Of a stretch of 64,000 bases of DNA, positions 1-64,000 are shown piece by piece. Source of the DNA: Acidobacteriota bacterium (GTDB taxonomy: Bacteria > Acidobacteriota > Blastocatellia > Chloracidobacteriales > JADJPF01). The notes below the pieces were generated by a model. The model searched no databases. It was not told the origin of the DNA and saw only the letters and a program-made list of their open reading frames with translations. Position numbers and translations under genes: made by a program. The stretch is taken from positions 518-64,517 of the forward strand of contig JACQZQ010000011.1 in NCBI GenBank assembly GCA_016213785.1, in the 5' to 3' direction. How positions within the stretch are numbered: position 1 is the first letter of the stretch; each line of letters starts with the position of its first letter.

Positions 1-54
1 GTATTTTTGGTAGGTAGCGAAAACAAAACTGAGGGTAAACGTAAACCTGTATTA
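1..54 (+). repeat. direct repeat copy 1 (identical to 776..829); may extend upstream of the window
   Basis: By my hand alignment (offset 775), gtatttttggtaggtagcgaaaacaaaactgagggtaaacgtaaacctgtatta matches 776..829 base for base. Identity ends at position 55 versus 830 (c versus t). Confidence 0.85.
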
Positions 55-609
55 CAATCGCAAAACAACACAAAAATAGCTTCAAATAAAACAATAGAGG
101 ATAAAAAAGATTTAATAAAGCTACGTCTGATAGGGCGTAAAGCAAAGCTATCTAGAGATAAAGAAGAATCAATAGTTGATCTAAAAAAACAAATTAATGC
201 TGAAGGTAATCACAAATACAAAATAATAGATAGAAGAGAAAAAGATGGAAAACATTATTTTCTGTTTGTAGTTCGCGGTTCAACTAGAGCAAAACTTGGA
301 GGCGGGTATTGTGGAGCAGGGAGTGAATGCAATTTAGTTTGGATGAAAATAGATAATAGTTTGAAAGTAGAATCAATTAAATCTATATTAACCGAATCTT
401 GTGTTGAAGATATAGAAGGTGGCTCAGATCTTGATGGTTTTACTGATTATAAAGTAGCAAAAGGAAAATTCTCTTTTACCTTTATTAAATTGGAGTCTAA
501 AGATAATGAAGTATATATTCGAGAAAAAGAATTACTCTATATTTTAAGTAAGCCAGAAAATGGTATAAAAATAATAAAAGAGAGTTTTTATCCAGCAAAT
601 ACTGATTAG
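1..609 (+). CDS. hypothetical secreted protein, 5'-truncated by window edge
   Basis: Frame 1 is open from base 1 to TAG at 607-609. The first 18 codons (..FLVGSENKTEGKRKPVL) are DNA-identical to 776..829 of the next gene. No domain recognised. Confidence 0.5.
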   Translation, partial: VFLVGSENKTEGKRKPVLQSQNNTKIASNKTIEDKKDLIKLRLIGRKAKLSRDKEESIVDLKKQINAEGNHKYKIIDRREKDGKHYFLFVVRGSTRAKLGGGYCGAGSECNLVWMKIDNSLKVESIKSILTESCVEDIEGGSDLDGFTDYKVAKGKFSFTFIKLESKDNEVYIREKELLYILSKPENGIKIIKESFYPANTD

Positions 610-739
610 TAGACTTAAAAAGGGTGTGTCCAACAATTTCTGTAAGACTAGGGTAATTAAAAAGTAAACTTTTTCCAAGATGCTAGGTTTGTTCTATACA
701 CAAAATTTAATATTTTCTAAAGTAAGGAACTATAAAATA

Positions 740-1435
740 ATGAAAAAACTTATTTGTATGCTGTTGATACTATTGGTATTTTTGGTAGGTAGCGAAAACA
801 AAACTGAGGGTAAACGTAAACCTGTATTATTAACGTCTCAAAGCTGTAATCTTCAAATTGGTGTTCGTAGACAGGCTAACAATAAGTTTCATAGTGCTAG
901 CCTTGAAATAACCTATCAAGATGGAAAAAAGTTTTTAATACCCTCAACACTCTATTCTAATGGGGATTGGCAATACATGTATTATTCTCCAAGTACAACT
1001 GGGGAAGATAAAGAAGATTTTTTTTGGGAATGTAAAATAGACGATAAAGTTATTAAGACAGGAACATTTAAGAGTAATAATTTCCTAACACAAATTCCTA
1101 GGGATAGTTATAAGAAGCCTACTACAGAGGCTAAAAGTGATTGGGAGTGTTTTAGTACGTTTACTGTGGCATTGAGCGTTTGGGATAAGTTTAAGGTGCT
1201 AGAATCCTACTATAAAGCTGTATTTATTGTTACTGATCCAAAAGGTAGAAAAAATAGAGCCATCCAATATTGCTCTCGTGGTTCTGATTGTGAGGCAAAT
1301 TTTCCTACAGATTTCCAAACAGATTTCCAGAGTTTCGGAACCTATTCTTGGGTGTGTGTAATTAATGGACAAATAGTAGCAAATAATAAATTTCGATATA
1401 ACCCCTTTAGTATAAACACTTATAGCCCCTTTTAA
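740..1435 (+). CDS. hypothetical secreted protein (paralogous N-terminus to the gene at 1..609)
   Basis: ATG at 740 is preceded by aaggaa at 724-729. MKKLICMLLILLVFLVG looks like a signal peptide. The ORF track start at 680 adds 20 residues with no RBS. No domain recognised. Confidence 0.6.
   Translation: MKKLICMLLILLVFLVGSENKTEGKRKPVLLTSQSCNLQIGVRRQANNKFHSASLEITYQDGKKFLIPSTLYSNGDWQYMYYSPSTTGEDKEDFFWECKIDDKVIKTGTFKSNNFLTQIPRDSYKKPTTEAKSDWECFSTFTVALSVWDKFKVLESYYKAVFIVTDPKGRKNRAIQYCSRGSDCEANFPTDFQTDFQSFGTYSWVCVINGQIVANNKFRYNPFSINTYSPF
776..829 (+). repeat. direct repeat copy 2 (identical to 1..54)
   Basis: Same 54-nt string as at the window start. It covers the end of the signal peptide and the first mature residues. 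Confidence 0.85.
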
Positions 1436-1518
1436 TTAAAAAAAGAGGGTTTCTTAAAACGTGAATTTGAATTCAAGAATAAATTTTCTTATCTTTTTAG
1501 ATGAGTGCCACACTTTTA

Positions 1519-1567
1519 AAAATACTAATGGTTAAGTTTATTTACTAAACTTAACCATTAGTATTTT
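1519..1567. terminator. bidirectional intrinsic terminator hairpin between convergent genes
   Basis: Perfect 22-bp stem (aaaatactaatggttaagttta / taaacttaaccattagtatttt) with the 5-nt loop tttac. A-run and T-run flank it. It lies between the 3' ends of 740..1435(+) and 1594..2580(-). Confidence 0.65.
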
Positions 1568-1593
1568 GCCTACAATTAAAATATAAAACTACC

Positions 1594-2580
1594 CTATTTT
1601 GTAGAGGCTCTTTCCAGAATCAAAGGAACATAGTTTTGAGTTTCTTTAGAAAGGTAAGGCTTAATATCTTCAAATTTTGGGCCATTAGGGGGGATATTGT
1701 CTCCATAAACTTTTTCTAAAGCTTTCCTAATTCGTGGATGACCGCCATTATAAGAAGCTAGAGCAAATTTTAGTTTTTCTTCTCTAGGTAGTGGTTTACC
1801 TTGGTTGTAATAGTTTAATCCTTTACTGGTTATTTCTCCCTCTCTATTTTTGTAAGTATTATTCACATAATCAAATTTTTTAGCTAGAATCTTTGGTACA
1901 GCAGGAATAGCTTGATTAGGATCTTTTCTAGGATCTTTGCCACTACCATCAAGTTTTAATCCTCCTTCTGCTGCGGTATTGCTCCTTATTTGAGCAATAC
2001 CTGTAGCTCCACTTTTTCCATTAACATCAGTAGGATCAAACTTACTTTCTTGCCATAATAAAGCTTTGAGTTCTATTGGAGTCATTTCTGGAAAAGGATT
2101 ATTGGGATCTTCGACAGCTTTTCTAATAGTATTGTTATACTTGTTTTGATTTACATTCTTACTAACCTGATCCCAATTAGTGTCTAAATTATCCTTAACG
2201 GCGGGCTTTAAAGTATCATTAGTCGCTTTTGCTGTTTCAGTCTTAGCATCAGTAGAATTAGCAGAATTAGTAGAAGCCGCTGGCTGACTGGGGTTTTGTG
2301 GTTTGCTAGGTACAGATGCATTAATTAAATTTCTAAAATAATTTGACTCAAGAGAAGTATATTGTTGATATTTATTAGATAATGAGTCAGGTTGTTTTGC
2401 TGGCTCTCTAACTACAGAGTTATTAGCGATGCTAGCTGGTGATGAATAAGGGTCTGAGCTTAAAGTGTTAGAAGTTTCTGTAGCGTCTGTGGGGTTTTTA
2501 TTGTCTACTAAATTAGATGTGTTGGCTGGTTGATTAAAATCATCTTGTGCTATAGGTGAATAATTAGATGTTACTTGCAT
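1594..2580 (-). CDS. lytic transglycosylase (SLT domain) with a long low-complexity N-terminal region
   Basis: SLT motifs are present: LLWQESKF (catalytic Glu-Ser), TGIAQI, ASYNGG. I chose the ATG at 2580 because aaggag lies 6 nt upstream. The track ORF extends to 2631. Confidence 0.8.
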   Translation of the reverse strand: MQVTSNYSPIAQDDFNQPANTSNLVDNKNPTDATETSNTLSSDPYSSPASIANNSVVREPAKQPDSLSNKYQQYTSLESNYFRNLINASVPSKPQNPSQPAASTNSANSTDAKTETAKATNDTLKPAVKDNLDTNWDQVSKNVNQNKYNNTIRKAVEDPNNPFPEMTPIELKALLWQESKFDPTDVNGKSGATGIAQIRSNTAAEGGLKLDGSGKDPRKDPNQAIPAVPKILAKKFDYVNNTYKNREGEITSKGLNYYNQGKPLPREEKLKFALASYNGGHPRIRKALEKVYGDNIPPNGPKFEDIKPYLSKETQNYVPLILERASTK

Positions 2581-2745
2581 AACTTTCTCCTTAAATAAAT
2601 TCTTGAATTGATAGAAAAATGGTTTTTGCAAGTCTGCTTATAGCAATAACTAAACCAAAGAGAGATTTAATAAGTTTTAGCGATTAATTGTTGGTTTTCT
2701 TAGTATTTATTTATAAGTTCTTTTTTTAAGAAAAATTTAAGACTC

Positions 2746-2782
2746 TGCCACAAATGGCAGTATGTTTTTGCCAAAAGTGGCA
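2746..2782. promoter_or_regulatory. twin TGCCA-N4-TGGCA palindromes (candidate operator pair) upstream of the SLT gene
   Basis: tgccacaaatggca is at 2746..2759 and tgccaaaagtggca at 2769..2782, 23 bp start to start. They sit in the 185-bp gap between 2817..3371(-) and the SLT gene. Confidence 0.3.
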
Positions 2783-2816
2783 ATATAGCCAGTGTATTTG
2801 TAATTAATAGATTGGC

Positions 2817-3371
2817 TTAGCTTGAGGGATATTTGGCTTCTAGCTCAATTAAAAGGGAATTTATAGTCTCGCTAACTCGTTTTATATCAGGAAGAAAAGC
2901 TACTTGACTATTTTCAGCATTGTTTAGAATCTCAGGATTAGATTTAAAGACGGTTTGAGCAAGCTTTAGCGTGTAAATAGCTTTACTAGGTTTTTCTAAA
3001 CCTAAGTGACAATACGTTAATAAATATAGAGTAGCACATTGTTGAGCTTTACAACCTGCTGAGCTAAATTGTTGTTGGGCAGAGGCAAGCATTGGTAAAG
3101 CGGCCTTAAAATTGCCTAGCTCATAATCTACAAACCCCATTACTAAACGAGTCTCAGCGCTTTCTTTTGCCATATTTAATTCATCAAAAAGATCTCGTGC
3201 TTCACTTGCTGCTCTATGGGCTTCTAGCCATTGACCATCGCTAAGAAAGTAAAGTGCTGTTGCAAATAGCTCTTTAGCATCACGGGCTATCTCTTCGTCA
3301 TCTTCATAATCATCATCTTCATAGTCCTCATCATCGTCATTATCTAGAGGCAAATCTATATAAGGTGTCAT
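2817..3371 (-). CDS. small acidic TPR-like protein
   Basis: The N-terminus is DNDDDEDYEDDDYEDDEE. It is followed by helical-repeat Ala/Leu/Tyr spacing typical of TPRs (ALYFLSDGQWLEA.., GFVDYELGNFKAAL.., LLTYCHLGLEKPSKAI..). Confidence 0.5.
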   Translation of the reverse strand: MTPYIDLPLDNDDDEDYEDDDYEDDEEIARDAKELFATALYFLSDGQWLEAHRAASEARDLFDELNMAKESAETRLVMGFVDYELGNFKAALPMLASAQQQFSSAGCKAQQCATLYLLTYCHLGLEKPSKAIYTLKLAQTVFKSNPEILNNAENSQVAFLPDIKRVSETINSLLIELEAKYPSS

Positions 3372-3376
3372 AGGTA

Positions 3377-3832
3377 TTATTCCTCGTCAGGCAAAGAATC
3401 ATCTTGATCCTCTATTTCAAGTAAGAAAGAGGTTAGGCGGTTAGTTGCGTCTAGAACAGCGTTAGCTGCTCCCCAAACAATTTTTTCCTCTCTAACAATA
3501 CTTGCACCTGTTAAATTTAGCTCTAAGTCATCATACTTTGCATCAACAATAGCCACAATTAAGGCATCATCTAAATACTCAGGTTGCATTTTAAGAGTTT
3601 TTTGTAAAACAAGGCGCGTTCCTTCAGGAAGGGATTTAGTTAAGGCTTGTATTGTAGCTAGAGATGTAGCCTCAATAATTCCATTTTCTATTGGAGGAAT
3701 ACTAACTTGGCCTATAGCTAAACGGTTATTGACAAATAATACAACTCTGGCAATGTCTGGCGATTCGGCCTTGCTAGCAGGTATAAGCTCGGCTCTTTTT
3801 AGTAAAACTTTACGAGAAGTTTTTTTTGACAT
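3377..3832 (-). CDS. hypothetical protein with an acidic C-terminus
   Basis: Clean 151-aa ORF only 5 nt upstream of the TPR gene, so probably co-transcribed. No motif recognised. Confidence 0.45.
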   Translation of the reverse strand: MSKKTSRKVLLKRAELIPASKAESPDIARVVLFVNNRLAIGQVSIPPIENGIIEATSLATIQALTKSLPEGTRLVLQKTLKMQPEYLDDALIVAIVDAKYDDLELNLTGASIVREEKIVWGAANAVLDATNRLTSFLLEIEDQDDSLPDEE

Positions 3833-3947
3833 GGTTCTTTTTATGTTGCTCTTATATTTTAAGTCTGCATTCTATACAAGAACTAAAAAGGATATCTAGG
3901 CCTAACAACAAGTCTTTACGCACCTAAAGCATTTGTTATACTTTTTC

Positions 3948-3988
3948 TTGCAAATATATGGTGTATGGTGTATAGTAACACTATACAC
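3948..3988 (+). promoter_or_regulatory. sigma-70-type promoter overlapped by a 9-3-9 inverted repeat (likely GntR autoregulatory operator)
   Basis: TTGCAA (3948-3953), 17-nt spacer, TATAGT (3971-3976). The perfect palindrome gtgtatagt-aac-actatacac is at 3968..3988. The direct repeat atggtgt atggtgt is at 3958-3971. The GntR gene starts at 4013. Confidence 0.5.
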
Positions 3989-4012
3989 TTTTATAGAGTT
4001 TGGTATTAAGTT

Positions 4013-4396
4013 ATGTTTATTACAATTGATGAAAAGGATAGGCGGCCAATCTATCTGCAAGTAGTAGATGAGATTAAGACTTTAATAGCTAGAGGAGAGC
4101 TTAGGGAAGGGACTCAACTTCCCCCTGTTAGACAAGTTGCGGCTAATTTAGGTGTAAACTTAAACACAATTGCTACTGCTTATCGTGAATTACAAGAAGA
4201 AGGTTTAATTAGTATAAAACACGGAGCAGGAGCAGTAGTAACACGTTCTAGAGCAAATACTATTAATAGCGATGATGAGCTACGTCGTCCGCTTAGAGGA
4301 GCACTAACTCAGTTTGTCTTAGCGGGTCTATCTAGCAAGGAAATTTTAGAAATAGTTGCAGAAGAGCTAAAACAGCTTGTGAAAGGAGCAAACTAG
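4013..4396 (+). CDS. GntR-family transcriptional regulator (short, YtrA-like)
   Basis: Winged-HTH signature LPPVRQVAANLGVNLNTIATAYRELQEEGLI. The short 127-aa length fits the YtrA subfamily. Confidence 0.9.
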   Translation: MFITIDEKDRRPIYLQVVDEIKTLIARGELREGTQLPPVRQVAANLGVNLNTIATAYRELQEEGLISIKHGAGAVVTRSRANTINSDDELRRPLRGALTQFVLAGLSSKEILEIVAEELKQLVKGAN

Positions 4397-4398
4397 TT

Positions 4399-5508
4399 AT
4401 GACACACACAACAACATTACTCGTTTTTTGGTTTGCTTTTGATATTTTAATGTTTGGACTAATGCTTTATATGCCCATTATGCGCAAGGAAGAGGCTTTT
4501 TTTGGTACTAGAGTTAGTCCAGAAACTTATCAAGGTATTGGTAGGGAAATACTTAATCGCTATCGATTCTGGTTAGTTCTTACTTTTATTCAAGTTGAGG
4601 TTTTAGGGCTAGTACTCTCACTTTATCGTAATACTATGCCTCTTGCTAGAATTGTAAGTTTACCCATATTAATTACTGCTTCAATGATTTTTTATGTGAT
4701 TTTTGCTAGACAAGTTAAGCAATATGAATCTATTGAAGAAAATCAGCGCTTTGCTACATCGCTAAAAGTAAGACATTTAAGTGATTATACTAGTATTAGT
4801 TTAGAAATAGCTATTGCAATAACCATTATGATACCTACATTAGTACTAATTTACTATTACCCATTACTCCCTGATAAAATTCCTGTTCATTGGGATTTAC
4901 TAGGCCGACCAGATAAATGGGCAGAAAAAAATATTTTCTCTGTTTTCTTTTTGCCAGTGATAATGGTTTATTTACAAGGGCTATTTTGGCTAATCAAATA
5001 TGGAATGTTGCAGGCAAAAATGACATTACCAGCCGAAGTTGCAGAAGAATTTTTTGCTCTAAAAGAAGAATCCTTAAAAGTAGGAATAAGCTTGCTAGAC
5101 CAAATTCGCTTGCTACAAGCTATTTTAATGGGAGCAATTTCTCTTAATATACTTTCAGCTACTTTGGGTAATGGAGATGTAACTAAATGGATAATAGTGC
5201 TAGCAATTTTAGCAGATGTAGTTATCTTAGTACTATGCGCCTATAACATCTCTAAAATTATGAAGATAGAAGATAAATTAAAAGCTATTTCAGGTCGTAG
5301 TTATGTAGAAAATGCTAGAGATGCTAAACATTGGTATGGTGGAGGAATGTTTTACTATAATCCTGATGATCCGGCTTTATTTATAGAAAAAAAAGTAGGT
5401 TATGGCTATACAATGAACTTTGCTAATAAACAAATTTTTCTATATATTGGCTACGGTCTTTTACTACCAATATCAATATTAATCTTAAGTTCATTAGGCA
5501 AATTATAG
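4399..5508 (+). CDS. polytopic membrane protein, DUF1648/DUF5808-like
   Basis: Motifs IPVHWDLLGRPDKW (DUF1648-like) and FYYNPDDPALFIEKKVGYGYTMNF (DUF5808-like). The start is 2 nt after the GntR stop. This pairing with YtrA-like regulators is common. Confidence 0.75.
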   Translation: MTHTTTLLVFWFAFDILMFGLMLYMPIMRKEEAFFGTRVSPETYQGIGREILNRYRFWLVLTFIQVEVLGLVLSLYRNTMPLARIVSLPILITASMIFYVIFARQVKQYESIEENQRFATSLKVRHLSDYTSISLEIAIAITIMIPTLVLIYYYPLLPDKIPVHWDLLGRPDKWAEKNIFSVFFLPVIMVYLQGLFWLIKYGMLQAKMTLPAEVAEEFFALKEESLKVGISLLDQIRLLQAILMGAISLNILSATLGNGDVTKWIIVLAILADVVILVLCAYNISKIMKIEDKLKAISGRSYVENARDAKHWYGGGMFYYNPDDPALFIEKKVGYGYTMNFANKQIFLYIGYGLLLPISILILSSLGKL

Positions 5509-5614
5509 GATTTAGCTCTAAGAGGGCAAATGCTTTAAATACATCTATATTCAGTAACATATAGATATAAGTATTTGCATTCTGAATAGTTTCTAAGTAT
5601 TATAAATTTACTGT

Positions 5615-5944
5615 TTAGGTATTTAGCCTAGAGTCAATATCTTGATCTAGTTCTTGAATTGCATCAAGAATTTTGCCGAATTTCTGCCCAAAACTTGTTA
5701 GCTGATATTCTACTTTTGGTGGGGTTTCAGGGTAAACTTGTCTATCTATAATTCCATACCTAAGCAATTTTCTTAGTCTTTCATTAAGTACTTTAGTAGT
5801 TAGACCTATAATATGACGCTCAATCGCTCCAGGTCTACAAACTCCTTGTCGAATTGTTTGGAGCACAATTAACGACCATTTACAGCCAACAATGTCTTCT
5901 ATCATTTGGCTTGTAGATATTTTGTTTGTTTTATTTTTAGCCAT
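5615..5944 (-). CDS. HxlR-family transcriptional regulator
   Basis: CKWSLIVLQTI...TKVLNERLRKLLRYGIIDRQVYPETPPKVEYQLT matches the HxlR wHTH pattern. Confidence 0.9.
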   Translation of the reverse strand: MAKNKTNKISTSQMIEDIVGCKWSLIVLQTIRQGVCRPGAIERHIIGLTTKVLNERLRKLLRYGIIDRQVYPETPPKVEYQLTSFGQKFGKILDAIQELDQDIDSRLNT

Positions 5945-6082
5945 TTTTATTTAGTTGATTTTATTAAATTTGTACTAAAAAGTAAGTATCTTTCCGGTTT
6001 GTACGTACTTTTGTAATAGGTAGACTCCTGCTACTTTTCTATCACCCGCTTACAATTTTACATTAGTTTAGGAGAAAAAATC

Positions 6083-6319
6083 ATGAAATCAAAAGCTATT
6101 TTTTACCATGCAGGTTGTCCAGTTTGTGTAGAGGCAGAAACCCAATTAGCCTCAGCTTTAGATTCTGCTCGCTTTGAAGTAGAAGTTGTTCATCTAGGGC
6201 AAGAAAAAGCACGTGTTAGTGAAGCAGAAAAATATGGGGTAAAATCTGTCCCAGCTTTAGTTATGAATAACCAGGCTTTTCATATTAATTTTGGTGCAGA
6301 TTTATCTGTGTTGAAATAA
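6083..6319 (+). CDS. small thioredoxin-fold protein (CPVC motif)
   Basis: 78 aa with HAGCPVC near the N-terminus and VPALV later (cis-Pro region). It is divergent from the HxlR gene. Confidence 0.7.
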   Translation: MKSKAIFYHAGCPVCVEAETQLASALDSARFEVEVVHLGQEKARVSEAEKYGVKSVPALVMNNQAFHINFGADLSVLK

Positions 6320-6329
6320 AACAGAGCAG

Positions 6330-6373
6330 GGACAGAGTAGGGACAGAGACATAGCTCTGTCCCTACTCTGTCC
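6330..6373. terminator. bidirectional terminator hairpin
   Basis: Perfect 19-bp GC-containing stem (ggacagagtagggacagag / ctctgtccctactctgtcc) with the 6-nt loop acatag, between convergent genes. The 3' arm abuts the stop codon of the 6374..7381 gene. Confidence 0.7.
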
Positions 6374-7381
6374 TTAAAATTTAATTACAATTTTGCCAAA
6401 GTGAGAGCCGCTAGCCATCATTTCAAAGGCTTCGCGGGTTTGGTCAAAGGAAAATAATTTATCTACAACAGGTTTCATTTTATGTAGTTCTATGGCTCGG
6501 TTCATATCTTCAAAATCTGTTCGGCTGCCTACTATAATTCCTTGGATTCTAAGGTTTTGCATTAGAATAGGGACTAAGTTAAGTTTAGCACTTGGCCCGC
6601 TTAAAATCCCTATTACACTAATTTGTCCAGCAAAACGAACACTTTTTAAGGCTTTATCAAAGGTATTTGTTCCGCCTACTTCAACAACGTGATCTACACC
6701 ATTTCCATCTGTTAACTCACGAACTTGTTTTTCCCAATCAGGGTTATTTTTATAGTTAATAGTCTCATCTGCGCCTAGAGCGCGGGCGCGGGCTAGTTTT
6801 TCATCGCTGCTTGAGGTAATAATTACTCTAGCGCCTACTAGTTTAGCAAACTGCAATGCAAAAATTGATACTCCACCTGTACCTTGCAGAAGAATTGTGT
6901 CACCTGCTTTAAGCTTTCCATGGGAAATTATTGCATTCCAGGCTGTTACTCCAGCACAGGGGAGAGTTGCGGCTTCTTCATTGCTTAAATGATTTGGTAA
7001 ATGGACAATTCCATCTTCGTCTAAAGCGATATATTCAGCTAAAGTTCCGTCATAGGGGCCACCTAAGGTTGTTCCTAATCGTTTTCTTTCAGGCTCTCCT
7101 GCTATCCATTTCTGAGCAAAAATAGCTGCAACTCGATCACCTACTTTTACTCTTTTAACCTCTTGACCAATTGCTACTACTTCGCCAACCCCATCAGATA
7201 AAGGAATAAGAGGGAGTTTTTGTTTAGGGTTATAGCTTCCCATCACGGTCATTAGGTCACGAAAATTAAGTGATACAGCACTTACTTTTATTAAAATTTG
7301 GTTGTCTTTTATTTTAGGTTCTGGGCGTTCAGCTTGAACTAATGACTCTAGTCCAAACTGTTGAATTTCATAGACTTTCAT
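6374..7381 (-). CDS. NAD(P)-dependent oxidoreductase, MDR (zinc-type alcohol dehydrogenase/quinone reductase) family
   Basis: MDR fold pattern: SLNFRD, GxGGVS nucleotide-binding loop (LQGTGGVSIFALQ), and the C-terminal GKIVI. Confidence 0.9.
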   Translation of the reverse strand: MKVYEIQQFGLESLVQAERPEPKIKDNQILIKVSAVSLNFRDLMTVMGSYNPKQKLPLIPLSDGVGEVVAIGQEVKRVKVGDRVAAIFAQKWIAGEPERKRLGTTLGGPYDGTLAEYIALDEDGIVHLPNHLSNEEAATLPCAGVTAWNAIISHGKLKAGDTILLQGTGGVSIFALQFAKLVGARVIITSSSDEKLARARALGADETINYKNNPDWEKQVRELTDGNGVDHVVEVGGTNTFDKALKSVRFAGQISVIGILSGPSAKLNLVPILMQNLRIQGIIVGSRTDFEDMNRAIELHKMKPVVDKLFSFDQTREAFEMMASGSHFGKIVIKF

Positions 7382-7632
7382 TAATTAATTTCCTTAGTAA
7401 TATAATTTAGATTTCTATATAAGCCTATATCCTACAATTAAGTTTGCTTGCTTTGCTAGTTGGCTTAGCATAAGAAAGGTTTTTGTTAATATTTAGCTCT
7501 TTGCTAGTAGTTTTATAGACAAAGTTTTATGCAATATTTATAATGCTGGCGTAATTCAAATAATAATAAAGAGCAAAATCTCCTTCTTTTATTGACTTAT
7601 ATAGGCTTAGGCAAATAGCAGGTCGGAAAATA

Positions 7633-9738
7633 ATGGCTAAAACAACAAAAACACAACTTATTGATCAACTAGTTAAACAAGAAAAACACTTGCAGGATGT
7701 AGTTTCTGAATTAGAAAAGTTAAAGACTAGTTCAGAAGAGCGTACTCAGTCAGAAACAAAGTTTTTTTCCTTACTTGAGTCTGCTCCTGATGCAATTATT
7801 ATTGTTGATTCTGAGGGTAAAATTAGTATTACTAACTCTCAAGCAGAAAAATTATTTGGCTATACTAGGGCGGAATTATTAGGCCAACCTTTAGAAATCT
7901 TAGTTCCTAAAAAATACCATCATAACCATACTCAACATAGAAAAAATTATTTTAATGATCCGCATACTCGCCCAATGGGAGCAGGTCTTGATCTTCAAGG
8001 TTTACACAAAGATGGCCGTCAATTTCCTGTAGAAATTAGCTTAAGTCCCCTAAAAACAGATGAAGGAGTATTGGTTACAAGTATTATTAGAGATATTACT
8101 GAGCGTAAGCGTTCAGAAGAGGCTCTTAAACGTGCTCATGATGAGTTGGAAAAAAGAGTTGAAGAAAGAACATCTGAGCTTTCTTCTACAAATAAGATGC
8201 TAAAAGAGCAATTTGAGGAACTAAAACGTGCTGAGACACAAATTCGTGAACAAGCTGCATTGCTTGATAAAACCCAAGATGCAATTTTAGTTCAAGATAT
8301 GGAGGATAAAATAATTTTTTGGAATAAAAGCGCAGAAGGTCTTTATGGATGGACTAGAAAAGAAGCACTTGGACAAACAGCTGAAAAACTACTCTTTGGA
8401 AAATATGATAGTTATGCTCAAGAAGCCTTAAAAACTGTTATGGCTAAAGAAGAATGGCGAGGAGAGCTAAAAAATATTACTAAAGATGAAAAAGAAATTA
8501 CTGTAGAAAGTCGTTGGACGCTAGTAAAAGATGAAACAGGCAAGCCAAAAGCAAAACTTGTAGTTAATACAGATATAACAGAGAAAAAACGTTTAGCTGC
8601 TCAATTTTTGCGAGCTCAAAGAATGGAAAGTATTGGAACACTAGCTAGTGGGATTGCTCATGACTTAAATAATGCTCTTACACCTGTTCTTATGGCTGTA
8701 CAAATTTTAAGAGAAAGATTTGCAGATGAAGAAAGCCAATTTCTCTTAAATATTCTTACTGCTGGGGCTGAACGTGGCGCAGATATGGTTAAACAGGTAC
8801 TTTCCTTTGCTCGTGGTGTAGAAGGCAATCGTGTAGTACTACAACCAAAACATTTTATTAATGAGATTAAAAAAATTATTGCTCAAACCCTACCTAAATC
8901 TATACAAATAGACACTTTTGTGGTCAAGGACTTATGGCCTGTAATTGGTGATGCTACTCAACTTTATCAAGTCCTCTTAAATCTTTGTGTTAATGCCCGT
9001 GATGCTATGCCTCAAGGAGGAAAACTTACTATTAGCGCTGAAAATATAGTTTTAGATGAAAGCTATGTACGAATGCATTTAGACGCTAAACCTGGGCAAT
9101 ATGTCTTGGTTAATGTTACTGATACTGGAATAGGTATTGCTCCTAGCTTAGTAGATAAAATTTTTGAGCCATTTTTTACTACTAAGGAAGTCGGTAAAGG
9201 CACTGGGCTTGGGCTTTCTACTGTATCAGCCATTGTAAAGAGTCATGATGGGTTTGTTGAAGTTTATAGTGAAGTAGGTAGAGGTACAAGGTTTAAGGTC
9301 TTTATACCTTCTGCTCCACAAGTTATGGGACAACACCTAGATATTAAGCAAACTAAATTAGTTCTAGGACAAGGCGAAACAGTTTTAGTTGTAGATGATG
9401 AAATTTCTATCCGCGAGATTACTAGAGCTACTTTAGAAAAATATGGCTATTCAGTTATTGTAGCAAGCGATGGAACAGAAGCCTTAGCCATTTATGCTAA
9501 GCTTTCATCGGGTATTTCCGCGGTAATTGTTGATATGATGATGCCTTATTTAGATGGAGTCTCAACCATTAGAGCATTACAAAGGTTAAATGTTGATGTG
9601 AAAATAATTGCTTCTAGTGGTTTGAGTTCAGATGTGAAAGCTACAGAAGCTATTTCTGTAGGTGCAAAGGCTTTTTTAGCTAAACCCTATACAACAGAAA
9701 AATTACTAGAAATATTACATAATGTCATTCATAAGTAG
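7633..9738 (+). CDS. hybrid sensor histidine kinase (coiled coil, 2 PAS, HisKA, HATPase, REC)
   Basis: H-box GIAHDLNNALT, N-box NLCVNARDAM, G-boxes DTGIGI and GTGLGLS. The C-terminal receiver has VVDDE, VIVDMMMP and LAKP. Confidence 0.9.
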   Translation: MAKTTKTQLIDQLVKQEKHLQDVVSELEKLKTSSEERTQSETKFFSLLESAPDAIIIVDSEGKISITNSQAEKLFGYTRAELLGQPLEILVPKKYHHNHTQHRKNYFNDPHTRPMGAGLDLQGLHKDGRQFPVEISLSPLKTDEGVLVTSIIRDITERKRSEEALKRAHDELEKRVEERTSELSSTNKMLKEQFEELKRAETQIREQAALLDKTQDAILVQDMEDKIIFWNKSAEGLYGWTRKEALGQTAEKLLFGKYDSYAQEALKTVMAKEEWRGELKNITKDEKEITVESRWTLVKDETGKPKAKLVVNTDITEKKRLAAQFLRAQRMESIGTLASGIAHDLNNALTPVLMAVQILRERFADEESQFLLNILTAGAERGADMVKQVLSFARGVEGNRVVLQPKHFINEIKKIIAQTLPKSIQIDTFVVKDLWPVIGDATQLYQVLLNLCVNARDAMPQGGKLTISAENIVLDESYVRMHLDAKPGQYVLVNVTDTGIGIAPSLVDKIFEPFFTTKEVGKGTGLGLSTVSAIVKSHDGFVEVYSEVGRGTRFKVFIPSAPQVMGQHLDIKQTKLVLGQGETVLVVDDEISIREITRATLEKYGYSVIVASDGTEALAIYAKLSSGISAVIVDMMMPYLDGVSTIRALQRLNVDVKIIASSGLSSDVKATEAISVGAKAFLAKPYTTEKLLEILHNVIHK

Positions 9739-9827
9739 GTTTAATATATTGTGACAGTTAAAAAAGCGCACATGGTTAGGTTTTCAGAAACACTAAACAG
9801 GTTTATTTTGTAAACATTTAAGAGGGA

Positions 9828-10727
9828 CTAAATTAAAAATTCGCCTTTAGCCATTAAAATAACATCGCCGCCAACTTTGATAGAACTAATTAGGTTGTCT
9901 GAGACTTCAAAGGTAGTAGTAAGTTTGCTAGGGCGACCAACTTGATAGCCTTGTTCTGCTGAAATGCGATATTTAAGCCCTCGTTTAAGTAGATTATTCT
10001 TAAAAAGGTAAACTGCAAGTGGGCCTTGGGCTGAACCTGTAGCAGGGTCTTCATTTATTCCAAGTCCTGGGAAAAAGGCTCTAACATGAACTTGTGAACC
10101 TGCTTCAACTGTTTCTGTAGAAAAGCAAATCAGGCCTTCTACATTTAGTTTTGAAAACAAGGCTTCTAGTAGTGCTCCGTTTGGACGGGCACGTTCTAGA
10201 GCACGCATTGACTTTATAGGTACAATAAAAAATGAAACTGCATTAGCAAAAATTTCTGGACTATAAGGCGCTATGTCATCACTGGTTAAACAAATACTAG
10301 CAGCAATTGTAGAAAGATCTGATACCGTTCCACGTGATTGCGGCACAGGCTGTTCCATAATAGCTTTACCTCTTTGTGAGTCTTTTAACTCTACAAAAAC
10401 ACGTACTAGACCAGCTTTTAGCTCAAGTACCATAGTTTGATCTTTAGATAATTTAACTGCTCCAGTTGCAGCAAGTAAAAAAGCTGTTCCTAAAGTAGGA
10501 TGACCTGCAAAAGGGAGTTCTATGGTAGGAGTAAAAATCCTAACAGCAGCACTAGCTTCAGAGGATTTTGGAGGTAATACAAATGTAGTTTCTGAATAGT
10601 TCATCTCTCTTGCTAATTGGGAGAAACGATTTCTAGGAATATCTGCGGCATCAGGAAAAACAGCTAATTGATTGCCAGCAAAGATTTTAGGTGCAAAAAC
10701 ATCCAAAATATAAAATTTCATCGGCAT
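9828..10727 (-). CDS. PhzF-family isomerase-like protein
   Basis: The N-terminal FYILDVFA...GNQLAVF and overall length are typical of the PhzF/YddE family. Confidence 0.85.
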   Translation of the reverse strand: MPMKFYILDVFAPKIFAGNQLAVFPDAADIPRNRFSQLAREMNYSETTFVLPPKSSEASAAVRIFTPTIELPFAGHPTLGTAFLLAATGAVKLSKDQTMVLELKAGLVRVFVELKDSQRGKAIMEQPVPQSRGTVSDLSTIAASICLTSDDIAPYSPEIFANAVSFFIVPIKSMRALERARPNGALLEALFSKLNVEGLICFSTETVEAGSQVHVRAFFPGLGINEDPATGSAQGPLAVYLFKNNLLKRGLKYRISAEQGYQVGRPSKLTTTFEVSDNLISSIKVGGDVILMAKGEFLI

Positions 10728-10841
10728 ATGTTTTGATTTCCTTTTGCGGCTTAGGCATAAGCTTGTATTCTAACTTTTTTCTATAGAAAGATAAACTACT
10801 AACAAAAATAAACTTTAATGGGGTTATTAAGGTAATTTTTT

Positions 10842-11534
10842 ATGACAGATAAATTAATAAAAATAAATGTCTTATTCTTTGGCGCTTGTAGAGAAATTGT
10901 AGGCTCAGGTGAAATAAGCTTTTCTTTACCAGAAAGCTCTAGTATTTCTACTGCCCTTGCAAAGTTAAAGCAAGATTATCCAAACTTAGAAAAACTTTCC
11001 GATAGACTGCTTTTTGCTTTAAATGAAAGTTATGCAACTAAAGAGCAAACTCTAAATCAAGGCGATAAACTAGCAATTTTTCCTCCCGTATCAGGAGGAG
11101 AAGATATTGAAAAATCAGATATTTATGAGCTTACATATAAAGAAATTAATTCCCGTGAACTTGCCTTAAAAGTTATTGAGTCAAAAGATGGTGCAGTAGT
11201 AACTTTTGATGGAATAACTAGAGATAATAATAAAGGTAAGACAGTTCTTTTTCTTGAATATGAAGCCTATGAAACAATGGCGCTTAAAATAATGAAAGAA
11301 ATTGCCGAAGAAGCTCGCTTAAAGTGGCCTATTAATAAAATTGCTTTAGTACATCGCTTAGGCCGTGTTGATATTAGTCAAACAAGTGTTGCTATTATTG
11401 TTACTTCTGCTCATCGCAAACCTGCTTTTGAAGCTTGCCATTTTCTAATAGATCGTCTTAAACAAATAGTCCCTATTTGGAAACGAGAATATTTTGAAGA
11501 TGGCGCTATTTGGGTTGATCCTCAATTACAATAG
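10842..11534 (+). CDS. fused molybdopterin synthase, MoaD (sulfur carrier) plus MoaE (catalytic subunit)
   Basis: The MoaD-like N-terminus ends in PPVSGG at about aa 85. The MoaE motifs follow: HRLGRVDI..SVAIIVTSAHRKPAFEAC...IVPIWKREYF. Confidence 0.85.
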   Translation: MTDKLIKINVLFFGACREIVGSGEISFSLPESSSISTALAKLKQDYPNLEKLSDRLLFALNESYATKEQTLNQGDKLAIFPPVSGGEDIEKSDIYELTYKEINSRELALKVIESKDGAVVTFDGITRDNNKGKTVLFLEYEAYETMALKIMKEIAEEARLKWPINKIALVHRLGRVDISQTSVAIIVTSAHRKPAFEACHFLIDRLKQIVPIWKREYFEDGAIWVDPQLQ

Positions 11535-11566
11535 TCTTTAAACCTAGATAAATAATAGGATTAAAT

Positions 11567-12850
11567 ATGGTCACGGTTATTAAGATTCTTTTTCAAATGA
11601 TCTTTAGGCTGTTTTTTACTGTTGAATATTATGGAATAGAAAATATTCCTAAAACAGGTGCGGCTGTTTTAGCAGGTAATCACCCTAGCTATCTTGATCC
11701 AGCCTTAATATATGCTGTTTCAGAAAGACCAGTAAGATTTTTAGCCTGGGATAAAATATTTACTATTCCTCTCTTAGGACTTATTGTAAGGAGTTTTGGA
11801 GCAATACCAGTAAATCTTAGTAAAAAAGACTCTAATGCTTTTGAACAGGCTATGAAAGTCTTAGCTAATGGTGATTTGATTGCTCTATTTCCTGAAGGCC
11901 AACGCTCTCAACAAGGCTATATGGAAAAGCTTAAGTCTGGTGCTGCGCGTATGGCAATTTTTAATAAATGTCCTATTGTTCCAATCACAATTACAGGTGC
12001 TTATGAAGCTTGGCCTGTAACAAGATTTTTGCCACGACTACGTAAAATAACTGTTAAATTTCACGAACCAATTATCCTTGATAAAGAAGAATGTGAGCGA
12101 AGGGGTGATGATCATAATTTTTTTGATGAGATAACAGAAAAATGGCGTGATATTGTTGATACTAGGCTTGTTCCAGGCTTAAAAGCTCAAGAATCTCTTA
12201 ATAGACATTTTGCACGCCCTGCTTCACACCTACGTATTTTTGAAGCTGTCCCAATAGGTGCCTATTTAATTCTCTTATTTCCAATACTTTTATTTAACCG
12301 TATTTCTTTGATTTGGCTAACTTTACCTATGCTAGCCTATTATGGCTATATAGTTCTTGATATTTTAGTCTTAAAACAAGGTAGAAAAAGTAAAATTATT
12401 CGTGATTTAGCTAGCCCGTTTTTAATGCTCTCGCTCTATCCTATAATAGTTAAAGCCTTAGCCGTAAAAGTTACAGCTTTTGAAAGTTTAGTAGTTCTTA
12501 CAATTGGGATTTGTCTACCTTACTATTGGACAAATTACTATGACACTCAAAGGTTTTTACGTGGCCTAGTTATGACTTATTACTTAAGTTTTGCAATACA
12601 AATCCTTAAACCTGCCGAGTTTGGCCTACACTGGTCAATAACAGTTTTTGCACTAGGTTATGCACTTTATCATAGGTCTTTATTTTGGTATTTCCAAGCT
12701 ATATTAATTGCTCTTTATGGAGCTTTTGTTTATTGGATAATGGGTGATATGGCAATATATAACCATTATTTCTATGCTCTACTAGGAATATTAGCTAATA
12801 TTTATATATTAATTTTTAAGTTTACTGCTCATGATGGTAGAGTGGTTTAG
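11567..12850 (+). CDS. PlsC-type 1-acyl-sn-glycerol-3-phosphate acyltransferase with an extra C-terminal polytopic membrane domain
   Basis: HX4D motif (NHPSYLDP) and FPEGQRS motif are present. About 200 additional C-terminal residues carry several hydrophobic helices. Confidence 0.8.
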   Translation: MVTVIKILFQMIFRLFFTVEYYGIENIPKTGAAVLAGNHPSYLDPALIYAVSERPVRFLAWDKIFTIPLLGLIVRSFGAIPVNLSKKDSNAFEQAMKVLANGDLIALFPEGQRSQQGYMEKLKSGAARMAIFNKCPIVPITITGAYEAWPVTRFLPRLRKITVKFHEPIILDKEECERRGDDHNFFDEITEKWRDIVDTRLVPGLKAQESLNRHFARPASHLRIFEAVPIGAYLILLFPILLFNRISLIWLTLPMLAYYGYIVLDILVLKQGRKSKIIRDLASPFLMLSLYPIIVKALAVKVTAFESLVVLTIGICLPYYWTNYYDTQRFLRGLVMTYYLSFAIQILKPAEFGLHWSITVFALGYALYHRSLFWYFQAILIALYGAFVYWIMGDMAIYNHYFYALLGILANIYILIFKFTAHDGRVV

Positions 12851-12894
12851 CAAAGCTAATAGACAGAGATTAATCTTAAAACTAAGACCTTAAA

Positions 12895-13761
12895 ATGATT
12901 ACCAAAGCTAAAAGATATACTTTATCACTTCCAAATAAAACTTTAACCTTAGGTGAGAAAACCCTAGTAATGGGGATTCTTAATATTACGCCAGACTCAT
13001 TTTCTGATGGAGGAAAGTTTTTAAATACAGAAAAAGCTATTTCTAGGGCTTTAGAAATAGAATTAGAAGGTGCAGACATCCTAGATATAGGAGCAGAATC
13101 TTCTCGTCCTAATGCTGAGCCTGTTAGCCTAGCAGAAGAACTTAAGCGAGTTCTACCAGTAATTGAGGGCTTAAAAGGTATATTAAAAATTCCTATATCA
13201 ATTGATACTTATAAAGCAGAAGTAGCTAAAGAAGCTTTAGCTAAAGGAGCAGAGCTAGTTAATGATATTAGTGCTTTACGCTTTGATGAAAATATGGGTA
13301 GAGTCGTAGCAGATTTTGGTGCAGCTCTTTGCTTAATGCATATGCGAGGAAGTCCAAAAAATATGCAGCAACTTCCATTTAGTAATAATATTTTAGAGGA
13401 AATCCAAAAAGACCTTGCTTTTGCTATTGAGCAAGCTGAAAACTTAGGTATCAACTCTAGTCAGATTATTTTAGATCCTGGTATAGGTTTTGGAAAAAAC
13501 CTAACAGATAACTTAAAGATTTTAGCTAATCTTTCTTTTTTAGAAAAATTTAATTTACCAATTCTTATTGGTACTTCTAGGAAGTCTTTTATTGGTCAAA
13601 TATTAAATAATTTAGAATCTGATCGTCTTATGGGAACCGCTGCAAGCGTTACAGCGGCTATTTTGCAAGGTGTTCATATTATAAGAGTTCATGATGTGGC
13701 ACAAATGGTAGAAGTAGCTAAAATTACTGATGCTATAGCAAATCAAAATAATGAAATATAA
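12895..13761 (+). CDS. folP: dihydropteroate synthase
   Basis: GILNITPDSFSDGG, DIGAESSRP, VNDISA and GIGFGK motifs. Confidence 0.92.
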   Translation: MITKAKRYTLSLPNKTLTLGEKTLVMGILNITPDSFSDGGKFLNTEKAISRALEIELEGADILDIGAESSRPNAEPVSLAEELKRVLPVIEGLKGILKIPISIDTYKAEVAKEALAKGAELVNDISALRFDENMGRVVADFGAALCLMHMRGSPKNMQQLPFSNNILEEIQKDLAFAIEQAENLGINSSQIILDPGIGFGKNLTDNLKILANLSFLEKFNLPILIGTSRKSFIGQILNNLESDRLMGTAASVTAAILQGVHIIRVHDVAQMVEVAKITDAIANQNNEI

Positions 13762-14869
13762 ATCACAAAAAGTAGAAATCTTTCGTATTTGGGGTATTCC
13801 TGTATGTCTAGATTATAGTTGGTTTGCCATTTTTTTTGCCTATAGCTGGACAATTGCAGTAATCTACCTACCAAGTACTGCTCCAAAAATGCCAAAACCC
13901 CTTTATTGGGGATTAGGTATAGTTACTTCGTTACTTGTTTTTTTTTCTATTTTAGCTCATGAGCTTGGACATTCACTTGCAGCCCGTCAAGAACAAATTA
14001 AGATTAATAATATTACCTTACATATTTTTGGAGGGCTTGCTAGTTTAGAACATGAGCCAAAAACCCCACTAGCAGAATTAAGAGTAGCTATTGCAGGGCC
14101 AATAGCTAGCTTTATACTAGCTTTATTTTTTTATCTACTTGCAGAAGTTCTATTAAAGTCTTTTTCACCAGTAGTTTATCAAGCTATTTTACATTTAGGG
14201 ACATTTAATTTTCTAGTGGCTTGTTTTAATTTGTTACCAGGTTTTCCGCTAGATGGTGGCCGAGTCCTAAGAGCCATTCTATGGAGCTTTGATAAAAGCT
14301 ATGAAAACGCTACTCGTTTAACTATTATTTTTAGTATTTTCTTTTCTGTTTCTTTAGTAGTTATTGGACTAGTAAATCTCCTAGGTAATTATAATTTATT
14401 GGTAGGTTTTTGGATTCTACTAGCGGGCTTTTTATTACTTAGGTTTGTTTATAAAACTTCTCCAGAGATTTTATTTACCCCGTCTAATACTCAAACTGTA
14501 ACTAGTGGCACATTTAAGCAAAAACTAGTTAAAGAGTTTGTAAATAAGAACTTAGTTTCAATAACTCCAAACCTTACAATTTCTCAAGCACTAAAAATTT
14601 GTCAAACCCATTCATTAAAAACTATTGCTGTAATACAAGCACAACAACTACATGGAATTTTATTTGTTACAGATGCAGAAAAATTGACAGACCAAAATAC
14701 TACTTTGGCTTATCAAGTTATGAGACCTGTAACGCCTAAGCATTTTGTTACCTTAGATTTATCTATGGATCAAGCTAAAATAGAGTTAAATAATAATGGG
14801 TTAGGATATGTGCTAGTAATAGATAGTAATAGTTTAGTAGTTGGTTTTTTAAGTGGTGATAATTCTTAA
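13751..14869 (+). CDS. site-2 protease family (M50) metalloprotease with C-terminal CBS-like region
   Basis: HELGH zinc motif and NLLPGFPLDGGR motif are present. It overlaps the folP 3' end by 11 nt. Confidence 0.85.
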   Translation: MKYKSQKVEIFRIWGIPVCLDYSWFAIFFAYSWTIAVIYLPSTAPKMPKPLYWGLGIVTSLLVFFSILAHELGHSLAARQEQIKINNITLHIFGGLASLEHEPKTPLAELRVAIAGPIASFILALFFYLLAEVLLKSFSPVVYQAILHLGTFNFLVACFNLLPGFPLDGGRVLRAILWSFDKSYENATRLTIIFSIFFSVSLVVIGLVNLLGNYNLLVGFWILLAGFLLLRFVYKTSPEILFTPSNTQTVTSGTFKQKLVKEFVNKNLVSITPNLTISQALKICQTHSLKTIAVIQAQQLHGILFVTDAEKLTDQNTTLAYQVMRPVTPKHFVTLDLSMDQAKIELNNNGLGYVLVIDSNSLVVGFLSGDNS

Positions 14870-14899
14870 GCTAAGTGGTTTGAGTAGAATATCAAAATT

Positions 14900-14931
14900 A
14901 AAAAAGCACAGGAAATATTCCTGTGCTTTTT
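14900..14931. terminator. bidirectional intrinsic terminator
   Basis: Stem gcacaggaa / ttcctgtgc is flanked by an A6 run upstream and a T5 run downstream, between convergent genes. Confidence 0.7.
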
Positions 14932-14956
14932 AGTTAATGATGTTTTGTGCTTTTAG

Positions 14957-16213
14957 TTAACGTCTTTGAGGCTGGTTTCTAATTATAGGTTGTTGATTTT
15001 CTTGTTGTTGTTTTCTAAATTGTTCTTGTTGACGTAGTATGGCTTCTCGCTGTTTTTGCATTAACTCATTCATCATCTTAAAGTTCTGTTGCTGAATTTG
15101 TTTACTACGTTCAATATCTTCAGGAGTTTGTCCTAATACACCATTATTAGCATTTTGATTTTGCAATGCATCAGTTAAGTTTACAGTGCCATTAGGATCA
15201 ACATAGGTATTGCCATTTTCATAGAATTGGGCTTGTTCATAGTAGTTTTGAACAGCATTATTAGCATTGTTACTAGCCGTATTAGTTGCATTTAGTTGTT
15301 CGCTTTTCATTTTTACAGGCCAAGTAACACCTATAGCTTGTTTAATATCCTTTAACTCTATTTGGTTTTTATTAATAGAAATAACTTCCCAATTAGTATC
15401 ATCAGCAGATTTAACAAATGGAGCTACAATATCTTTTACTCTAATAATTTGCGTAGGTTTAGCCGCATCATTTTCTGCTAAAACAGCACAGATCTGACCT
15501 TTATTATCAGTAAACTGACCAACCATCTTAAAAATAGCTGATGGATCTTTAGGTGTATCTACTCTAATTGCTAAAGTGTTAGAAAACTCATCCGCTTCTT
15601 GCCCACGTTTTTTAAGTTGAAATTGTAACTGTCCTGGGTTTGCAAAATAATTTGCTGGAACATTAGCCCGCACTTCAGTATCGTTTACAAAAATTGTTTT
15701 AGAAAAACTAGGATTACCACCCAAGTAAATCATCATATCATCAGTAAGATTTGTTCCACGAATCACCACATCAAAAGTTTTAGTTTTTGCAAAAACAGAT
15801 GTTGGACTAATGGTATTTATTCTTATTGTTGCTGGTTTTGGTGGTGGTAGTGGTGGTGGTGGTGGTGGTGGTGGATATTCAAAAGGATTGCGAAGACCAT
15901 TAGCCGAACCATTAGCTTTATTTTCTAAAGCCTTAAGGTCTAATTGGTTTGGAATAGTTTGATCAACAGCTTGTTGAAGATTTGAGGGTTCTTTAGTATT
16001 TGTGGCATTATTTGCTGTTAATTGGCTAGCTGGAATACGGTTTTTATATTTATCCTCAGTAGTAACAGGTTCTTTAACAGGAGGTAAATTAGATGCAGCA
16101 AAATATTGGTAAATTAGAATTAGTGCTACTGCACCACATAGTACCCCTAAAATAGTAAATTTTTTCTGAACACTTTGTTGGGAATTATCAACTTTTTTTC
16201 TAGATGTATTCAT
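14957..16213 (-). CDS. membrane-anchored protein with poly-Pro tract, IPT/TIG-like segment and Q/N-rich C-terminus
   Basis: N-terminal TM helix (FTILGVLCGAVALILIY), then PPPPPPPPLPPPKP. A beta-rich segment resembles IPT/TIG (ISPTSVFAKTKTFDVVIRGTNL). The tail is Gln/Asn-rich. The domain calls are tentative. Confidence 0.5.
   Translation of the reverse strand: MNTSRKKVDNSQQSVQKKFTILGVLCGAVALILIYQYFAASNLPPVKEPVTTEDKYKNRIPASQLTANNATNTKEPSNLQQAVDQTIPNQLDLKALENKANGSANGLRNPFEYPPPPPPPPLPPPKPATIRINTISPTSVFAKTKTFDVVIRGTNLTDDMMIYLGGNPSFSKTIFVNDTEVRANVPANYFANPGQLQFQLKKRGQEADEFSNTLAIRVDTPKDPSAIFKMVGQFTDNKGQICAVLAENDAAKPTQIIRVKDIVAPFVKSADDTNWEVISINKNQIELKDIKQAIGVTWPVKMKSEQLNATNTASNNANNAVQNYYEQAQFYENGNTYVDPNGTVNLTDALQNQNANNGVLGQTPEDIERSKQIQQQNFKMMNELMQKQREAILRQQEQFRKQQQENQQPIIRNQPQRR
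15840..15874 (-). repeat. (GGT)n trinucleotide tract encoding the poly-Pro run
   Basis: Eleven consecutive GGT units with one AGT interruption on the + strand. They read as CCA/CCT Pro codons on the coding strand. Confidence 0.9.
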
Positions 16214-16400
16214 AATTTTTTTAATACCACAGTTTTATAGGTTAGGATGAAACTTTTGCAGCTACTTAGCAATAGCCCACAAATTTTGATAATAACTATG
16301 TATGCCAGTAACTGCAACCGATTTCTTCTTTAGGTTGCACGCGTTAGAGGATTGTTGGTTCCAGAAATATTTAAAACTTTCAGCTAAAATTCAGAAATCT

Positions 16401-16431
16401 TAGAAATACGGCCATTCTAGCCGCATTTCTA
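16401..16431 (-). terminator. possible terminator hairpin downstream of lpd
   Basis: 11-12 bp stem with one A/C mismatch (tagaaatacggc / gccgcatttcta) and a 7-nt loop. The downstream T-tract on the minus strand is weak. Confidence 0.35.
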
Positions 16432-16454
16432 GTTTTTAATAGTGAAACCCTAAT

Positions 16455-17855
16455 TTAGAAATTGATCATATGACCAACTAAACCATGAGCGGCTTCTTTT
16501 ACAGCTTCGCTTAAAGTTGGGTGAGCATGGACATTACGAGCAACTTCTTCGGCTGTTAGATCCCATTTTTGAGCTAATGTTAATTCTGGTAGTAGTTCTG
16601 TAACATCAGGGCCTATTAGATGGCCGCCTAATAATTCACCATATTTCTTATCACTAATTAGCTTAACAAACCCAGTAGCATCACCTAAGCCATGAGCTTT
16701 ACCATTAGCTTGGAACGGGAATTTAGCTACTTGGACATCATAGCCTTTTTCACGAGCTTGTTTTTCAGTATAACCAAAGCTAGCCACTTGAGGTTGGCAA
16801 TAAGTAGCACGTGGCATCATATCAAAATCTAGTTCAATAGTTTCAGCCCCTACGATATTTTCAGCAGCAATTATTCCCATACTTTCAGCTACATGAGCAA
16901 GCATTAATTTAGCTGTTACATCGCCAATAGCATAAATATGAGCAACATTAGTTTGCATTTTATTATTAATTGCAATTGCTCCACGATCAGTTAATTTTAC
17001 TCCTGTATTTTCTAGTCCATAGCCTTCTACGCGAGGCTTAAACCCAATTGCTTGCAAGACTTTATCAGCTTCTAGGGTTTCTTGTGCACCATCACCTTTA
17101 GTTACTGTTACACGGACATTTGAACCTGTATCTTCAATTTTATCAACACGAGTTTTAGTCATTATTTTAATGCCACTACGCTCATATTGTTTTTTAAGCT
17201 CTGCTGAAACTTCTTCGTCTTCTAAAGGAACTACACGGTCTAAAAATTCTACGATAGTCACATCTACATCGTAGTTTTTCATTACATAAGCAAACTCTAC
17301 TCCAATTGCACCAGCACCAGCTATGATAATGCTATTAGGTAAGTGTTCTGTCATAATTTGCTCTTCATAAGTAACAACTCTTTCACTTAGTTTTGAGCCT
17401 GGGATTAAGCGAGTAGTAGAGCCAGTAGCAATAATACAATGCTTAAATTTTAAGGTTTCTTCTCCACCTTTATTTAATTTAACGTTCATTGTGTGGGGAT
17501 CAGTAAAGTTTGCCCAGCCTTCATATTCATCAATTTTATTTTTACGCATAAGGAAATGTACGCCTTTAACACGACCATCAGCAACTTTACGGCTACGGCG
17601 GAAGGCTTCACCAAAATCAAAAGTAACTTTACCTTCTACTTTAATACCAAAGGTTTTAGCTTCTTTCTTAAAAATATGTGCTAATTCTGCATTTCTAAGC
17701 AATGCTTTAGAAGGAATACAACCAACATTTAAGCAAACACCACCCCAATATTGTTTTTCTACAATAGCAGTTTTTAACCCTAATTGACTGGCTCGAATGG
17801 CTGCTACATACCCTCCTGGGCCTGCACCCAGTACAATAACGTCATACTCTTTCAC
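16455..17855 (-). CDS. lpdA: dihydrolipoyl dehydrogenase (E3 component)
   Basis: GAGPGGY FAD site and redox disulfide [11 protein letters not shown] chose the GTG at 17855 because aggaggg lies about 8 nt upstream. The 44 extra codons of the track ORF (to 17987) have no homology-like content. Confidence 0.9.
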
Positions 17856-18174
17856 AGTATTAAACCCTCCTAAAATTTTAACTAATGGCAAAAGAAATCT
17901 TATAAACTCGCTATAATGGATTATAACCTGAGTTTTGTAAATCAAGCCAAGCATACCCAGCAATAAATTACTAACCCAATAACTCAATAACCTTAATTAA
18001 CTAGCCTTCTAAATATTAGTAATATAAATAGTATATGAGATTTAATGGAGTTTATACTTAGTAAGCTAACAAGTAACTTTATAGCTAAGTACTATAGAAA
18101 TACTAGGAGCTTTTATGGATAATCTGTTTGCGATTATTTTCGCAATATTTATTTAAGATTATTTAGGAGGTTTT

Positions 18175-19344
18175 GTGAAAAAGATAGTTTTTCAATCTTT
18201 TTTAGGCATAATTTTGCTTATTTTACTAAGTTTGACTAGTGTAATGGCTCAAACAACTAGTTCAGTTATAAAATTCAAAGTCAAGATAAGAAATAATGTT
18301 GAAGTTGAAATGGGTGCAACCATTGTTTCTAACCCTAGTTCTCAAAGGGGTAGAAACTCAATACTAGTTCTTAATGGGACTTCACAAACAAGTAGAACTT
18401 TTATTGCTCTAGCCCAATCAGTTATTGCTAGTGATGCAAGTGTTTCTAGAATGATATTACTTGACCATCCTGGTCATGGTAATAGCGGGTTTCCTGTAGG
18501 CGGTGGCGTAAAGTATGGTGATCTTAATATGGATGATTATGTTACTGCTTTACTTGGCTCACTAGAAGAATTAGAGGATAGACGTATTAGACCAAATGCA
18601 ATTTTAGGACATAGTTTAGGCGCTGAATTAATTCAAATGGCACAAACTAGATTAACAAACAGAGGTAATAGTTTACGTAGAGAGTTTGGAATTAAATCGG
18701 CTATTTTTATTGTCCCAGATATTGCTAACCCTCTACCTTGGGTAGCTATTGATGCTGGTGCAGCAGATCCACTTGCAGCAGGTTTTGTAAGAAACGATCC
18801 AACACTTGGAAGTGTATTTGATCTTTTAACATTACCAGGTGGCCCTGAAACTTGGGTTGGTCTATTCTATGGTGATCGTAATGGTACTATTGTTCCTGGT
18901 GCTCCAACTCCTGCCCAAGCCTTATCAAATGGTTTTATTTCGCTTGATTCAGGTGCAATGGTAAAACAATTAATTGGTTTACCAGATGCCCCAGGCGGCC
19001 CAAGAAAACCACGTCCAACAATTAACCCTAATATATTCACTGCAAGAAGAGGCACAGTAGCTGGAGTTGTAGCTCTTGAACAAGATGGTCTATATGTTTT
19101 CCCAGATGAACATAGAGGCGTGTATAGATTTGTTACAGGAGATCAAAGCGATGCGCTATTTTTTGCTTTTGCTGGGCCTAATACTGTCCATAATATCCAT
19201 ACTATAACCCCAGGAATATTTAATGGCGTAATAAAGAGAGTCTTAGCGGCTGGTCAAAGTAGTTATAATAATACTAGCGATGGTGGTGATGATGGTGATG
19301 ATGGCGATGATGGCGATGATGAAGATAGTGATGATGCTAACTAA
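18175..19344 (+). CDS. secreted alpha/beta-hydrolase-like protein with an acidic (G/D)n tail
   Basis: GTG start follows aggagg. Signal peptide present. Nucleophile elbow GHSLG. The C-terminus is GGDDGDDGDDGDDEDSDD. Confidence 0.6.
   Translation: MKKIVFQSFLGIILLILLSLTSVMAQTTSSVIKFKVKIRNNVEVEMGATIVSNPSSQRGRNSILVLNGTSQTSRTFIALAQSVIASDASVSRMILLDHPGHGNSGFPVGGGVKYGDLNMDDYVTALLGSLEELEDRRIRPNAILGHSLGAELIQMAQTRLTNRGNSLRREFGIKSAIFIVPDIANPLPWVAIDAGAADPLAAGFVRNDPTLGSVFDLLTLPGGPETWVGLFYGDRNGTIVPGAPTPAQALSNGFISLDSGAMVKQLIGLPDAPGGPRKPRPTINPNIFTARRGTVAGVVALEQDGLYVFPDEHRGVYRFVTGDQSDALFFAFAGPNTVHNIHTITPGIFNGVIKRVLAAGQSSYNNTSDGGDDGDDGDDGDDEDSDDAN
19279..19337 (+). repeat. imperfect 9-bp GAT/GGY repeat tract encoding the acidic tail
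   Basis: gatggtggtgatgatggtgatgatggcgatgatggcgatgatgaagatagtgatgatgc. Confidence 0.8.
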
Positions 19345-19373
19345 AGATAAGTAATTAAAGATTAAGTAAACTT

Positions 19374-19430
19374 AAAGATTGCTGTTTTGTGGATTTATTT
19401 GTTATTTCTAAAACAGCAATCTTTTGTTTT
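19374..19430 (+). terminator. intrinsic terminator (15-bp stem, large loop)
   Basis: aaagattgctgtttt (19374-19388) pairs perfectly with aaaacagcaatcttt (19410-19424). A T-rich tgttttt follows. Confidence 0.55.
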
Positions 19431-19462
19431 TAGAAAACTTGTATAAAGTTTTGAGTGGGTGT

Positions 19463-20023
19463 TTATTTAGGGGCAATTGAAAAAAATGCTAAGAGGCAAT
19501 CTTGGGACTTAAAAGCCGCTAAATCATCAACAAATATTCCAAAATACTTACAACTTCTTTTTATACCAAAAAGCCCTTTTACTTTTACAGGTTCTTTTAA
19601 TGCAATTAATAAAGAGGGTTCTCCTGCAACAGTCATATCTAAATAGTCTTTTCTTTTTGTTAGACGTTCGGCTTTATTAATATCTAAAATTTCCTCAATC
19701 ATTTCACGATTAATAACAACTCTCCATCTTTTTCCAGCATTTAGCGCTATTTTCTCTTGGCTAATTGTAATTGGATTAAGACGAATTGCTTGGAAATCTC
19801 CACATATCCAAAGTACTGTGTAAATACTAGCTAAAGTAGCAATCCAAGCGACTTTGTTATCAATAGTTACTAGGAAATAATGTACTGCAATTGATTCGCC
19901 TATAAATAAAACCATTAGACCAATAAAAATAGCAATATACTCATTAGTTTTGTGGTAAGAAAAAGCTATTGTATCTCTTTCAATAAATGGTTTACGCCAA
20001 AAAAGAAAAGCATAGTAAAGCAT
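19463..20023 (-). CDS. small membrane protein, function unknown
   Basis: 186 aa with 2-3 N-terminal hydrophobic helices and a soluble C-terminal half. No motif recognised. Confidence 0.5.
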   Translation of the reverse strand: MLYYAFLFWRKPFIERDTIAFSYHKTNEYIAIFIGLMVLFIGESIAVHYFLVTIDNKVAWIATLASIYTVLWICGDFQAIRLNPITISQEKIALNAGKRWRVVINREMIEEILDINKAERLTKRKDYLDMTVAGEPSLLIALKEPVKVKGLFGIKRSCKYFGIFVDDLAAFKSQDCLLAFFSIAPK

Positions 20024-20069
20024 AATAACCTCCTAGTTTATCTATATTTTATACTTATCTAGGACAAAA

Positions 20070-22247
20070 TTATTTACTAATAGATTTTTGGAATTGTTCA
20101 AATATTTCACCAAAGCTTTCACCATTTGATTGACGTGCTTGTATATAAAGTAGGCTGTAAAATATAGAAAACAAAGGAGCAACTATAAACCCTAGAGAGC
20201 CAATAATTGAAAGACCAAAGATAGCTAGTAAACTTGCCATAAACTTTTCTGTTGAGTCAAGGCTACTATTAAATAGCTTATTTAATGTCCATACTAAACA
20301 GGTAAATAGAAAGAAAAGATCTATTAGTATTACAGTTAAAATTATCCCTGAATATTCTTTAACACCTTTAAGTTGGCTTAATAAGCTTTTAGAACGTAGT
20401 GTTGCTAGTTTTCCTTTTAGACCTTCTATTACAAGCACAGACTCATAGAAAATAGTGTCACGATAGTTTTTATCTATAAAAAAAGCTCCTACTAATCCTG
20501 CCGTCATAATTAAGAGCAATGATAGAAAAAACATACTCGATGAAACACTATTATTGTTTGCATAGTTATGTAAGAAAGTTACTATAACTATAAAGAGGAT
20601 AACTAGTATTTGTGTAATTAGAAAATTCTTTATTGGCCTAACTAAACCAGATTTTTGCTTTTGGAATAAAGTTAAATAGTCAGTTAATCTCAACTTTTGT
20701 TTATAGTTAGCTATAGAGTTAATTACTGTAGGTGTTGTAATAAAACCATTCACTATTTTAGTAAAATAAACCCCTAAAATAATAAGCGGTAAGGAGTAAA
20801 GTATACCATTTCCAGCATCAATAGATACTACTTTCCAAGTAGGTAGAACTAACCAAGATATTGTAAATATCATACTTAAAATAAGAGGAGTATAAGCGAA
20901 TTTACTGATAGCTAAAAAGCTAAAGAAATTATTGCTATAAATAGAAATAGCTTGACGAAGTAATGCAATCCCTCCTTGAGAATTGGCTTTAAGTATTGTA
21001 GCAAAAGCTGTCATACTTTTAGGCCGGTCTAGAGGATTTTTAGCAAGTGCCATCATTATGCTATTGCTTACAAGCTCAGGTAGGTTTTTTCTTTTTTCTT
21101 TTATTATAGGTGCAGCCATATTAGTGTGTTTATCAATTAGCTGGTGAAAATCACCTGTAAAGGGGGTATCACCTGTTAACATTTGATAAGTCATTACACC
21201 TAAACTATACACATCAGAGCGGTTATCTAATGCACCTCCGTTACATTGCTCAGGTGACATATAAAGAGGAGTACCTAAGACAACTCCAGCACGAGTAAGC
21301 CAAACAGGTATAGTTTTAGGGTCAATATTTCCATGTGTTACTTTAGCTGAAGTATCTAGAGTGCTAGGATCAATATTTGTGGCATATTGCCTAAGAGTAA
21401 CATCTTCGCTAGATATGCTTTTAGCTTTAAGCATTGACATCAAGGATGTTTCATTAGGGCATTCTTCAATAAGTTTTAATCTTTCTAATAAAGGCAGATG
21501 CGTATTTTGAAAGCTATTTGGGACATCTTTTAGTTTAGCAAGGCCAAAATCTAGTACTTTTACATTATAGCTTCCACGCCCATTTGGTTCTAACCAAATA
21601 TTTTCTGGTTTTAAGTCCCGATGAATAATACCTATTTTATGAGCTTCTTCTACAGCTAAACAAATTTGTTCTACAATATCAACTACTAGATCTAATGGGA
21701 GTTGGCCTTTTTCTTTTAATAGCTCGCCTAAGGTATTACCATTAAGATATTCCATCACTAAGTAGGCTAATTTATCTGAGCCAACAGAAGAAAAACCAAA
21801 GTCAGTAACATTAACTACATTAGGGTGGCGAAGTCGTCCTGTAGCTTCTGCTTCACGCTTAAAGCGTTCTACAAACTCTGAATATCCCATAAATTGAGGG
21901 GCGATGATTTTAACAGCTACAGTGCGACCAGTTCCTAAATGAGTAGCAAGGTAGACCGCTCCCATTCCACCTTGACCTAGCTGTTTTTCTATACGGTATT
22001 TTTCATCGATTATTTGACCTACTAAAGCTTCTACTGACCAAACAGGTGTTTGTCTTGTAATAGCCGCATTTTTTAAAAACCCTATATCTTGAGCCTCATC
22101 GGAAAAGGCTATTAGTGATTCTATTTCTTGACGTAAAGTTAAGTCTTGAGCACAAATTTGATTAAGATAATTTACTCTTTGAGTAGGAGACTTAGCGATT
22201 GCTGTGTGGAAAATTTCTTCTATTTTTTGCCATCTTTCAGTTTTCAT
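20070..22247 (-). CDS. Ser/Thr protein kinase with a large polytopic C-terminal membrane domain
   Basis: Hanks motifs GQGGMGAVY, VAVK, HRDLKPEN, DFG and SPE are present. About 300 C-terminal residues carry many TM helices. I prefer the ATG at 22247 (MKTERWQ), which overlaps the sigma factor stop by 11 nt. Confidence 0.85.
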   Translation of the reverse strand: MKTERWQKIEEIFHTAIAKSPTQRVNYLNQICAQDLTLRQEIESLIAFSDEAQDIGFLKNAAITRQTPVWSVEALVGQIIDEKYRIEKQLGQGGMGAVYLATHLGTGRTVAVKIIAPQFMGYSEFVERFKREAEATGRLRHPNVVNVTDFGFSSVGSDKLAYLVMEYLNGNTLGELLKEKGQLPLDLVVDIVEQICLAVEEAHKIGIIHRDLKPENIWLEPNGRGSYNVKVLDFGLAKLKDVPNSFQNTHLPLLERLKLIEECPNETSLMSMLKAKSISSEDVTLRQYATNIDPSTLDTSAKVTHGNIDPKTIPVWLTRAGVVLGTPLYMSPEQCNGGALDNRSDVYSLGVMTYQMLTGDTPFTGDFHQLIDKHTNMAAPIIKEKRKNLPELVSNSIMMALAKNPLDRPKSMTAFATILKANSQGGIALLRQAISIYSNNFFSFLAISKFAYTPLILSMIFTISWLVLPTWKVVSIDAGNGILYSLPLIILGVYFTKIVNGFITTPTVINSIANYKQKLRLTDYLTLFQKQKSGLVRPIKNFLITQILVILFIVIVTFLHNYANNNSVSSSMFFLSLLLIMTAGLVGAFFIDKNYRDTIFYESVLVIEGLKGKLATLRSKSLLSQLKGVKEYSGIILTVILIDLFFLFTCLVWTLNKLFNSSLDSTEKFMASLLAIFGLSIIGSLGFIVAPLFSIFYSLLYIQARQSNGESFGEIFEQFQKSISK

Positions 22248-22815
22248 TGTCTGCCCCTTTTTTGATTGAACGGTAGAGCCAAGCCCTAGCAAGCGTCCAA
22301 TCTCGTTTAGCTGTGGCTAGGGAAATCTCTAGTACTTCAGCAGTTTCTTCTAGAGTTAAACCAGCAAAAAACCATAGCTCAATTAAACGGCTTTTACGTT
22401 GATCTGTTTTAGATAACTCATTAAGTGCTTCATCTAGCGCTATTAAATCTAGATCTTGAATATTTGGTAGCGCAATTGCTTCATTTAGCTCTACACGAAT
22501 TGTTTTACCACCACGCTTAGCCGCGTGTTGATCACGAGCATAATTAGTTAAAATACGTCGCATCATTTGTGCAGCAATTGCAAAGAAATGAGCACGGTTT
22601 TGCCATTTTACTTGTTTTTGATCTATAAGCCTTAAGTAAGCTTCGTGTACTAGAGCAGTTGTTTGAATGGTATGATTAGGTCTTTCTCTACGTAAATAAC
22701 GAGATGCAAGTAAATGTAACTCTTGATAAATTAAGGGTAAAAGCTTTTCTAAAGCAGCTTCATCCCCTTTATTCCAGTTAATTAGTAGCTCTGTTACATT
22801 GCTATTACCAACCAT
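22237..22815 (-). CDS. ECF-type RNA polymerase sigma factor (TIGR02999-like, kinase-associated type)
   Basis: The N-terminus VTELLINWNKGDEAALEKLLPLIYQELHLLA is characteristic of this family. Region 2 and region 4 (LTLEETAEVLEISLATAKRDW) are present. Confidence 0.9.
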   Translation of the reverse strand: MVGNSNVTELLINWNKGDEAALEKLLPLIYQELHLLASRYLRRERPNHTIQTTALVHEAYLRLIDQKQVKWQNRAHFFAIAAQMMRRILTNYARDQHAAKRGGKTIRVELNEAIALPNIQDLDLIALDEALNELSKTDQRKSRLIELWFFAGLTLEETAEVLEISLATAKRDWTLARAWLYRSIKKGADNEN

Positions 22816-22978
22816 ACTTAATTATATTCTCCTAAGCATTTAGCAAGTTCTGATTGAGTATATTTAGAATTTAACTGCTTCTATTAATTAACGCACAAGA
22901 AAAATGTAAAATAGCTCATAAAAATTTTTTATTTCCAGAAAATTTTTATAAATAAATTTTTAGCACTAGGAGAAGATT

Positions 22979-23959
22979 GTGAAAGCCATTTTAGTTAAAG
23001 ACGACACAAAAGAGCTTTATATTGACAAAGTTGCAAGACCTGATTTTAATGATGATGAACTTTTAGTCTCTATTAAAGCTACTGCACTTAATCGAGCAGA
23101 TTTATTGCAAAGACGTGGTTTATATCCTCCACCACCTGGAGCTTCAAATATAATAGGCTTAGAAATGGCTGGAGAAATAGTAGAAATAGGAAAAAATGTT
23201 AAAGATTGGAAAATAGGCGATAGAGTTTTTGCTCTACTTTCTGGAGGAGGCTATGCGGAATACGTAAATATTCCTGCTAAAACGGCTATGAGAATTCCAG
23301 AAAACCTTTCTTTTGAAGAAGCTGCTGCAATTCCAGAGGCTTTTCTTACAGCCTACCAAGCAGTTTGCTGGCTAGGAGGCTTGAAAGTAGGTCAAAAAGT
23401 CTTAATTCATGCTGGTGCTAGCGGTGTTGGGACTGCTGCAATACAAATTATTCGTGAATTTGGCTCTGAGGTTTATGTTACTGTTGGGACAGAAAAAAAG
23501 CAGGAAGCGTGTCTTTTACTAGGAGCAAAACTAGCAATCAACTATAAAAAAGAGTCTTTTGAAGAAAAAATTAAAGAAATTACTGAAAATAAAGGAGTAG
23601 ATATTATTTTAGACGCTATTGGCGCTAATTATTGGCAACAAAATATTAATTCTTTAGCAATGGATGGTCGTTTAGTAATAATTGCTGCTATGAGTGGGGG
23701 CACGCTTAACCAAGTCAATCTTTATGAGATACTTAGACGGCGTTTACAAGTAATAGGAACTACTCTTCGTGCTAGGGCTTTAGACTATAAAATTCAGCTA
23801 ACAGAAGATTTTGCTAAATTTGCTCTCTCTAGATTTCAAAATAAAAAATTAGTTCCTGTAATAGATAAAATATTTAATTGGCAAGAAGTTAATCTTGCAC
23901 ATAAGTTGATGGAAAGTAATGAAAATATTGGAAAAATAGTCTTAAAAATAGATAACTAA
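22979..23959 (+). CDS. NAD(P)H:quinone oxidoreductase (MDR, PIG3-like)
   Basis: ALNRADLLQRRGLYPPPPG, GASGVGTAAIQ and the C-terminal GKIVLK. GTG start follows aggag. Confidence 0.9.
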   Translation: MKAILVKDDTKELYIDKVARPDFNDDELLVSIKATALNRADLLQRRGLYPPPPGASNIIGLEMAGEIVEIGKNVKDWKIGDRVFALLSGGGYAEYVNIPAKTAMRIPENLSFEEAAAIPEAFLTAYQAVCWLGGLKVGQKVLIHAGASGVGTAAIQIIREFGSEVYVTVGTEKKQEACLLLGAKLAINYKKESFEEKIKEITENKGVDIILDAIGANYWQQNINSLAMDGRLVIIAAMSGGTLNQVNLYEILRRRLQVIGTTLRARALDYKIQLTEDFAKFALSRFQNKKLVPVIDKIFNWQEVNLAHKLMESNENIGKIVLKIDN

Positions 23960-23984
23960 AATTATTAATAAAAGGAGTAGTGAT

Positions 23985-24587
23985 TTGTCAGAACGTGAGT
24001 TTTTAACTATTAGTAGATCTGCTGAGGTTTCAACTAATATCAAAGGGTCTATTTTTATTTCGCGTTGTGAGCGTGTTTCTAGTATTGATGAAGCAATGAA
24101 TTATATTAAATCGATTCGTGCTAAACATTTAGATGCAACTCATAATTGTTGGGCTTATCGTATTTCGCCTAGTGAATACCGGTTTAATGATGATGGTGAG
24201 CCAAGTGGAACAGCTGGACAGCCTATGTTTCAAGCTCTTTTAGGAGCAAATTTAGAAGAAGTTTGTATCGTAGTAACTCGCTACTATGGAGGCACAAAAC
24301 TTGGTGCTGGTGGGCTTGCTCGTGCTTATGGAGGTGGGGCTTCAGCAGTACTAAAAGAAGCTGAAACCCTACTAGTTAAACCTAAAGTAACATTTTTAGT
24401 AGAAGCCCCTTTTAGCGAACAAAATAGTCTTTTTCATTTCTTGCAAACCCATAAAGAATTAACGACTTCTGTAGATTATACAAACACAGGAATACAAGTC
24501 GAAGTATCTCTTTATCTTTCAGATCGAGATAAAATAATTGAGTCCTTAACCAATTCTCTACGCGGACGGGTTCAGATAATAGAATGA
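23985..24587 (+). CDS. YigZ/IMPACT-family protein
   Basis: HNCWAYR...DDGEPSGTAGQPM...VTRYYGGTKLGAGGL motifs. TTG start lies 8 nt after aaggag. Confidence 0.85.
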   Translation: MSEREFLTISRSAEVSTNIKGSIFISRCERVSSIDEAMNYIKSIRAKHLDATHNCWAYRISPSEYRFNDDGEPSGTAGQPMFQALLGANLEEVCIVVTRYYGGTKLGAGGLARAYGGGASAVLKEAETLLVKPKVTFLVEAPFSEQNSLFHFLQTHKELTTSVDYTNTGIQVEVSLYLSDRDKIIESLTNSLRGRVQIIE

Positions 24588-24723
24588 TTTAAGGTTTGGG
24601 TCAACTACCTACCCAGTCTTTATTTACTTAACTTAATTTTTATTGGTTTTTAATGTATAAAATGAGCTTATAAATATTAAGGTTAGATTATTTAGTTAAT
24701 TAATAATTTTGGAGCAGCAAAAG

Positions 24724-25092
24724 ATGAGAAGAGTTAACCCTAAAAACTTTCAAAACGTATTAAATCGTCTTGAAAGTATGGCTGATGGTATAGCAAAACA
24801 TCAAAGTGAAAACAATTTCCCTGCAACATTAAATGAAAACGAAAGAAAAAAGATGAAAAATGATTTAGAAGAGGCTCGCTTAGATTATGAAACTAAACAG
24901 CATTTAGCTGATCAAGCGTCGGATAAATTTCAAAAACTCTTAAAAGAAATCAATTCTCAATTATCTAAAGATGTTGATACGTTGCGGGGGTTTTATGGAA
25001 AAGACAATAAAAGAGTGGCAGATTTTGGAGTTGTAATAGTTTCCAAAAACCGTACTCCTAAAAAAAATAAGCCAGAAAATAAACACTCCTAA
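24724..25092 (+). CDS. hypothetical Lys/Glu-rich protein
   Basis: ORF with ATG at 24724, 9 nt after ggag. The track uses a TTG at 24709. Coiled-coil-like composition and no motif. Confidence 0.4.
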   Translation: MRRVNPKNFQNVLNRLESMADGIAKHQSENNFPATLNENERKKMKNDLEEARLDYETKQHLADQASDKFQKLLKEINSQLSKDVDTLRGFYGKDNKRVADFGVVIVSKNRTPKKNKPENKHS

Positions 25093-25101
25093 CCCTATGT
25101 T

Positions 25102-25458
25102 TTAGGGGATTTCCAGGCTATTAGCTTTTTTTTTAATTGAGCCTTCTTTAAGTTTATCAATGTAATGAAATAATGAAAGAATTGGATGATAAATTAACAT
25201 TCTTGGCCCAGAAAATCGCATTACTTTTTTAATTTCATCCTTCATTTTTCTGCTAAAACAATGAATTTCGCACTTAGTACAAGCAGGTTTTTTATCTTTA
25301 TGGGGGCAACGAGTAATTCTATAAGAAGCATAATCATAAATTTCTTTACACTCCTTACATAATTCTATGTTACTTCGGTGATTTTTCTTACAATATATTT
25401 CAATCATTGCTTTTACAGTTCTATTTTCTCTTTCAAGTCTCTCGCCTAATAAAAACAT
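25102..25458 (-). CDS. nitrous-oxide-stimulated-promoter (YgbA-like) family Cys-rich protein
   Basis: The pattern ENRTVKAMIEIYCKKNH...LCKECKEI..Y...RITRCPH...KPACTKCEIHCF is typical of this family. I prefer the internal ATG at 25458. Confidence 0.65.
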   Translation of the reverse strand: MFLLGERLERENRTVKAMIEIYCKKNHRSNIELCKECKEIYDYASYRITRCPHKDKKPACTKCEIHCFSRKMKDEIKKVMRFSGPRMLIYHPILSLFHYIDKLKEGSIKKKANSLEIP

Positions 25459-25663
25459 TTTTTCTACCTCAACATTAAAATTAGTAATAAATTTTGGTAG
25501 AAAAATATACAAATCATATACCAGAAATAAATTGGTGGTAACTGTAACTAAATAATGGAGTTAGAATCATTTGTATGCTAGATTTAACAAAATCTAAAGG
25601 GTAAAAATACAATTTATTTTTTAATATTGGGAATATTTTAAGTTTATTTAATGGTGTAATAGG

Positions 25664-26689
25664 TTATTTTACTAGTTTGCGTAAGGCTTGAACTTGGTTT
25701 ACATCTCCCATTACTACTAAAATATCTTCTGCCTCAAATAGAGTTTCAGGTTTTGGGTTATAAATATACCTGTCGCCTTTATTACGTTTTATTGCTATTA
25801 CTATTAACCCTGTCTTATGACCGATATCTGAAGATTTTAAGGATTTACCTATAATAGAAGAAGTTTTTAGAAGCTTTATTTCTTCCATGCGAATGGTGTT
25901 TTGTTCTCTCATCATTAAGTCTAGAAAACCTACTACTGTGGGGCGAATCATTACCGAAGCCATACGAAGTCCCCCTATAGCATTAGGTGATACTATTGTA
26001 TCGGCTCCTGCTATACGAAGTTTATGTTCTGATTCCTGTTCAACTACTCTAGAAACTATTCTTAAGTCTTTATTAAGTCCTCTAGCTGTTAATACCACAA
26101 AAACATTGTCTTTATCACTATGTAGAGAGCTAACTAATCCTTGAGCACGTTTTATTCCTGCTGATAATAAAATTGCATCTTTAGTGGCATCTCCTACAAT
26201 AAAAGGTACATTAAGATTACGGACATTTTCTATTTTATGTGGATTAATATCTATTACTACAAAGGGGGTTTTAGTTTTTGCAAATTCTTGGGCAATGCAA
26301 CGGCCTGTTTCGCCTGCTCCGCATAATATATAGTGGTTTGAAAGCTTTTCTATATCCTTTTGCATTCTTCGTTTTCCTATTAAACCAGCTAACTCTCCTT
26401 CGATGACAAAGGTAGCAATAACACTTAGACCGTAGCCTAAAATACCTATACCACTAAATATTAAGAAAATTGTAAAGACCCTTCCTTTAGTAGTAAGAGG
26501 ATGTGTTTCACCATAACCAATAGTAGCTAGAGTAATTACAGTCATATAAAGCGAGTCAAAAAAGCTCCATCCTTCTATAAGATGGTAGCCCATAACACCA
26601 ATAAAAATAATTACTACTACTAAGATTATTGCAGTAATAAGACGTTTTTTATAAAAATTTTCGTCAATTAGTATATTTGTCTCAGGCAT
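25664..26689 (-). CDS. two-TM potassium channel with RCK/TrkA-N domain (MthK-like)
   Basis: Selectivity filter TIGYGE. Rossmann loop ILCGAGETG. C-terminal TrkA-C-like segment. The start codon overlaps the upstream stop (TAATG). Confidence 0.85.
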   Translation of the reverse strand: MPETNILIDENFYKKRLITAIILVVVIIFIGVMGYHLIEGWSFFDSLYMTVITLATIGYGETHPLTTKGRVFTIFLIFSGIGILGYGLSVIATFVIEGELAGLIGKRRMQKDIEKLSNHYILCGAGETGRCIAQEFAKTKTPFVVIDINPHKIENVRNLNVPFIVGDATKDAILLSAGIKRAQGLVSSLHSDKDNVFVVLTARGLNKDLRIVSRVVEQESEHKLRIAGADTIVSPNAIGGLRMASVMIRPTVVGFLDLMMREQNTIRMEEIKLLKTSSIIGKSLKSSDIGHKTGLIVIAIKRNKGDRYIYNPKPETLFEAEDILVVMGDVNQVQALRKLVK

Positions 26690-28608
26690 TAGATGACTAA
26701 GCTACGAAAAACAAACAATCGACCATAAACCTTTCCGCTTTCATCTTTTACAGGGGAGCTATAACGTTTAATTTTAGTGGAGCCTCGTTTTTCAACTCTA
26801 ACTTTAACATCATCTTCAGCAACTAGTTCAGAGTTATTTACTAACTCAACAAATCTTTGTAGTTGTTGTTCAGGATTTTCATATAAGTGTTGGATTTTCT
26901 TTAGTAAAGCACGAAACCCAAAACCAACTACTGCATCACTTTGAATTTTATGGAAATTAAGAAATGTTTCATTTACGGCTGTCACCCAACCAGCAGTATC
27001 CATTATTAAAATACCATCGCTAGCTACATCTAGAACATTTTGGAAAATCTCTTGACGTGTTTTTGCTAGAGTTTCCATCTCCATTTGTAATTGTAAGCTA
27101 TTTGCTTCATTAACAGCGCTTTCATATCTAAGCGTGTCCATCTGCTTAGCTCTTTCAATACGAGGTTTTATACGTAGCAAGAGTTCTTTTTCATCTACAG
27201 GCATAACTAAATATTCATCTGCCCCATTTTCTAAACCTTCGATGATATGTTTTTTTAGAGTATATTCTAATGAGGTTAAGATAATAGGGATATTACGAAA
27301 GCGGGGATTAGCCCTAAGAGTAATACATACACCCATACCTGTAATCTTAGGCAGTTCAACCATAGCAATAATTAGACGTGGCTGTTCAGTGATTGCTTTT
27401 GCTAGACCTTCTTCACCATCTATAGCTGTAATTACTTCATAATAAGGTTTTAGCATAAACTCTAGAGATAGCAAACTCTCATGATTTGCACAAAGTATTA
27501 AAACACGTTCTCTTGTTCCAGTGTTTGGAATAAAAGCAGGAATTGGGGCTGGAACTGTAGTTTCAGCCAGTATGGTTTCTTGAGCGGTTTGAGCAGTTTG
27601 AGCAGTTTGAGCAGTTTGAGCAACCTGACCATAGGAAGGGGCAGGTGGTGGTTCAGGTTCTTGTAATCCTGGAAGAGGTGGTAATTTTGAGGTAGGGGTA
27701 AGATAAGAATAAGTACGATTACCAAATTCTACTTCTGAAGTAACGATCCCAGATTCTATAGGCTCGGTTTCAGCAAATTCTCTACTATACTCTAAAGCTG
27801 CAAGGATTAAAGTAATATTGTCTTTTCCTCCATGAGCATTGGCAGCGTCTAATAAACTCCTACAACCTACTTCAATATCTTGAGAGTTAAGAATTAAGTC
27901 TTGCAATAGTTCATCTTTTAGCATTCCAGATAAACCATCTGAACATACTAAAAGCCAATCTCCATCATAAAGATCAATGGTTGAAGTAACAGGATAAACG
28001 GTGGGTTCTGCACCAAGAGATTGTAAAATAACATGGCGATAGGGGTGAGTTTCGGCTTCTTCAGGCTGTATAATTCCTGAGTCAATAAGGGTTTGCACCA
28101 TAGATTGATCTTTAGTTAACCTAAAAATACGTTCATTACGAACTACATAAGCACGAGAATCGCCAACTTGAACTATATGAGCACGGTTATTTTCTACAAG
28201 TAAGGCTGTTAGAGTTGCTCCCATACCTTGTTCTTGCGTATTGCGCTGTGCTCTTGACCAAATAGCCCAATTAGCTTTTTTAGTAATTTCTGCTAATACT
28301 TCTGCTCCAATTTGTTTATATTCACGGTTAAGTAGTTCATTTTGAAATACTTCTACAGCAATTTGGCTGGCTACTTCACCAGCATTGCGTCCCCCCATTC
28401 CATCACTAACTAATAGCAGTGTACCTTTATCACTAATAGCAAACTTTGAGTATTGTGATTCTCCAGGGACATACTTAATATTTAGATCTGCAATAAGAAA
28501 ATTATCTTCGTTGTTTTGTCGAACGCGTCCTATATCGGTCAGACCTACAACTTCAACTATGTTACCTCCAGGCGAGCTATTGACCTGGTTTTCAGCCCAT
28601 TCAGCCAT
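26689..28608 (-). CDS. PP2C-family Ser/Thr phosphatase fused to a degenerate receiver domain and a PAS domain
   Basis: PP2C motifs RQNNEDNF, VSDGMGG, CSDGL, GGKDNIT. The REC-like fold lacks the acceptor Asp (IIAMVELP) and the conserved Lys (YLVMP). The C-terminal region is PAS-like. Confidence 0.85.
   Translation of the reverse strand: MAEWAENQVNSSPGGNIVEVVGLTDIGRVRQNNEDNFLIADLNIKYVPGESQYSKFAISDKGTLLLVSDGMGGRNAGEVASQIAVEVFQNELLNREYKQIGAEVLAEITKKANWAIWSRAQRNTQEQGMGATLTALLVENNRAHIVQVGDSRAYVVRNERIFRLTKDQSMVQTLIDSGIIQPEEAETHPYRHVILQSLGAEPTVYPVTSTIDLYDGDWLLVCSDGLSGMLKDELLQDLILNSQDIEVGCRSLLDAANAHGGKDNITLILAALEYSREFAETEPIESGIVTSEVEFGNRTYSYLTPTSKLPPLPGLQEPEPPPAPSYGQVAQTAQTAQTAQTAQETILAETTVPAPIPAFIPNTGTRERVLILCANHESLLSLEFMLKPYYEVITAIDGEEGLAKAITEQPRLIIAMVELPKITGMGVCITLRANPRFRNIPIILTSLEYTLKKHIIEGLENGADEYLVMPVDEKELLLRIKPRIERAKQMDTLRYESAVNEANSLQLQMEMETLAKTRQEIFQNVLDVASDGILIMDTAGWVTAVNETFLNFHKIQSDAVVGFGFRALLKKIQHLYENPEQQLQRFVELVNNSELVAEDDVKVRVEKRGSTKIKRYSSPVKDESGKVYGRLFVFRSLVI
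27581..27622 (-). repeat. 9-bp tandem repeat (4.6 copies) encoding (QTA)n in the PP2C-REC linker
   Basis: tgagcggtt tgagcagtt tgagcagtt tgagcagtt tgagca, in frame, giving AQTAQTAQTAQTAQ. Confidence 0.9.
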
Positions 28609-28954
28609 ACGTTATCCTGTAATTTTTTTAGACTGTACTACATCAAGACATCAAGACCGTTAAAATATTAAAATATTTGATTAAAAATAATGGCAATATT
28701 TTTATCACAAAAATAGCTTTTTCGCTTATAAAAATTAAATTTTTGTTAAATCTCTAACTTTTGTTTTATGAAAGGTTTTTAGGATGAAGATTTTATTTAT
28801 TTATTTTATATTAGCTAACTGATTTTGGCTAAAGTTAGCCCATCTTATCTACAAAGTCTACTTACATTTGCTCCAAATACCATAATTAAAATAAAATCCA
28901 AAATTCTATAATATTTTATAATTTTTAAGAAATTTTCTATCTTAGGAGAAAATA

Positions 28955-30892
28955 TTGAATTTACTTAGTCTTAATCAAGTTAGTAAAACTTATGACTTAA
29001 AGCCTGTTCTACAATCTATAACTTTAGCTGTTGATAGTAATGAGCGAGTAGGAATAATAGGCGCAAATGGTTCTGGAAAAACAACTTTATTTAAAATAAT
29101 CTCTGGAGAAATTACCCCAGATAATGGGACTGTTGCCCTACGTAAAAATATAGGGCTTGGGTTACTTGCTCAAGAGCCAAGACTTGACTTAAATCTAACA
29201 ATTAATCAAACGCTTGATAGTAGTTTAATAGCTATTCAAACTATAATAACTGAGTATCAAAATATCACACAGCGTTTAGCTAATTGCCAAGACCAAAAAG
29301 AGTTAGAAGCTCTTGAGCCAGAACATGAGTTAATAGAACAACGCCTTGAACAATTAGGAGGCTGGCAATATCAACATAGAATAGACACAATTCTTGGTTA
29401 TCTTGGTCTAAAAAGAGATGATAGGGCAATAAAGAACTTAAGTGGCGGAGAGCGTAAACGTGTAGCCTTAGCTTGTGCTTTAATACAAAACCCTGAATTA
29501 TTAATTCTAGATGAGCCGACTAACCATCTAGACGCTTATACTATTTCTTGGCTAGAACAATATTTAGACACTTATCAAGGCGCATTACTCTTAATAACAC
29601 ATGATCGTTATTTTTTGGATAATGTAGTTGATAGAATGGTTGAAATATCTAGAGGAAAAGCTACTAGCTATTTAGGTGGTTACTCAGATTATTTAATTGA
29701 ACGCACGGAAAGACAAGAAACCGAAGCTAAAACACATAATAAACTACTAAATTTATTGAAACGAGAGGAAGAATGGCTACGTCAAGGAGTTCGTGCTAGA
29801 GGAACTAAATCAAAATACCGGGTTCAAAATGTTTTTGAATTACGCGAAAAAGCACGCCAAGAGGCTGAATATCAACTACATAGCCGATTATCCAGTAATA
29901 AACGCTTAGGTAATACCATATTAGAGACTACTAAACTTACTAAACATTATCAAAATCAAGTTTTAGTAAAAGACCTTGATTTTATAATGGTAAAAGGTGA
30001 TAGAGTTGCTTTAGTTGGGCCAAATGGGTGTGGAAAAACTACGCTACTTCGTACCTTAATTGGGCTAGAACCCGCTACATCAGGGGTAATAACAAAAGGA
30101 AAAAATACAGAAATTGCTTATTTTGCTCAAGACCGCTTAGATTTGGATGGAGAAGTAACAGTTTGGCAATACTTAGCTGAAAATGCAGAAATGATTAAAG
30201 TAGGCTCAGAATTTCGCAATGTCCGTTCCTACTTAAATGATTTTAAGTTTGATAATTCAAAACTACTTAGTAAACTCCATACACTTAGCGGGGGAGAAAA
30301 AAACCGCTTAGTCTTAGCTAAATTACTACTAGCAAATACTAATTTACTTGTTTTAGATGAGCCTACTAATGACCTAGATATTGAAACACTTCAATGGCTA
30401 GAAGCCTCTTTAATAGATTTTCCTGGCTGTGTTTTATTTGTCTCACACGATCGTTTCTTTTTAGATAAAGTTGCTAGCTCAATACTAGTTTTTGAAGGTA
30501 ATGGAAAAGTGACCCGTTATGCTGGTAACTATAGTTTATACAAACAGTTATCATCAGATAAATCATCAGATAAATCATCAAGTGAATCTGTAGAGAAAAA
30601 AGTAGCAACTAATATATCTTCAAAAGAAACTGAAAAGAAAAATTCTCGCACAGGGCTTTCTTATAAAGAAAAACAAGAATTAAAAGAAATTGAGTTGCAA
30701 CTAGAGGTTTTAGAAAAAGAAATTAGTACTCTAGAAAACCAACTTAGTGATCCAATTAGTCACGGCTTAAGTAATAATTATGAACAATTTACTGAGTTAA
30801 GTAAAAAGCTAGAAAGCACTAAAGAATCGCTTGATACGCTTTACCTAAGATGGTTAGAATTAGAAGAAAAAAAAGCTGCAACTGAATCATAA
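28955..30892 (+). CDS. ABC-F family ATPase (Uup/YheS-like; no transmembrane domain)
   Basis: Two Walker A sites (GANGSGKTT, GPNGCGKTT) and two signatures (LSGGER, LSGGEK). Coiled-coil C-terminus. TTG start lies 6 nt after aggag. Confidence 0.9.
   Translation: MNLLSLNQVSKTYDLKPVLQSITLAVDSNERVGIIGANGSGKTTLFKIISGEITPDNGTVALRKNIGLGLLAQEPRLDLNLTINQTLDSSLIAIQTIITEYQNITQRLANCQDQKELEALEPEHELIEQRLEQLGGWQYQHRIDTILGYLGLKRDDRAIKNLSGGERKRVALACALIQNPELLILDEPTNHLDAYTISWLEQYLDTYQGALLLITHDRYFLDNVVDRMVEISRGKATSYLGGYSDYLIERTERQETEAKTHNKLLNLLKREEEWLRQGVRARGTKSKYRVQNVFELREKARQEAEYQLHSRLSSNKRLGNTILETTKLTKHYQNQVLVKDLDFIMVKGDRVALVGPNGCGKTTLLRTLIGLEPATSGVITKGKNTEIAYFAQDRLDLDGEVTVWQYLAENAEMIKVGSEFRNVRSYLNDFKFDNSKLLSKLHTLSGGEKNRLVLAKLLLANTNLLVLDEPTNDLDIETLQWLEASLIDFPGCVLFVSHDRFFLDKVASSILVFEGNGKVTRYAGNYSLYKQLSSDKSSDKSSSESVEKKVATNISSKETEKKNSRTGLSYKEKQELKEIELQLEVLEKEISTLENQLSDPISHGLSNNYEQFTELSKKLESTKESLDTLYLRWLELEEKKAATES
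30551..30580 (+). repeat. 12-bp tandem repeat (2.5 copies) encoding SSDKSSDKSS
   Basis: tcatcagataaa tcatcagataaa tcatca, within the ABC-F C-terminal linker. Confidence 0.85.
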
Positions 30893-30902
30893 AAAAACTG
30901 TT

Positions 30903-31382
30903 ATGGGAAGAATACAAGTCAAATCAGAATTTTTGCCTACACGTTGTGAGATTTGCCATCAATCTGACTGGTTTGATGCAACAAATGGTTTTTGCCATCG
31001 CTGTGACAGTAACTCAGTAGTAAAAGATTTAAAAAATCTAGTTCCAATTCCACCTCCACCTCAAATAACAAATACAGCAGAAAGACAATTAATGCCATTT
31101 AGCTTATTTTTAGCTGTAGTTGGAACTTTTTTAATTAGCTTTTTATCACTAGCTTTTATTAGTGATATATTGACCGCTAATTTTTTTGAACAATATGTTA
31201 TTGGTCGATTATTCTGGTTAATACTAGCAAGTACTTACTTAGTGTTTGCTTGGTTATCACTTTTAACGATAGGTAAAAAGACTGTACCTAATGAACTACT
31301 TATCATATTCTTGTGTTTTATATTTGGTATTTTTATTATATTGACTTGGGTAGCTATCAATTCTACTCCACCTTCAGATTAA
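30903..31382 (+). CDS. membrane protein with N-terminal CxxC...CxxC zinc-ribbon-like motif
   Basis: CEIC...CHRC, then PIPPPPQ, then 3 hydrophobic helices. It starts 10 nt after the ABC-F stop. Confidence 0.5.
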   Translation: MGRIQVKSEFLPTRCEICHQSDWFDATNGFCHRCDSNSVVKDLKNLVPIPPPPQITNTAERQLMPFSLFLAVVGTFLISFLSLAFISDILTANFFEQYVIGRLFWLILASTYLVFAWLSLLTIGKKTVPNELLIIFLCFIFGIFIILTWVAINSTPPSD

Positions 31383-31385
31383 AAA

Positions 31386-32303
31386 ATGTCTAATAACTTA
31401 ATTCTAGAATCAAATACAGAAGCAAATAAATCTTATGCATATTTATTTGCTTATTTAGCGGTAATTTTTGCTACTTTAGCATTTGCAGGTGAGTCTATAT
31501 CTTTACGACTTTCAGCAAAAGCTAATCTCTCAACAGGCTTAATAGCTTTTGCTCAATGCACTATGGCAGCAATAGTTCAAGTATTTTTTGGGGCTAGATT
31601 TTCTTTAATTAATTGGGGAAAGTGGTGGCCTGCTATTTTACTTTCAGGTTTAAGCGGTTTATCTCTTTATTTAACTATTCGTCTTGCCCCTGTAGCGCTT
31701 GTAGGGTTAATAGAGCCTCTTTCACTTCTCCCCTTAATGCTTGCACATCGTTTTATTCAAGGCCGTAGTTTATCGCCAAAATCAGCCCTCTCTTTATTAA
31801 TACTGATTATAGCTAGTTGTGCAACCGTTGGGCAGTGGCCGGAAAAAGTTAGCCTTTTAGCTATTTTAATTAGTTGTGTAGGTATAGCTTGCACAGGTCT
31901 TGCCCTAGTTGCAGGTGAAGTAGTCCCTAAAGAAGGTATTCCATCTTTTGTTTTAGCAATGCAACTTGTTTTAACAATACTTTCTTTAATAATGTTCCTA
32001 GTTTTAGGAAATTCAAATCTTGGTGGAGCATCCACTAACTGGGGCGCTAGTCTAGCTATAGGTGCAACTATTGGGCTTTTTGTAGGCTTAGCCGTTAGCG
32101 CACTTTACTACGGCATTCAACATATGGGAGCTTTTCGCGCAGGTATAGTTAAAATGGTTAGACTCCCTATAGTAGCATTACTTGGCTATGTTTTTATTAA
32201 CGAGAAAATTAGTCTAACAAGCGGGATTACATTAGTTATTGTAGTAATATTTGCTATCTTAACAGTAAGTTTTAGTAGCAATAAACCTATAGCAATGGAT
32301 TAA
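31386..32303 (+). CDS. DMT-superfamily (EamA-like) transporter
   Basis: About 10 hydrophobic helices in two halves. Size and pattern fit EamA. No sharper motif. Confidence 0.7.
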   Translation: MSNNLILESNTEANKSYAYLFAYLAVIFATLAFAGESISLRLSAKANLSTGLIAFAQCTMAAIVQVFFGARFSLINWGKWWPAILLSGLSGLSLYLTIRLAPVALVGLIEPLSLLPLMLAHRFIQGRSLSPKSALSLLILIIASCATVGQWPEKVSLLAILISCVGIACTGLALVAGEVVPKEGIPSFVLAMQLVLTILSLIMFLVLGNSNLGGASTNWGASLAIGATIGLFVGLAVSALYYGIQHMGAFRAGIVKMVRLPIVALLGYVFINEKISLTSGITLVIVVIFAILTVSFSSNKPIAMD

Positions 32304-32601
32304 AACAGTAATTCTTGGTTTAGAAGAGCCAAGGGTTAAATCTTATTAAGATTATTAAAACAATTAAACTTATTTAAGTTAATAAATAACTATAAGTTAG
32401 AATAGGTAAATTTAACTAGCACTTTTGTTTGCTCTCTTGGCTTGACTCTTAGAGCCTAGCTATTACTATAAGGAAACAGTTTTTTAAGACTAGCAAACGA
32501 TCCTAATTAATAGGGCATCCGATAGCTAAATCACCGCTATAACTTTAACAAATAAATAACAGTAATTATTAATAATATTAACTTTAAGGAGAAAAATTAC
32601 T

Positions 32602-34239
32602 ATGAGACTAAAAGCAGGACACACAAAACTATCTGCACTAGTTGCAATAGTTGGGTTGCTTTTAACATTTAGTGGTTACATTTCAGCAAATAGTCGCGGC
32701 CCAGAAGTTAAAGCAGGCACAATACTTAAGCTATCTATGGATACCTATTTAACTTCACGTACTGCTGAACTTGGTGATCCTTTTACAGCAACAGTCTTTG
32801 AAGATGTGCGTATTGGCAATGAGATAGCCATTCCAAAAGGTACAAAAATTGAAGGAAAAGTATCTTCTGTTAAACCTGCTGAGCGCAAAAGCAAATCAGG
32901 AACCTTAGGAATTGATTTTGATAGAATACGTTTAGCTAATGGTCAAGCCATTAACATCGAAGGCCAATTAACTAGCCTAGATGCAGCAGAAAAAAGACAA
33001 ATTGATGAAGAAGGAAGGGTTGCAGGCGGTTCTTCTTCTAAAAGAAATGTAGTCTTTATTGGTGGTGGTGCTGCTGGTGGTGCTGCAATAGGTGCTATTG
33101 CAGGCGGTGGTTCTGGTGCTGCAATAGGTGCAGGTGTTGGTGCAGCCGCAGGTATTTTAGGCTCTATTTTCTCCAAAGGCGAAGAAGCCCAAGTTATGAG
33201 CGGTCAAAAATTTGGTATGGAACTGCTTAGGACTGTACTTCTTCCAGATCCTTATAATAATGCTTCTAATGACCGTGACCGCTTTGATGATCGTGATAGA
33301 AATAATTCTCGCGATGATGATAGACCAACACAAACTCCTTCTCGCGCTAATATTCGAGGTGCTGACTTAAAATCTACTGCACTACTTAAACGTGCTCAAA
33401 AGTCTTTACTGGACTTAAATTATTACAAAGGCCCATTAAATGGAATCAATGGCCCTAGCACTCGTACAGCCGTTAGAGCTTTTCAACGTGACTATGATTT
33501 AGAACAAACTGGAGATTTAGACCTAGATACAGCTTACCAATTAGGTTTAGTTAATGAGGATGGAATTGAGATTTTACCGGTACGTATTCTAAATGCTACG
33601 GCTGATAAACAAAGAGACTCTATTAGAGTAAAAGCAAATGCAGAAGCAAATAGTGGTGGTTGGCAAATCTATACAAGTACTCAAGTTGATGGCGACCAAC
33701 TACATGTTTATGTAACAGGTGCTCCTCCTTTTGGTGGCTCTACTCAAGCTCTAACCCGCTATCCTGTAGATGTTCCTCCAGTTCGTGATGATGGTTTTAT
33801 TACTAAGGTTGTTGTTCATGGTGATGGTAATCCAGTTACAATTTCTTTAGCTACTCCTAGTCTAGAAATATCTCGCAGTATTAAACAACAGACTACACAA
33901 CTATTTGATAGTTATAGAGAAGCAATTAGTGTTACGTCTCGTACAAGTAAGACAAATAATTTTACTCGCTTAACTGAAAATCAAGCTCTTGCTCTTTCAG
34001 CTTTAAGTAATTTAAGTAATAGTGCTAGTTTTGTTGAGCTTTTACTTACTTCAAAAGCTACCGATCCAGCAATTAAAGGCGCTCTACAAACCTTAATGCG
34101 TGAAGCCCGCCAAACTCGCCGTGCTATGGAAGATGGTCGTGAATTTAGCCGTGTTGAAAGAGCTTGGTTAGAACTAGAAAAAGACTTGCGTAAAATAGGA
34201 GATAATTACCAAGTAAATTATGAAAGAGGCAATAACTAG
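32602..34239 (+). CDS. secreted protein with Gly-zipper segment and peptidoglycan-binding (PG_binding_1) domain
   Basis: Signal peptide present. GGGAAGGAAIGAIAGGGSGAAIGAGVGAAAGILG is a glycine zipper. LKRAQKSLLDLNYYKGPLNGINGPSTRTAVRAFQRDYDLEQTGDLD is a PG-binding repeat. Confidence 0.65.
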   Translation: MRLKAGHTKLSALVAIVGLLLTFSGYISANSRGPEVKAGTILKLSMDTYLTSRTAELGDPFTATVFEDVRIGNEIAIPKGTKIEGKVSSVKPAERKSKSGTLGIDFDRIRLANGQAINIEGQLTSLDAAEKRQIDEEGRVAGGSSSKRNVVFIGGGAAGGAAIGAIAGGGSGAAIGAGVGAAAGILGSIFSKGEEAQVMSGQKFGMELLRTVLLPDPYNNASNDRDRFDDRDRNNSRDDDRPTQTPSRANIRGADLKSTALLKRAQKSLLDLNYYKGPLNGINGPSTRTAVRAFQRDYDLEQTGDLDLDTAYQLGLVNEDGIEILPVRILNATADKQRDSIRVKANAEANSGGWQIYTSTQVDGDQLHVYVTGAPPFGGSTQALTRYPVDVPPVRDDGFITKVVVHGDGNPVTISLATPSLEISRSIKQQTTQLFDSYREAISVTSRTSKTNNFTRLTENQALALSALSNLSNSASFVELLLTSKATDPAIKGALQTLMREARQTRRAMEDGREFSRVERAWLELEKDLRKIGDNYQVNYERGNN

Positions 34240-34306
34240 TTAAATTTAATTTAAGGTTAATAAGCTTTGCTTTCTAAGCTTTTATCTCTACTAAGAATTT
34301 ATTTAT

Positions 34307-34337
34307 AATAGCCCAAGTTTGTCACTTGGGCTATTTT
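34307..34337 (+). terminator. intrinsic terminator
   Basis: 12-bp stem aatagcccaagt / acttgggctatt, 5-nt loop, followed by a T run. Confidence 0.65.
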
Positions 34338-34357
34338 GATTTTAAGGGTATAAACTA

Positions 34358-34756
34358 ATGAGATCGCCAAAAGAAACAATAAAAATATGGGTAAAAGCTT
34401 TTAATGACCATGATGCTATTGCTGCTAGTGAGTGTTATCACAATGATGCAGAAAACCTACAAGTAGCCATAGGCATTCCACTTAAAGGAAAGCAAGCTAT
34501 ACTTAAAGACTTAGAAGAATTTTTTGCAGGAACCCCAGATAGTTATACAAACATAGAAAATCTGTTTGAAGATGGGCAGTGGGCAATGCTTGAATGGTCT
34601 GGTGGTGGAAATTTTGTAGCTAAAGATGGAAGCCGTAAACCTTATACTTTAAGAGGTTGTGGCTTTTTTCATATCATTGATGGAAAAATAAAATTCCAAC
34701 GCGGTTATTGGGATAAATACACTTGGTTTAGCCAAGTAGGGCTGCCTATAGAATAA
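34358..34756 (+). CDS. SnoaL-like / NTF2-fold protein
   Basis: IKIWVKAFNDHDAIA..., 132 aa, and the pattern ending in RGYWD are typical of SnoaL-like cyclase-fold proteins. Confidence 0.7.
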   Translation: MRSPKETIKIWVKAFNDHDAIAASECYHNDAENLQVAIGIPLKGKQAILKDLEEFFAGTPDSYTNIENLFEDGQWAMLEWSGGGNFVAKDGSRKPYTLRGCGFFHIIDGKIKFQRGYWDKYTWFSQVGLPIE

Positions 34757-34762
34757 ATATTT

Positions 34763-35356
34763 ATGCATATTGCTAAAATTGTTGGTTCACAGTCACATAT
34801 TGAATACCTAGCTCGTGTAATTGATAAACTAGATGTAGAAGATCCACCCCATCCTAATGATTATGGTTTAGGTCAGTTTGTTTCTATTAACTTAAGTAAT
34901 CTTATAGTTATAGGAGTAATTTATAACACAGAATTAATTAGCTCTGATTTTGCTATGATGGGTTTACGGCTTTCTTCTGAAGAAAATAATAAGCTATTTT
35001 CCCCTGATTACTTACAAGAACAGGGCATTATGATTAAAATTCTAATATTAGGCTACTTAGAAAATAATGCTGCTATACATAAAGCGCCAATCCAAGTCTT
35101 ACCTCTACAATCTCAAGTAAGACTTTTAGAAGAAGAAAAATTTTGCTCTTTTCATCAAAATAGTAAAGGAAAATTACTAATTGGCTATTATACTCAAGTG
35201 ATACGTATGGGCGGCTTAATGGGCAGTAACTTGTTAAATATCATAATAAATAAATTAGAAAATTTTGTTTCAGAAGATGAGCAAAAAAAACTGGCTCTCT
35301 TAAAACAGAATCTTAACTGGCAACAGACTTTAGGGATTTTTAATAGTCGCGGTTAA
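34763..35356 (+). CDS. hypothetical protein
   Basis: 197-aa ORF starting 6 nt after the preceding stop. No secure motif. Confidence 0.45.
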   Translation: MHIAKIVGSQSHIEYLARVIDKLDVEDPPHPNDYGLGQFVSINLSNLIVIGVIYNTELISSDFAMMGLRLSSEENNKLFSPDYLQEQGIMIKILILGYLENNAAIHKAPIQVLPLQSQVRLLEEEKFCSFHQNSKGKLLIGYYTQVIRMGGLMGSNLLNIIINKLENFVSEDEQKKLALLKQNLNWQQTLGIFNSRG

Positions 35357-35555
35357 AAAAATACTAATAGTACTAGGTAATATTAGTAGTATGTGTTAAT
35401 TAGATTTAGCCATTAAGGACTATTTTAATACTTGCCAAAGCCTTTATTCTAATATAGTATTGGGCGACTGAACGAAATTTTGTTCCTCTCACTCCCAACA
35501 TTAACTTTATCAAAATAAAGAAAATCGCTGTTAGAAGCAAATTTTAGAAACAAAA

Positions 35556-36596
35556 ATGGAAAAGTTTTCTCATAATAAAAAACCTCGTATTGGTGTTACT
35601 ATTGGCGATCCTGCCGGAGTTGGGACGGAAATAGTATTAAGAGCTATAGTCGATGAAGAGGTACTGGATTGTGCTATTCCAGTTATAATTGGAGATGCAC
35701 ATCATATATCTCACCAAGCCCGTAAATTAGACTTAATTTGTGGTTTAGATATTTATAATACTACAGAGTTATTGCCAAAGAATTTAACTAAACCCGTGCT
35801 TTACAATGTAAAAAACCTTCCTGCATCTGTAGAGATGGGTAAAGAGTCTCCTGAGTATGGACAAGCAGCCGGTGAATATGTTGAAGAGGCAGTAAAATTA
35901 ATATCTACAAACCAAATTGATGCAATGGCTAATGGGCCAATTAGCAAAAAGGCTCTACAATTAGGGGGCTATCCTTTCCCAGGACATAGCGAGTTATTAG
36001 GTCATTTAACAGGTGTTAAAGATTATGCAATGGCTTTTGTCTCTTCATCTTTAAAAGTAGTCTTACTTACTACACACCTTCCTTTAGCAAAAGCTCTTAC
36101 TTATGTAAAAAAAGACCGCATAGAAAAGACTTTACGCTTAATTGATAGAGAGTTAAGGCGTTGGGGCATAAAGAAGCCACGTATTGCAGTTGCCGCAGTA
36201 AATCCACATGGTGCAGAAGGAGGGCTTTTTGGTATTGAAGAGGCATCAGAGTTAATTCCTGCTATTGAGTCTTGCAATCTTGATCCAGAGTTCGATGTAA
36301 GAGGGCCTTTTTCTGCTGATACTGTATTTTTACGTGCTGCACATGGTGAATTTGATGTAGTACTCTCTTGCTATCACGATCAAGGAATGATCCCTGTTAA
36401 ATGTCTTTCTTTTGGCGAAGCTGTAAATGTTACTTTAGGGCTTCCTTTTATTCGTACTGCTGTAGATCACGGCACTGCTTTTGATATTGCTGGTAAAGGC
36501 CAAGCCGAACCTCGTAGCATGATTGAAGCTATAAAATTAGCTGCCCGTCTTACATTATCAAGCTCCGAAACAGAAATAGACCCAATTATACTTTGA
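35556..36596 (+). CDS. pdxA: 4-hydroxythreonine-4-phosphate dehydrogenase
   Basis: IGDPAGVGTEI, GHSELL, NPHGAEGG, DHGTAFDIAGKG motifs. Confidence 0.9.
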   Translation: MEKFSHNKKPRIGVTIGDPAGVGTEIVLRAIVDEEVLDCAIPVIIGDAHHISHQARKLDLICGLDIYNTTELLPKNLTKPVLYNVKNLPASVEMGKESPEYGQAAGEYVEEAVKLISTNQIDAMANGPISKKALQLGGYPFPGHSELLGHLTGVKDYAMAFVSSSLKVVLLTTHLPLAKALTYVKKDRIEKTLRLIDRELRRWGIKKPRIAVAAVNPHGAEGGLFGIEEASELIPAIESCNLDPEFDVRGPFSADTVFLRAAHGEFDVVLSCYHDQGMIPVKCLSFGEAVNVTLGLPFIRTAVDHGTAFDIAGKGQAEPRSMIEAIKLAARLTLSSSETEIDPIIL

Positions 36597-36615
36597 TAAA
36601 ATTTTATTAGTTTAT

Positions 36616-38136
36616 TTAGGTTTTTATTAAAAGTTTTTTGTAGGTTGAAGTAGAAGGATTAGACCTAGAAGCTAGCTGCTGGTAACTTTCTCTATATTCA
36701 TTTAAAAATTTTTCTTGAGTAAAAAGCTCTAAAGCTTTTTTACAAGCAGCATTACCAAAGTCTTGTCGTTCTTTAGGAGATTTTAAGAGTCTAGTTATAG
36801 ACTTAGCTAATTCTTCTGGATGGTGAGGTTTTACTAATAGTCCAACATCTTTTAAGGCTTCTGGCACTCCTCCAACACTTGTTGAGACAATTGCTGCACC
36901 ACAAAGCATTGCTTCTATAACAACATAAGGAAAACCTTCAGAAATACTAGCCATTACAATAACATCAGCCTGACTATAGACTTGTGCAGGTTTATCAGTT
37001 GGGCCAGCAAAAGTTACAGTATTTTCCAGGTTATAATCTTTAACTCTTTTTTGACATTCAGCAAAATATTTTTCATCACTAGCCGAACCATAAAGACAAA
37101 ACTCTACATCTGGGATAGTTTGACGAACTATTTTTGCTGCTTCAATTAAATCTAGTGTTCCTTTAAGTGCAAAAATTAACCCAACATTAGCAACAGTTGG
37201 ACGGCTATTAGTAGGACATTTAATAGGGTAAAACACCTTTGGGTTTGCGCCGTTATAAATTACTTTAATTTTTTCTTCGCTCACTCCCCACCATTTTTCC
37301 CAACGAATGTTATAACTACATACAGGTGAGACTTGATCAGCAAAATGATAATTGACTGCAACAACTGAGCCAATTAATTGATAAAGAAACCAACGAACAA
37401 ATAAAGATTGGATCTGTTTACTTAGATTTAAGTATTGTTCCCTTATATAAGTTCCATGTTCGGTTAGTAAATAAGGCGTTTTACGTTCTATTTTGGCAAC
37501 TACACAAGGTAGGCCGCAAAATCCTGCTGCCGCAGAATGAGTAAGATCACTAGGTGGAATTGGAAAGTGAAGCACTAAAAGAAAATGGTAAATTAGTCTT
37601 AAAGCTTCAGTTAATTCTGAGATAGTAGGGTTATCTACTGGAAGGTTTTTATTGTGCTTTTGCCAGCTTTTACTAGCTAGACTAGAAAAACTTTGCCAAA
37701 CAGCCCGAGATTTCATAGTCTGATGATAATCACGATTTTGAAAATAATTATGTAGTAAAACTAATAAACTTCCTAAATAATCACGGTCAAAATTGGATGA
37801 GAAAATAGTTAAAAGTATTTCTTCAAAAAGTGGTAGAAACTCTTTTGTGATAGTCTGTTCAACTGTACTTAGCTTAATTTTTAGTGCTGTAGAAAATGGA
37901 AAATGCCAAGAATATTCTACTGGGTCGCTAATTCCCCATAAAGGTACTTTTAGGAGTTGGCGCACATTTTCAGGGAGTTCATAGCGTTGTTTTAAGTAAG
38001 GGTGCATTATTACCGCAAGTACTGTAAAGTCAATTTCTGGTAAATTGCGAACAAGCACATCACACCAAGTGCTAACCCCTCCTTTATGAAAAGGATAAGT
38101 TCCTTCAGTTGTTAATAAAACAGATATAGCAGTCAT
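36616..38136 (-). CDS. GT4-family glycosyltransferase with DUF3492-type N-terminus (PelF-like)
   Basis: N-terminal TEGTYPFHKGGVSTW is the PelF/DUF3492 signature. The C-terminal GT4 has SEGFPYVVIEAMLCG (the E-x7-E region). Confidence 0.8.
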   Translation of the reverse strand: MTAISVLLTTEGTYPFHKGGVSTWCDVLVRNLPEIDFTVLAVIMHPYLKQRYELPENVRQLLKVPLWGISDPVEYSWHFPFSTALKIKLSTVEQTITKEFLPLFEEILLTIFSSNFDRDYLGSLLVLLHNYFQNRDYHQTMKSRAVWQSFSSLASKSWQKHNKNLPVDNPTISELTEALRLIYHFLLVLHFPIPPSDLTHSAAAGFCGLPCVVAKIERKTPYLLTEHGTYIREQYLNLSKQIQSLFVRWFLYQLIGSVVAVNYHFADQVSPVCSYNIRWEKWWGVSEEKIKVIYNGANPKVFYPIKCPTNSRPTVANVGLIFALKGTLDLIEAAKIVRQTIPDVEFCLYGSASDEKYFAECQKRVKDYNLENTVTFAGPTDKPAQVYSQADVIVMASISEGFPYVVIEAMLCGAAIVSTSVGGVPEALKDVGLLVKPHHPEELAKSITRLLKSPKERQDFGNAACKKALELFTQEKFLNEYRESYQQLASRSNPSTSTYKKLLIKT

Positions 38137-38344
38137 TATAACTTAGTAACTTAAGTGAGTTTATAGTTTAATAATTAATAATTGAAGAATTGTCTAATAT
38201 CAATCGCCTTTTGCCAGTCTCTATAAAACCTTTGAAAAGCAAGAGTGCTTTTTAGGGCTGGGTTTAAAATATAAAATCTTAACTGTAGTATGCTAACTTT
38301 ACTTTTCAAAAACTCTATTAGATATAAAAATTTGGGGTTGGTTA

Positions 38345-39790
38345 ATGAAACAAATTATTTATTTTATCTGTTGTTTTATATGTATGTACTCTTTACTATT
38401 AAATTTTTTAACTAAAACTAGCGCTGATAATACAACACAGACTAAAACTGAAGCATTAGCTATTTATCAGTCTTTATTAGACATAACATTTCCTTACACT
38501 ATTATGTGTATTGCAGCACATCCTGATGATGAAGATAGCGACGCGCTAGCTTTTTACCGTATGAAATACGGAGCTAGAACTGTTTTAGTTACTGCAACTA
38601 GAGGTGAAGGAGGGCAAAACTCACAAGGGCCAGAGCTTTATGAGGATTTAGCTATTATTAGAGCAAAAGAAACTGTTGCTATGGCTAATCGCTTAGATAC
38701 AGTTGCTATAAATTTAGCAATGCCTGATTTTGGGTTTTCCAAATCTTCTGAAGAAACATTTAAGATTTGGAATCGTCGTGAGGCTCTAAGGCGTTTGGTT
38801 TTTGCTATTCGTGCTTTTAAGCCAGATATAATTATTACAGTACATGACCGTAAAACAGGGCATGGACATCATCAAGCTACAAGGCTTTTGGCTGAAGAAG
38901 CCTATACACTTGCTGCTGATCGGTTTGCTTTTTCTGAACAATTTACTGGACTAGGAAGGCTTGAACCTTGGCAAGTTAAGCGTTTATTTGCTCGGACATT
39001 AAGCAAAACAAAATTTGATACAGAATTTGATGCTAACCAAGTTTCTAGTATTTATAATCAATCATATTCTCAAATAGGCTATCAATCTCGTTTAGAACAC
39101 CGCACACAAGGCCCTTGGCCTCAGATTGATCTAAAGAGCGAAAGAATGGTTCGCTTTAACCTTATTAAAAGTACTGATGAAGATTTTCGACGCTGGTATT
39201 TACTTTGGCAAGGAATTCCAAATTCTGATGTTTATAACAAAATTCAAACCATACTTTTTGATGAGCAAGTTGATGGTGTAGAAAAACTCTCTAAACTTCC
39301 TACAGAAGCACTAACTAATCGATTAATTAAAGCCTTAAATGTTGTAAATAGCTACTTAAAAGAAGAAGGAAAATCAAGTGATTATCAAGCAAAATTATTA
39401 CTAGAAAAGCTACAAAAAGCTTTACTAATAGTGACAAAAATTTCCTTAAAAGTAACTCCTAGTATAGAAAAAACTTCCCCTGGACAAAGCTTTACAGCCA
39501 GTCTAAGCATTTATAATCCAACAAAATCAGTATTAGAAGTAAAGTCTTTATCTCTAGCTACTCCTAATTTTTGGGAATATGAGGAAAAAAATAAATTAAA
39601 TACTTCTATTGAAGCAGGTGCAACAAATGATCAGGAAATTACTATTAAATTAGGTCTAGAGGCTAAAGCTACTCTACCAAGTAAAGCCTTTATTTATGAT
39701 TTAGATTTTCTTGAGCCACAAATTAATGCTATAGCAAAAATTACTTTACCAGAGCTTAATGAGCCTATTTTTCTAATTAGCAAAAGCTAG
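38345..39790 (+). CDS. PIG-L/LmbE-family deacetylase, probably the N-terminal part of a frameshifted longer gene
   Basis: Signal peptide, AHPDDED and HGHH motifs. An Ig-like beta-rich C-terminal segment ends at a TAG immediately after an A4 run. Confidence 0.75.
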   Translation: MKQIIYFICCFICMYSLLLNFLTKTSADNTTQTKTEALAIYQSLLDITFPYTIMCIAAHPDDEDSDALAFYRMKYGARTVLVTATRGEGGQNSQGPELYEDLAIIRAKETVAMANRLDTVAINLAMPDFGFSKSSEETFKIWNRREALRRLVFAIRAFKPDIIITVHDRKTGHGHHQATRLLAEEAYTLAADRFAFSEQFTGLGRLEPWQVKRLFARTLSKTKFDTEFDANQVSSIYNQSYSQIGYQSRLEHRTQGPWPQIDLKSERMVRFNLIKSTDEDFRRWYLLWQGIPNSDVYNKIQTILFDEQVDGVEKLSKLPTEALTNRLIKALNVVNSYLKEEGKSSDYQAKLLLEKLQKALLIVTKISLKVTPSIEKTSPGQSFTASLSIYNPTKSVLEVKSLSLATPNFWEYEEKNKLNTSIEAGATNDQEITIKLGLEAKATLPSKAFIYDLDFLEPQINAIAKITLPELNEPIFLISKS

Positions 39791-39815
39791 GGTTGATGTT
39801 AGCCCTACAATAGAG

Positions 39816-40775
39816 ATGGAAATAAGTCCTAATGAAAGATTAATTAATATTACTGATAAAAGTGAAACAAATAGTTTTCCTCTACAAATAAAAATCACTA
39901 ATAGACTGCAAAATGCAATCTCAGGGCGTATAAAAGTAGGTAATATTGCTCCTATCCAAATTACTCCACAAGAACAACAACTTAAGCTTGAAGCACAATC
40001 TACAAGTGTAGCTACTTTTTTTGTAGCTGTTGGTCGGCCTGTTCCAGAAGGGCTTGCAAGATTTCCTATATCGCTTTTTGATGATTATGGTAGGGAAATC
40101 TTAAGTAGTGAATTAAAAATGAATCTAGTCCAAGTTCGTGTTGCTGATGTCGAGGTAGGGTATTTACGTAGTTATGATTTTACTCTGCCACAGACCTTAA
40201 ATTTTTATGGTGTAAGAAATAAAGAAATTTCTATTGAAGAAATAAAGGAAGGAAATTTAAGAAGTAACTACGATACAATTGTATTAGATAATCGTGCTTA
40301 CTTAGCACACCCTGAGTTAGTTAACGCTAATCAAAAACTACTCAGTTTTGTTCGTAGTGGAGGAACTGTAATAGTTTTTTATCAGCGTCCTAGTGATTGG
40401 AATGGAAAGAGTTTAAGTCCTTATCCAATAACTCTTGGAGATAGAAGGATTACAGATGAAACCTCGCCTGTTACTATTTTAATGCCAGAACATCCTCTAA
40501 TGAGTGTTCCTAATAGGATTACAGAAAGAGATTTTGATAATTGGATACAAGAGCGAGGCTTAAGTTTTCCTAGTGAATGGGATGAAACCTATACTGCACT
40601 TCTTTCTTGTAGTGATCCTGATGAAGAACAACTAAAAGGCGGGTTGTTAATTGCTCCTCATGGACGAGGACAATATATTTACACTAGCTATGTTATTTAC
40701 AGACAGTTGCGTGCCTTTAATCCAGGAGCTTTTCATTTATTTGCTAATATGATTAGTTTGCCAAAAGCCCGTTGA
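39816..40775 (+). CDS. C-terminal continuation (Ig-like segment plus class-I glutamine-amidotransferase/ThuA-like region) of the LmbE-family gene
   Basis: The reading frame is already open from 39777 (LAKARVDVSPTIEMEISPNE..) and overlaps the end of the previous ORF. There is no convincing RBS before the ATG at 39816. Confidence 0.6.
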   Translation: MEISPNERLINITDKSETNSFPLQIKITNRLQNAISGRIKVGNIAPIQITPQEQQLKLEAQSTSVATFFVAVGRPVPEGLARFPISLFDDYGREILSSELKMNLVQVRVADVEVGYLRSYDFTLPQTLNFYGVRNKEISIEEIKEGNLRSNYDTIVLDNRAYLAHPELVNANQKLLSFVRSGGTVIVFYQRPSDWNGKSLSPYPITLGDRRITDETSPVTILMPEHPLMSVPNRITERDFDNWIQERGLSFPSEWDETYTALLSCSDPDEEQLKGGLLIAPHGRGQYIYTSYVIYRQLRAFNPGAFHLFANMISLPKAR

Positions 40776-40991
40776 AAGTTTGCTTAAAAGATTTATTTTA
40801 AGCTAGTTTGATTGCAACCATTCTTCTTATATAAAAATCTAATGGGTCTCAAATTTGTTGCCCTTTCTATCAAGGTAAAAAAGGGTTTCTGGGTTTCTAC
40901 AACATTTTTGATAAAAATAATAATAAACTCTCGACTTACGACTTAAAAAGAAAAATTATTAAAAATAACCCCCTTAGGAGCACAGTCTATT

Positions 40992-43166
40992 ATGGTATAT
41001 AAGAAATTAGTATTATCCCTGTTTTTACTATTAAGTTTGTTTACTCTAGCTTTTGCACAGAATGATTCTCCCCAACCTCCACAAACACCACAAGATGAAG
41101 ATAAAACAATAAGAATTGACACAGAATTAATACAACTAGATGTTATAGTTACGGATAAAAATGGGCATGTTGTTAACAGCTTAAAGCAAGAAGATTTTGA
41201 AATAATAGAAGATGGAAAAAAACAATCTATTTCTTTCTTTTCCTATGTTAAACCCCAAATTCTAGACGATAAGCCTCAAAATAAAACAAAATTAGAACAA
41301 AAAACAAATATTGATGTTGCTTCAATAGAGCAAAGCGGGCGAATTTTTATCGTTCTAGTAGATGATTTACATATTAGCCCAAGCAGTATGCTAAATGTAA
41401 AGAAACAACTCTTAACACTTATAGATAGCCAAATTCAAGATGGAGATAGAGTTGCTGTTGTTACTACAGGCGGTGGATTAGGTTTTCTACAGCAATTAAC
41501 AGATGAGCGTAAAGTATATCGTAAAGCAATAGAAAAACTTATAGGTAGACAACAGTCGGCTTCTCTTCCAGGCGATCCAGCTATGTTAACCGATTATCAA
41601 GCACAAAAGATTAATGATGGTGAGCAAGAAGCTTTGGATTTAGGTGTAGAAAATTATATAAGAAATATTGGAATCCCTATTCCTATAGAAACTGCTAGGA
41701 ATACAGTAAGGACTTCTGCTAGACAAATTGTTGAAATTATTGGGTTTCAAACTACTGCAACACTACAAACCATTCGTAATTCAATTTTAGCCGTAAAATC
41801 TATTCCTGGTCGTAAAACTATGATTTTGGTATCAGATGGCTTTTTATTAGAAACAAGAGAAGCCGACCATCTTGCTCAAATGCGTAGAATCGTTGATTCT
41901 GCTACAAAATCAGGCGTGGTTGTATATTCTTTGGGAAGTGCAGGACTAACAGTTGGTAATTCAAATAGTCCTTTTAGTGTAGAAAATACTGCTATTGATA
42001 GTCGTGGTATTGGTATAAGTTTATCAGGCCGAGAACAATTTTCTTCATTGGTTGCTATGCAGGCTATTGCTCAAGATACAGGCGGTTTTAGCGTTATTAA
42101 TAACAATAATTTGTTAAGCGGATTACAAAATATTGTAACAGAAAGCTCAAGCTACTATTTGCTTGCTTATTACCCAGAAGATTCTACAAAAGATGGAAAA
42201 TTCCGTGAAATAAAAGTCAATATTAAAGGTGATAAAAAACTAATAGTTAAAAGCGGAAAAGGCTATTTTTCAGGCGAGGAAAAAATAGATCCTAAGGAAT
42301 TAGCTAAAAAACAAGAAAAAGCTGCAAAAAATAAAAAAAATGAAGCAGATCCTGTTACATCAGAATTAATAAGCTCTATATCCTCTGTCTTACCAGTAAC
42401 AAATATTGGGCTAAAAATGAAAGCAGACTTTTTAGGCACTGTTGATAATACTAATAATACTGTACTTTCTTTTGCTATTGACCTTAGAGATATTAAAGTT
42501 ATTAAGTCTGATAATAAATATACAAATAAATTAAAAGCTCTACTTATTTTAGTAGGAGAAGATGGAAAAATCGCTCATTCTACAACAAATACAGTTGATA
42601 TAAATTTTCCAGAAGCAAGATATGAGGATATAAGCAAGTCTTATTTTTTCTATGCACAATCTCTAGCGCTAAAACCAGGGTTTTATAATGTGCGTTTTGC
42701 TTTAAGAGATCCCTTAACTAGTCGATTAGGAAGCGTTTCAGGTTGGGTTGAAGTTCCTAATCTAGAAAAATCTAAAATGGCTTTAAGTAATATTCTGCTC
42801 TTACATGAACAAGATCATGCTCAAGCTTCTCCTAATTCCAATGGAGAAAAAGGTGTTACAGGTACAGGTCAAGCTTTAACAATCTTTTCAGAAAAATCAT
42901 CCTTAGGGTTTTTGTCTTATATTTTTAATGCAAAATCAAATAACTTAACGGCTCAAATCCAAATTATTAAAGCAAATAAAGCTCTTTTTACTAGCCCACA
43001 AATAAATGTAACAGAAAAAGCAGATGCATCAGGGCGTATTGCTTATGGGGGCAGTGTTCCTTTAACAGGTTTTCCTTCGGGTGATTACCGGCTAAAAATT
43101 ACTATTACCGATAGTAAAAATAAACTTGAAACTTTCCAAGAGCAAAGATTTACTATTGAAAAATAG
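40992..43166 (+). CDS. VWA-domain protein with TIGR03436-type (acidobacterial VWFA-related) N-terminus
   Basis: TIRIDTELIQLDVIVTDKNGHVVNSLKQEDFEIIEDGKKQSISFF is the family hallmark. A VWA-like segment follows (IVLVDDLH..., ILVSDG). Confidence 0.8.
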   Translation: MVYKKLVLSLFLLLSLFTLAFAQNDSPQPPQTPQDEDKTIRIDTELIQLDVIVTDKNGHVVNSLKQEDFEIIEDGKKQSISFFSYVKPQILDDKPQNKTKLEQKTNIDVASIEQSGRIFIVLVDDLHISPSSMLNVKKQLLTLIDSQIQDGDRVAVVTTGGGLGFLQQLTDERKVYRKAIEKLIGRQQSASLPGDPAMLTDYQAQKINDGEQEALDLGVENYIRNIGIPIPIETARNTVRTSARQIVEIIGFQTTATLQTIRNSILAVKSIPGRKTMILVSDGFLLETREADHLAQMRRIVDSATKSGVVVYSLGSAGLTVGNSNSPFSVENTAIDSRGIGISLSGREQFSSLVAMQAIAQDTGGFSVINNNNLLSGLQNIVTESSSYYLLAYYPEDSTKDGKFREIKVNIKGDKKLIVKSGKGYFSGEEKIDPKELAKKQEKAAKNKKNEADPVTSELISSISSVLPVTNIGLKMKADFLGTVDNTNNTVLSFAIDLRDIKVIKSDNKYTNKLKALLILVGEDGKIAHSTTNTVDINFPEARYEDISKSYFFYAQSLALKPGFYNVRFALRDPLTSRLGSVSGWVEVPNLEKSKMALSNILLLHEQDHAQASPNSNGEKGVTGTGQALTIFSEKSSLGFLSYIFNAKSNNLTAQIQIIKANKALFTSPQINVTEKADASGRIAYGGSVPLTGFPSGDYRLKITITDSKNKLETFQEQRFTIEK

Positions 43167-43209
43167 CTCTAGTGCAAAACTAATCTAATTTATTTAATTT
43201 ATTATATGT

Positions 43210-43241
43210 TAAGTAAGTGAAATCTCCATTTCACTTACTTA
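43210..43241. terminator. hairpin between convergent genes (overlaps the carA stop)
   Basis: Perfect 14-bp stem taagtaagtgaaat / atttcacttactta with the loop ctcc. Confidence 0.5.
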
Positions 43242-44355
43242 GCACTAACCTATTTTGTTTACTTAAGAGGGAGCTAAATTTTTGAAATAAATATGAAGCA
43301 TCATGTGGGCCTGGTGCTGCTTCAGGATGATATTGAACAGAAAAGATAGGTAGATAGCGATGTTGCATTCCTTCTAATGTATTATCATTTAAGTTTAAGT
43401 GAGTCATTTCTAGTTCATTGGGCAGAGAGTCAATTTCTACAGAAAACCCATGATTATGGGCAGTAATTTCAATTTTATTTGTAAGTAAGTTTTTTACAGG
43501 TTGATTTGCGCCACGATGACCAAATTTTAATTTATAAGTTTTAGCTCCAAAGGCTAGAGCTAATAATTGATGGCCTAGGCAAATACCAAATATAGGGTAG
43601 AGATCGGCTAGTTTTCTAATAGTTGTTGCTGCTTCTTTTAGTGGTTCTGGATCACCTGGCCCGTTAGAAAGAAAAATTCCATCAGGATTAAGTTGTTTTA
43701 CTTCATCTACGTTTGTTAAAGCTGGTACAACTGTTAGCTTAAAATGTTCTAACTCTAAAGATCTTAAAATATTATGTTTAATACCAAAATCATAAGCTAC
43801 AATATGAGGTAAATTACTTATGCCGCTAGATAAATTACTTTTAGGCCAAGTATAAGGAGATTTACAAGAAACCTTAGTTGCTAATTCTTGTCCAAGCATT
43901 TTAGGAATGTTTTTAATTTGTTCTAGTAAAATATTGCTATCAGTGGTTTTAGAAGAAATTATTCCACGCATTGCACCTTGACTGCGAATATGACGAACTA
44001 GTTTGCGGGTATCGATATCAGAAATACCAACTATGTTATTTTCACTTAGATATTGTCCTAGACTTTTATTAGAACGCCAATTACTAGCTAATTCGCTATA
44101 TTCTCTAACAATAAGTCCTTGAGCAAAAACTTTGTCAGACTCATTATCTTCGGAGTTTACTCCATAATTACCAATTAATGGGTAGGTCATTACTACTATT
44201 TGCCCAAAATAAGAAGGGTCTGTAAGAATTTCTTGATAGCCAGTTAAAGAAGTATTAAAAACTACTTCTCCAGAAGTTTCTCCATTTTTGCCAAAACTAT
44301 ACCCTCTAAAAACCAAACCGTCTTCTAAAACTAACAATGCAGGCAGTTTATTCAA
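43231..44355 (-). CDS. carA: carbamoyl-phosphate synthase small (glutaminase) subunit
   Basis: The N-terminal [11 protein letters not shown]...[12 protein letters not shown] and the GATase triad region GICLGHQ...HPE. Confidence 0.95.
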
Positions 44356-44576
44356 GCAAGTTTCCTTTGTTCAAAAATTTGTTTCTACAATATCACGTCA
44401 AAATATTTAGGGGCAACTAGAGCAGACGGAGGCTCTTTATTAAAAATCAATACTTTAACTGCTCTATATAAAAACTTAAATCTTCTAAAAATATTTTCAG
44501 GAAAACCTAGTGCAAGGAATAAAAATTCTCTCATTCAGATTATAAAAGTTAATAACAGTATCTTGGAGGAATCAAT

Positions 44577-45053
44577 ATGTATAAAGCATTAATTTTAACT
44601 ATATTTTTATTAGTATTTAATACTGTAGTCAATGCTCAATCTCCTAAAGTAGAGCTTTTTACTGGCTATACAAATGTAAACACTGAGTTTAACCCTGGGT
44701 TTAATGGATTTACCACATCAGTTAATGGAGCAGTTACTAAGAATGTAGGAGTAGTAGCAGATTTTAGCGCTGTTTATAGAAAAGGTAGTGGGCAGTATTT
44801 AGCCTTGTTTGGGCCTCGTTACTCTTTTAGAAATTCTAGTAAAGTAACTCCATTTGTACATGCTTTGTTTGGTGCAATTGGTCCTGACCCTGCTTTTGCA
44901 ATGGCTTTTGGCGGAGGAATAGACATAAAAATTAATAAACGATTTAGTTTTAGAGCAGTTCAAGCCGAGTATATACAACTACGCAATGGAGCTAATAGTA
45001 TTAACACTTCTAGAATATCAGCAGGAATTGTTTTTAATTTTGGAGAGAAATAA
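44577..45053 (+). CDS. small outer-membrane beta-barrel protein (OmpW/opacity-porin-like)
   Basis: Signal peptide, alternating hydrophobic beta-strand pattern, and a terminal aromatic-rich strand GIVFNF. Confidence 0.65.
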   Translation: MYKALILTIFLLVFNTVVNAQSPKVELFTGYTNVNTEFNPGFNGFTTSVNGAVTKNVGVVADFSAVYRKGSGQYLALFGPRYSFRNSSKVTPFVHALFGAIGPDPAFAMAFGGGIDIKINKRFSFRAVQAEYIQLRNGANSINTSRISAGIVFNFGEK

Positions 45054-45109
45054 AAAGATAAATTAGTTCGTGTCTGATAAAACCCGCCATATTTTAACTT
45101 TCTCAAGCG

Positions 45110-45673
45110 TCAATCACAACAATCTGAAGAGTCTTTGTGCTGCGAGTTTTCTGGCAAGTTATTTTGTTTGGAATTAGAGGTCTGAGACTCTTCGTCTTTT
45201 TCTGGGAGTTTAACCATCACAATTTGATTTCCCCTTGTGTTATAACGCACTTCATCCATAATATGGTAAATTAGCATTACTCCACGTCCACATGGTCGCA
45301 TTATATAGTCTGGATCTGTAGGGTTAGGTAGACTCTTTAGATCAAAACCATCTCCTTCATCTGTGATAGTAAAGATTGCTTGTTCTGATGTAATGTCTGC
45401 AACAATATGAATTCGCTTATCAGGATCAGATTTATTACCATGTTTTATTGCATTAGCAATAGCCTCGTCTAAGGCTACAAAAATATTGGAAGTAGAAGGT
45501 TTAATAATACCTAAATGCGCAGTACGTTCTATTAAGTAAGATAAGACTTCGTGCATCCATTCTATTTTGCTAGGGATAACAAATTCTATTTTTTCCCTCA
45601 AAAAAGGTAAGACTTTTTTGATATTTAGTGATTTTGATCCTTTTGTCTGAGGCGAATGAGATGGTTCCGACAC
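45110..45673 (-). CDS. RsbW/SpoIIAB-like anti-sigma regulatory factor (HATPase_c_2 Ser kinase fold)
   Basis: N-box ALDEAIANAIKHGN and G1 ITDEGDGF. Small size. The C-terminal tail ends in ..SSDCCD. Confidence 0.65.
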   Translation of the reverse strand: MSEPSHSPQTKGSKSLNIKKVLPFLREKIEFVIPSKIEWMHEVLSYLIERTAHLGIIKPSTSNIFVALDEAIANAIKHGNKSDPDKRIHIVADITSEQAIFTITDEGDGFDLKSLPNPTDPDYIMRPCGRGVMLIYHIMDEVRYNTRGNQIVMVKLPEKDEESQTSNSKQNNLPENSQHKDSSDCCD

Positions 45674-45959
45674 AGTAAAGATCTCCTTAAAAATTCCCTA
45701 ACCAATTTAGACATTATATTTTTTGGGGTTGTTACTAGCTTAAAAGAAAACGCTATAAAAATGCAACCTTAAATTCTCGCAAAAGCTTTAGGAATTTGTG
45801 GTATGCGCATATATTTAAGTATAGGAATCCAAGTTTAATACTAAGAAATAAATAATAAAATAATAATCATTATAAAGACTTAAAGCTTTTTAGGTTAGTA
45901 TAGTTTAAGGTTACTTAAAGCTTAAGAGATTGACTTTTTAATTTTTAGCAAGTTTTTAG

Positions 45960-47684
45960 CTATTTACAGTTGTTATAAAGAGTTAAAGATGGTTCTTCAC
46001 CTATTTTTTTTTCTAATATCCAAACTTTACGGTTTGAAAAATAATTTATAAGCTCACAATTTTTTTCTGGAGTCATAAATCTTGCCCAAACAATTTTTGC
46101 ATTATCAATATCTGCCTCATTATAAACCCACTCAGCCTCAACATTATGACCAGGCCAATACTTAACAATAACTAAATGTTGCTGAGGTTCTCTTTTAAGC
46201 TGAGAAATTATTTTTTCTCTTTTAATACTCCAGCTAGGAAAGCTTGTGCGGGGCAATTCCCAAAAACTAGGATTAACATACATAAAAGGATCTAATTTTA
46301 AGGCTATTGGGAGAATAATTAAACAAATACAATAAATTGGAATAGAGCAAACAATAAATTTTCCTATAAAGTATTTGCGTAAGCGCCAGCTATAGATTTT
46401 GCGTAAAGATTGTACAATAAGAAAATAGATAAGACAGGTGCCTGGGGCCGCATAATGTGGATAGCTCCAAATAACTTGAAGCATTCCTATAACTAAAACA
46501 AAATAGCTTAGTAAAGCAAAACGAACCCAAGAATTTCTTGCCAAAAAAGGTAAAACAAAAATTATTAATGTAAAGGGCATATCTAAGAAAAAGCTAAATA
46601 AATTAGATAGTTTTAATAAAGAAAAATTAACAAAATTTTCTAATCCTTGGTTTGAGCGATAAAAAGAACCTATTATATCTTCATAAACAAAACGTATTTC
46701 CTCATGATTATAATTTATTATTTTGTTTTTAGGTTTTGTCCAAATAAATGTAGTTAAATTGTTATAAATATCTTGAGAAGCTTGGTAAGGCATTAATAAA
46801 GGATTTCCAGTAATTCTCCAGTTATAATAACCCATCATTAAAGTTACAATAAAAAGCAAAATACTTAGGGGTAAGATGATTTCTTTAAGCGTTTGTTTAA
46901 AGGGAGGTGATTTTTTACTTATAAGCCAAAATATTAAAAATCCGCTAGCAGGTAAACTTAAAATTAAACCTTCATAAGGTCTAGTATTAGCTAAAATTGC
47001 TAAGCCTAAACCAAGGAGTAATGCATTACTTTTTTTAGGTTGTTTAACTATTTGACGTAATGCCCCAAATAATAAAGAGCCTCCAATAGTAGCAACAGCA
47101 CCGCCCCAATAGCTTTGGCTCCAATAACTAAACAAACCAAGTTTTAAGACCATCAATAAAGCACCTAAAAAAGCCCAGCGAGCAGGCACCCAGGCTTGTA
47201 ACATCCAACAAACAGCAACACGTGCCATACTAAACCAAACGCCTACAATAGGATAACCAGTTAAAACCTGTCCTAATGCCAAAGCTAAGCCTTGGCCTGG
47301 AGGGTATTGGGAATTATAAGTAGGTTGGGATAGGACAAAAATAGTTTCAAAATGTACCCACATTGGATGAGCAGGATTTGTTAACCTTCCTCTTGAAAAT
47401 GTATCTGCTGCAAGTAGATAGCTAAACTCATCGTGTATAACAGGTATAGGCCAGGAAAAAAGTAAAGAAATAGTAGCACTCCCTAAAAATGCTAAAACTC
47501 CTACTAGGATTAACCCTAAGGTTTTTTTATAGGCTATTTTATTAAATAATTTTTCTAGATTTGTTACCTGATTCTTAAAAAGTAGCCCTATAGTAATGGC
47601 GATTATAGCTATTACTATTGGCCCGATTGCCTTAAAGTTACCACAAAAATCTGCTGCCTCTAATGATGTCATTTTTGTTAACAT
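45960..47684 (-). CDS. polytopic membrane protein, GT-C-fold glycosyltransferase-like
   Basis: More than 10 TM helices. An acidic first-loop motif (IHDEFSY) resembles the DE/DD motif of ArnT/PMT-type GT-C enzymes. It has a soluble C-terminal domain. Confidence 0.5.
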   Translation of the reverse strand: MLTKMTSLEAADFCGNFKAIGPIVIAIIAITIGLLFKNQVTNLEKLFNKIAYKKTLGLILVGVLAFLGSATISLLFSWPIPVIHDEFSYLLAADTFSRGRLTNPAHPMWVHFETIFVLSQPTYNSQYPPGQGLALALGQVLTGYPIVGVWFSMARVAVCWMLQAWVPARWAFLGALLMVLKLGLFSYWSQSYWGGAVATIGGSLLFGALRQIVKQPKKSNALLLGLGLAILANTRPYEGLILSLPASGFLIFWLISKKSPPFKQTLKEIILPLSILLFIVTLMMGYYNWRITGNPLLMPYQASQDIYNNLTTFIWTKPKNKIINYNHEEIRFVYEDIIGSFYRSNQGLENFVNFSLLKLSNLFSFFLDMPFTLIIFVLPFLARNSWVRFALLSYFVLVIGMLQVIWSYPHYAAPGTCLIYFLIVQSLRKIYSWRLRKYFIGKFIVCSIPIYCICLIILPIALKLDPFMYVNPSFWELPRTSFPSWSIKREKIISQLKREPQQHLVIVKYWPGHNVEAEWVYNEADIDNAKIVWARFMTPEKNCELINYFSNRKVWILEKKIGEEPSLTLYNNCK

Positions 47685-47967
47685 ACCTAAAAAACCTTTA
47701 GAACAATTATCTTAATGGGCTAAAAAAATTACAAAACAAAAAACAATAAAAGTAATTATTTTAATAGTTTCTAGAACTATACTTAAATAAAAAATAACAG
47801 GAAATAAGATTATTACTTGTATTTTTGTAGTCTATTATCTTCTAAAGTTTTTAAGCTTAGAATCTCTAAATCCTATTCACGCTTTAATCTAATCAGTTTA
47901 TACTTCTGCGCAAAATTTATTTTATATTCTTTAGGAAAAGGAATATTTTTTAGGGGGAGATGCTTAC

Positions 47968-49392
47968 ATGTTAGCAATGAAGTTCGGAGGTACGTCTGTT
48001 GGGGACGCAAATAGAATTGCTGAAGTAGTAAAAATTATTCAATCAGAAAAAGAGCGTACACCGAAAATAATCGCAGTTGTTTCAGCTATGAGCGGAGTAA
48101 CTAATAGTTTATTAGCTGCTGCTAAAGCTGCTACAGAAGGTAAACAAGCTGAGTATGAAAAACTCTGTCAAGAGTTATTACGTAAGCATCGTCTTGCGGT
48201 CTTAGAACTAGTAAAAGATGCTCTTAAATGCGAAGAACTATTAAAAGAAATAGAGTCAATGATTGAGCAAAATTGTAGCCGTTTATGCTATGGAATACAG
48301 ATTTTAGGAGAAGCCTCACCTCGTGCTCTTGATGCAATAGCCTCGCTTGGCGAAAGGCTTTCTGCACGCTTAGTTGCTGCTGCACTAAATGAGGCAGGAG
48401 TAAAAGCAGCTTTTGTAGAGGCTACAGAACTAATTGTTACAGATGATAATTTTGGTGATGCTGCACCTCAAATGCTTGAAACCCAAGCTAAGACTCAAGC
48501 AAAACTCTTACCTCTCTTAGAGGCTGGGATAGTTCCAATAATCACAGGTTTTATTGGTGCTACTCCTAGTGGGATTACTACTACTTTAGGGCGTGGAGGC
48601 TCAGATTATTCAGTAGGAATTATTGGTGCTTGCTTAAAGGCTGATGAAGTGTGGATTTGGACAGATGTTGACGGGGTAATGAGTGCTGATCCTTCTATTG
48701 TCCCAGATGCACATACTTTAGCAGAAATGACTTATAGCGAAGCTGCTGAACTTTCTTACTATGGCGCTAAAGTACTCTACCCTAAGACTATTCTTCCAGT
48801 TGTAAAAGATGAGATTCCTTTGCTAATAAAAAATAGCTTTTTTCCTCAAAAAGCAGGAACTCGTATTGCAGCAAAGTCTTCTAGTAGTGATAGCGATGTA
48901 AAAGCAATAAGTTCTATTAAGAATATTAGCTTAATTACAATTAGCGGTCGTGGAATGATGGGTGTTCCTGGAATTGCAGCAAAAACTTTTACTGCTGTAG
49001 CTAGCCAAAATGTAAATATTTTAATGATCTCTCAATCTTCTTCAGAAAATAATATTTGTTTTGTAATTAATACTTCTGAAGTAGAACGCACTTGTCAGGT
49101 TTTAAGACGTGCCTTAGAAGTTGAATTTCATCATAAACATGTAGAGGATATCCAAGTCCAAAATAACGTAGCTATTATTGCTGTAGTTGGTGAGAAAATG
49201 AAAGGGACTCCAGGAATTGCAGCTAGGATTTTTGGTGCTGTTGGGCGTAGCGATGCTAATGTAATAGCTATTGCACAAGGTTCGTCAGAAATAAATATTT
49301 CTTTTGTTATTCACCAAAGTGATATCCCTAAAGTTGTTAAAGCTGTTCATGATGAGTTTAAATTAGGACAAAAAAATAAGGCAGACACTTAG
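47968..49392 (+). CDS. lysC: aspartate kinase with tandem ACT domains
   Basis: MKFGGTSVG, GRGGSDY and two ACT-like repeats. gggggag lies 8 nt before the ATG. Confidence 0.9.
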   Translation: MLAMKFGGTSVGDANRIAEVVKIIQSEKERTPKIIAVVSAMSGVTNSLLAAAKAATEGKQAEYEKLCQELLRKHRLAVLELVKDALKCEELLKEIESMIEQNCSRLCYGIQILGEASPRALDAIASLGERLSARLVAAALNEAGVKAAFVEATELIVTDDNFGDAAPQMLETQAKTQAKLLPLLEAGIVPIITGFIGATPSGITTTLGRGGSDYSVGIIGACLKADEVWIWTDVDGVMSADPSIVPDAHTLAEMTYSEAAELSYYGAKVLYPKTILPVVKDEIPLLIKNSFFPQKAGTRIAAKSSSSDSDVKAISSIKNISLITISGRGMMGVPGIAAKTFTAVASQNVNILMISQSSSENNICFVINTSEVERTCQVLRRALEVEFHHKHVEDIQVQNNVAIIAVVGEKMKGTPGIAARIFGAVGRSDANVIAIAQGSSEINISFVIHQSDIPKVVKAVHDEFKLGQKNKADT

Positions 49393-49441
49393 AATATATT
49401 AGAAATTAAATTAAATATAAGTTCTTAATAAAGGGTTATTT

Positions 49442-50047
49442 ATGAGTTTATTTTTTAGATTTATTATGGTTTGCTTTTTACTACTAGTTTTAATTTTGCC
49501 TTTTAATAGCCAAGCACAAAATCATTTTCTAGAAACTCAAAGTAAAAATTATGTTACCCTTTCTGCTGGAATAGACCAACTTAAAGAACAATTTAATAGA
49601 GATCAAGGCAAAACAAGACTTTTAATGGTTCTTTCTCCTGGTTGAGGTGAATGCCTTGGGGGGGCTTCCCAAGTGACTAAAAAAGTACTTAAAACTATTA
49701 AAGATCCTAACTTAAGAGTTTATGTTGTCTGGCTACCAATCTTACGTAAAGATAACGAAGGGCGTGTTCCTAAAGCTGCTGCAACTGTTTCTGATATACG
49801 TGCCACGAATTATTGGGATGGGGAAAAAAAACTTGCTAGAGATTTTGCTGAAACTCTTGAATTTACTGATAAAAGCCAACCTGCTTGGGATATTTATTTA
49901 GTTTATGGAAAAGATACTAAATGGGAAACAACAGCACCTAAACCTAATTATTGGATGCATCAATTGGAAGATTTTCCAAAAGATAATAAACTAGACGCAA
50001 CAAAATTATCTAAGGAAATAGAAAGATATCTAACTACTAATGAATAA
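49442..50047 (+). CDS. candidate selenoprotein: secreted thioredoxin-fold protein with in-frame UGA (49643..49645) in a U-G-E-C motif
   Basis: ORFs 49442..49645 and 49673..50047 are in the same frame with only one stop (TGA) between them. Read-through gives ..RLLMVLSPG-U-GECLGGASQVTKKVLKTI..LRVYVVWLP.., a beta1/CxxC/alpha1/beta2 layout. The signal peptide is only on the upstream part. The second ORF has only a GTG start and no RBS. Confidence 0.55.
49655..49673 (+). promoter_or_regulatory. SECIS-like stem-loop downstream of the in-frame UGA
   Basis: cttggg / cccaag forms a 6-bp stem with the G-rich loop ggggctt. The stem starts 9 nt after the UGA and the loop starts 16 nt after it. The element is unusually GC-rich for this AT-rich DNA. 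Confidence 0.4.
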
Positions 50048-50152
50048 AAAGCCTAGAAACTTTCTAAAAAGCTATTAGTTTAATATCTAAAAAATACTGA
50101 ATAAATATGATAAACAATGCCCAGTGTTAATATACTGGGCAAATAAATTTTT

Positions 50153-53100
50153 ATGGGAAAACGCAAAGAAGAAGAGCTAGCAGCAAAATTAGCAGAATTA
50201 AGAAATTCAGAAACCTTTTCTTTGCTTAGCGCAACTGAAATGGTTGAGCAAATAGCTGCTTTTCTTGACCATGGGCTAATGAATGAAGCTATTGCTAAGC
50301 AACGTCGTTTGCCACCACCTCTAAACATAGAACAGGCTGTAGTTTATGCCCAGCTACGCTCAGATATTGCTAATCATTTTGCTAAACATGGTTATTATGC
50401 TGGTGTTTTAGACGTACTCCAACCTTATGATACAGTGCCTTCTAGAGTAAGACTACCTATAAAAGAAAGAGCTTTAATTAGCTTACAACTTGCTGAGGCC
50501 TACTCAGTTAATCATAATTATCCTTCTGCAATAGGTCTACTAAATGAATCTATTAAATATAGCACTCAATCAGGCGAAAAAAGTCTAGAGTCTAAAGCAC
50601 AGTATCATTTAGGGGCAGTATATTTTAACCTTGGTGAATATACTATAGCTCAAGATCACTTAAAACAAGCTCTTAGGCTTTTTAGTAAGCTAGGAGATCA
50701 TATTGGCGAAGCCCAAGCCTATCTTTATTTGGGACGGGTTTTACTTGAATTAGGCGAGTTTGATAAAAGCATAGAGATTGCAGAAAAAGCAATTAAAATT
50801 AGTACAGAAATTAATTTAGAAAGTATCCAAATACAGGCAAAAGTTCAAATTGGCACAGTCTGGCTTAGGCAAGGAAAAGTAAGAAACGCTATAGGTTTTT
50901 ATGAAATAGCATTAAAAAAATATGAGCAAGAAAATAAATCAAGCCTAGCAATTCAAACCTTTAATAACTTAGCTTATGGATTGATAATTAGTGGTAATTG
51001 GCTGCAAGCAGAGCATTTACTTGAAAAAAGCTTAACTCTAGCTCGTCAAAATCAAGATGATTATGCTGAAGCTTTTTCACTTGCTCAATTTGGCTTACTT
51101 TATAATTTAACAGGCCGTATTAACGAAGCTAAACCAACATTAAATTTTGCCTTAGAGCTATCTAAGCAATTTAGAGCTAAAGACTTAGAAAGCTTATCAG
51201 AAATTAACTTAGGTAAGCTATATTTATCTTTGGGTGAAAAAGCACTTGCTTTAACTCACTTAAAAGCTGGGATAGACATAGCCTTAACTATTAATCGTAT
51301 TGATTATGCAATAGAAGCAGAAATAGCTTTTATTTTGTTATGTTTAGAAGAGGGTAAATTAGTACAAGCTCAAAATGCCTTAGAACAAGCTTATGACTGG
51401 CTTAAAAAACAGAAAAATTTTTTACTAGAAGGAAAACTTATCTTTTTAGAAGCAAAACTAGCTTTTGAGAAAAAACAAGAAGCTTTAACTAAACTTAATC
51501 AAGCTTATGAAATTTTTGAAGTTTTTTCCTCGCCTTTGGAAAAAGCATTATGTTTATTTGAACGAGCACAAATATTAAAGACTAAGTTAGGGGCTAATAG
51601 AAAAATTTTTTCAGATTTAACACGTGCTCAAGATCTTTTTGAGCAAATAGGGGCTAAGCCGCTTTTAGAAAAAACAAATTATTTACTAAAAGAGTTATTT
51701 CCAGAAGCTAAAAATAATGAGATAAACTGTCTAAATAAAGAACTTATAGAAGAAAGAGAACAACTAACAAATCTCTTAAGAATTTCTTTAGATAAAGAAG
51801 AATTATTAAAAGAAATAGTCTTACTTTTACAAAAACAATCTCAAGCCGACCTTGTTGGAATTTTTGAGCTTAATAGCTTAGAAAACCAAGCTAAGTTAAT
51901 TTTTGCAACTAAAGACCTAGAGTTACTCACAAATGAACTTCAAAGACGTTTACAAGTTGCTTTATTAAATAAAAAAGTGGGCTGGATTGATGGCCGAAGT
52001 AAAGATGAACCCCTTTATTTAGCTTCGTTTACAAATAGCCCAGAAAAACCATTGATTTTACTTTTTTGGGGAATTTCACCAAAAATAGTTTTAGAGGAGT
52101 CTTTAGAGTCTTCTATTAATTTAGCTAAAGAAATATTTAATCTATCTAACTTAAAACCTGTGCTAGAACTAGAGCCAAGAATAGAAATTAAAGAAGAAAT
52201 TGAAATAGGTAAATTAAAGAATTTTAATAACTTACCAGAACTGGTTTATTCAAGCCGTAAAATGTCAGAGCTAATAGAACAAATTACTAGAATCCACTCT
52301 AGTGATTTAACAGTACTGATTACAGGTGAATCAGGAACAGGAAAAGACTTAATAGCAAAAGCAGTTCATTCTGTTAGTGAAAGACGTAATAGGCCATTTT
52401 CTCCTTTTAATTGTACTGCTACACCACAAGAAATTGTTGAGGCTCAGCTTTTTGGATATCGAAAAGGCGCTTTTACAGGTGCAAATATTGATTATGAAGG
52501 AGTAATTCGTGCTGTTGATGGTGGAACACTGCTACTTGATGAAATTGGAGATTTACGCCTAGATATTCAGCCCAAGTTACTACGCTTTTTACAGGATGGA
52601 GAAATTCAACCTATTGGTTATGCTAGACCTATTAGAGTAAATGTAAGAATAATTGCTAGTACTAATCGAGATTTAGAGAAAATGGTAGAAAAGGGCGAGT
52701 TTCGTGAAGATCTTTATCACCGGTTAAATATCTTAAGGCTTTTTGTATCGCCTTTAAGACAAAGACGTGAAGAGATTTTGCCACTAGCACAATATTTTCT
52801 TAAATTAAGCTGTGAACGTACAAATAAAAATCTAGCTTTTAGTCCTGAAATGTTAATGTTAATAGAATCTTATGATTGGCCTGGAAATATTCGTCAATTA
52901 AAAAATGAAATTGAGCGTATTGTAGCTTTTGCAAGCGAAAATGAAAAATTAGGGAAAAATCAACTTTCTCAAGAAATACTTCAAGCTACAGCAAATCTAA
53001 AACGAACAAGACAGTTATTAGAAACAACTCCAAATATCCAATTCCAAACAGGAACAAGTTTAGACGAAATTTTAATGCAGACTGAAAAACAAATTATTCA

Positions 53101-53212
53101 AAAAAGCTTAAAACAATGCCGTAATAATATCCGACAAACTGCTGCTTTATTAGGTATTTCTAGAAAAGGTTTATACGATAAAATAAAGCGTCTTAAAATT
53201 CGGTTGGCTTAG
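50153..53212 (+). CDS. sigma-54-dependent transcriptional activator with about 650-aa N-terminal TPR/GAF-like sensory region
   Basis: AAA+ core GESGTGKD, GAFTGA loop, DEIGD Walker B and the C-terminal Fis-type HTH (IRQTAALLGISRKGLYDKIKRL). Many TPR-like repeats are N-terminal. There is no REC domain. Confidence 0.85.
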   Translation: MGKRKEEELAAKLAELRNSETFSLLSATEMVEQIAAFLDHGLMNEAIAKQRRLPPPLNIEQAVVYAQLRSDIANHFAKHGYYAGVLDVLQPYDTVPSRVRLPIKERALISLQLAEAYSVNHNYPSAIGLLNESIKYSTQSGEKSLESKAQYHLGAVYFNLGEYTIAQDHLKQALRLFSKLGDHIGEAQAYLYLGRVLLELGEFDKSIEIAEKAIKISTEINLESIQIQAKVQIGTVWLRQGKVRNAIGFYEIALKKYEQENKSSLAIQTFNNLAYGLIISGNWLQAEHLLEKSLTLARQNQDDYAEAFSLAQFGLLYNLTGRINEAKPTLNFALELSKQFRAKDLESLSEINLGKLYLSLGEKALALTHLKAGIDIALTINRIDYAIEAEIAFILLCLEEGKLVQAQNALEQAYDWLKKQKNFLLEGKLIFLEAKLAFEKKQEALTKLNQAYEIFEVFSSPLEKALCLFERAQILKTKLGANRKIFSDLTRAQDLFEQIGAKPLLEKTNYLLKELFPEAKNNEINCLNKELIEEREQLTNLLRISLDKEELLKEIVLLLQKQSQADLVGIFELNSLENQAKLIFATKDLELLTNELQRRLQVALLNKKVGWIDGRSKDEPLYLASFTNSPEKPLILLFWGISPKIVLEESLESSINLAKEIFNLSNLKPVLELEPRIEIKEEIEIGKLKNFNNLPELVYSSRKMSELIEQITRIHSSDLTVLITGESGTGKDLIAKAVHSVSERRNRPFSPFNCTATPQEIVEAQLFGYRKGAFTGANIDYEGVIRAVDGGTLLLDEIGDLRLDIQPKLLRFLQDGEIQPIGYARPIRVNVRIIASTNRDLEKMVEKGEFREDLYHRLNILRLFVSPLRQRREEILPLAQYFLKLSCERTNKNLAFSPEMLMLIESYDWPGNIRQLKNEIERIVAFASENEKLGKNQLSQEILQATANLKRTRQLLETTPNIQFQTGTSLDEILMQTEKQIIQKSLKQCRNNIRQTAALLGISRKGLYDKIKRLKIRLA

Positions 53213-53228
53213 AAAATAGGAAAAATCT

Positions 53229-53831
53229 ATGATTGCATATTTAAGTGGCAAACTCTTAGTCAAAGCTACTAATTTGGTAGTTATTGATGTAAATGGTGTA
53301 GGTTATGAGGTGCAAATTCCACTTTCAACTTATTATGATCTTGGGGAGATGGGTACTACTGTTTCATTACAAATTTATACTCAAGTCAGAGAGGATGCTA
53401 TTCAGTTATTTGGGTTTCGGACTGGGCTAGAAAAAGAAATTTTTCTTAAACTTTTGAGTGTTAGCGGTGTAGGGCCTAAACTGGCCTTAACTCTACTTTC
53501 TGGAATGAGTGCTGAAGAATTAACACAAGCTATTCTTGGAGGTAACTTAGTTCAACTTACAGGCATTCCAGGTGTTGGCCGTAAAACAGCAGAACGCCTA
53601 ATTTTAGAATTAAAAGATAAGCTAAAGTCTTTATCTACAACAGAAATAAGCCAAGGCCAAAGTGTTACAAATAATGATATTTCATTAAAATCAGATGTAG
53701 TTTCAGCTTTAATTAATCTAGGCTGGCAACAAGCAATGGCAGAAAAAGCTGTTAATGCTACACTAAAAGAAGAATCTAAGCGTGATTTTCAATTAATCTT
53801 AAAACAGTCATTAAAAAAACTGTATCGCTAA
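53229..53831 (+). CDS. ruvA: Holliday junction branch-migration complex subunit RuvA
   Basis: MIAYLSGKL...GVGYEV, HhH motifs SVSGVGPKLAL and GIPGVGRKTAERL. Confidence 0.92.
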   Translation: MIAYLSGKLLVKATNLVVIDVNGVGYEVQIPLSTYYDLGEMGTTVSLQIYTQVREDAIQLFGFRTGLEKEIFLKLLSVSGVGPKLALTLLSGMSAEELTQAILGGNLVQLTGIPGVGRKTAERLILELKDKLKSLSTTEISQGQSVTNNDISLKSDVVSALINLGWQQAMAEKAVNATLKEESKRDFQLILKQSLKKLYR

Positions 53832-53852
53832 ATTATTAAAGCTATTGGAATT

Positions 53853-55790
53853 ATGAGAGTTGTTTTTTTAATATTTTCTTTGTTACTAAGTTTTTCTATT
53901 ACCAAAGGTCAAGTAACATCAACAAATAATGCCACTTCGCTAGCTGAAACAAAATCTCTAGCAATGCCTGATTTAATGCTAGATGTTCAAGTAGAGTTTG
54001 CTCGTATTGGCGATCTTCGTGCTGATGAAAGAGTTAAAGAACTTCCTGTTTTTATTAAAAAATGGTCAAATACCCCACTTGCTTTTGCTGCTCAAGAGTC
54101 TTTACTCAGAGCACGTGCAGCTTTAGCAGAAACTTATCTTAAGCAACAAAGAATTGAAACGGCTTTAACAGAATTTCAAATTGCTATTAATGAATTTCCT
54201 AAACCCTTAAGCGATCGCACTTTTAGCACAATGCTAGCTTTTGCTCTAACAATTTTTAATCATGGTTTTCGTAAAGAAGCCCTAGAATTTATAAAACAAT
54301 TTGAAAGTAGTGCAGGAGAACAACCTAATCGATTAGCACAGATTGCTACATTTTATCTTAGTGCTGAAAATGGTCAAGAAGCCCAACGTATTTTGGCTAA
54401 AGTAGTAGAATTAGAGCCTAAAACATCAAAATATTATTATGCTTTAGGAAATGCTTACCTTATTCAACTTAAGCTAAAAGAAGCAAAAGCAGCTTTTCAA
54501 CAAACTATCAATCTAGAGCCAAAACATCCATTAGCTTTTGCTAGTTTAGCAACGCTCTATCGTGCAGAAAAATCTTTAGAAGATGCTATAGCACTTTATA
54601 AAAGACAACTTGAAGTAACACCTGAAAGTGAAGTGGCACATGCAGGGCTTGCAATTAGTTATTTACTTACTAAACAAGATGATTTAGCCACAGAAGAACT
54701 TGCTAAACAATTTGCAATTTCACCAAGAGACTTTCATCTTTTTACTCAACTTGGCTATTTATCGGCAACTCGTAATGATTATAAGAAAGCTAGAAGTTGG
54801 GCAGAACTTGCTTTATCTATCGCCCCAACCTATGCATGGGCAAGAATAGTTTTAGCTAATAGTTTGGTTGCTCAAGGTGAGTTTTCATCTGCTGAAGAGG
54901 TTTTATCAGATATTGTTGTAAGAGGTACAAATTTTCCTACTCTACAACTTGAAATTACACATTCACTACTTTTAGCTGAAAATTTTGATGGTGCTTTTGA
55001 ACAAACAGAACAGTTTCTTAAAATTACTCCTGAAGGTAATTTTGAGGCTCAAGTAGGAGGGCAGTTGGTAAACTCACGTAGTCTAAAGTCTTTGCTAGAA
55101 AAAGAAAGGCAAGCTGCAATTGCCCTACCAGATAGTTTAATTTCTGATGAGCATTATAAATTAATAGAGGGTTTTCTTAAATTTCAGTTTTATTTAAGTA
55201 AATTAAAAGAAAAGCCTTTACAAAACAATGAAACAGAAGTCCTAGGACGTAGACAACGAGCAGAAATTCAAGTACGTGCCTTAGAAGCCTTAACATATTT
55301 TCTAGGTGTTAAAGATGAAAGAATTGCATTTCGCAAAATGTGGGTAGCTCAAGAATTATTTCAAACAGACATAGCTCTAGAACGTGCAGTAGAAATTTCT
55401 ACAGAGCTAGTTAAAGAAGCTGAAAATGCTACAAGAGCAGAAGGCTCTATTCGTGAAGCCCCAGACCTAGATTTTTCAAAAAGACAAGCCCTTTTTCGTG
55501 CTCGTGCCTACCATTTATTAGGGCAAATACGCTTTAAGCAAGGGCAACTAGAAGAGGCAACTAAAATACTAAAGATGGCAGTTGATAATTTTTCTGTAGG
55601 CCCAGAGCAAAGAATAGCAATTTCTCATCTAGCTACTGTAACGCAAACATCTGGTAATGATAAAGAGGCTCTAAGTTTATATATTAAAAGCTATAATAAA
55701 TATGATGAGAATGCTACAGTCCAAAAATCAATGATTGAAAATCTTTACCGTAAAGTTCATGGTTCTTTAGAAGGATTAGAATTAAAATAA
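53853..55790 (+). CDS. secreted TPR-repeat protein
   Basis: Signal peptide plus multiple TPR-like repeats (e.g. YYYALGNAYLIQLKLKEAKAAFQQTINLEPKH). Confidence 0.7.
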   Translation: MRVVFLIFSLLLSFSITKGQVTSTNNATSLAETKSLAMPDLMLDVQVEFARIGDLRADERVKELPVFIKKWSNTPLAFAAQESLLRARAALAETYLKQQRIETALTEFQIAINEFPKPLSDRTFSTMLAFALTIFNHGFRKEALEFIKQFESSAGEQPNRLAQIATFYLSAENGQEAQRILAKVVELEPKTSKYYYALGNAYLIQLKLKEAKAAFQQTINLEPKHPLAFASLATLYRAEKSLEDAIALYKRQLEVTPESEVAHAGLAISYLLTKQDDLATEELAKQFAISPRDFHLFTQLGYLSATRNDYKKARSWAELALSIAPTYAWARIVLANSLVAQGEFSSAEEVLSDIVVRGTNFPTLQLEITHSLLLAENFDGAFEQTEQFLKITPEGNFEAQVGGQLVNSRSLKSLLEKERQAAIALPDSLISDEHYKLIEGFLKFQFYLSKLKEKPLQNNETEVLGRRQRAEIQVRALEALTYFLGVKDERIAFRKMWVAQELFQTDIALERAVEISTELVKEAENATRAEGSIREAPDLDFSKRQALFRARAYHLLGQIRFKQGQLEEATKILKMAVDNFSVGPEQRIAISHLATVTQTSGNDKEALSLYIKSYNKYDENATVQKSMIENLYRKVHGSLEGLELK

Positions 55791-55834
55791 GCCCCTAATT
55801 TTTATTAGGTTAATTTTAGTATAGAGGTGTTAGG

Positions 55835-56491
55835 ATGCATCGCGTAATTTTCACTAGCTTATTTATCTTATCGCTTTTGCTATTTTCTATAACTAGTTTT
55901 GCACAGCAAAATAGTTTACGCGAATATAAATATCATTTTGAAAATGCACGTTTTGAAATAACTACTGTAGATATAAATATTTCTGATAAAGGTGAGGGTG
56001 AATTACGTTTTAAGAAACGAGATGATGATGAAGAGATAACGCTTCCAATTAAATTACAACCTGATACCATAAATCGATTACAAAGTTTATATGATGGACT
56101 TAGATTTTTAGATAGCATAGATAGTTATCAATCAAATGCTCAGTTAGCTAACTTAGGTACAACCACTATTTTTCTAAAACAAGGCGAGCGTAGCAGATCA
56201 GCAAGCTTTAATTATACAAATAATCCAACAGCAATGCAGCTAGCAGCTTTGTTTAGAGCTATTGAAAACCAATATAGAAGAGTAGAGGAAATAAAACTAG
56301 CCAGACAATTTAGCCCACTAGATTTACCAAAACTTCTTAAAAATCTAGAAGAAGAACTTAAGCGCAATCGAATTGCAGAACCAATGCAAATAGTACCGCT
56401 TCTTTCAGATATTTCCGTAGATGATAGTGCGCCATTAATTGCTCGTAATGCAGCCGGAAAGCTTGCTACAATGATCAAACGGGGCAAGTAA
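55835..56491 (+). CDS. secreted hypothetical protein
   Basis: Signal peptide (FTSLFILSLLLFSITSFAQQ). No motif recognised. Confidence 0.5.
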   Translation: MHRVIFTSLFILSLLLFSITSFAQQNSLREYKYHFENARFEITTVDINISDKGEGELRFKKRDDDEEITLPIKLQPDTINRLQSLYDGLRFLDSIDSYQSNAQLANLGTTTIFLKQGERSRSASFNYTNNPTAMQLAALFRAIENQYRRVEEIKLARQFSPLDLPKLLKNLEEELKRNRIAEPMQIVPLLSDISVDDSAPLIARNAAGKLATMIKRGK

Positions 56492-56551
56492 AAAAAGCCT
56501 TTTTCCTAGGCTATGGTCTTATGGGAAGCGGTTTCTATTCCTGATATTTAA

Positions 56552-56580
56552 TTGACACCTATTCGGAACTTTGCTAAACT
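56552..56580 (+). promoter_or_regulatory. candidate sigma-70 promoter for the PATAN/Roadblock operon
   Basis: TTGACA (56552-56557), 17-nt spacer, TAAACT (56575-56580). This would give a leader of about 230 nt before the ATG at 56813. Confidence 0.3.
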
Positions 56581-56812
56581 CTTCCCAAGCCAAATGAGCT
56601 ATCTACTTATATTAAGAAGCATTCTACTTATTAAATCCAACTAAAAGATAGCTATTAAGTTTAATTAAATTTAATAAAACTTAATCAAATTTAATTAAAA
56701 AAGAATTGTCTTCGGTTAACTCTAAATATAAACTGGTAGCCTAAATAGAAATATTGTTTTCCCAAGTTGTGCATTAAAAAACTCTAAAAACTAGAAGAGA
56801 GAGAAAGTAACT

Positions 56813-57601
56813 ATGGCCTTAGTGGGAGATCTAAAGGATCTTGCCCTAGTAGATATTATTCAAATTAACTGTATTGGACGTAATACGGCTCGTTTAACAG
56901 TGCATTATCCAACTGGGGATGGCGTGTTTTACTTTCAAGATGGTGATGTAGTAGATGCACGTTTTGGTGAACTATCGGGTATAGATGCTGTTTATCAAGC
57001 TCTACGTTATAGTGAAGGCAGTTTTCGCATTGATACAGGAATAGCTGCCCCAATGCGTACAATCTATGAACCTTGGGCTAACATCCTTATGGAAGGGATG
57101 AGAATTATTGATGAAGAGCGAGCAGGAATGATTCCTACTACTCCTGGCCTTACACCTGTTGGAGCAATACCTGGTATTAGTACTGGCACACCTTCAGGCG
57201 GAGTTGTAAGAGCAATAAACCCTTATCAAACTTTAGTCAATGATCTGCTTAAGATTAGAGGCGTAGAAGGTGCTCTAGCTACTTTAAGAGATGGTACTCT
57301 ACAAGCACATAGCAATATAAAAACGCCAGAAAAACTTGGGATGTTAATTGCTTTTACCGTCTATCATGGCGGACTTGCAGCTATTCCTGCTCGTATAGGA
57401 ATGATGAAGCGTATAGCTATTATCTCTGGTCAAAAGAAATTAATTATTTTTGATCAAGAAGACTTTTTAGCTGCTATTGAATGTGGTAGCGCTGTACGTT
57501 ATGAAACGATAAACCCATATATTGAGCGCGCTTTCCGTAAGATTCAAATGAGGCGCGGCCCTACTGGGACAGGCGTGTCCGGTCCTCTAACACAATTCTA
57601 A
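56813..57601 (+). CDS. PATAN (DUF4388)-like domain plus Roadblock/LC7-like domain protein
   Basis: N-terminus GDLKDLALVDIIQ...GVFYFQDGDVVDARFGELSGIDAVYQAL..GSFRI. Pro/Gly linker. C-terminus LKIRGVEGALATLRDGTLQAHS...LIIFDQEDFLAAIE is Roadblock-like. Confidence 0.65.
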   Translation: MALVGDLKDLALVDIIQINCIGRNTARLTVHYPTGDGVFYFQDGDVVDARFGELSGIDAVYQALRYSEGSFRIDTGIAAPMRTIYEPWANILMEGMRIIDEERAGMIPTTPGLTPVGAIPGISTGTPSGGVVRAINPYQTLVNDLLKIRGVEGALATLRDGTLQAHSNIKTPEKLGMLIAFTVYHGGLAAIPARIGMMKRIAIISGQKKLIIFDQEDFLAAIECGSAVRYETINPYIERAFRKIQMRRGPTGTGVSGPLTQF

Positions 57602-57637
57602 AGGTAGCGCTTAAGTTGTTGCGCAGATTAAGCTCTT

Positions 57638-58954
57638 ATGCACATTCCTAAAGGAAAGCCAGTCCATGAAAACCTTAAAACCTCTTACCTAAACGCCACT
57701 GCATTGTTGGCTGATCTTCAAATTGATAGCTTTACAGGCTACTTACAAGCTGTTTTTCCTCATAGTAAAGGCAATATTTTTTTAGCAAATGGAATAATAC
57801 TTAATGCTGTTGATGAAAGCTTAGACCGGCTTAGACGTGGTGAAGAAGCTATAGATGCAATATTACTTAGATCTAGTTCTCCTGATGGAAAAATATCTGT
57901 CTACTCTCATACATATAAAACCATTGAAGCTATTGCAGGCCGTATTGAAGGAGAAATAGTTTATCAAGCACTAGATAGCGATTTTACAGACTTAAAAAAA
58001 TTAGTAGAAAAACTTAAGCAACAAGATTCTTTAAGATTCTATATTGAAGTTGAATTTAGTGATTTTGGCGATGGAGTAATCTATGTAATTGATGGAGAAG
58101 TCGATGGAGTGCTATCATTAGCTTCAGGTGAGGTTATTGAAGGCTTAGCAGCTTATGAAAAGGTTTTAAGTCTTGTTTTAGAAAAATCAGCCACTTTTCA
58201 TGTTTATCGTTGCGCTAAAATAGTTATTAATCCACAATCAGATAATGTTTTATCTTTCCCTGAAGTAAGCTCAACAATAACTAAACTATCACCAAAAATT
58301 AACGAAGAACCTCTAGTTCAAATAGATCAAAAAGAAATAGTAGAAATAGTAGAAATTACTAGTAAAGAAGTAGGGATAGCAGAATCAGTAGAAGTAGCAG
58401 GAGTAGCACAAACACTAGAACCAACAGAATTAGAAGAAGAAATAAAAGAAGTAGAATCTCAAGACGTAAATGAAACTCCATCAGAAAAAGAATTACCAGT
58501 AGATAACAAAGAAGATCTTTCTCAAAAAAAATCAGAAGAACTATCGCCTATTGATGAAGACTATCAGACAATATTAGGTATAATGACAGAAATTATTCAA
58601 ATTGTAGAAAGAGTTTCTCTCTTAGTTAGTAAAGAAGCTAATTTTCCAGTTGCTTTTCGAAGCGGATTACTAAAAATTACTGAAGAATATCCAGTTTTTG
58701 ATCCTTTTGCAGAAGATTTTTCTTATCAAGATGGTAAAATCCATCTCACAACCCTTATACCAAAAGCTCTTTTAATAAATGGTTTAACTAAAGCCCTTAA
58801 ATATACTTTAGATGAATTGGTTCGTATGTCACCAAATTCTCAACTAAGAGAAAGAATAATAGGGGCATTACTACGCTTGGAACAGTTAAAACAAAGAGAA
58901 TTTGAAGTTTTTTCAATTTCTTCAGCTTTAGCTGAACTTATAACAATAGAATAA
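57638..58954 (+). CDS. protein with two PATAN-like blocks, acidic repeat linker and unassigned C-terminal domain
   Basis: LLADLQIDSFTGYLQAVF..GNIFLANGIILNAV...GEEAIDAIL, and a second block FYIEVEF..GVIYVIDGEVDGV...GLAAYEKVL. The linker is E/V/I-rich with an EIVEIVEI repeat. Confidence 0.5.
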   Translation: MHIPKGKPVHENLKTSYLNATALLADLQIDSFTGYLQAVFPHSKGNIFLANGIILNAVDESLDRLRRGEEAIDAILLRSSSPDGKISVYSHTYKTIEAIAGRIEGEIVYQALDSDFTDLKKLVEKLKQQDSLRFYIEVEFSDFGDGVIYVIDGEVDGVLSLASGEVIEGLAAYEKVLSLVLEKSATFHVYRCAKIVINPQSDNVLSFPEVSSTITKLSPKINEEPLVQIDQKEIVEIVEITSKEVGIAESVEVAGVAQTLEPTELEEEIKEVESQDVNETPSEKELPVDNKEDLSQKKSEELSPIDEDYQTILGIMTEIIQIVERVSLLVSKEANFPVAFRSGLLKITEEYPVFDPFAEDFSYQDGKIHLTTLIPKALLINGLTKALKYTLDELVRMSPNSQLRERIIGALLRLEQLKQREFEVFSISSALAELITIE

Positions 58955-58978
58955 TTTTCTAAAGAGAGGAACTAGACT

Positions 58979-59467
58979 GTGGGTAAAGCACATGAAATCT
59001 TCCTACAAGATATGTTACGTATCCAAGGCGTAAAAACTGCTGCACTAGTAAATTTTCGAGGAGAATTCTTACTCTCAGCAGGAGTATTTACTCCTAATGC
59101 ACAAATATCTAATCAATTAGGTACTTGTATAGTACAGTTAATAGCAACAGCCGAATATGTTCGAGGTCGCTCTGAAGAAGTGACTATGCTTTATTCTGAA
59201 GGCAGACTTTCAGCTTTTATTAATCTAGACTTATTAATAGATACTCCTTATGGCGCACAAGAGGTATTTTTACTAATTCTAAGTAGCGCAAATGTAAATT
59301 TACCTACTCTACGTATGACAGTAAAAGTAGCTTTAAGTAAGCTTAAACTAGATAAATCTGTAAGAGATTTAAGGATTAATGTTAGGGTTTATCCACAGAA
59401 TTTGCTTACCCGAGATCGTATGGATGAAACTAGCTGGCAGTTTGTAGAAGCAATAAGTCGTGGTTGA
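58979..59467 (+). CDS. stand-alone Roadblock/LC7-like protein
   Basis: LRIQGVKTAALVNFRGEFLLSAG pattern, 162 aa. GTG start follows gagagga. Confidence 0.55.
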   Translation: MGKAHEIFLQDMLRIQGVKTAALVNFRGEFLLSAGVFTPNAQISNQLGTCIVQLIATAEYVRGRSEEVTMLYSEGRLSAFINLDLLIDTPYGAQEVFLLILSSANVNLPTLRMTVKVALSKLKLDKSVRDLRINVRVYPQNLLTRDRMDETSWQFVEAISRG

Positions 59468-59509
59468 AAATTCTTAGCAGCATAAACTACAAGGTGAGAT
59501 TTAAATATC

Positions 59510-60310
59510 ATGTCAGATGCATTTTCTGGAAATTTATCGCAATTTAAACTTCTTGATATCTTACGACTCTTACACGCTAGTAATCGTACTGGCTTGTTAG
59601 AGCTTGAACACGAAGATGGGCATTTTGGTGAAATTTATTTTGTTAGCGGCCAAGCTACTCATGCCCTTTATGAAGAATACATAGGTGAGGAAGCTATCTA
59701 TGCACTTTTTTCTTGGATAGATGGAACATTTCGTTTTCGTAGTGGCGAAATGACAGATGAACAGACTACAATGCTAACTACAGAAGAAATACTAGGCGAA
59801 AGCGTTACTTATGCTGCTGATTGGGAAAGTGTTCGTCGTGTTATTCCTTCACGCAATACACTATTTAAACTCTCCTCTCGTCCAACTAAAGAATTTTCTC
59901 TTCGATCAGAGGATTGGGCAGTACTGCGTGAAGTAGATGGTGAAAAAAATGTTGGGGAAGTTGCTGACGCTACCCAATTAGGAGAGCTACAAGCTTCACG
60001 CATTCTAGTACGTTTATTTGACCTTGGTTTAATTGAATCGGCTGGTGAAGCTTCCTCACAACAATCTTATATAGAAGCTGTAGATGAAGCTATTCTAGAT
60101 CAAGTAGAAAGAGATCTAACTCTAGCCATAGGCCCTATGGGACCAATTGTTATTGATGATTGTGCTGAAATGCTAGGATTTAGCCGTAGCAATTTACCTA
60201 GGGATATGGTTCCATCTTTTATTGAAAGACTAGCAGAGGAAATCCCTGATAGCGACCGCCGTGTTCGTTTTCAAGAATCAATGTTAGAAATAATGAAACA
60301 GCTTTTCTAA
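59510..60310 (+). CDS. PATAN (DUF4388)-like domain protein with unassigned central and C-terminal domains
   Basis: GNLSQFKLLDILRLLHASNRTGLLELE...GEIYFVSGQATHA...GEEAIYALFSW.DGTFRF. The central segment DWAVLREVDGEKNVGEVA...LVRLFDLGLIE looks winged-helix-like. Confidence 0.65.
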   Translation: MSDAFSGNLSQFKLLDILRLLHASNRTGLLELEHEDGHFGEIYFVSGQATHALYEEYIGEEAIYALFSWIDGTFRFRSGEMTDEQTTMLTTEEILGESVTYAADWESVRRVIPSRNTLFKLSSRPTKEFSLRSEDWAVLREVDGEKNVGEVADATQLGELQASRILVRLFDLGLIESAGEASSQQSYIEAVDEAILDQVERDLTLAIGPMGPIVIDDCAEMLGFSRSNLPRDMVPSFIERLAEEIPDSDRRVRFQESMLEIMKQLF

Positions 60311-60410
60311 AAGAGTTTTAAGTTAAAGAATCTGAAGATTTCTCTATTTTTATAAGTCTAATAAAAGGAGATGTGGGGAGTTTTTCTAAAATCTCCACGC
60401 TAAAACTAAC

Positions 60411-61673
60411 ATGAAACTAATGATTAAGCAGAAATTAATGATTTTTTCAGCCCTACTAGTTTTTGTCCCTTTGCTTTTTTCTGCCCTAATTATTGGCTAC
60501 ATAGTTAAAAGTAGCATTGATGATCAGTCTGCACAGTCTATGGAAAAAGATGCTCGTGTTGCTGAACAACTTTATAAAAATCGGGAACTGCTTATTGTCC
60601 AAATTGTTCAAAATTCTGCTCAATCTATAAGCGCTCAAGGGCTTTTTGATCTAACCCAAGCGCCTACTTCAACAAGTACTGACCCTAAAAGTGCAACTGG
60701 TAGAGTTCAAGAAGAAGGTACTAAACGCTTAGCAGGAGTACTAAATGCTGCTCAACAGGCAGGAAATATTGATTTTATTGTTCTTACCGATAGCAAAGGT
60801 AATATTATTGCTAGACAAGCTCAAGGTAGTGCAAATGGATCTGTTGGGGATAACCCTTTAATAGTTTCTGTACAAAATGCTGTTACTGCAAGCCGAACCT
60901 ATGCCCAATCTAGTTCTGTAAAAGAATCAGCTGAAAAAATAAATTTACTTGGTGGTGAAGAGCTTGCTAAACGTGCAGAAATAAAAGCCGAAGGTCGCTC
61001 AATTACAGATGGTTTAGTAATAGAAGCGGCTGCTCCTATTACTAATAATAGTGGAAGACTTTTAGGCATTGTTCTAGCAGGTCTACTAGTTAATAATGCT
61101 CCTCAGGATCGTGCTGTTATTGAAGATATTAAAACCAAACTCTACCCTTCTTTACCTAATGCTGCTGGAGCATCGGTTACATTAAATGATGTAATTGTTT
61201 CTACTAATATTCCTATTCCACAAAATGGCGCTTTAGGAAAACGTACTTCTGTAGCGGCTAGCGATGCTCCTAAAACATCAATAGAAAATTTTAGTGATGA
61301 AGCTTATAAAAGCGCTTATGTTCCAATAAAAGATAGTAGTAATCAAGTAATTGGTCGCGTAGGTGTTCAAGTTAAACAAAGCTGGTTTAATGCTGTACTT
61401 AATAAAGTTCTCTTAATTATTGTTCTAATAGTTTTAGTATTTATTTTAGGTGCAATAGGTGTTGCAATTTTTGCTGCACAAAAATTAACTAAACCAATAA
61501 TTGAGCTTACAGAAGCTTCTAATAATATCAGCTTAGGTAAACTAGATGAGTCTATACAAATTAAGAGCGATGATGAAATAGGTCAATTAGCCGAAGCTTT
61601 AGAACGTATGAGAATTAGCTTAAAACAAGCTCTAGATAGATTACGTAGTAGACGTGCTCAGCAGCAAAATTAA
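60411..61673 (+). CDS. two-TM periplasmic sensor protein ending in a HAMP domain with no output domain
   Basis: TM1 aa 9-30, about 310-aa periplasmic region, TM2 VLLIIVLIVLVFILGAIGVAIFAA. HAMP is PIIELTEASNNISLGKLDESIQIKSDDEIGQLAEALERM. The stop comes about 25 aa later. Confidence 0.75.
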   Translation: MKLMIKQKLMIFSALLVFVPLLFSALIIGYIVKSSIDDQSAQSMEKDARVAEQLYKNRELLIVQIVQNSAQSISAQGLFDLTQAPTSTSTDPKSATGRVQEEGTKRLAGVLNAAQQAGNIDFIVLTDSKGNIIARQAQGSANGSVGDNPLIVSVQNAVTASRTYAQSSSVKESAEKINLLGGEELAKRAEIKAEGRSITDGLVIEAAAPITNNSGRLLGIVLAGLLVNNAPQDRAVIEDIKTKLYPSLPNAAGASVTLNDVIVSTNIPIPQNGALGKRTSVAASDAPKTSIENFSDEAYKSAYVPIKDSSNQVIGRVGVQVKQSWFNAVLNKVLLIIVLIVLVFILGAIGVAIFAAQKLTKPIIELTEASNNISLGKLDESIQIKSDDEIGQLAEALERMRISLKQALDRLRSRRAQQQN

Positions 61674-61715
61674 TTTTTATCTTAGACCTAAGCAAATAGC
61701 CTTATAAATAGTTTT

Positions 61716-63137
61716 ATGAGTAGTAATTTTTCAAAAAACAAACCTAAACCTTTTTTAACAACGCTAAGTGATTCTGCGGGTTCTCCTGGAAATGATGAAT
61801 CCGTCTATGCTCCTACTCGAAAACTACCTAATATCCCTATTCAGCTTTCAGACCTCTATGATGATATTTCTTTAATAGAAGATTCATCAAGTCCTGAAAT
61901 AGAACCACTTAATGAAACTTTTTCAGAAGAAATAGTTGCTCAAACTAATCCTTATAATGCTCCAATAAATATCGAAGTTATAGAAGTTAATGAAGATAGA
62001 ATTCTAGAAGAAGAAATAATTACTCAAACTAACTCTTACCAACCACATGCTAAAGTAAAAAATGAAGAACCTTCGATTTTTGAGCCTAATTTACCTTCTT
62101 TTGAAGTAAAACTTGATCCTAACTCCTCTACTGCGGGATTTGAAAAAAACGCAATACTAAAAGAACAACTAGAAAGTGTAGACTTTTATATTGAACAAGG
62201 CTTTTTAGATGTTGCTTTTAGTACTTTAGAAAAATTAGAAGCGGTTTTTCCTGCCCATCCTTTAATTTCTGAAAGACTTGAAAAAATGGCTACTCTAGAA
62301 ATAAAAAATGCTAGCCAAGGAATTCAAGTCCCCTTTATGGCTACAGAACTTCCTAAAGATACTATTAAGGAAACACTAAAGAAAGTACCTCTAATAAATG
62401 ATATGAATCTTAGTGAAAAGGTCTTTCAGGTTCCAAATACAGCAGAACTTCCTTCTTTACAAGATATTGTAGCAGTAGAACCAGAGGTAGAAATGGATTT
62501 TAAGAGCTTAGTAACAGATAATGCTAAACTTACCAGTTCTAATAGCTTAGAAGATTTATCTAGTAATCAAAATAATGAAGAAGTAGCATTTAGTGAAATG
62601 CCCATAGAGCTTTATCAAACAATTACTGATGATGAAGAAGTAGAAAATATAGTTAATCAAGTAGACTCAGCAGCCGCAGAAATAGCAGCAGTCCAAAATG
62701 GGTTAAGGTCACTTCTTGATGAAGCGGAAGTAGAAACAACCCCTCAAGAAGATGCAAATGAAGAATTTTCTAGCCACTTTAATATTGGACAAGCTTATTT
62801 TGATATAGAGCTTTTTGATGATGCTATTGAAGAATTTCAAAATGCTTATCGAAGCATTCAACCTTTAGGCGCAAGTCCAAAAATATTTAGATGCTGTATG
62901 CTTTTAGGGAAATGTTTTCGCCTAAAAGAAATGCCTCGACCTGCTCTTATTTGGCTAAGAAAAGCCTTAGACACCAAAGAGTATCAAGAGTCTGAGCGCT
63001 TAGAGCTTTTTTATGAATTAGCTGGAGTTTATGAAGAATTAGGAGAACAGAAAAAAGCCTTAGACCTTTATCAAGAAATTGTAAAAATAGATTCAAATTA
63101 CTTAGATGTAACAAAACGCCTTTCTAGTGTTACCTAA
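61716..63137 (+). CDS. acidic protein with C-terminal TPR repeats
   Basis: A long low-complexity acidic region is followed by TPR-like repeats (HFNIGQAYFDIELFDDAIEEFQNAY.., LFYELAGVYEELGEQKKALDLYQEIVKIDSNY). Confidence 0.55.
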   Translation: MSSNFSKNKPKPFLTTLSDSAGSPGNDESVYAPTRKLPNIPIQLSDLYDDISLIEDSSSPEIEPLNETFSEEIVAQTNPYNAPINIEVIEVNEDRILEEEIITQTNSYQPHAKVKNEEPSIFEPNLPSFEVKLDPNSSTAGFEKNAILKEQLESVDFYIEQGFLDVAFSTLEKLEAVFPAHPLISERLEKMATLEIKNASQGIQVPFMATELPKDTIKETLKKVPLINDMNLSEKVFQVPNTAELPSLQDIVAVEPEVEMDFKSLVTDNAKLTSSNSLEDLSSNQNNEEVAFSEMPIELYQTITDDEEVENIVNQVDSAAAEIAAVQNGLRSLLDEAEVETTPQEDANEEFSSHFNIGQAYFDIELFDDAIEEFQNAYRSIQPLGASPKIFRCCMLLGKCFRLKEMPRPALIWLRKALDTKEYQESERLELFYELAGVYEELGEQKKALDLYQEIVKIDSNYLDVTKRLSSVT

Positions 63138-63148
63138 GTATTTTTAGC

Positions 63149-63979
63149 TTATTTACCTTCTTCTAATATTTTAAGCACTTCTAACCAAACTTCTTGAGGC
63201 TCAAGCTGACTATGATTAATTCTAGGGGAATGTCCTGTGGTAGAAGTAGAAACCCATCCTGCTTCAAGTTGGTTTAATTGCCCAATAAAAGCTGGTATAT
63301 CAAAACGAACAAACTCTGATTGTTTAGCTATATCATATTTATATCCTTCATTTAATTTTCTATAAACAATACAAATACGGTAATTTTTCTTATATAGTAA
63401 ATCAAAAATAAAGCTAGAACTCTCTACCATTATGGCTGATTGTTCTTCTGCAATAATTTGAAAATTTCTAGGTATTTCCTTTTCTAAAACTAAATTAATA
63501 TTGTTATTACAATAGTCTACTATTTGTTGTGCAGCGCTACGAAGTAAAGATGCAATTTCATCAGGTGATAAAGAATAAAGTCTTCCTTCATTACGAAATT
63601 TCCAAACAGGTGCCATTAAAGCACGAATTTGTGTAGACACCATCTCAGGAACAGGATAAGCCGGGCCAAATGTGTCTAATTTATCAACTACATCTAGTAA
63701 CATAGTAAACTTAGGGTTTTTTACCAGGCTTGGATCTAGAAATATTGCACAAGAAAAAACATTACAAGCATGCTCAATATGAGAGGTAACAAAGATGTTT
63801 GGAATTTGTAGCCCTAAAACAATTGCTTCAGCAAATTGTTTAGCTGCTGAACGAAAAGCATATTTAGAGTATTCTGCTAGCCTATCAAAACATAAATTTT
63901 CTGGATCAAGCTTTCCCATTTCAATATTTATTGCATTTTCTAGGATTTGTCCTGTTTGTAGAATACGAATTTCTTTCAT
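63149..63979 (-). CDS. hypothetical protein
   Basis: 276-aa ORF convergent with the TPR gene, with an 11-nt gap. No motif recognised. Confidence 0.45.
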   Translation of the reverse strand: MKEIRILQTGQILENAINIEMGKLDPENLCFDRLAEYSKYAFRSAAKQFAEAIVLGLQIPNIFVTSHIEHACNVFSCAIFLDPSLVKNPKFTMLLDVVDKLDTFGPAYPVPEMVSTQIRALMAPVWKFRNEGRLYSLSPDEIASLLRSAAQQIVDYCNNNINLVLEKEIPRNFQIIAEEQSAIMVESSSFIFDLLYKKNYRICIVYRKLNEGYKYDIAKQSEFVRFDIPAFIGQLNQLEAGWVSTSTTGHSPRINHSQLEPQEVWLEVLKILEEGK

Positions 63980-64000
63980 GCTTTTAGTGAACTTTTCTAG

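Follow-up and report, generated by a model that had tools for sequence, protein, structure and literature searches.

Positions 49442–50047 of the window, by which we mean the whole 64,000-nucleotide stretch of Acidobacteriota DNA that was analysed, very probably form a single gene for a 201-residue exported thioredoxin-fold protein in which an in-frame UGA is read as selenocysteine, giving the motif Sec68-Gly-Glu-Cys71. The sequence-only reading had proposed one selenoprotein of this length in place of two small genes, a proposal now supported by the conserved TGA column among relatives, by cysteine homologues and by the conservation of both halves of the gene. The locus has the following features.

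49431..49435, + strand: putative Shine-Dalgarno-like AAGGG, 6 nt 5′ of the ATG, read from the sequence.
49442..50047, + strand: complete candidate selenoprotein coding sequence, 201 residues with Sec at 68, stop codon TAA at 50045–50047.
49442..49516, + strand: predicted Sec-type signal peptide, residues 1–25, with an S-Q-A↓Q cleavage motif, read from the translation.
49643..49645, + strand: in-frame UGA, proposed selenocysteine codon (residue 68), from comparative TGA/TGC counts and the Cys alignment.
49643..49654, + strand: U-G-E-C redox motif (UxxC) in the context S-P-G-(UGA)-G-E-C.
49655..49673, + strand: SECIS-like hairpin with a 7-bp stem, CUUGGGG/UCCCAAG, and a 5-nt loop, GGGCU, from folding and comparison.
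50118..50141, + strand: terminator-like hairpin and T-rich tail 3′ of the gene, a consensus match from a pattern scan.

Translation of the window gives a 67-codon open reading frame (ORF) that starts at ATG 49442 and ends at the TGA at 49643–49645; past this codon the frame is open to the TAA, yielding a read-through product of 201 residues. As described from the sequence at the outset, this single TGA is the only break between the same-frame ORFs 49442–49645 and 49673–50047, and the downstream ORF has GTG 49673 as its only start, a codon that falls within the hairpin. A scan of the window for ORF–TGA–ORF arrangements left 49643 as the sole credible case, and no further credible gene of this type was found in the window or in close relatives. 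Comparison of the window gene with its relative at locus L004 gave dN/dS values of 0.35 upstream of the UGA and 0.09 downstream; downstream values against L005 and L001 were left out because the ungapped alignment breaks at indels. The pattern scan that located the terminator-like hairpin returned 2 sites, against 0.6 expected in shuffles. The neighbouring genes, encoding an aspartate kinase and a sigma-54 activator, are uninformative on function.

Relatives of the gene preserve the UGA. In the aligned column, TGA occurs in 97 related gene copies, TGC (Cys) in 2 and TAA or TAG in none. The relatives sampled belong to Acidobacteriota, Chloroflexota, Actinomycetota, Marinimicrobia and other lineages and span 34–65% GC, and the UGA is kept in 17 of the 18 genome loci and in almost every metagenome locus. 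Both TGA and hairpin are retained in the closest relatives, which are 75% and 56% identical to the window protein. All 13 database homologues are annotated as truncated proteins that begin just past the UxxC site, and their contigs carry an in-frame upstream ORF of 59–61 aa that ends in TGA at the same column. Start codons after the site are not conserved in relatives, the gene callers choosing M, V or L at varying positions. Conserved residues flank the site on both sides (F-N-x-D-x-G-x-x-R-L-L...P-x-U-x-x-C-L-x-G-A), and the second Cys of the UxxC motif is invariant across all relatives. Homologues with Cys at the UGA column cover both halves of the protein: BLASTP aligns the Cys homologue P0162 at 47% identity over 160 aa, with residue 68 opposite the Cys of S-P-T-C-P-E-C, and many additional full-length Cys forms run across the site, the window protein aligning with Cys forms end to end. 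The UGA lies opposite the catalytic Cys of these homologues, the classic Sec/Cys pair.

The protein is predicted to leave the cytoplasm and to adopt a thioredoxin fold. Read from the translation, its signal peptide comprises a short charged n-region, the hydrophobic core FIMVCFLLLVLILPF and small residues at −3/−1; at the equivalent place, relatives have a signal peptide, a lipobox or an N-terminal membrane anchor. The modelled structure is that of P0025, a Cys homologue 45% identical to the window protein, rather than of the window protein itself. With P0025 and a 121-sequence alignment as input, AlphaFold reached a mean pLDDT of 87, and about 98 within the domain (a single-sequence run reached only 39). 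The model runs from strand 68–74 through C78/C81 and helix 79–93 to strand 101–107, so that CxxC sits at the start of helix 1, and an invariant Pro (P176), which may correspond to the cis-Pro that faces the active site in this fold, lies just before strand 178–181. Foldseek matched this model to ResA, TlpA-like, CcmG, Sco and GPx-type structures in the PDB with target-normalised TM scores of 0.6–0.69, and the top matches were all thioredoxin-fold proteins. The model and its ResA/TlpA-type matches bear out the β1/CxxC/α1/β2 layout first proposed from the translation, and they support the prediction that the window protein belongs to the thioredoxin-fold superfamily, with its CxxC-type motif at the N terminus of helix 1. 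In a profile search of PDB sequences the only hit was marginal (E = 0.009) and covered the strand 1–CxxC stretch of an archaeal protein disulfide oxidoreductase.

We propose the following mechanism. Translation would initiate at ATG 49442. At UGA 49643, by analogy and in line with the comparative data, the hairpin at 49655–49673 would serve as a bacterial SECIS that recruits SelB and Sec-tRNA(Sec), and selenocysteine would be inserted in place of termination. The N-terminal signal peptide would then direct export across the membrane, and once beyond the cytoplasm the UxxC pair would alternate between selenol/thiol and selenenylsulfide states. The protein may act either as a reductant or isomerase for partner proteins, in the manner of its fold relatives ResA, TlpA and CcmG, or as a pair of high-affinity ligands for thiophilic metals. 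We infer that the window protein functions as an extracytoplasmic selenol/thiol oxidoreductase.

A minority possibility that deserves weight is that the protein mainly binds thiophilic metals such as Hg(II) or Cu(I) in the periplasm and hands them on, as a MerP analogue built on the thioredoxin fold and not a disulfide oxidoreductase. The gene neighbourhoods of relatives speak for such a role. A MerR-family regulator adjoins the gene in all five Cys-form loci examined, three of which are ordered MerR, zf_CopZ (PF18423), family gene, MerT (PF02411), and one Sec clade, the Anaerolineales type, is ordered MerR, CopZ-like, Sec gene, ABC transporter. Some Cys forms also carry a MerP-like HMA domain or a MerT-like Cys-Cys membrane segment as a fusion, and Sco copper chaperones are among the fold neighbours. 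However, no MerR, CopZ or MerT was found beside the window gene or its clade (13 loci, only 9 of them with at least 1.2 kb upstream), and the CxxC spacing is that of oxidoreductases, not the CxxxC plus His of Sco. Metal-binding and oxidoreductase functions are not mutually exclusive, and the MerR–CopZ–MerT operon context of some relatives hints at metal handling. A wider and more speculative proposal, which we regard as unlikely, would extend this to the whole family, mostly Sec-containing among sampled relatives and widespread in soil phyla: the selenol–thiol pair would be a periplasmic Hg/Cu acceptor that feeds MerT-type transporters and CopZ-like cytoplasmic chaperones, a selenium-based replacement for MerP, and stand-alone copies such as the window gene would be its constitutive version.

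Selenocysteine insertion at UGA 49643 would depend on the adjacent hairpin, whose first base lies 9 nt and whose loop lies 16 nt past the UGA. Published criteria for a bacterial SECIS (bSECIS) are a loop of 3–9 nt with G in the first two loop positions, a stem of 4–16 bp, a spacing of 16–37 nt and a ΔG of −7.5 kcal/mol or lower (PMC13188914). The window hairpin, with 7 bp, the loop GGGCU, a spacing of 16 and a ΔG of −8.0 kcal/mol, falls within four of four of these published constraints. The window sequence alone does not differ significantly from dinucleotide shuffles (Z of −0.05, −0.2 and −1.1 for 48, 25 and 19 nt, respectively). One point of the sequence-only reading is corrected here: taken by itself, the hairpin sequence does not stand out.

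Comparison among relatives indicates selection on the structure. Across 12 distinct relatives the stem columns are 96% paired and include a C-G to G-C swap; family stems are 95–96% paired, compared with 29–69% when the partner columns are slid, and they show compensatory C-G/G-C and C-G/U-A changes. Synonymous sites are invariant in the stem codons CGG/GGG, GGG and TCC. Third-position entropy is 0–0.4 bits in most stem codons, with two type B stem codons reaching as much as 0.9, compared with 1.2–2.0 bits at other four-fold-degenerate codons. Mean ΔG is −10.4 kcal/mol in Sec forms versus −2.9 to −9.0 in five Cys forms, and a Cys form with identical L-R-G-A-S-E residues uses different codons and has no hairpin. 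A strict, bulge-free bSECIS test was passed by 37 of 78 distinct family hairpins; among control codons the pass rate was 5.7%, and none of the 5 Cys forms passed. A relaxed test that accepted any surrounding structure passed all 78 Sec forms but also 50% of controls, and was discarded as non-discriminating. The family uses two hairpin registers, with the loop either 16–17 nt or about 22 nt past the UGA. A search of Rfam with gathering or E-value thresholds turned up nothing relevant, and no general bacterial SECIS match was seen. The window element resembles the bacterial SECIS consensus (bSECISearch model; E. coli fdhF type) in its 7-bp stem, GG-initial 5-nt apical loop and spacing of 16; unlike the consensus, it is very short, without an evident lower stem or bulged U. 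The conservation of the hairpin, its compensatory changes, its frozen synonymous sites and its agreement with the bSECIS criteria support its assignment as a putative bacterial SECIS, a support that is comparative.

It is very unlikely that the UGA is read through without selenocysteine, by near-cognate Cys or Trp insertion or by a lineage-specific reassignment such as might follow loss of the Sec machinery. The unremarkable single-sequence behaviour of the hairpin would fit such read-through, as would the search for Sec machinery: tblastn with E. coli SelA, SelB and SelD found no selA, selB or selD, and ARAGORN no tRNA-Sec, in the 64-kb window or 115 related loci (747 kb). On the other side, TGA ends at least seven other window ORFs of at least 120 aa, including carA, pdxA, an ECF sigma factor and a YigZ-like gene, which indicates that the UGA code is not reassigned and agrees with the initial view of TGA as an ordinary stop elsewhere in the window; among window ORFs of at least 200 aa, the stops are TAA in 23, TAG in 12 and TGA in 3. 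The site is opposite a catalytic Cys, the nearest relatives retain TGA and hairpin together, and the hairpin is under compensatory and synonymous-site constraint only in TGA-bearing genes, a pattern to be expected of SelB-dependent decoding but not of leaky read-through. Selenoproteins are known from the phyla Acidobacteria, Chloroflexi and Actinobacteria (PMC1794560).

It is scarcely credible that the TGA is a true stop, whether of a nonsense pseudogene or of the first of two small genes, which would encode a secreted peptide of 67 aa and, from GTG 49673, a protein of 124 aa: gene callers do annotate the truncated form everywhere, a G-run at 49659–49665, 7 nt 5′ of the GTG, could mimic a ribosome-binding site, and TGA terminates other window genes normally, but a pseudogene would not hold TGA, never TAA or TAG, in 97 copies across phyla, nor is purifying selection on both halves expected of one, and no start codon past the site is conserved among relatives, the Cys homologues are continuous across it, and a single thioredoxin domain straddles it in the model, with strand 1 before and helix 1 after.

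Read as a selenoprotein, the window gene belongs to a large family, with over 2000 clusters at the 50% identity level. Of the 150 top-ranking clusters, 120 are truncated at the Sec site, and Sec forms are commoner than Cys forms among the near relatives sampled. The family is marked by the motifs A-W-D-V-Y and P-x-P-x-[YF]-W-M-H-Q-L; a conserved His is present in the W-M-H-Q-L part of the latter. Searches of Pfam and NCBIfam release 20 gave no significant match for the window protein, five other Sec clades or the Cys-form domain, so these collections name no family where the sequence-only reading could assign none. A 2026 inventory lists 119 prokaryotic selenoprotein families in its Table 1 (PMC13188914). 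The Pfam and NCBIfam models by which those families are defined match neither the window protein nor its relatives, and the sole trace of a published family model was SaoT, at E = 0.17 in one relative. No AhpC-TSA, Redoxin or Thioredoxin_8 signal was obtained, which speaks against identity with the CDD-keyed families cd02966 (thiol-disulfide isomerase-like/UGC-TlpA) and cd02970. Literature searches found no description of this selenoprotein family, and we could not find an exported UxxC thioredoxin-fold family corresponding to it in the 2026 inventory.

In public protein sets, the family is mostly listed as 'hypothetical proteins' of some 120 aa whose N-terminal part, with the signal peptide, strand 1 and the active site, is missing; reading the UGA as Sec restores the true full-length protein. 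The family has its centre in Acidobacteriota and Chloroflexota, lineages of soil bacteria in which selenium use is little studied. The excess of Sec over Cys forms among near relatives suggests that selenium confers a real catalytic or binding advantage outside the cytoplasm, and the MerR–CopZ–MerT context and HMA/MerT fusions of relatives offer a testable link between selenium use and thiophilic-metal handling.

The known proteins closest in structure are extracytoplasmic thiol-disulfide oxidoreductases of the ResA, TlpA and CcmG (DsbE) type, which provide the best structural matches (2f9s, 1su9, 4evm, 1lu4, 1kng and 3or5). Like the window family, they are exported or membrane-anchored and carry an xxC motif that follows strand 1 and opens helix 1. 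Sequence identity to them is 10–17%, with Foldseek E values of about 1e-4 to 1e-5, and the window family differs in having Sec for the first Cys in most sampled members and in its own signature motifs. Sequence models argue against membership of the TlpA/ResA/DsbE-like families, none giving a significant match: Pfam AhpC-TSA, Redoxin and Thioredoxin_8 did not match the window family, the best NCBIfam DsbE hit was E = 0.009 in one relative only (15 bits against a cut-off of 359), and hhalign of the family against a TlpA-like neighbour protein gave a probability of 2%. Sco1/SenC copper chaperones are defined by CxxxC and a distal His that serve as copper ligands; every member of the window family has U/C-x-x-C spacing.

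MerP shares a periplasmic location and a CxxC pair with the window family, relatives of which lie directly upstream of merT behind MerR or are HMA-fused. MerP, however, has the ferredoxin-like HMA fold with GMxCxxC and the window family a thioredoxin-like fold, with HMA found only as a separate fused domain in some relatives, and the window gene stands outside any such operon; the resemblance would bear on a possible role and not on family membership. In its recoding, the window gene has the same layout as published UxxC thioredoxin-fold selenoproteins (Sec-thioredoxin, Prx-like, DsbA-like, thiol:disulfide interchange protein and SaoT, among others; Table 1 of PMC13188914), namely a UGA at the first Cys of CxxC, Cys homologues and a hairpin directly 3′. 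The window family is distinguished from them in that, among near relatives, Sec forms outnumber Cys forms.

Read from the ATG at 49442, the frame runs MSLFFRFIMVCFLLLVLILPFNSQAQ...KTRLLMVLSPG into a TGA at 49643–49645 and continues past it as GECLGGASQVTKKVLKTIKDPNLRVYVVWLP... up to a TAA at 50045–50047. The features of the locus, with the two ORFs taken from a mechanical ORF list, are as follows.

49442–49645: upstream ORF, 67 aa
49673–50047: downstream ORF, 124 aa, GTG start, sharing its frame with 49442–49645
49655–49673: hairpin CUUGGGG-GGGCU-UCCCAAG, starting 9 nt past the UGA, loop 16 nt past the UGA
50118–50141: terminator-like hairpin of 10 pairs with a T-rich tail, separating the selenoprotein gene from that of the sigma-54 activator; the minus strand carries a mirror-image match

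The window sequence thus confirms what the sequence-only reading described, namely two in-frame ORFs parted by a single TGA with a hairpin beside it. TGA is otherwise an ordinary stop in the window, as had been stated: it terminates carA, pdxA, an ECF sigma factor gene, a YigZ-like gene and at least three further ORFs, and ORFs of at least 200 aa end in TAA (23), TAG (12) or TGA (3). A scan of the window returned 49643 as the sole credible ORF-TGA-ORF arrangement. The proposal of a single selenoprotein is supported by a conserved TGA column, Cys homologues, the fold and comparative hairpin data, and the locus is very probably one Sec-decoded gene.

Querying with the read-through protein, with Cys standing in for U, recovered 13 protein matches, all annotated as N-terminally truncated and beginning no more than a few residues past the UxxC motif (for example, VCLRGAS... 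and MCRWGFS...). Three contigs of these matches carry a 59–61-aa ORF just upstream and in frame, and read-through places a stop in the window's exact column (LLLLLAPS*YDCLGGAS, LLMLVDPT*GECLRGAS and LLLLLDPT*GVCLRGAS); this stop is TGA in all three, in DNA of 34% to 65% GC. Scanning one genome per species located 18 loci, from Acidobacteriota, Thermoanaerobaculia, Pyrinomonadaceae, Anaerolineales, Neomarinimicrobiota, Gaiellaceae, two Clostridia-labelled bins and one Allosphingosinicella. TGA occupies the column in 17 of these, and the Allosphingosinicella locus has TGC (D-P-A-C-A-L-C). Counted over the genome loci and 80 metagenome loci, the column holds 97 TGA, 2 TGC and no TAA or TAG, with four loci that did not match the search pattern standing outside the count. 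The N-terminal half is conserved at the protein level (L..FN.D.G..RLL....P.U..CL.GA), and dN/dS against the 75%-identical relative L004 is 0.35 upstream of the UGA (41 codons) and 0.09 downstream of it (125 codons). Neither a pseudogene nor two independent genes account for a conserved TGA column together with conservation of both halves, and we favour a single Sec-decoded gene.

The two closest relatives, L004 and L005 (75% and 56% identity), are labelled Clostridia, a label that may be unreliable, and nearly all other relatives belong to Acidobacteriota, Chloroflexota and similar groups. The sigma-54 activator downstream of the window gene is also downstream in L005. Within a further locus, L041 (380–1270), about 96 codons of the domain are duplicated and the in-frame TGA is kept in both copies (605 and 893), which could reflect either two strains merged during assembly or a genuine partial duplication.

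Cys homologues are numerous. A profile of the C-terminal half matched 2078 clusters at E ≤0.001 and 1113 at ≤1e-10 (50% identity representatives). In 120 of the top 150 clusters the match starts within the first ~18 residues, the signature of truncation at the UGA; 30 have an N-terminal extension, and those inspected have ...L-L-S-P-T-C-P-x-C-x-x-G-A... in the corresponding position. Using such extended Cys forms as seeds, a second search added 324 full-length Cys forms of ~200 aa, every one a 'hypothetical protein' without a Pfam domain. Homologues spanning both halves with Cys at the UGA position therefore exist: alignment of the window protein to P0162, a Cys form, covers 160 residues at 47% identity (E = 4e-55) and puts residue 68 opposite the first Cys of S-P-T-C-P-E-C.

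Some Sec forms have two domains (L007 9521–10510 and L034 2509–3480; also L008–L010 and L036–L041), with a ~190-aa N-terminal domain that has no Pfam or NCBIfam match ahead of the UxxC domain and the UGA ~200 codons into a gene of 320–330 codons. Those from Thermoanaerobaculia have two-domain Cys counterparts at 37–41% identity (P0091, P0098, P0111 and P0149), so Sec/Cys exchange appears to have occurred in more than one sub-lineage. Three Cys forms, P0048, P0067 and P0076, contain two or three domain copies each.

The proposed SECIS-like hairpin held up on comparative evidence. Published rules for bacterial SECIS elements (PMC13188914) specify a loop of 3–9 nt, a stem of at least 4 bp, G in the first two loop positions, a spacing of 16–37 nt and dG ≤−7.5 kcal/mol, and the window hairpin agrees with all of them. 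Taken alone, however, it is unconvincing: the 19-mer has a dG of −8.0 kcal/mol and z = −1.1, and a 48-nt stretch gives z = −0.05 with a different minimum-energy structure. The weight of the evidence is comparative rather than single-sequence. Two hairpin registers are used within the family. The window-type register (12 distinct sequences; stem columns 13–19/25–31) is 96% paired versus 29–69% with slid partner columns, pair 16/28 being C-G in 8 and G-C in 4 and pair 15/29 showing one U-A to G-C switch. The second register (57 distinct sequences; stem columns 20–25/29–34, loop G-U-U or G-G-C) is 95% paired versus 32–56%, with pair 21/33 as C-G in 44, U-A in 6 and U-G in 6. Several of these pair changes are non-synonymous on both arms (G/Q to R/E, for instance).

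Synonymous sites agree with the paired columns. In the window type, the third position is invariant (0 bits) at stem codons +5 (CGG or GGG), +6 (GGG, 12/12) and +8 (TCC, 12/12), and 10 of 12 sequences use CTT for Leu +4 (0.41 bits), compared with 1.2–2.0 bits at other four-fold-degenerate codons and 1.3 bits at the loop codon. For the second type, 64 of 68 sequences use GCC at Ala +7 (0.11 bits), versus 1.97 bits at Ala −13. The Cys-form locus L105 encodes the same L-R-G-A-S-E residues through CTT CGT GGG GCA TCG GAA and lacks the hairpin (dG −2.9 kcal/mol); values for five Cys forms lie between −2.9 and −9.0 kcal/mol, and Sec forms average −10.4. Applied strictly and with no bulges allowed, the bSECIS rules were passed by 37 of 78 Sec forms, none of five Cys forms and 5.7% of the remaining codon positions in those genes; relaxing them made the test uninformative.

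The 64-kb window contains no tRNA gene, and neither SelA, SelB and SelD (tblastn, E. coli queries) nor tRNA-Sec (ARAGORN) was found in it or in 747 kb of related loci. Selenoproteins are known from Acidobacteria, Chloroflexi and Actinobacteria (PMC1794560).

No informative operon surrounds the window gene, which lies between an aspartate kinase gene and the TPR/sigma-54 activator gene among housekeeping genes (carA, pdxA, ruvA). The 1019-aa sigma-54-dependent activator (50153–53212) has a long TPR/MalT-like N-terminal region, and 3′ of it are RuvA, several TPR proteins and two PatA_N-domain proteins (50153–53212 and 56813–60310). Elsewhere, 5509–6373 (~865 nt) has no ORF of at least 110 aa, though the window is otherwise tightly packed, and no Rfam match at gathering thresholds. 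At the related locus L002 (7512–11538), the selenoprotein gene begins at the stop codon of a peptidase S9/Tricorn-like gene, with an MsrB (SelR) gene nearby on the opposite strand.

A MerR-family regulator adjoins all five Cys-form loci examined, three of which share the order MerR, zf_CopZ (PF18423), family gene, MerT (PF02411), then thioredoxin or AhpC-type genes; the Anaerolineales-type Sec clade has MerR, CopZ-like, Sec gene, ABC transporter. Conserved operons with MerR and a CopZ-like zinc-finger protein occur at L108 5100–7724, L115 57–3207, L028 1111–3480 and L014 2680–6528, with no merA within the stretches examined. Among Cys forms, P0024, P0179, P0193, P0224 and P0233 are HMA (MerP-like) fusions, and P0093 (409 aa) joins an NF049942 'DF family (seleno)protein' domain, a MerT-like Cys-Cys membrane segment and the family domain. 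These neighbours and fusions suggest that some family members take part in metal handling; the window gene's own clade has no MerR, CopZ or MerT neighbours at the 13 loci checked.

The fold was read from a model of P0025, a Cys homologue sharing 45% identity with the window protein, built with a 121-sequence alignment and having a mean pLDDT of 87 and ~98 across residues 50–205. The model orders a helix, strand 68–74, C78-x-x-C81 at the start of helix 79–93, strand 101–107 and alternating helices and strands. Foldseek against the PDB returned exclusively thioredoxin-fold proteins (target-normalised TM 0.6–0.69, E ~3e-5 to 1e-3), bearing out the β1/UxxC/α1/β2 layout first read from sequence. 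At the sequence level the relationship does not show: no Pfam or NCBIfam model matched, a PDB sequence search gave one marginal match, to the strand 1–CxxC stretch of an archaeal protein disulfide oxidoreductase, and hhalign against a TlpA-like protein gave 2% probability. The modelled fold places the family as a distant, unnamed branch of the thioredoxin-fold superfamily.

By eye, the window protein has a typical signal peptide (MSLFFR, a hydrophobic core, S-Q-A|Q) and among its relatives lipoboxes (LLAGC, LAAC), N-terminal membrane anchors or signal peptides occur, placing the family, by prediction, outside the cytoplasm. Most likely, the hairpin would direct SelB-dependent Sec insertion at UGA68, a step that the comparative data support, and the Sec-containing protein would then be exported. 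Outside the cell, a Sec68/Cys71 selenenylsulfide–selenol/thiol couple could attack disulfides of partner proteins or ligate thiophilic metals, chemistry that we infer from fold and motif.

A review from 2026 catalogues 119 selenoprotein families of prokaryotes and ties almost all of them to Pfam or NCBIfam models (PMC13188914). Neither library gave a match for the window protein, for five further Sec clades or for the Cys forms, and literature searches turned up no description of the family; we therefore regard it as another thioredoxin-fold UxxC bacterial selenoprotein family that uses standard recoding and no new mechanism, real, large and so far misannotated. A few of the listed families are keyed solely to CDD ids (TlpA-like cd02966, cd02970), and the absence of AhpC-TSA, Redoxin and Thioredoxin_8 signals argues against identity with these. 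Its closest structural likenesses, through P0025, are ResA, pneumococcal Etrx-type lipoproteins, M. tuberculosis DsbE, CcmG, Sco1/SenC and GPx-type proteins, at 10–17% identity, and its predicted extracytoplasmic location is one that it would share with ResA, TlpA and CcmG.
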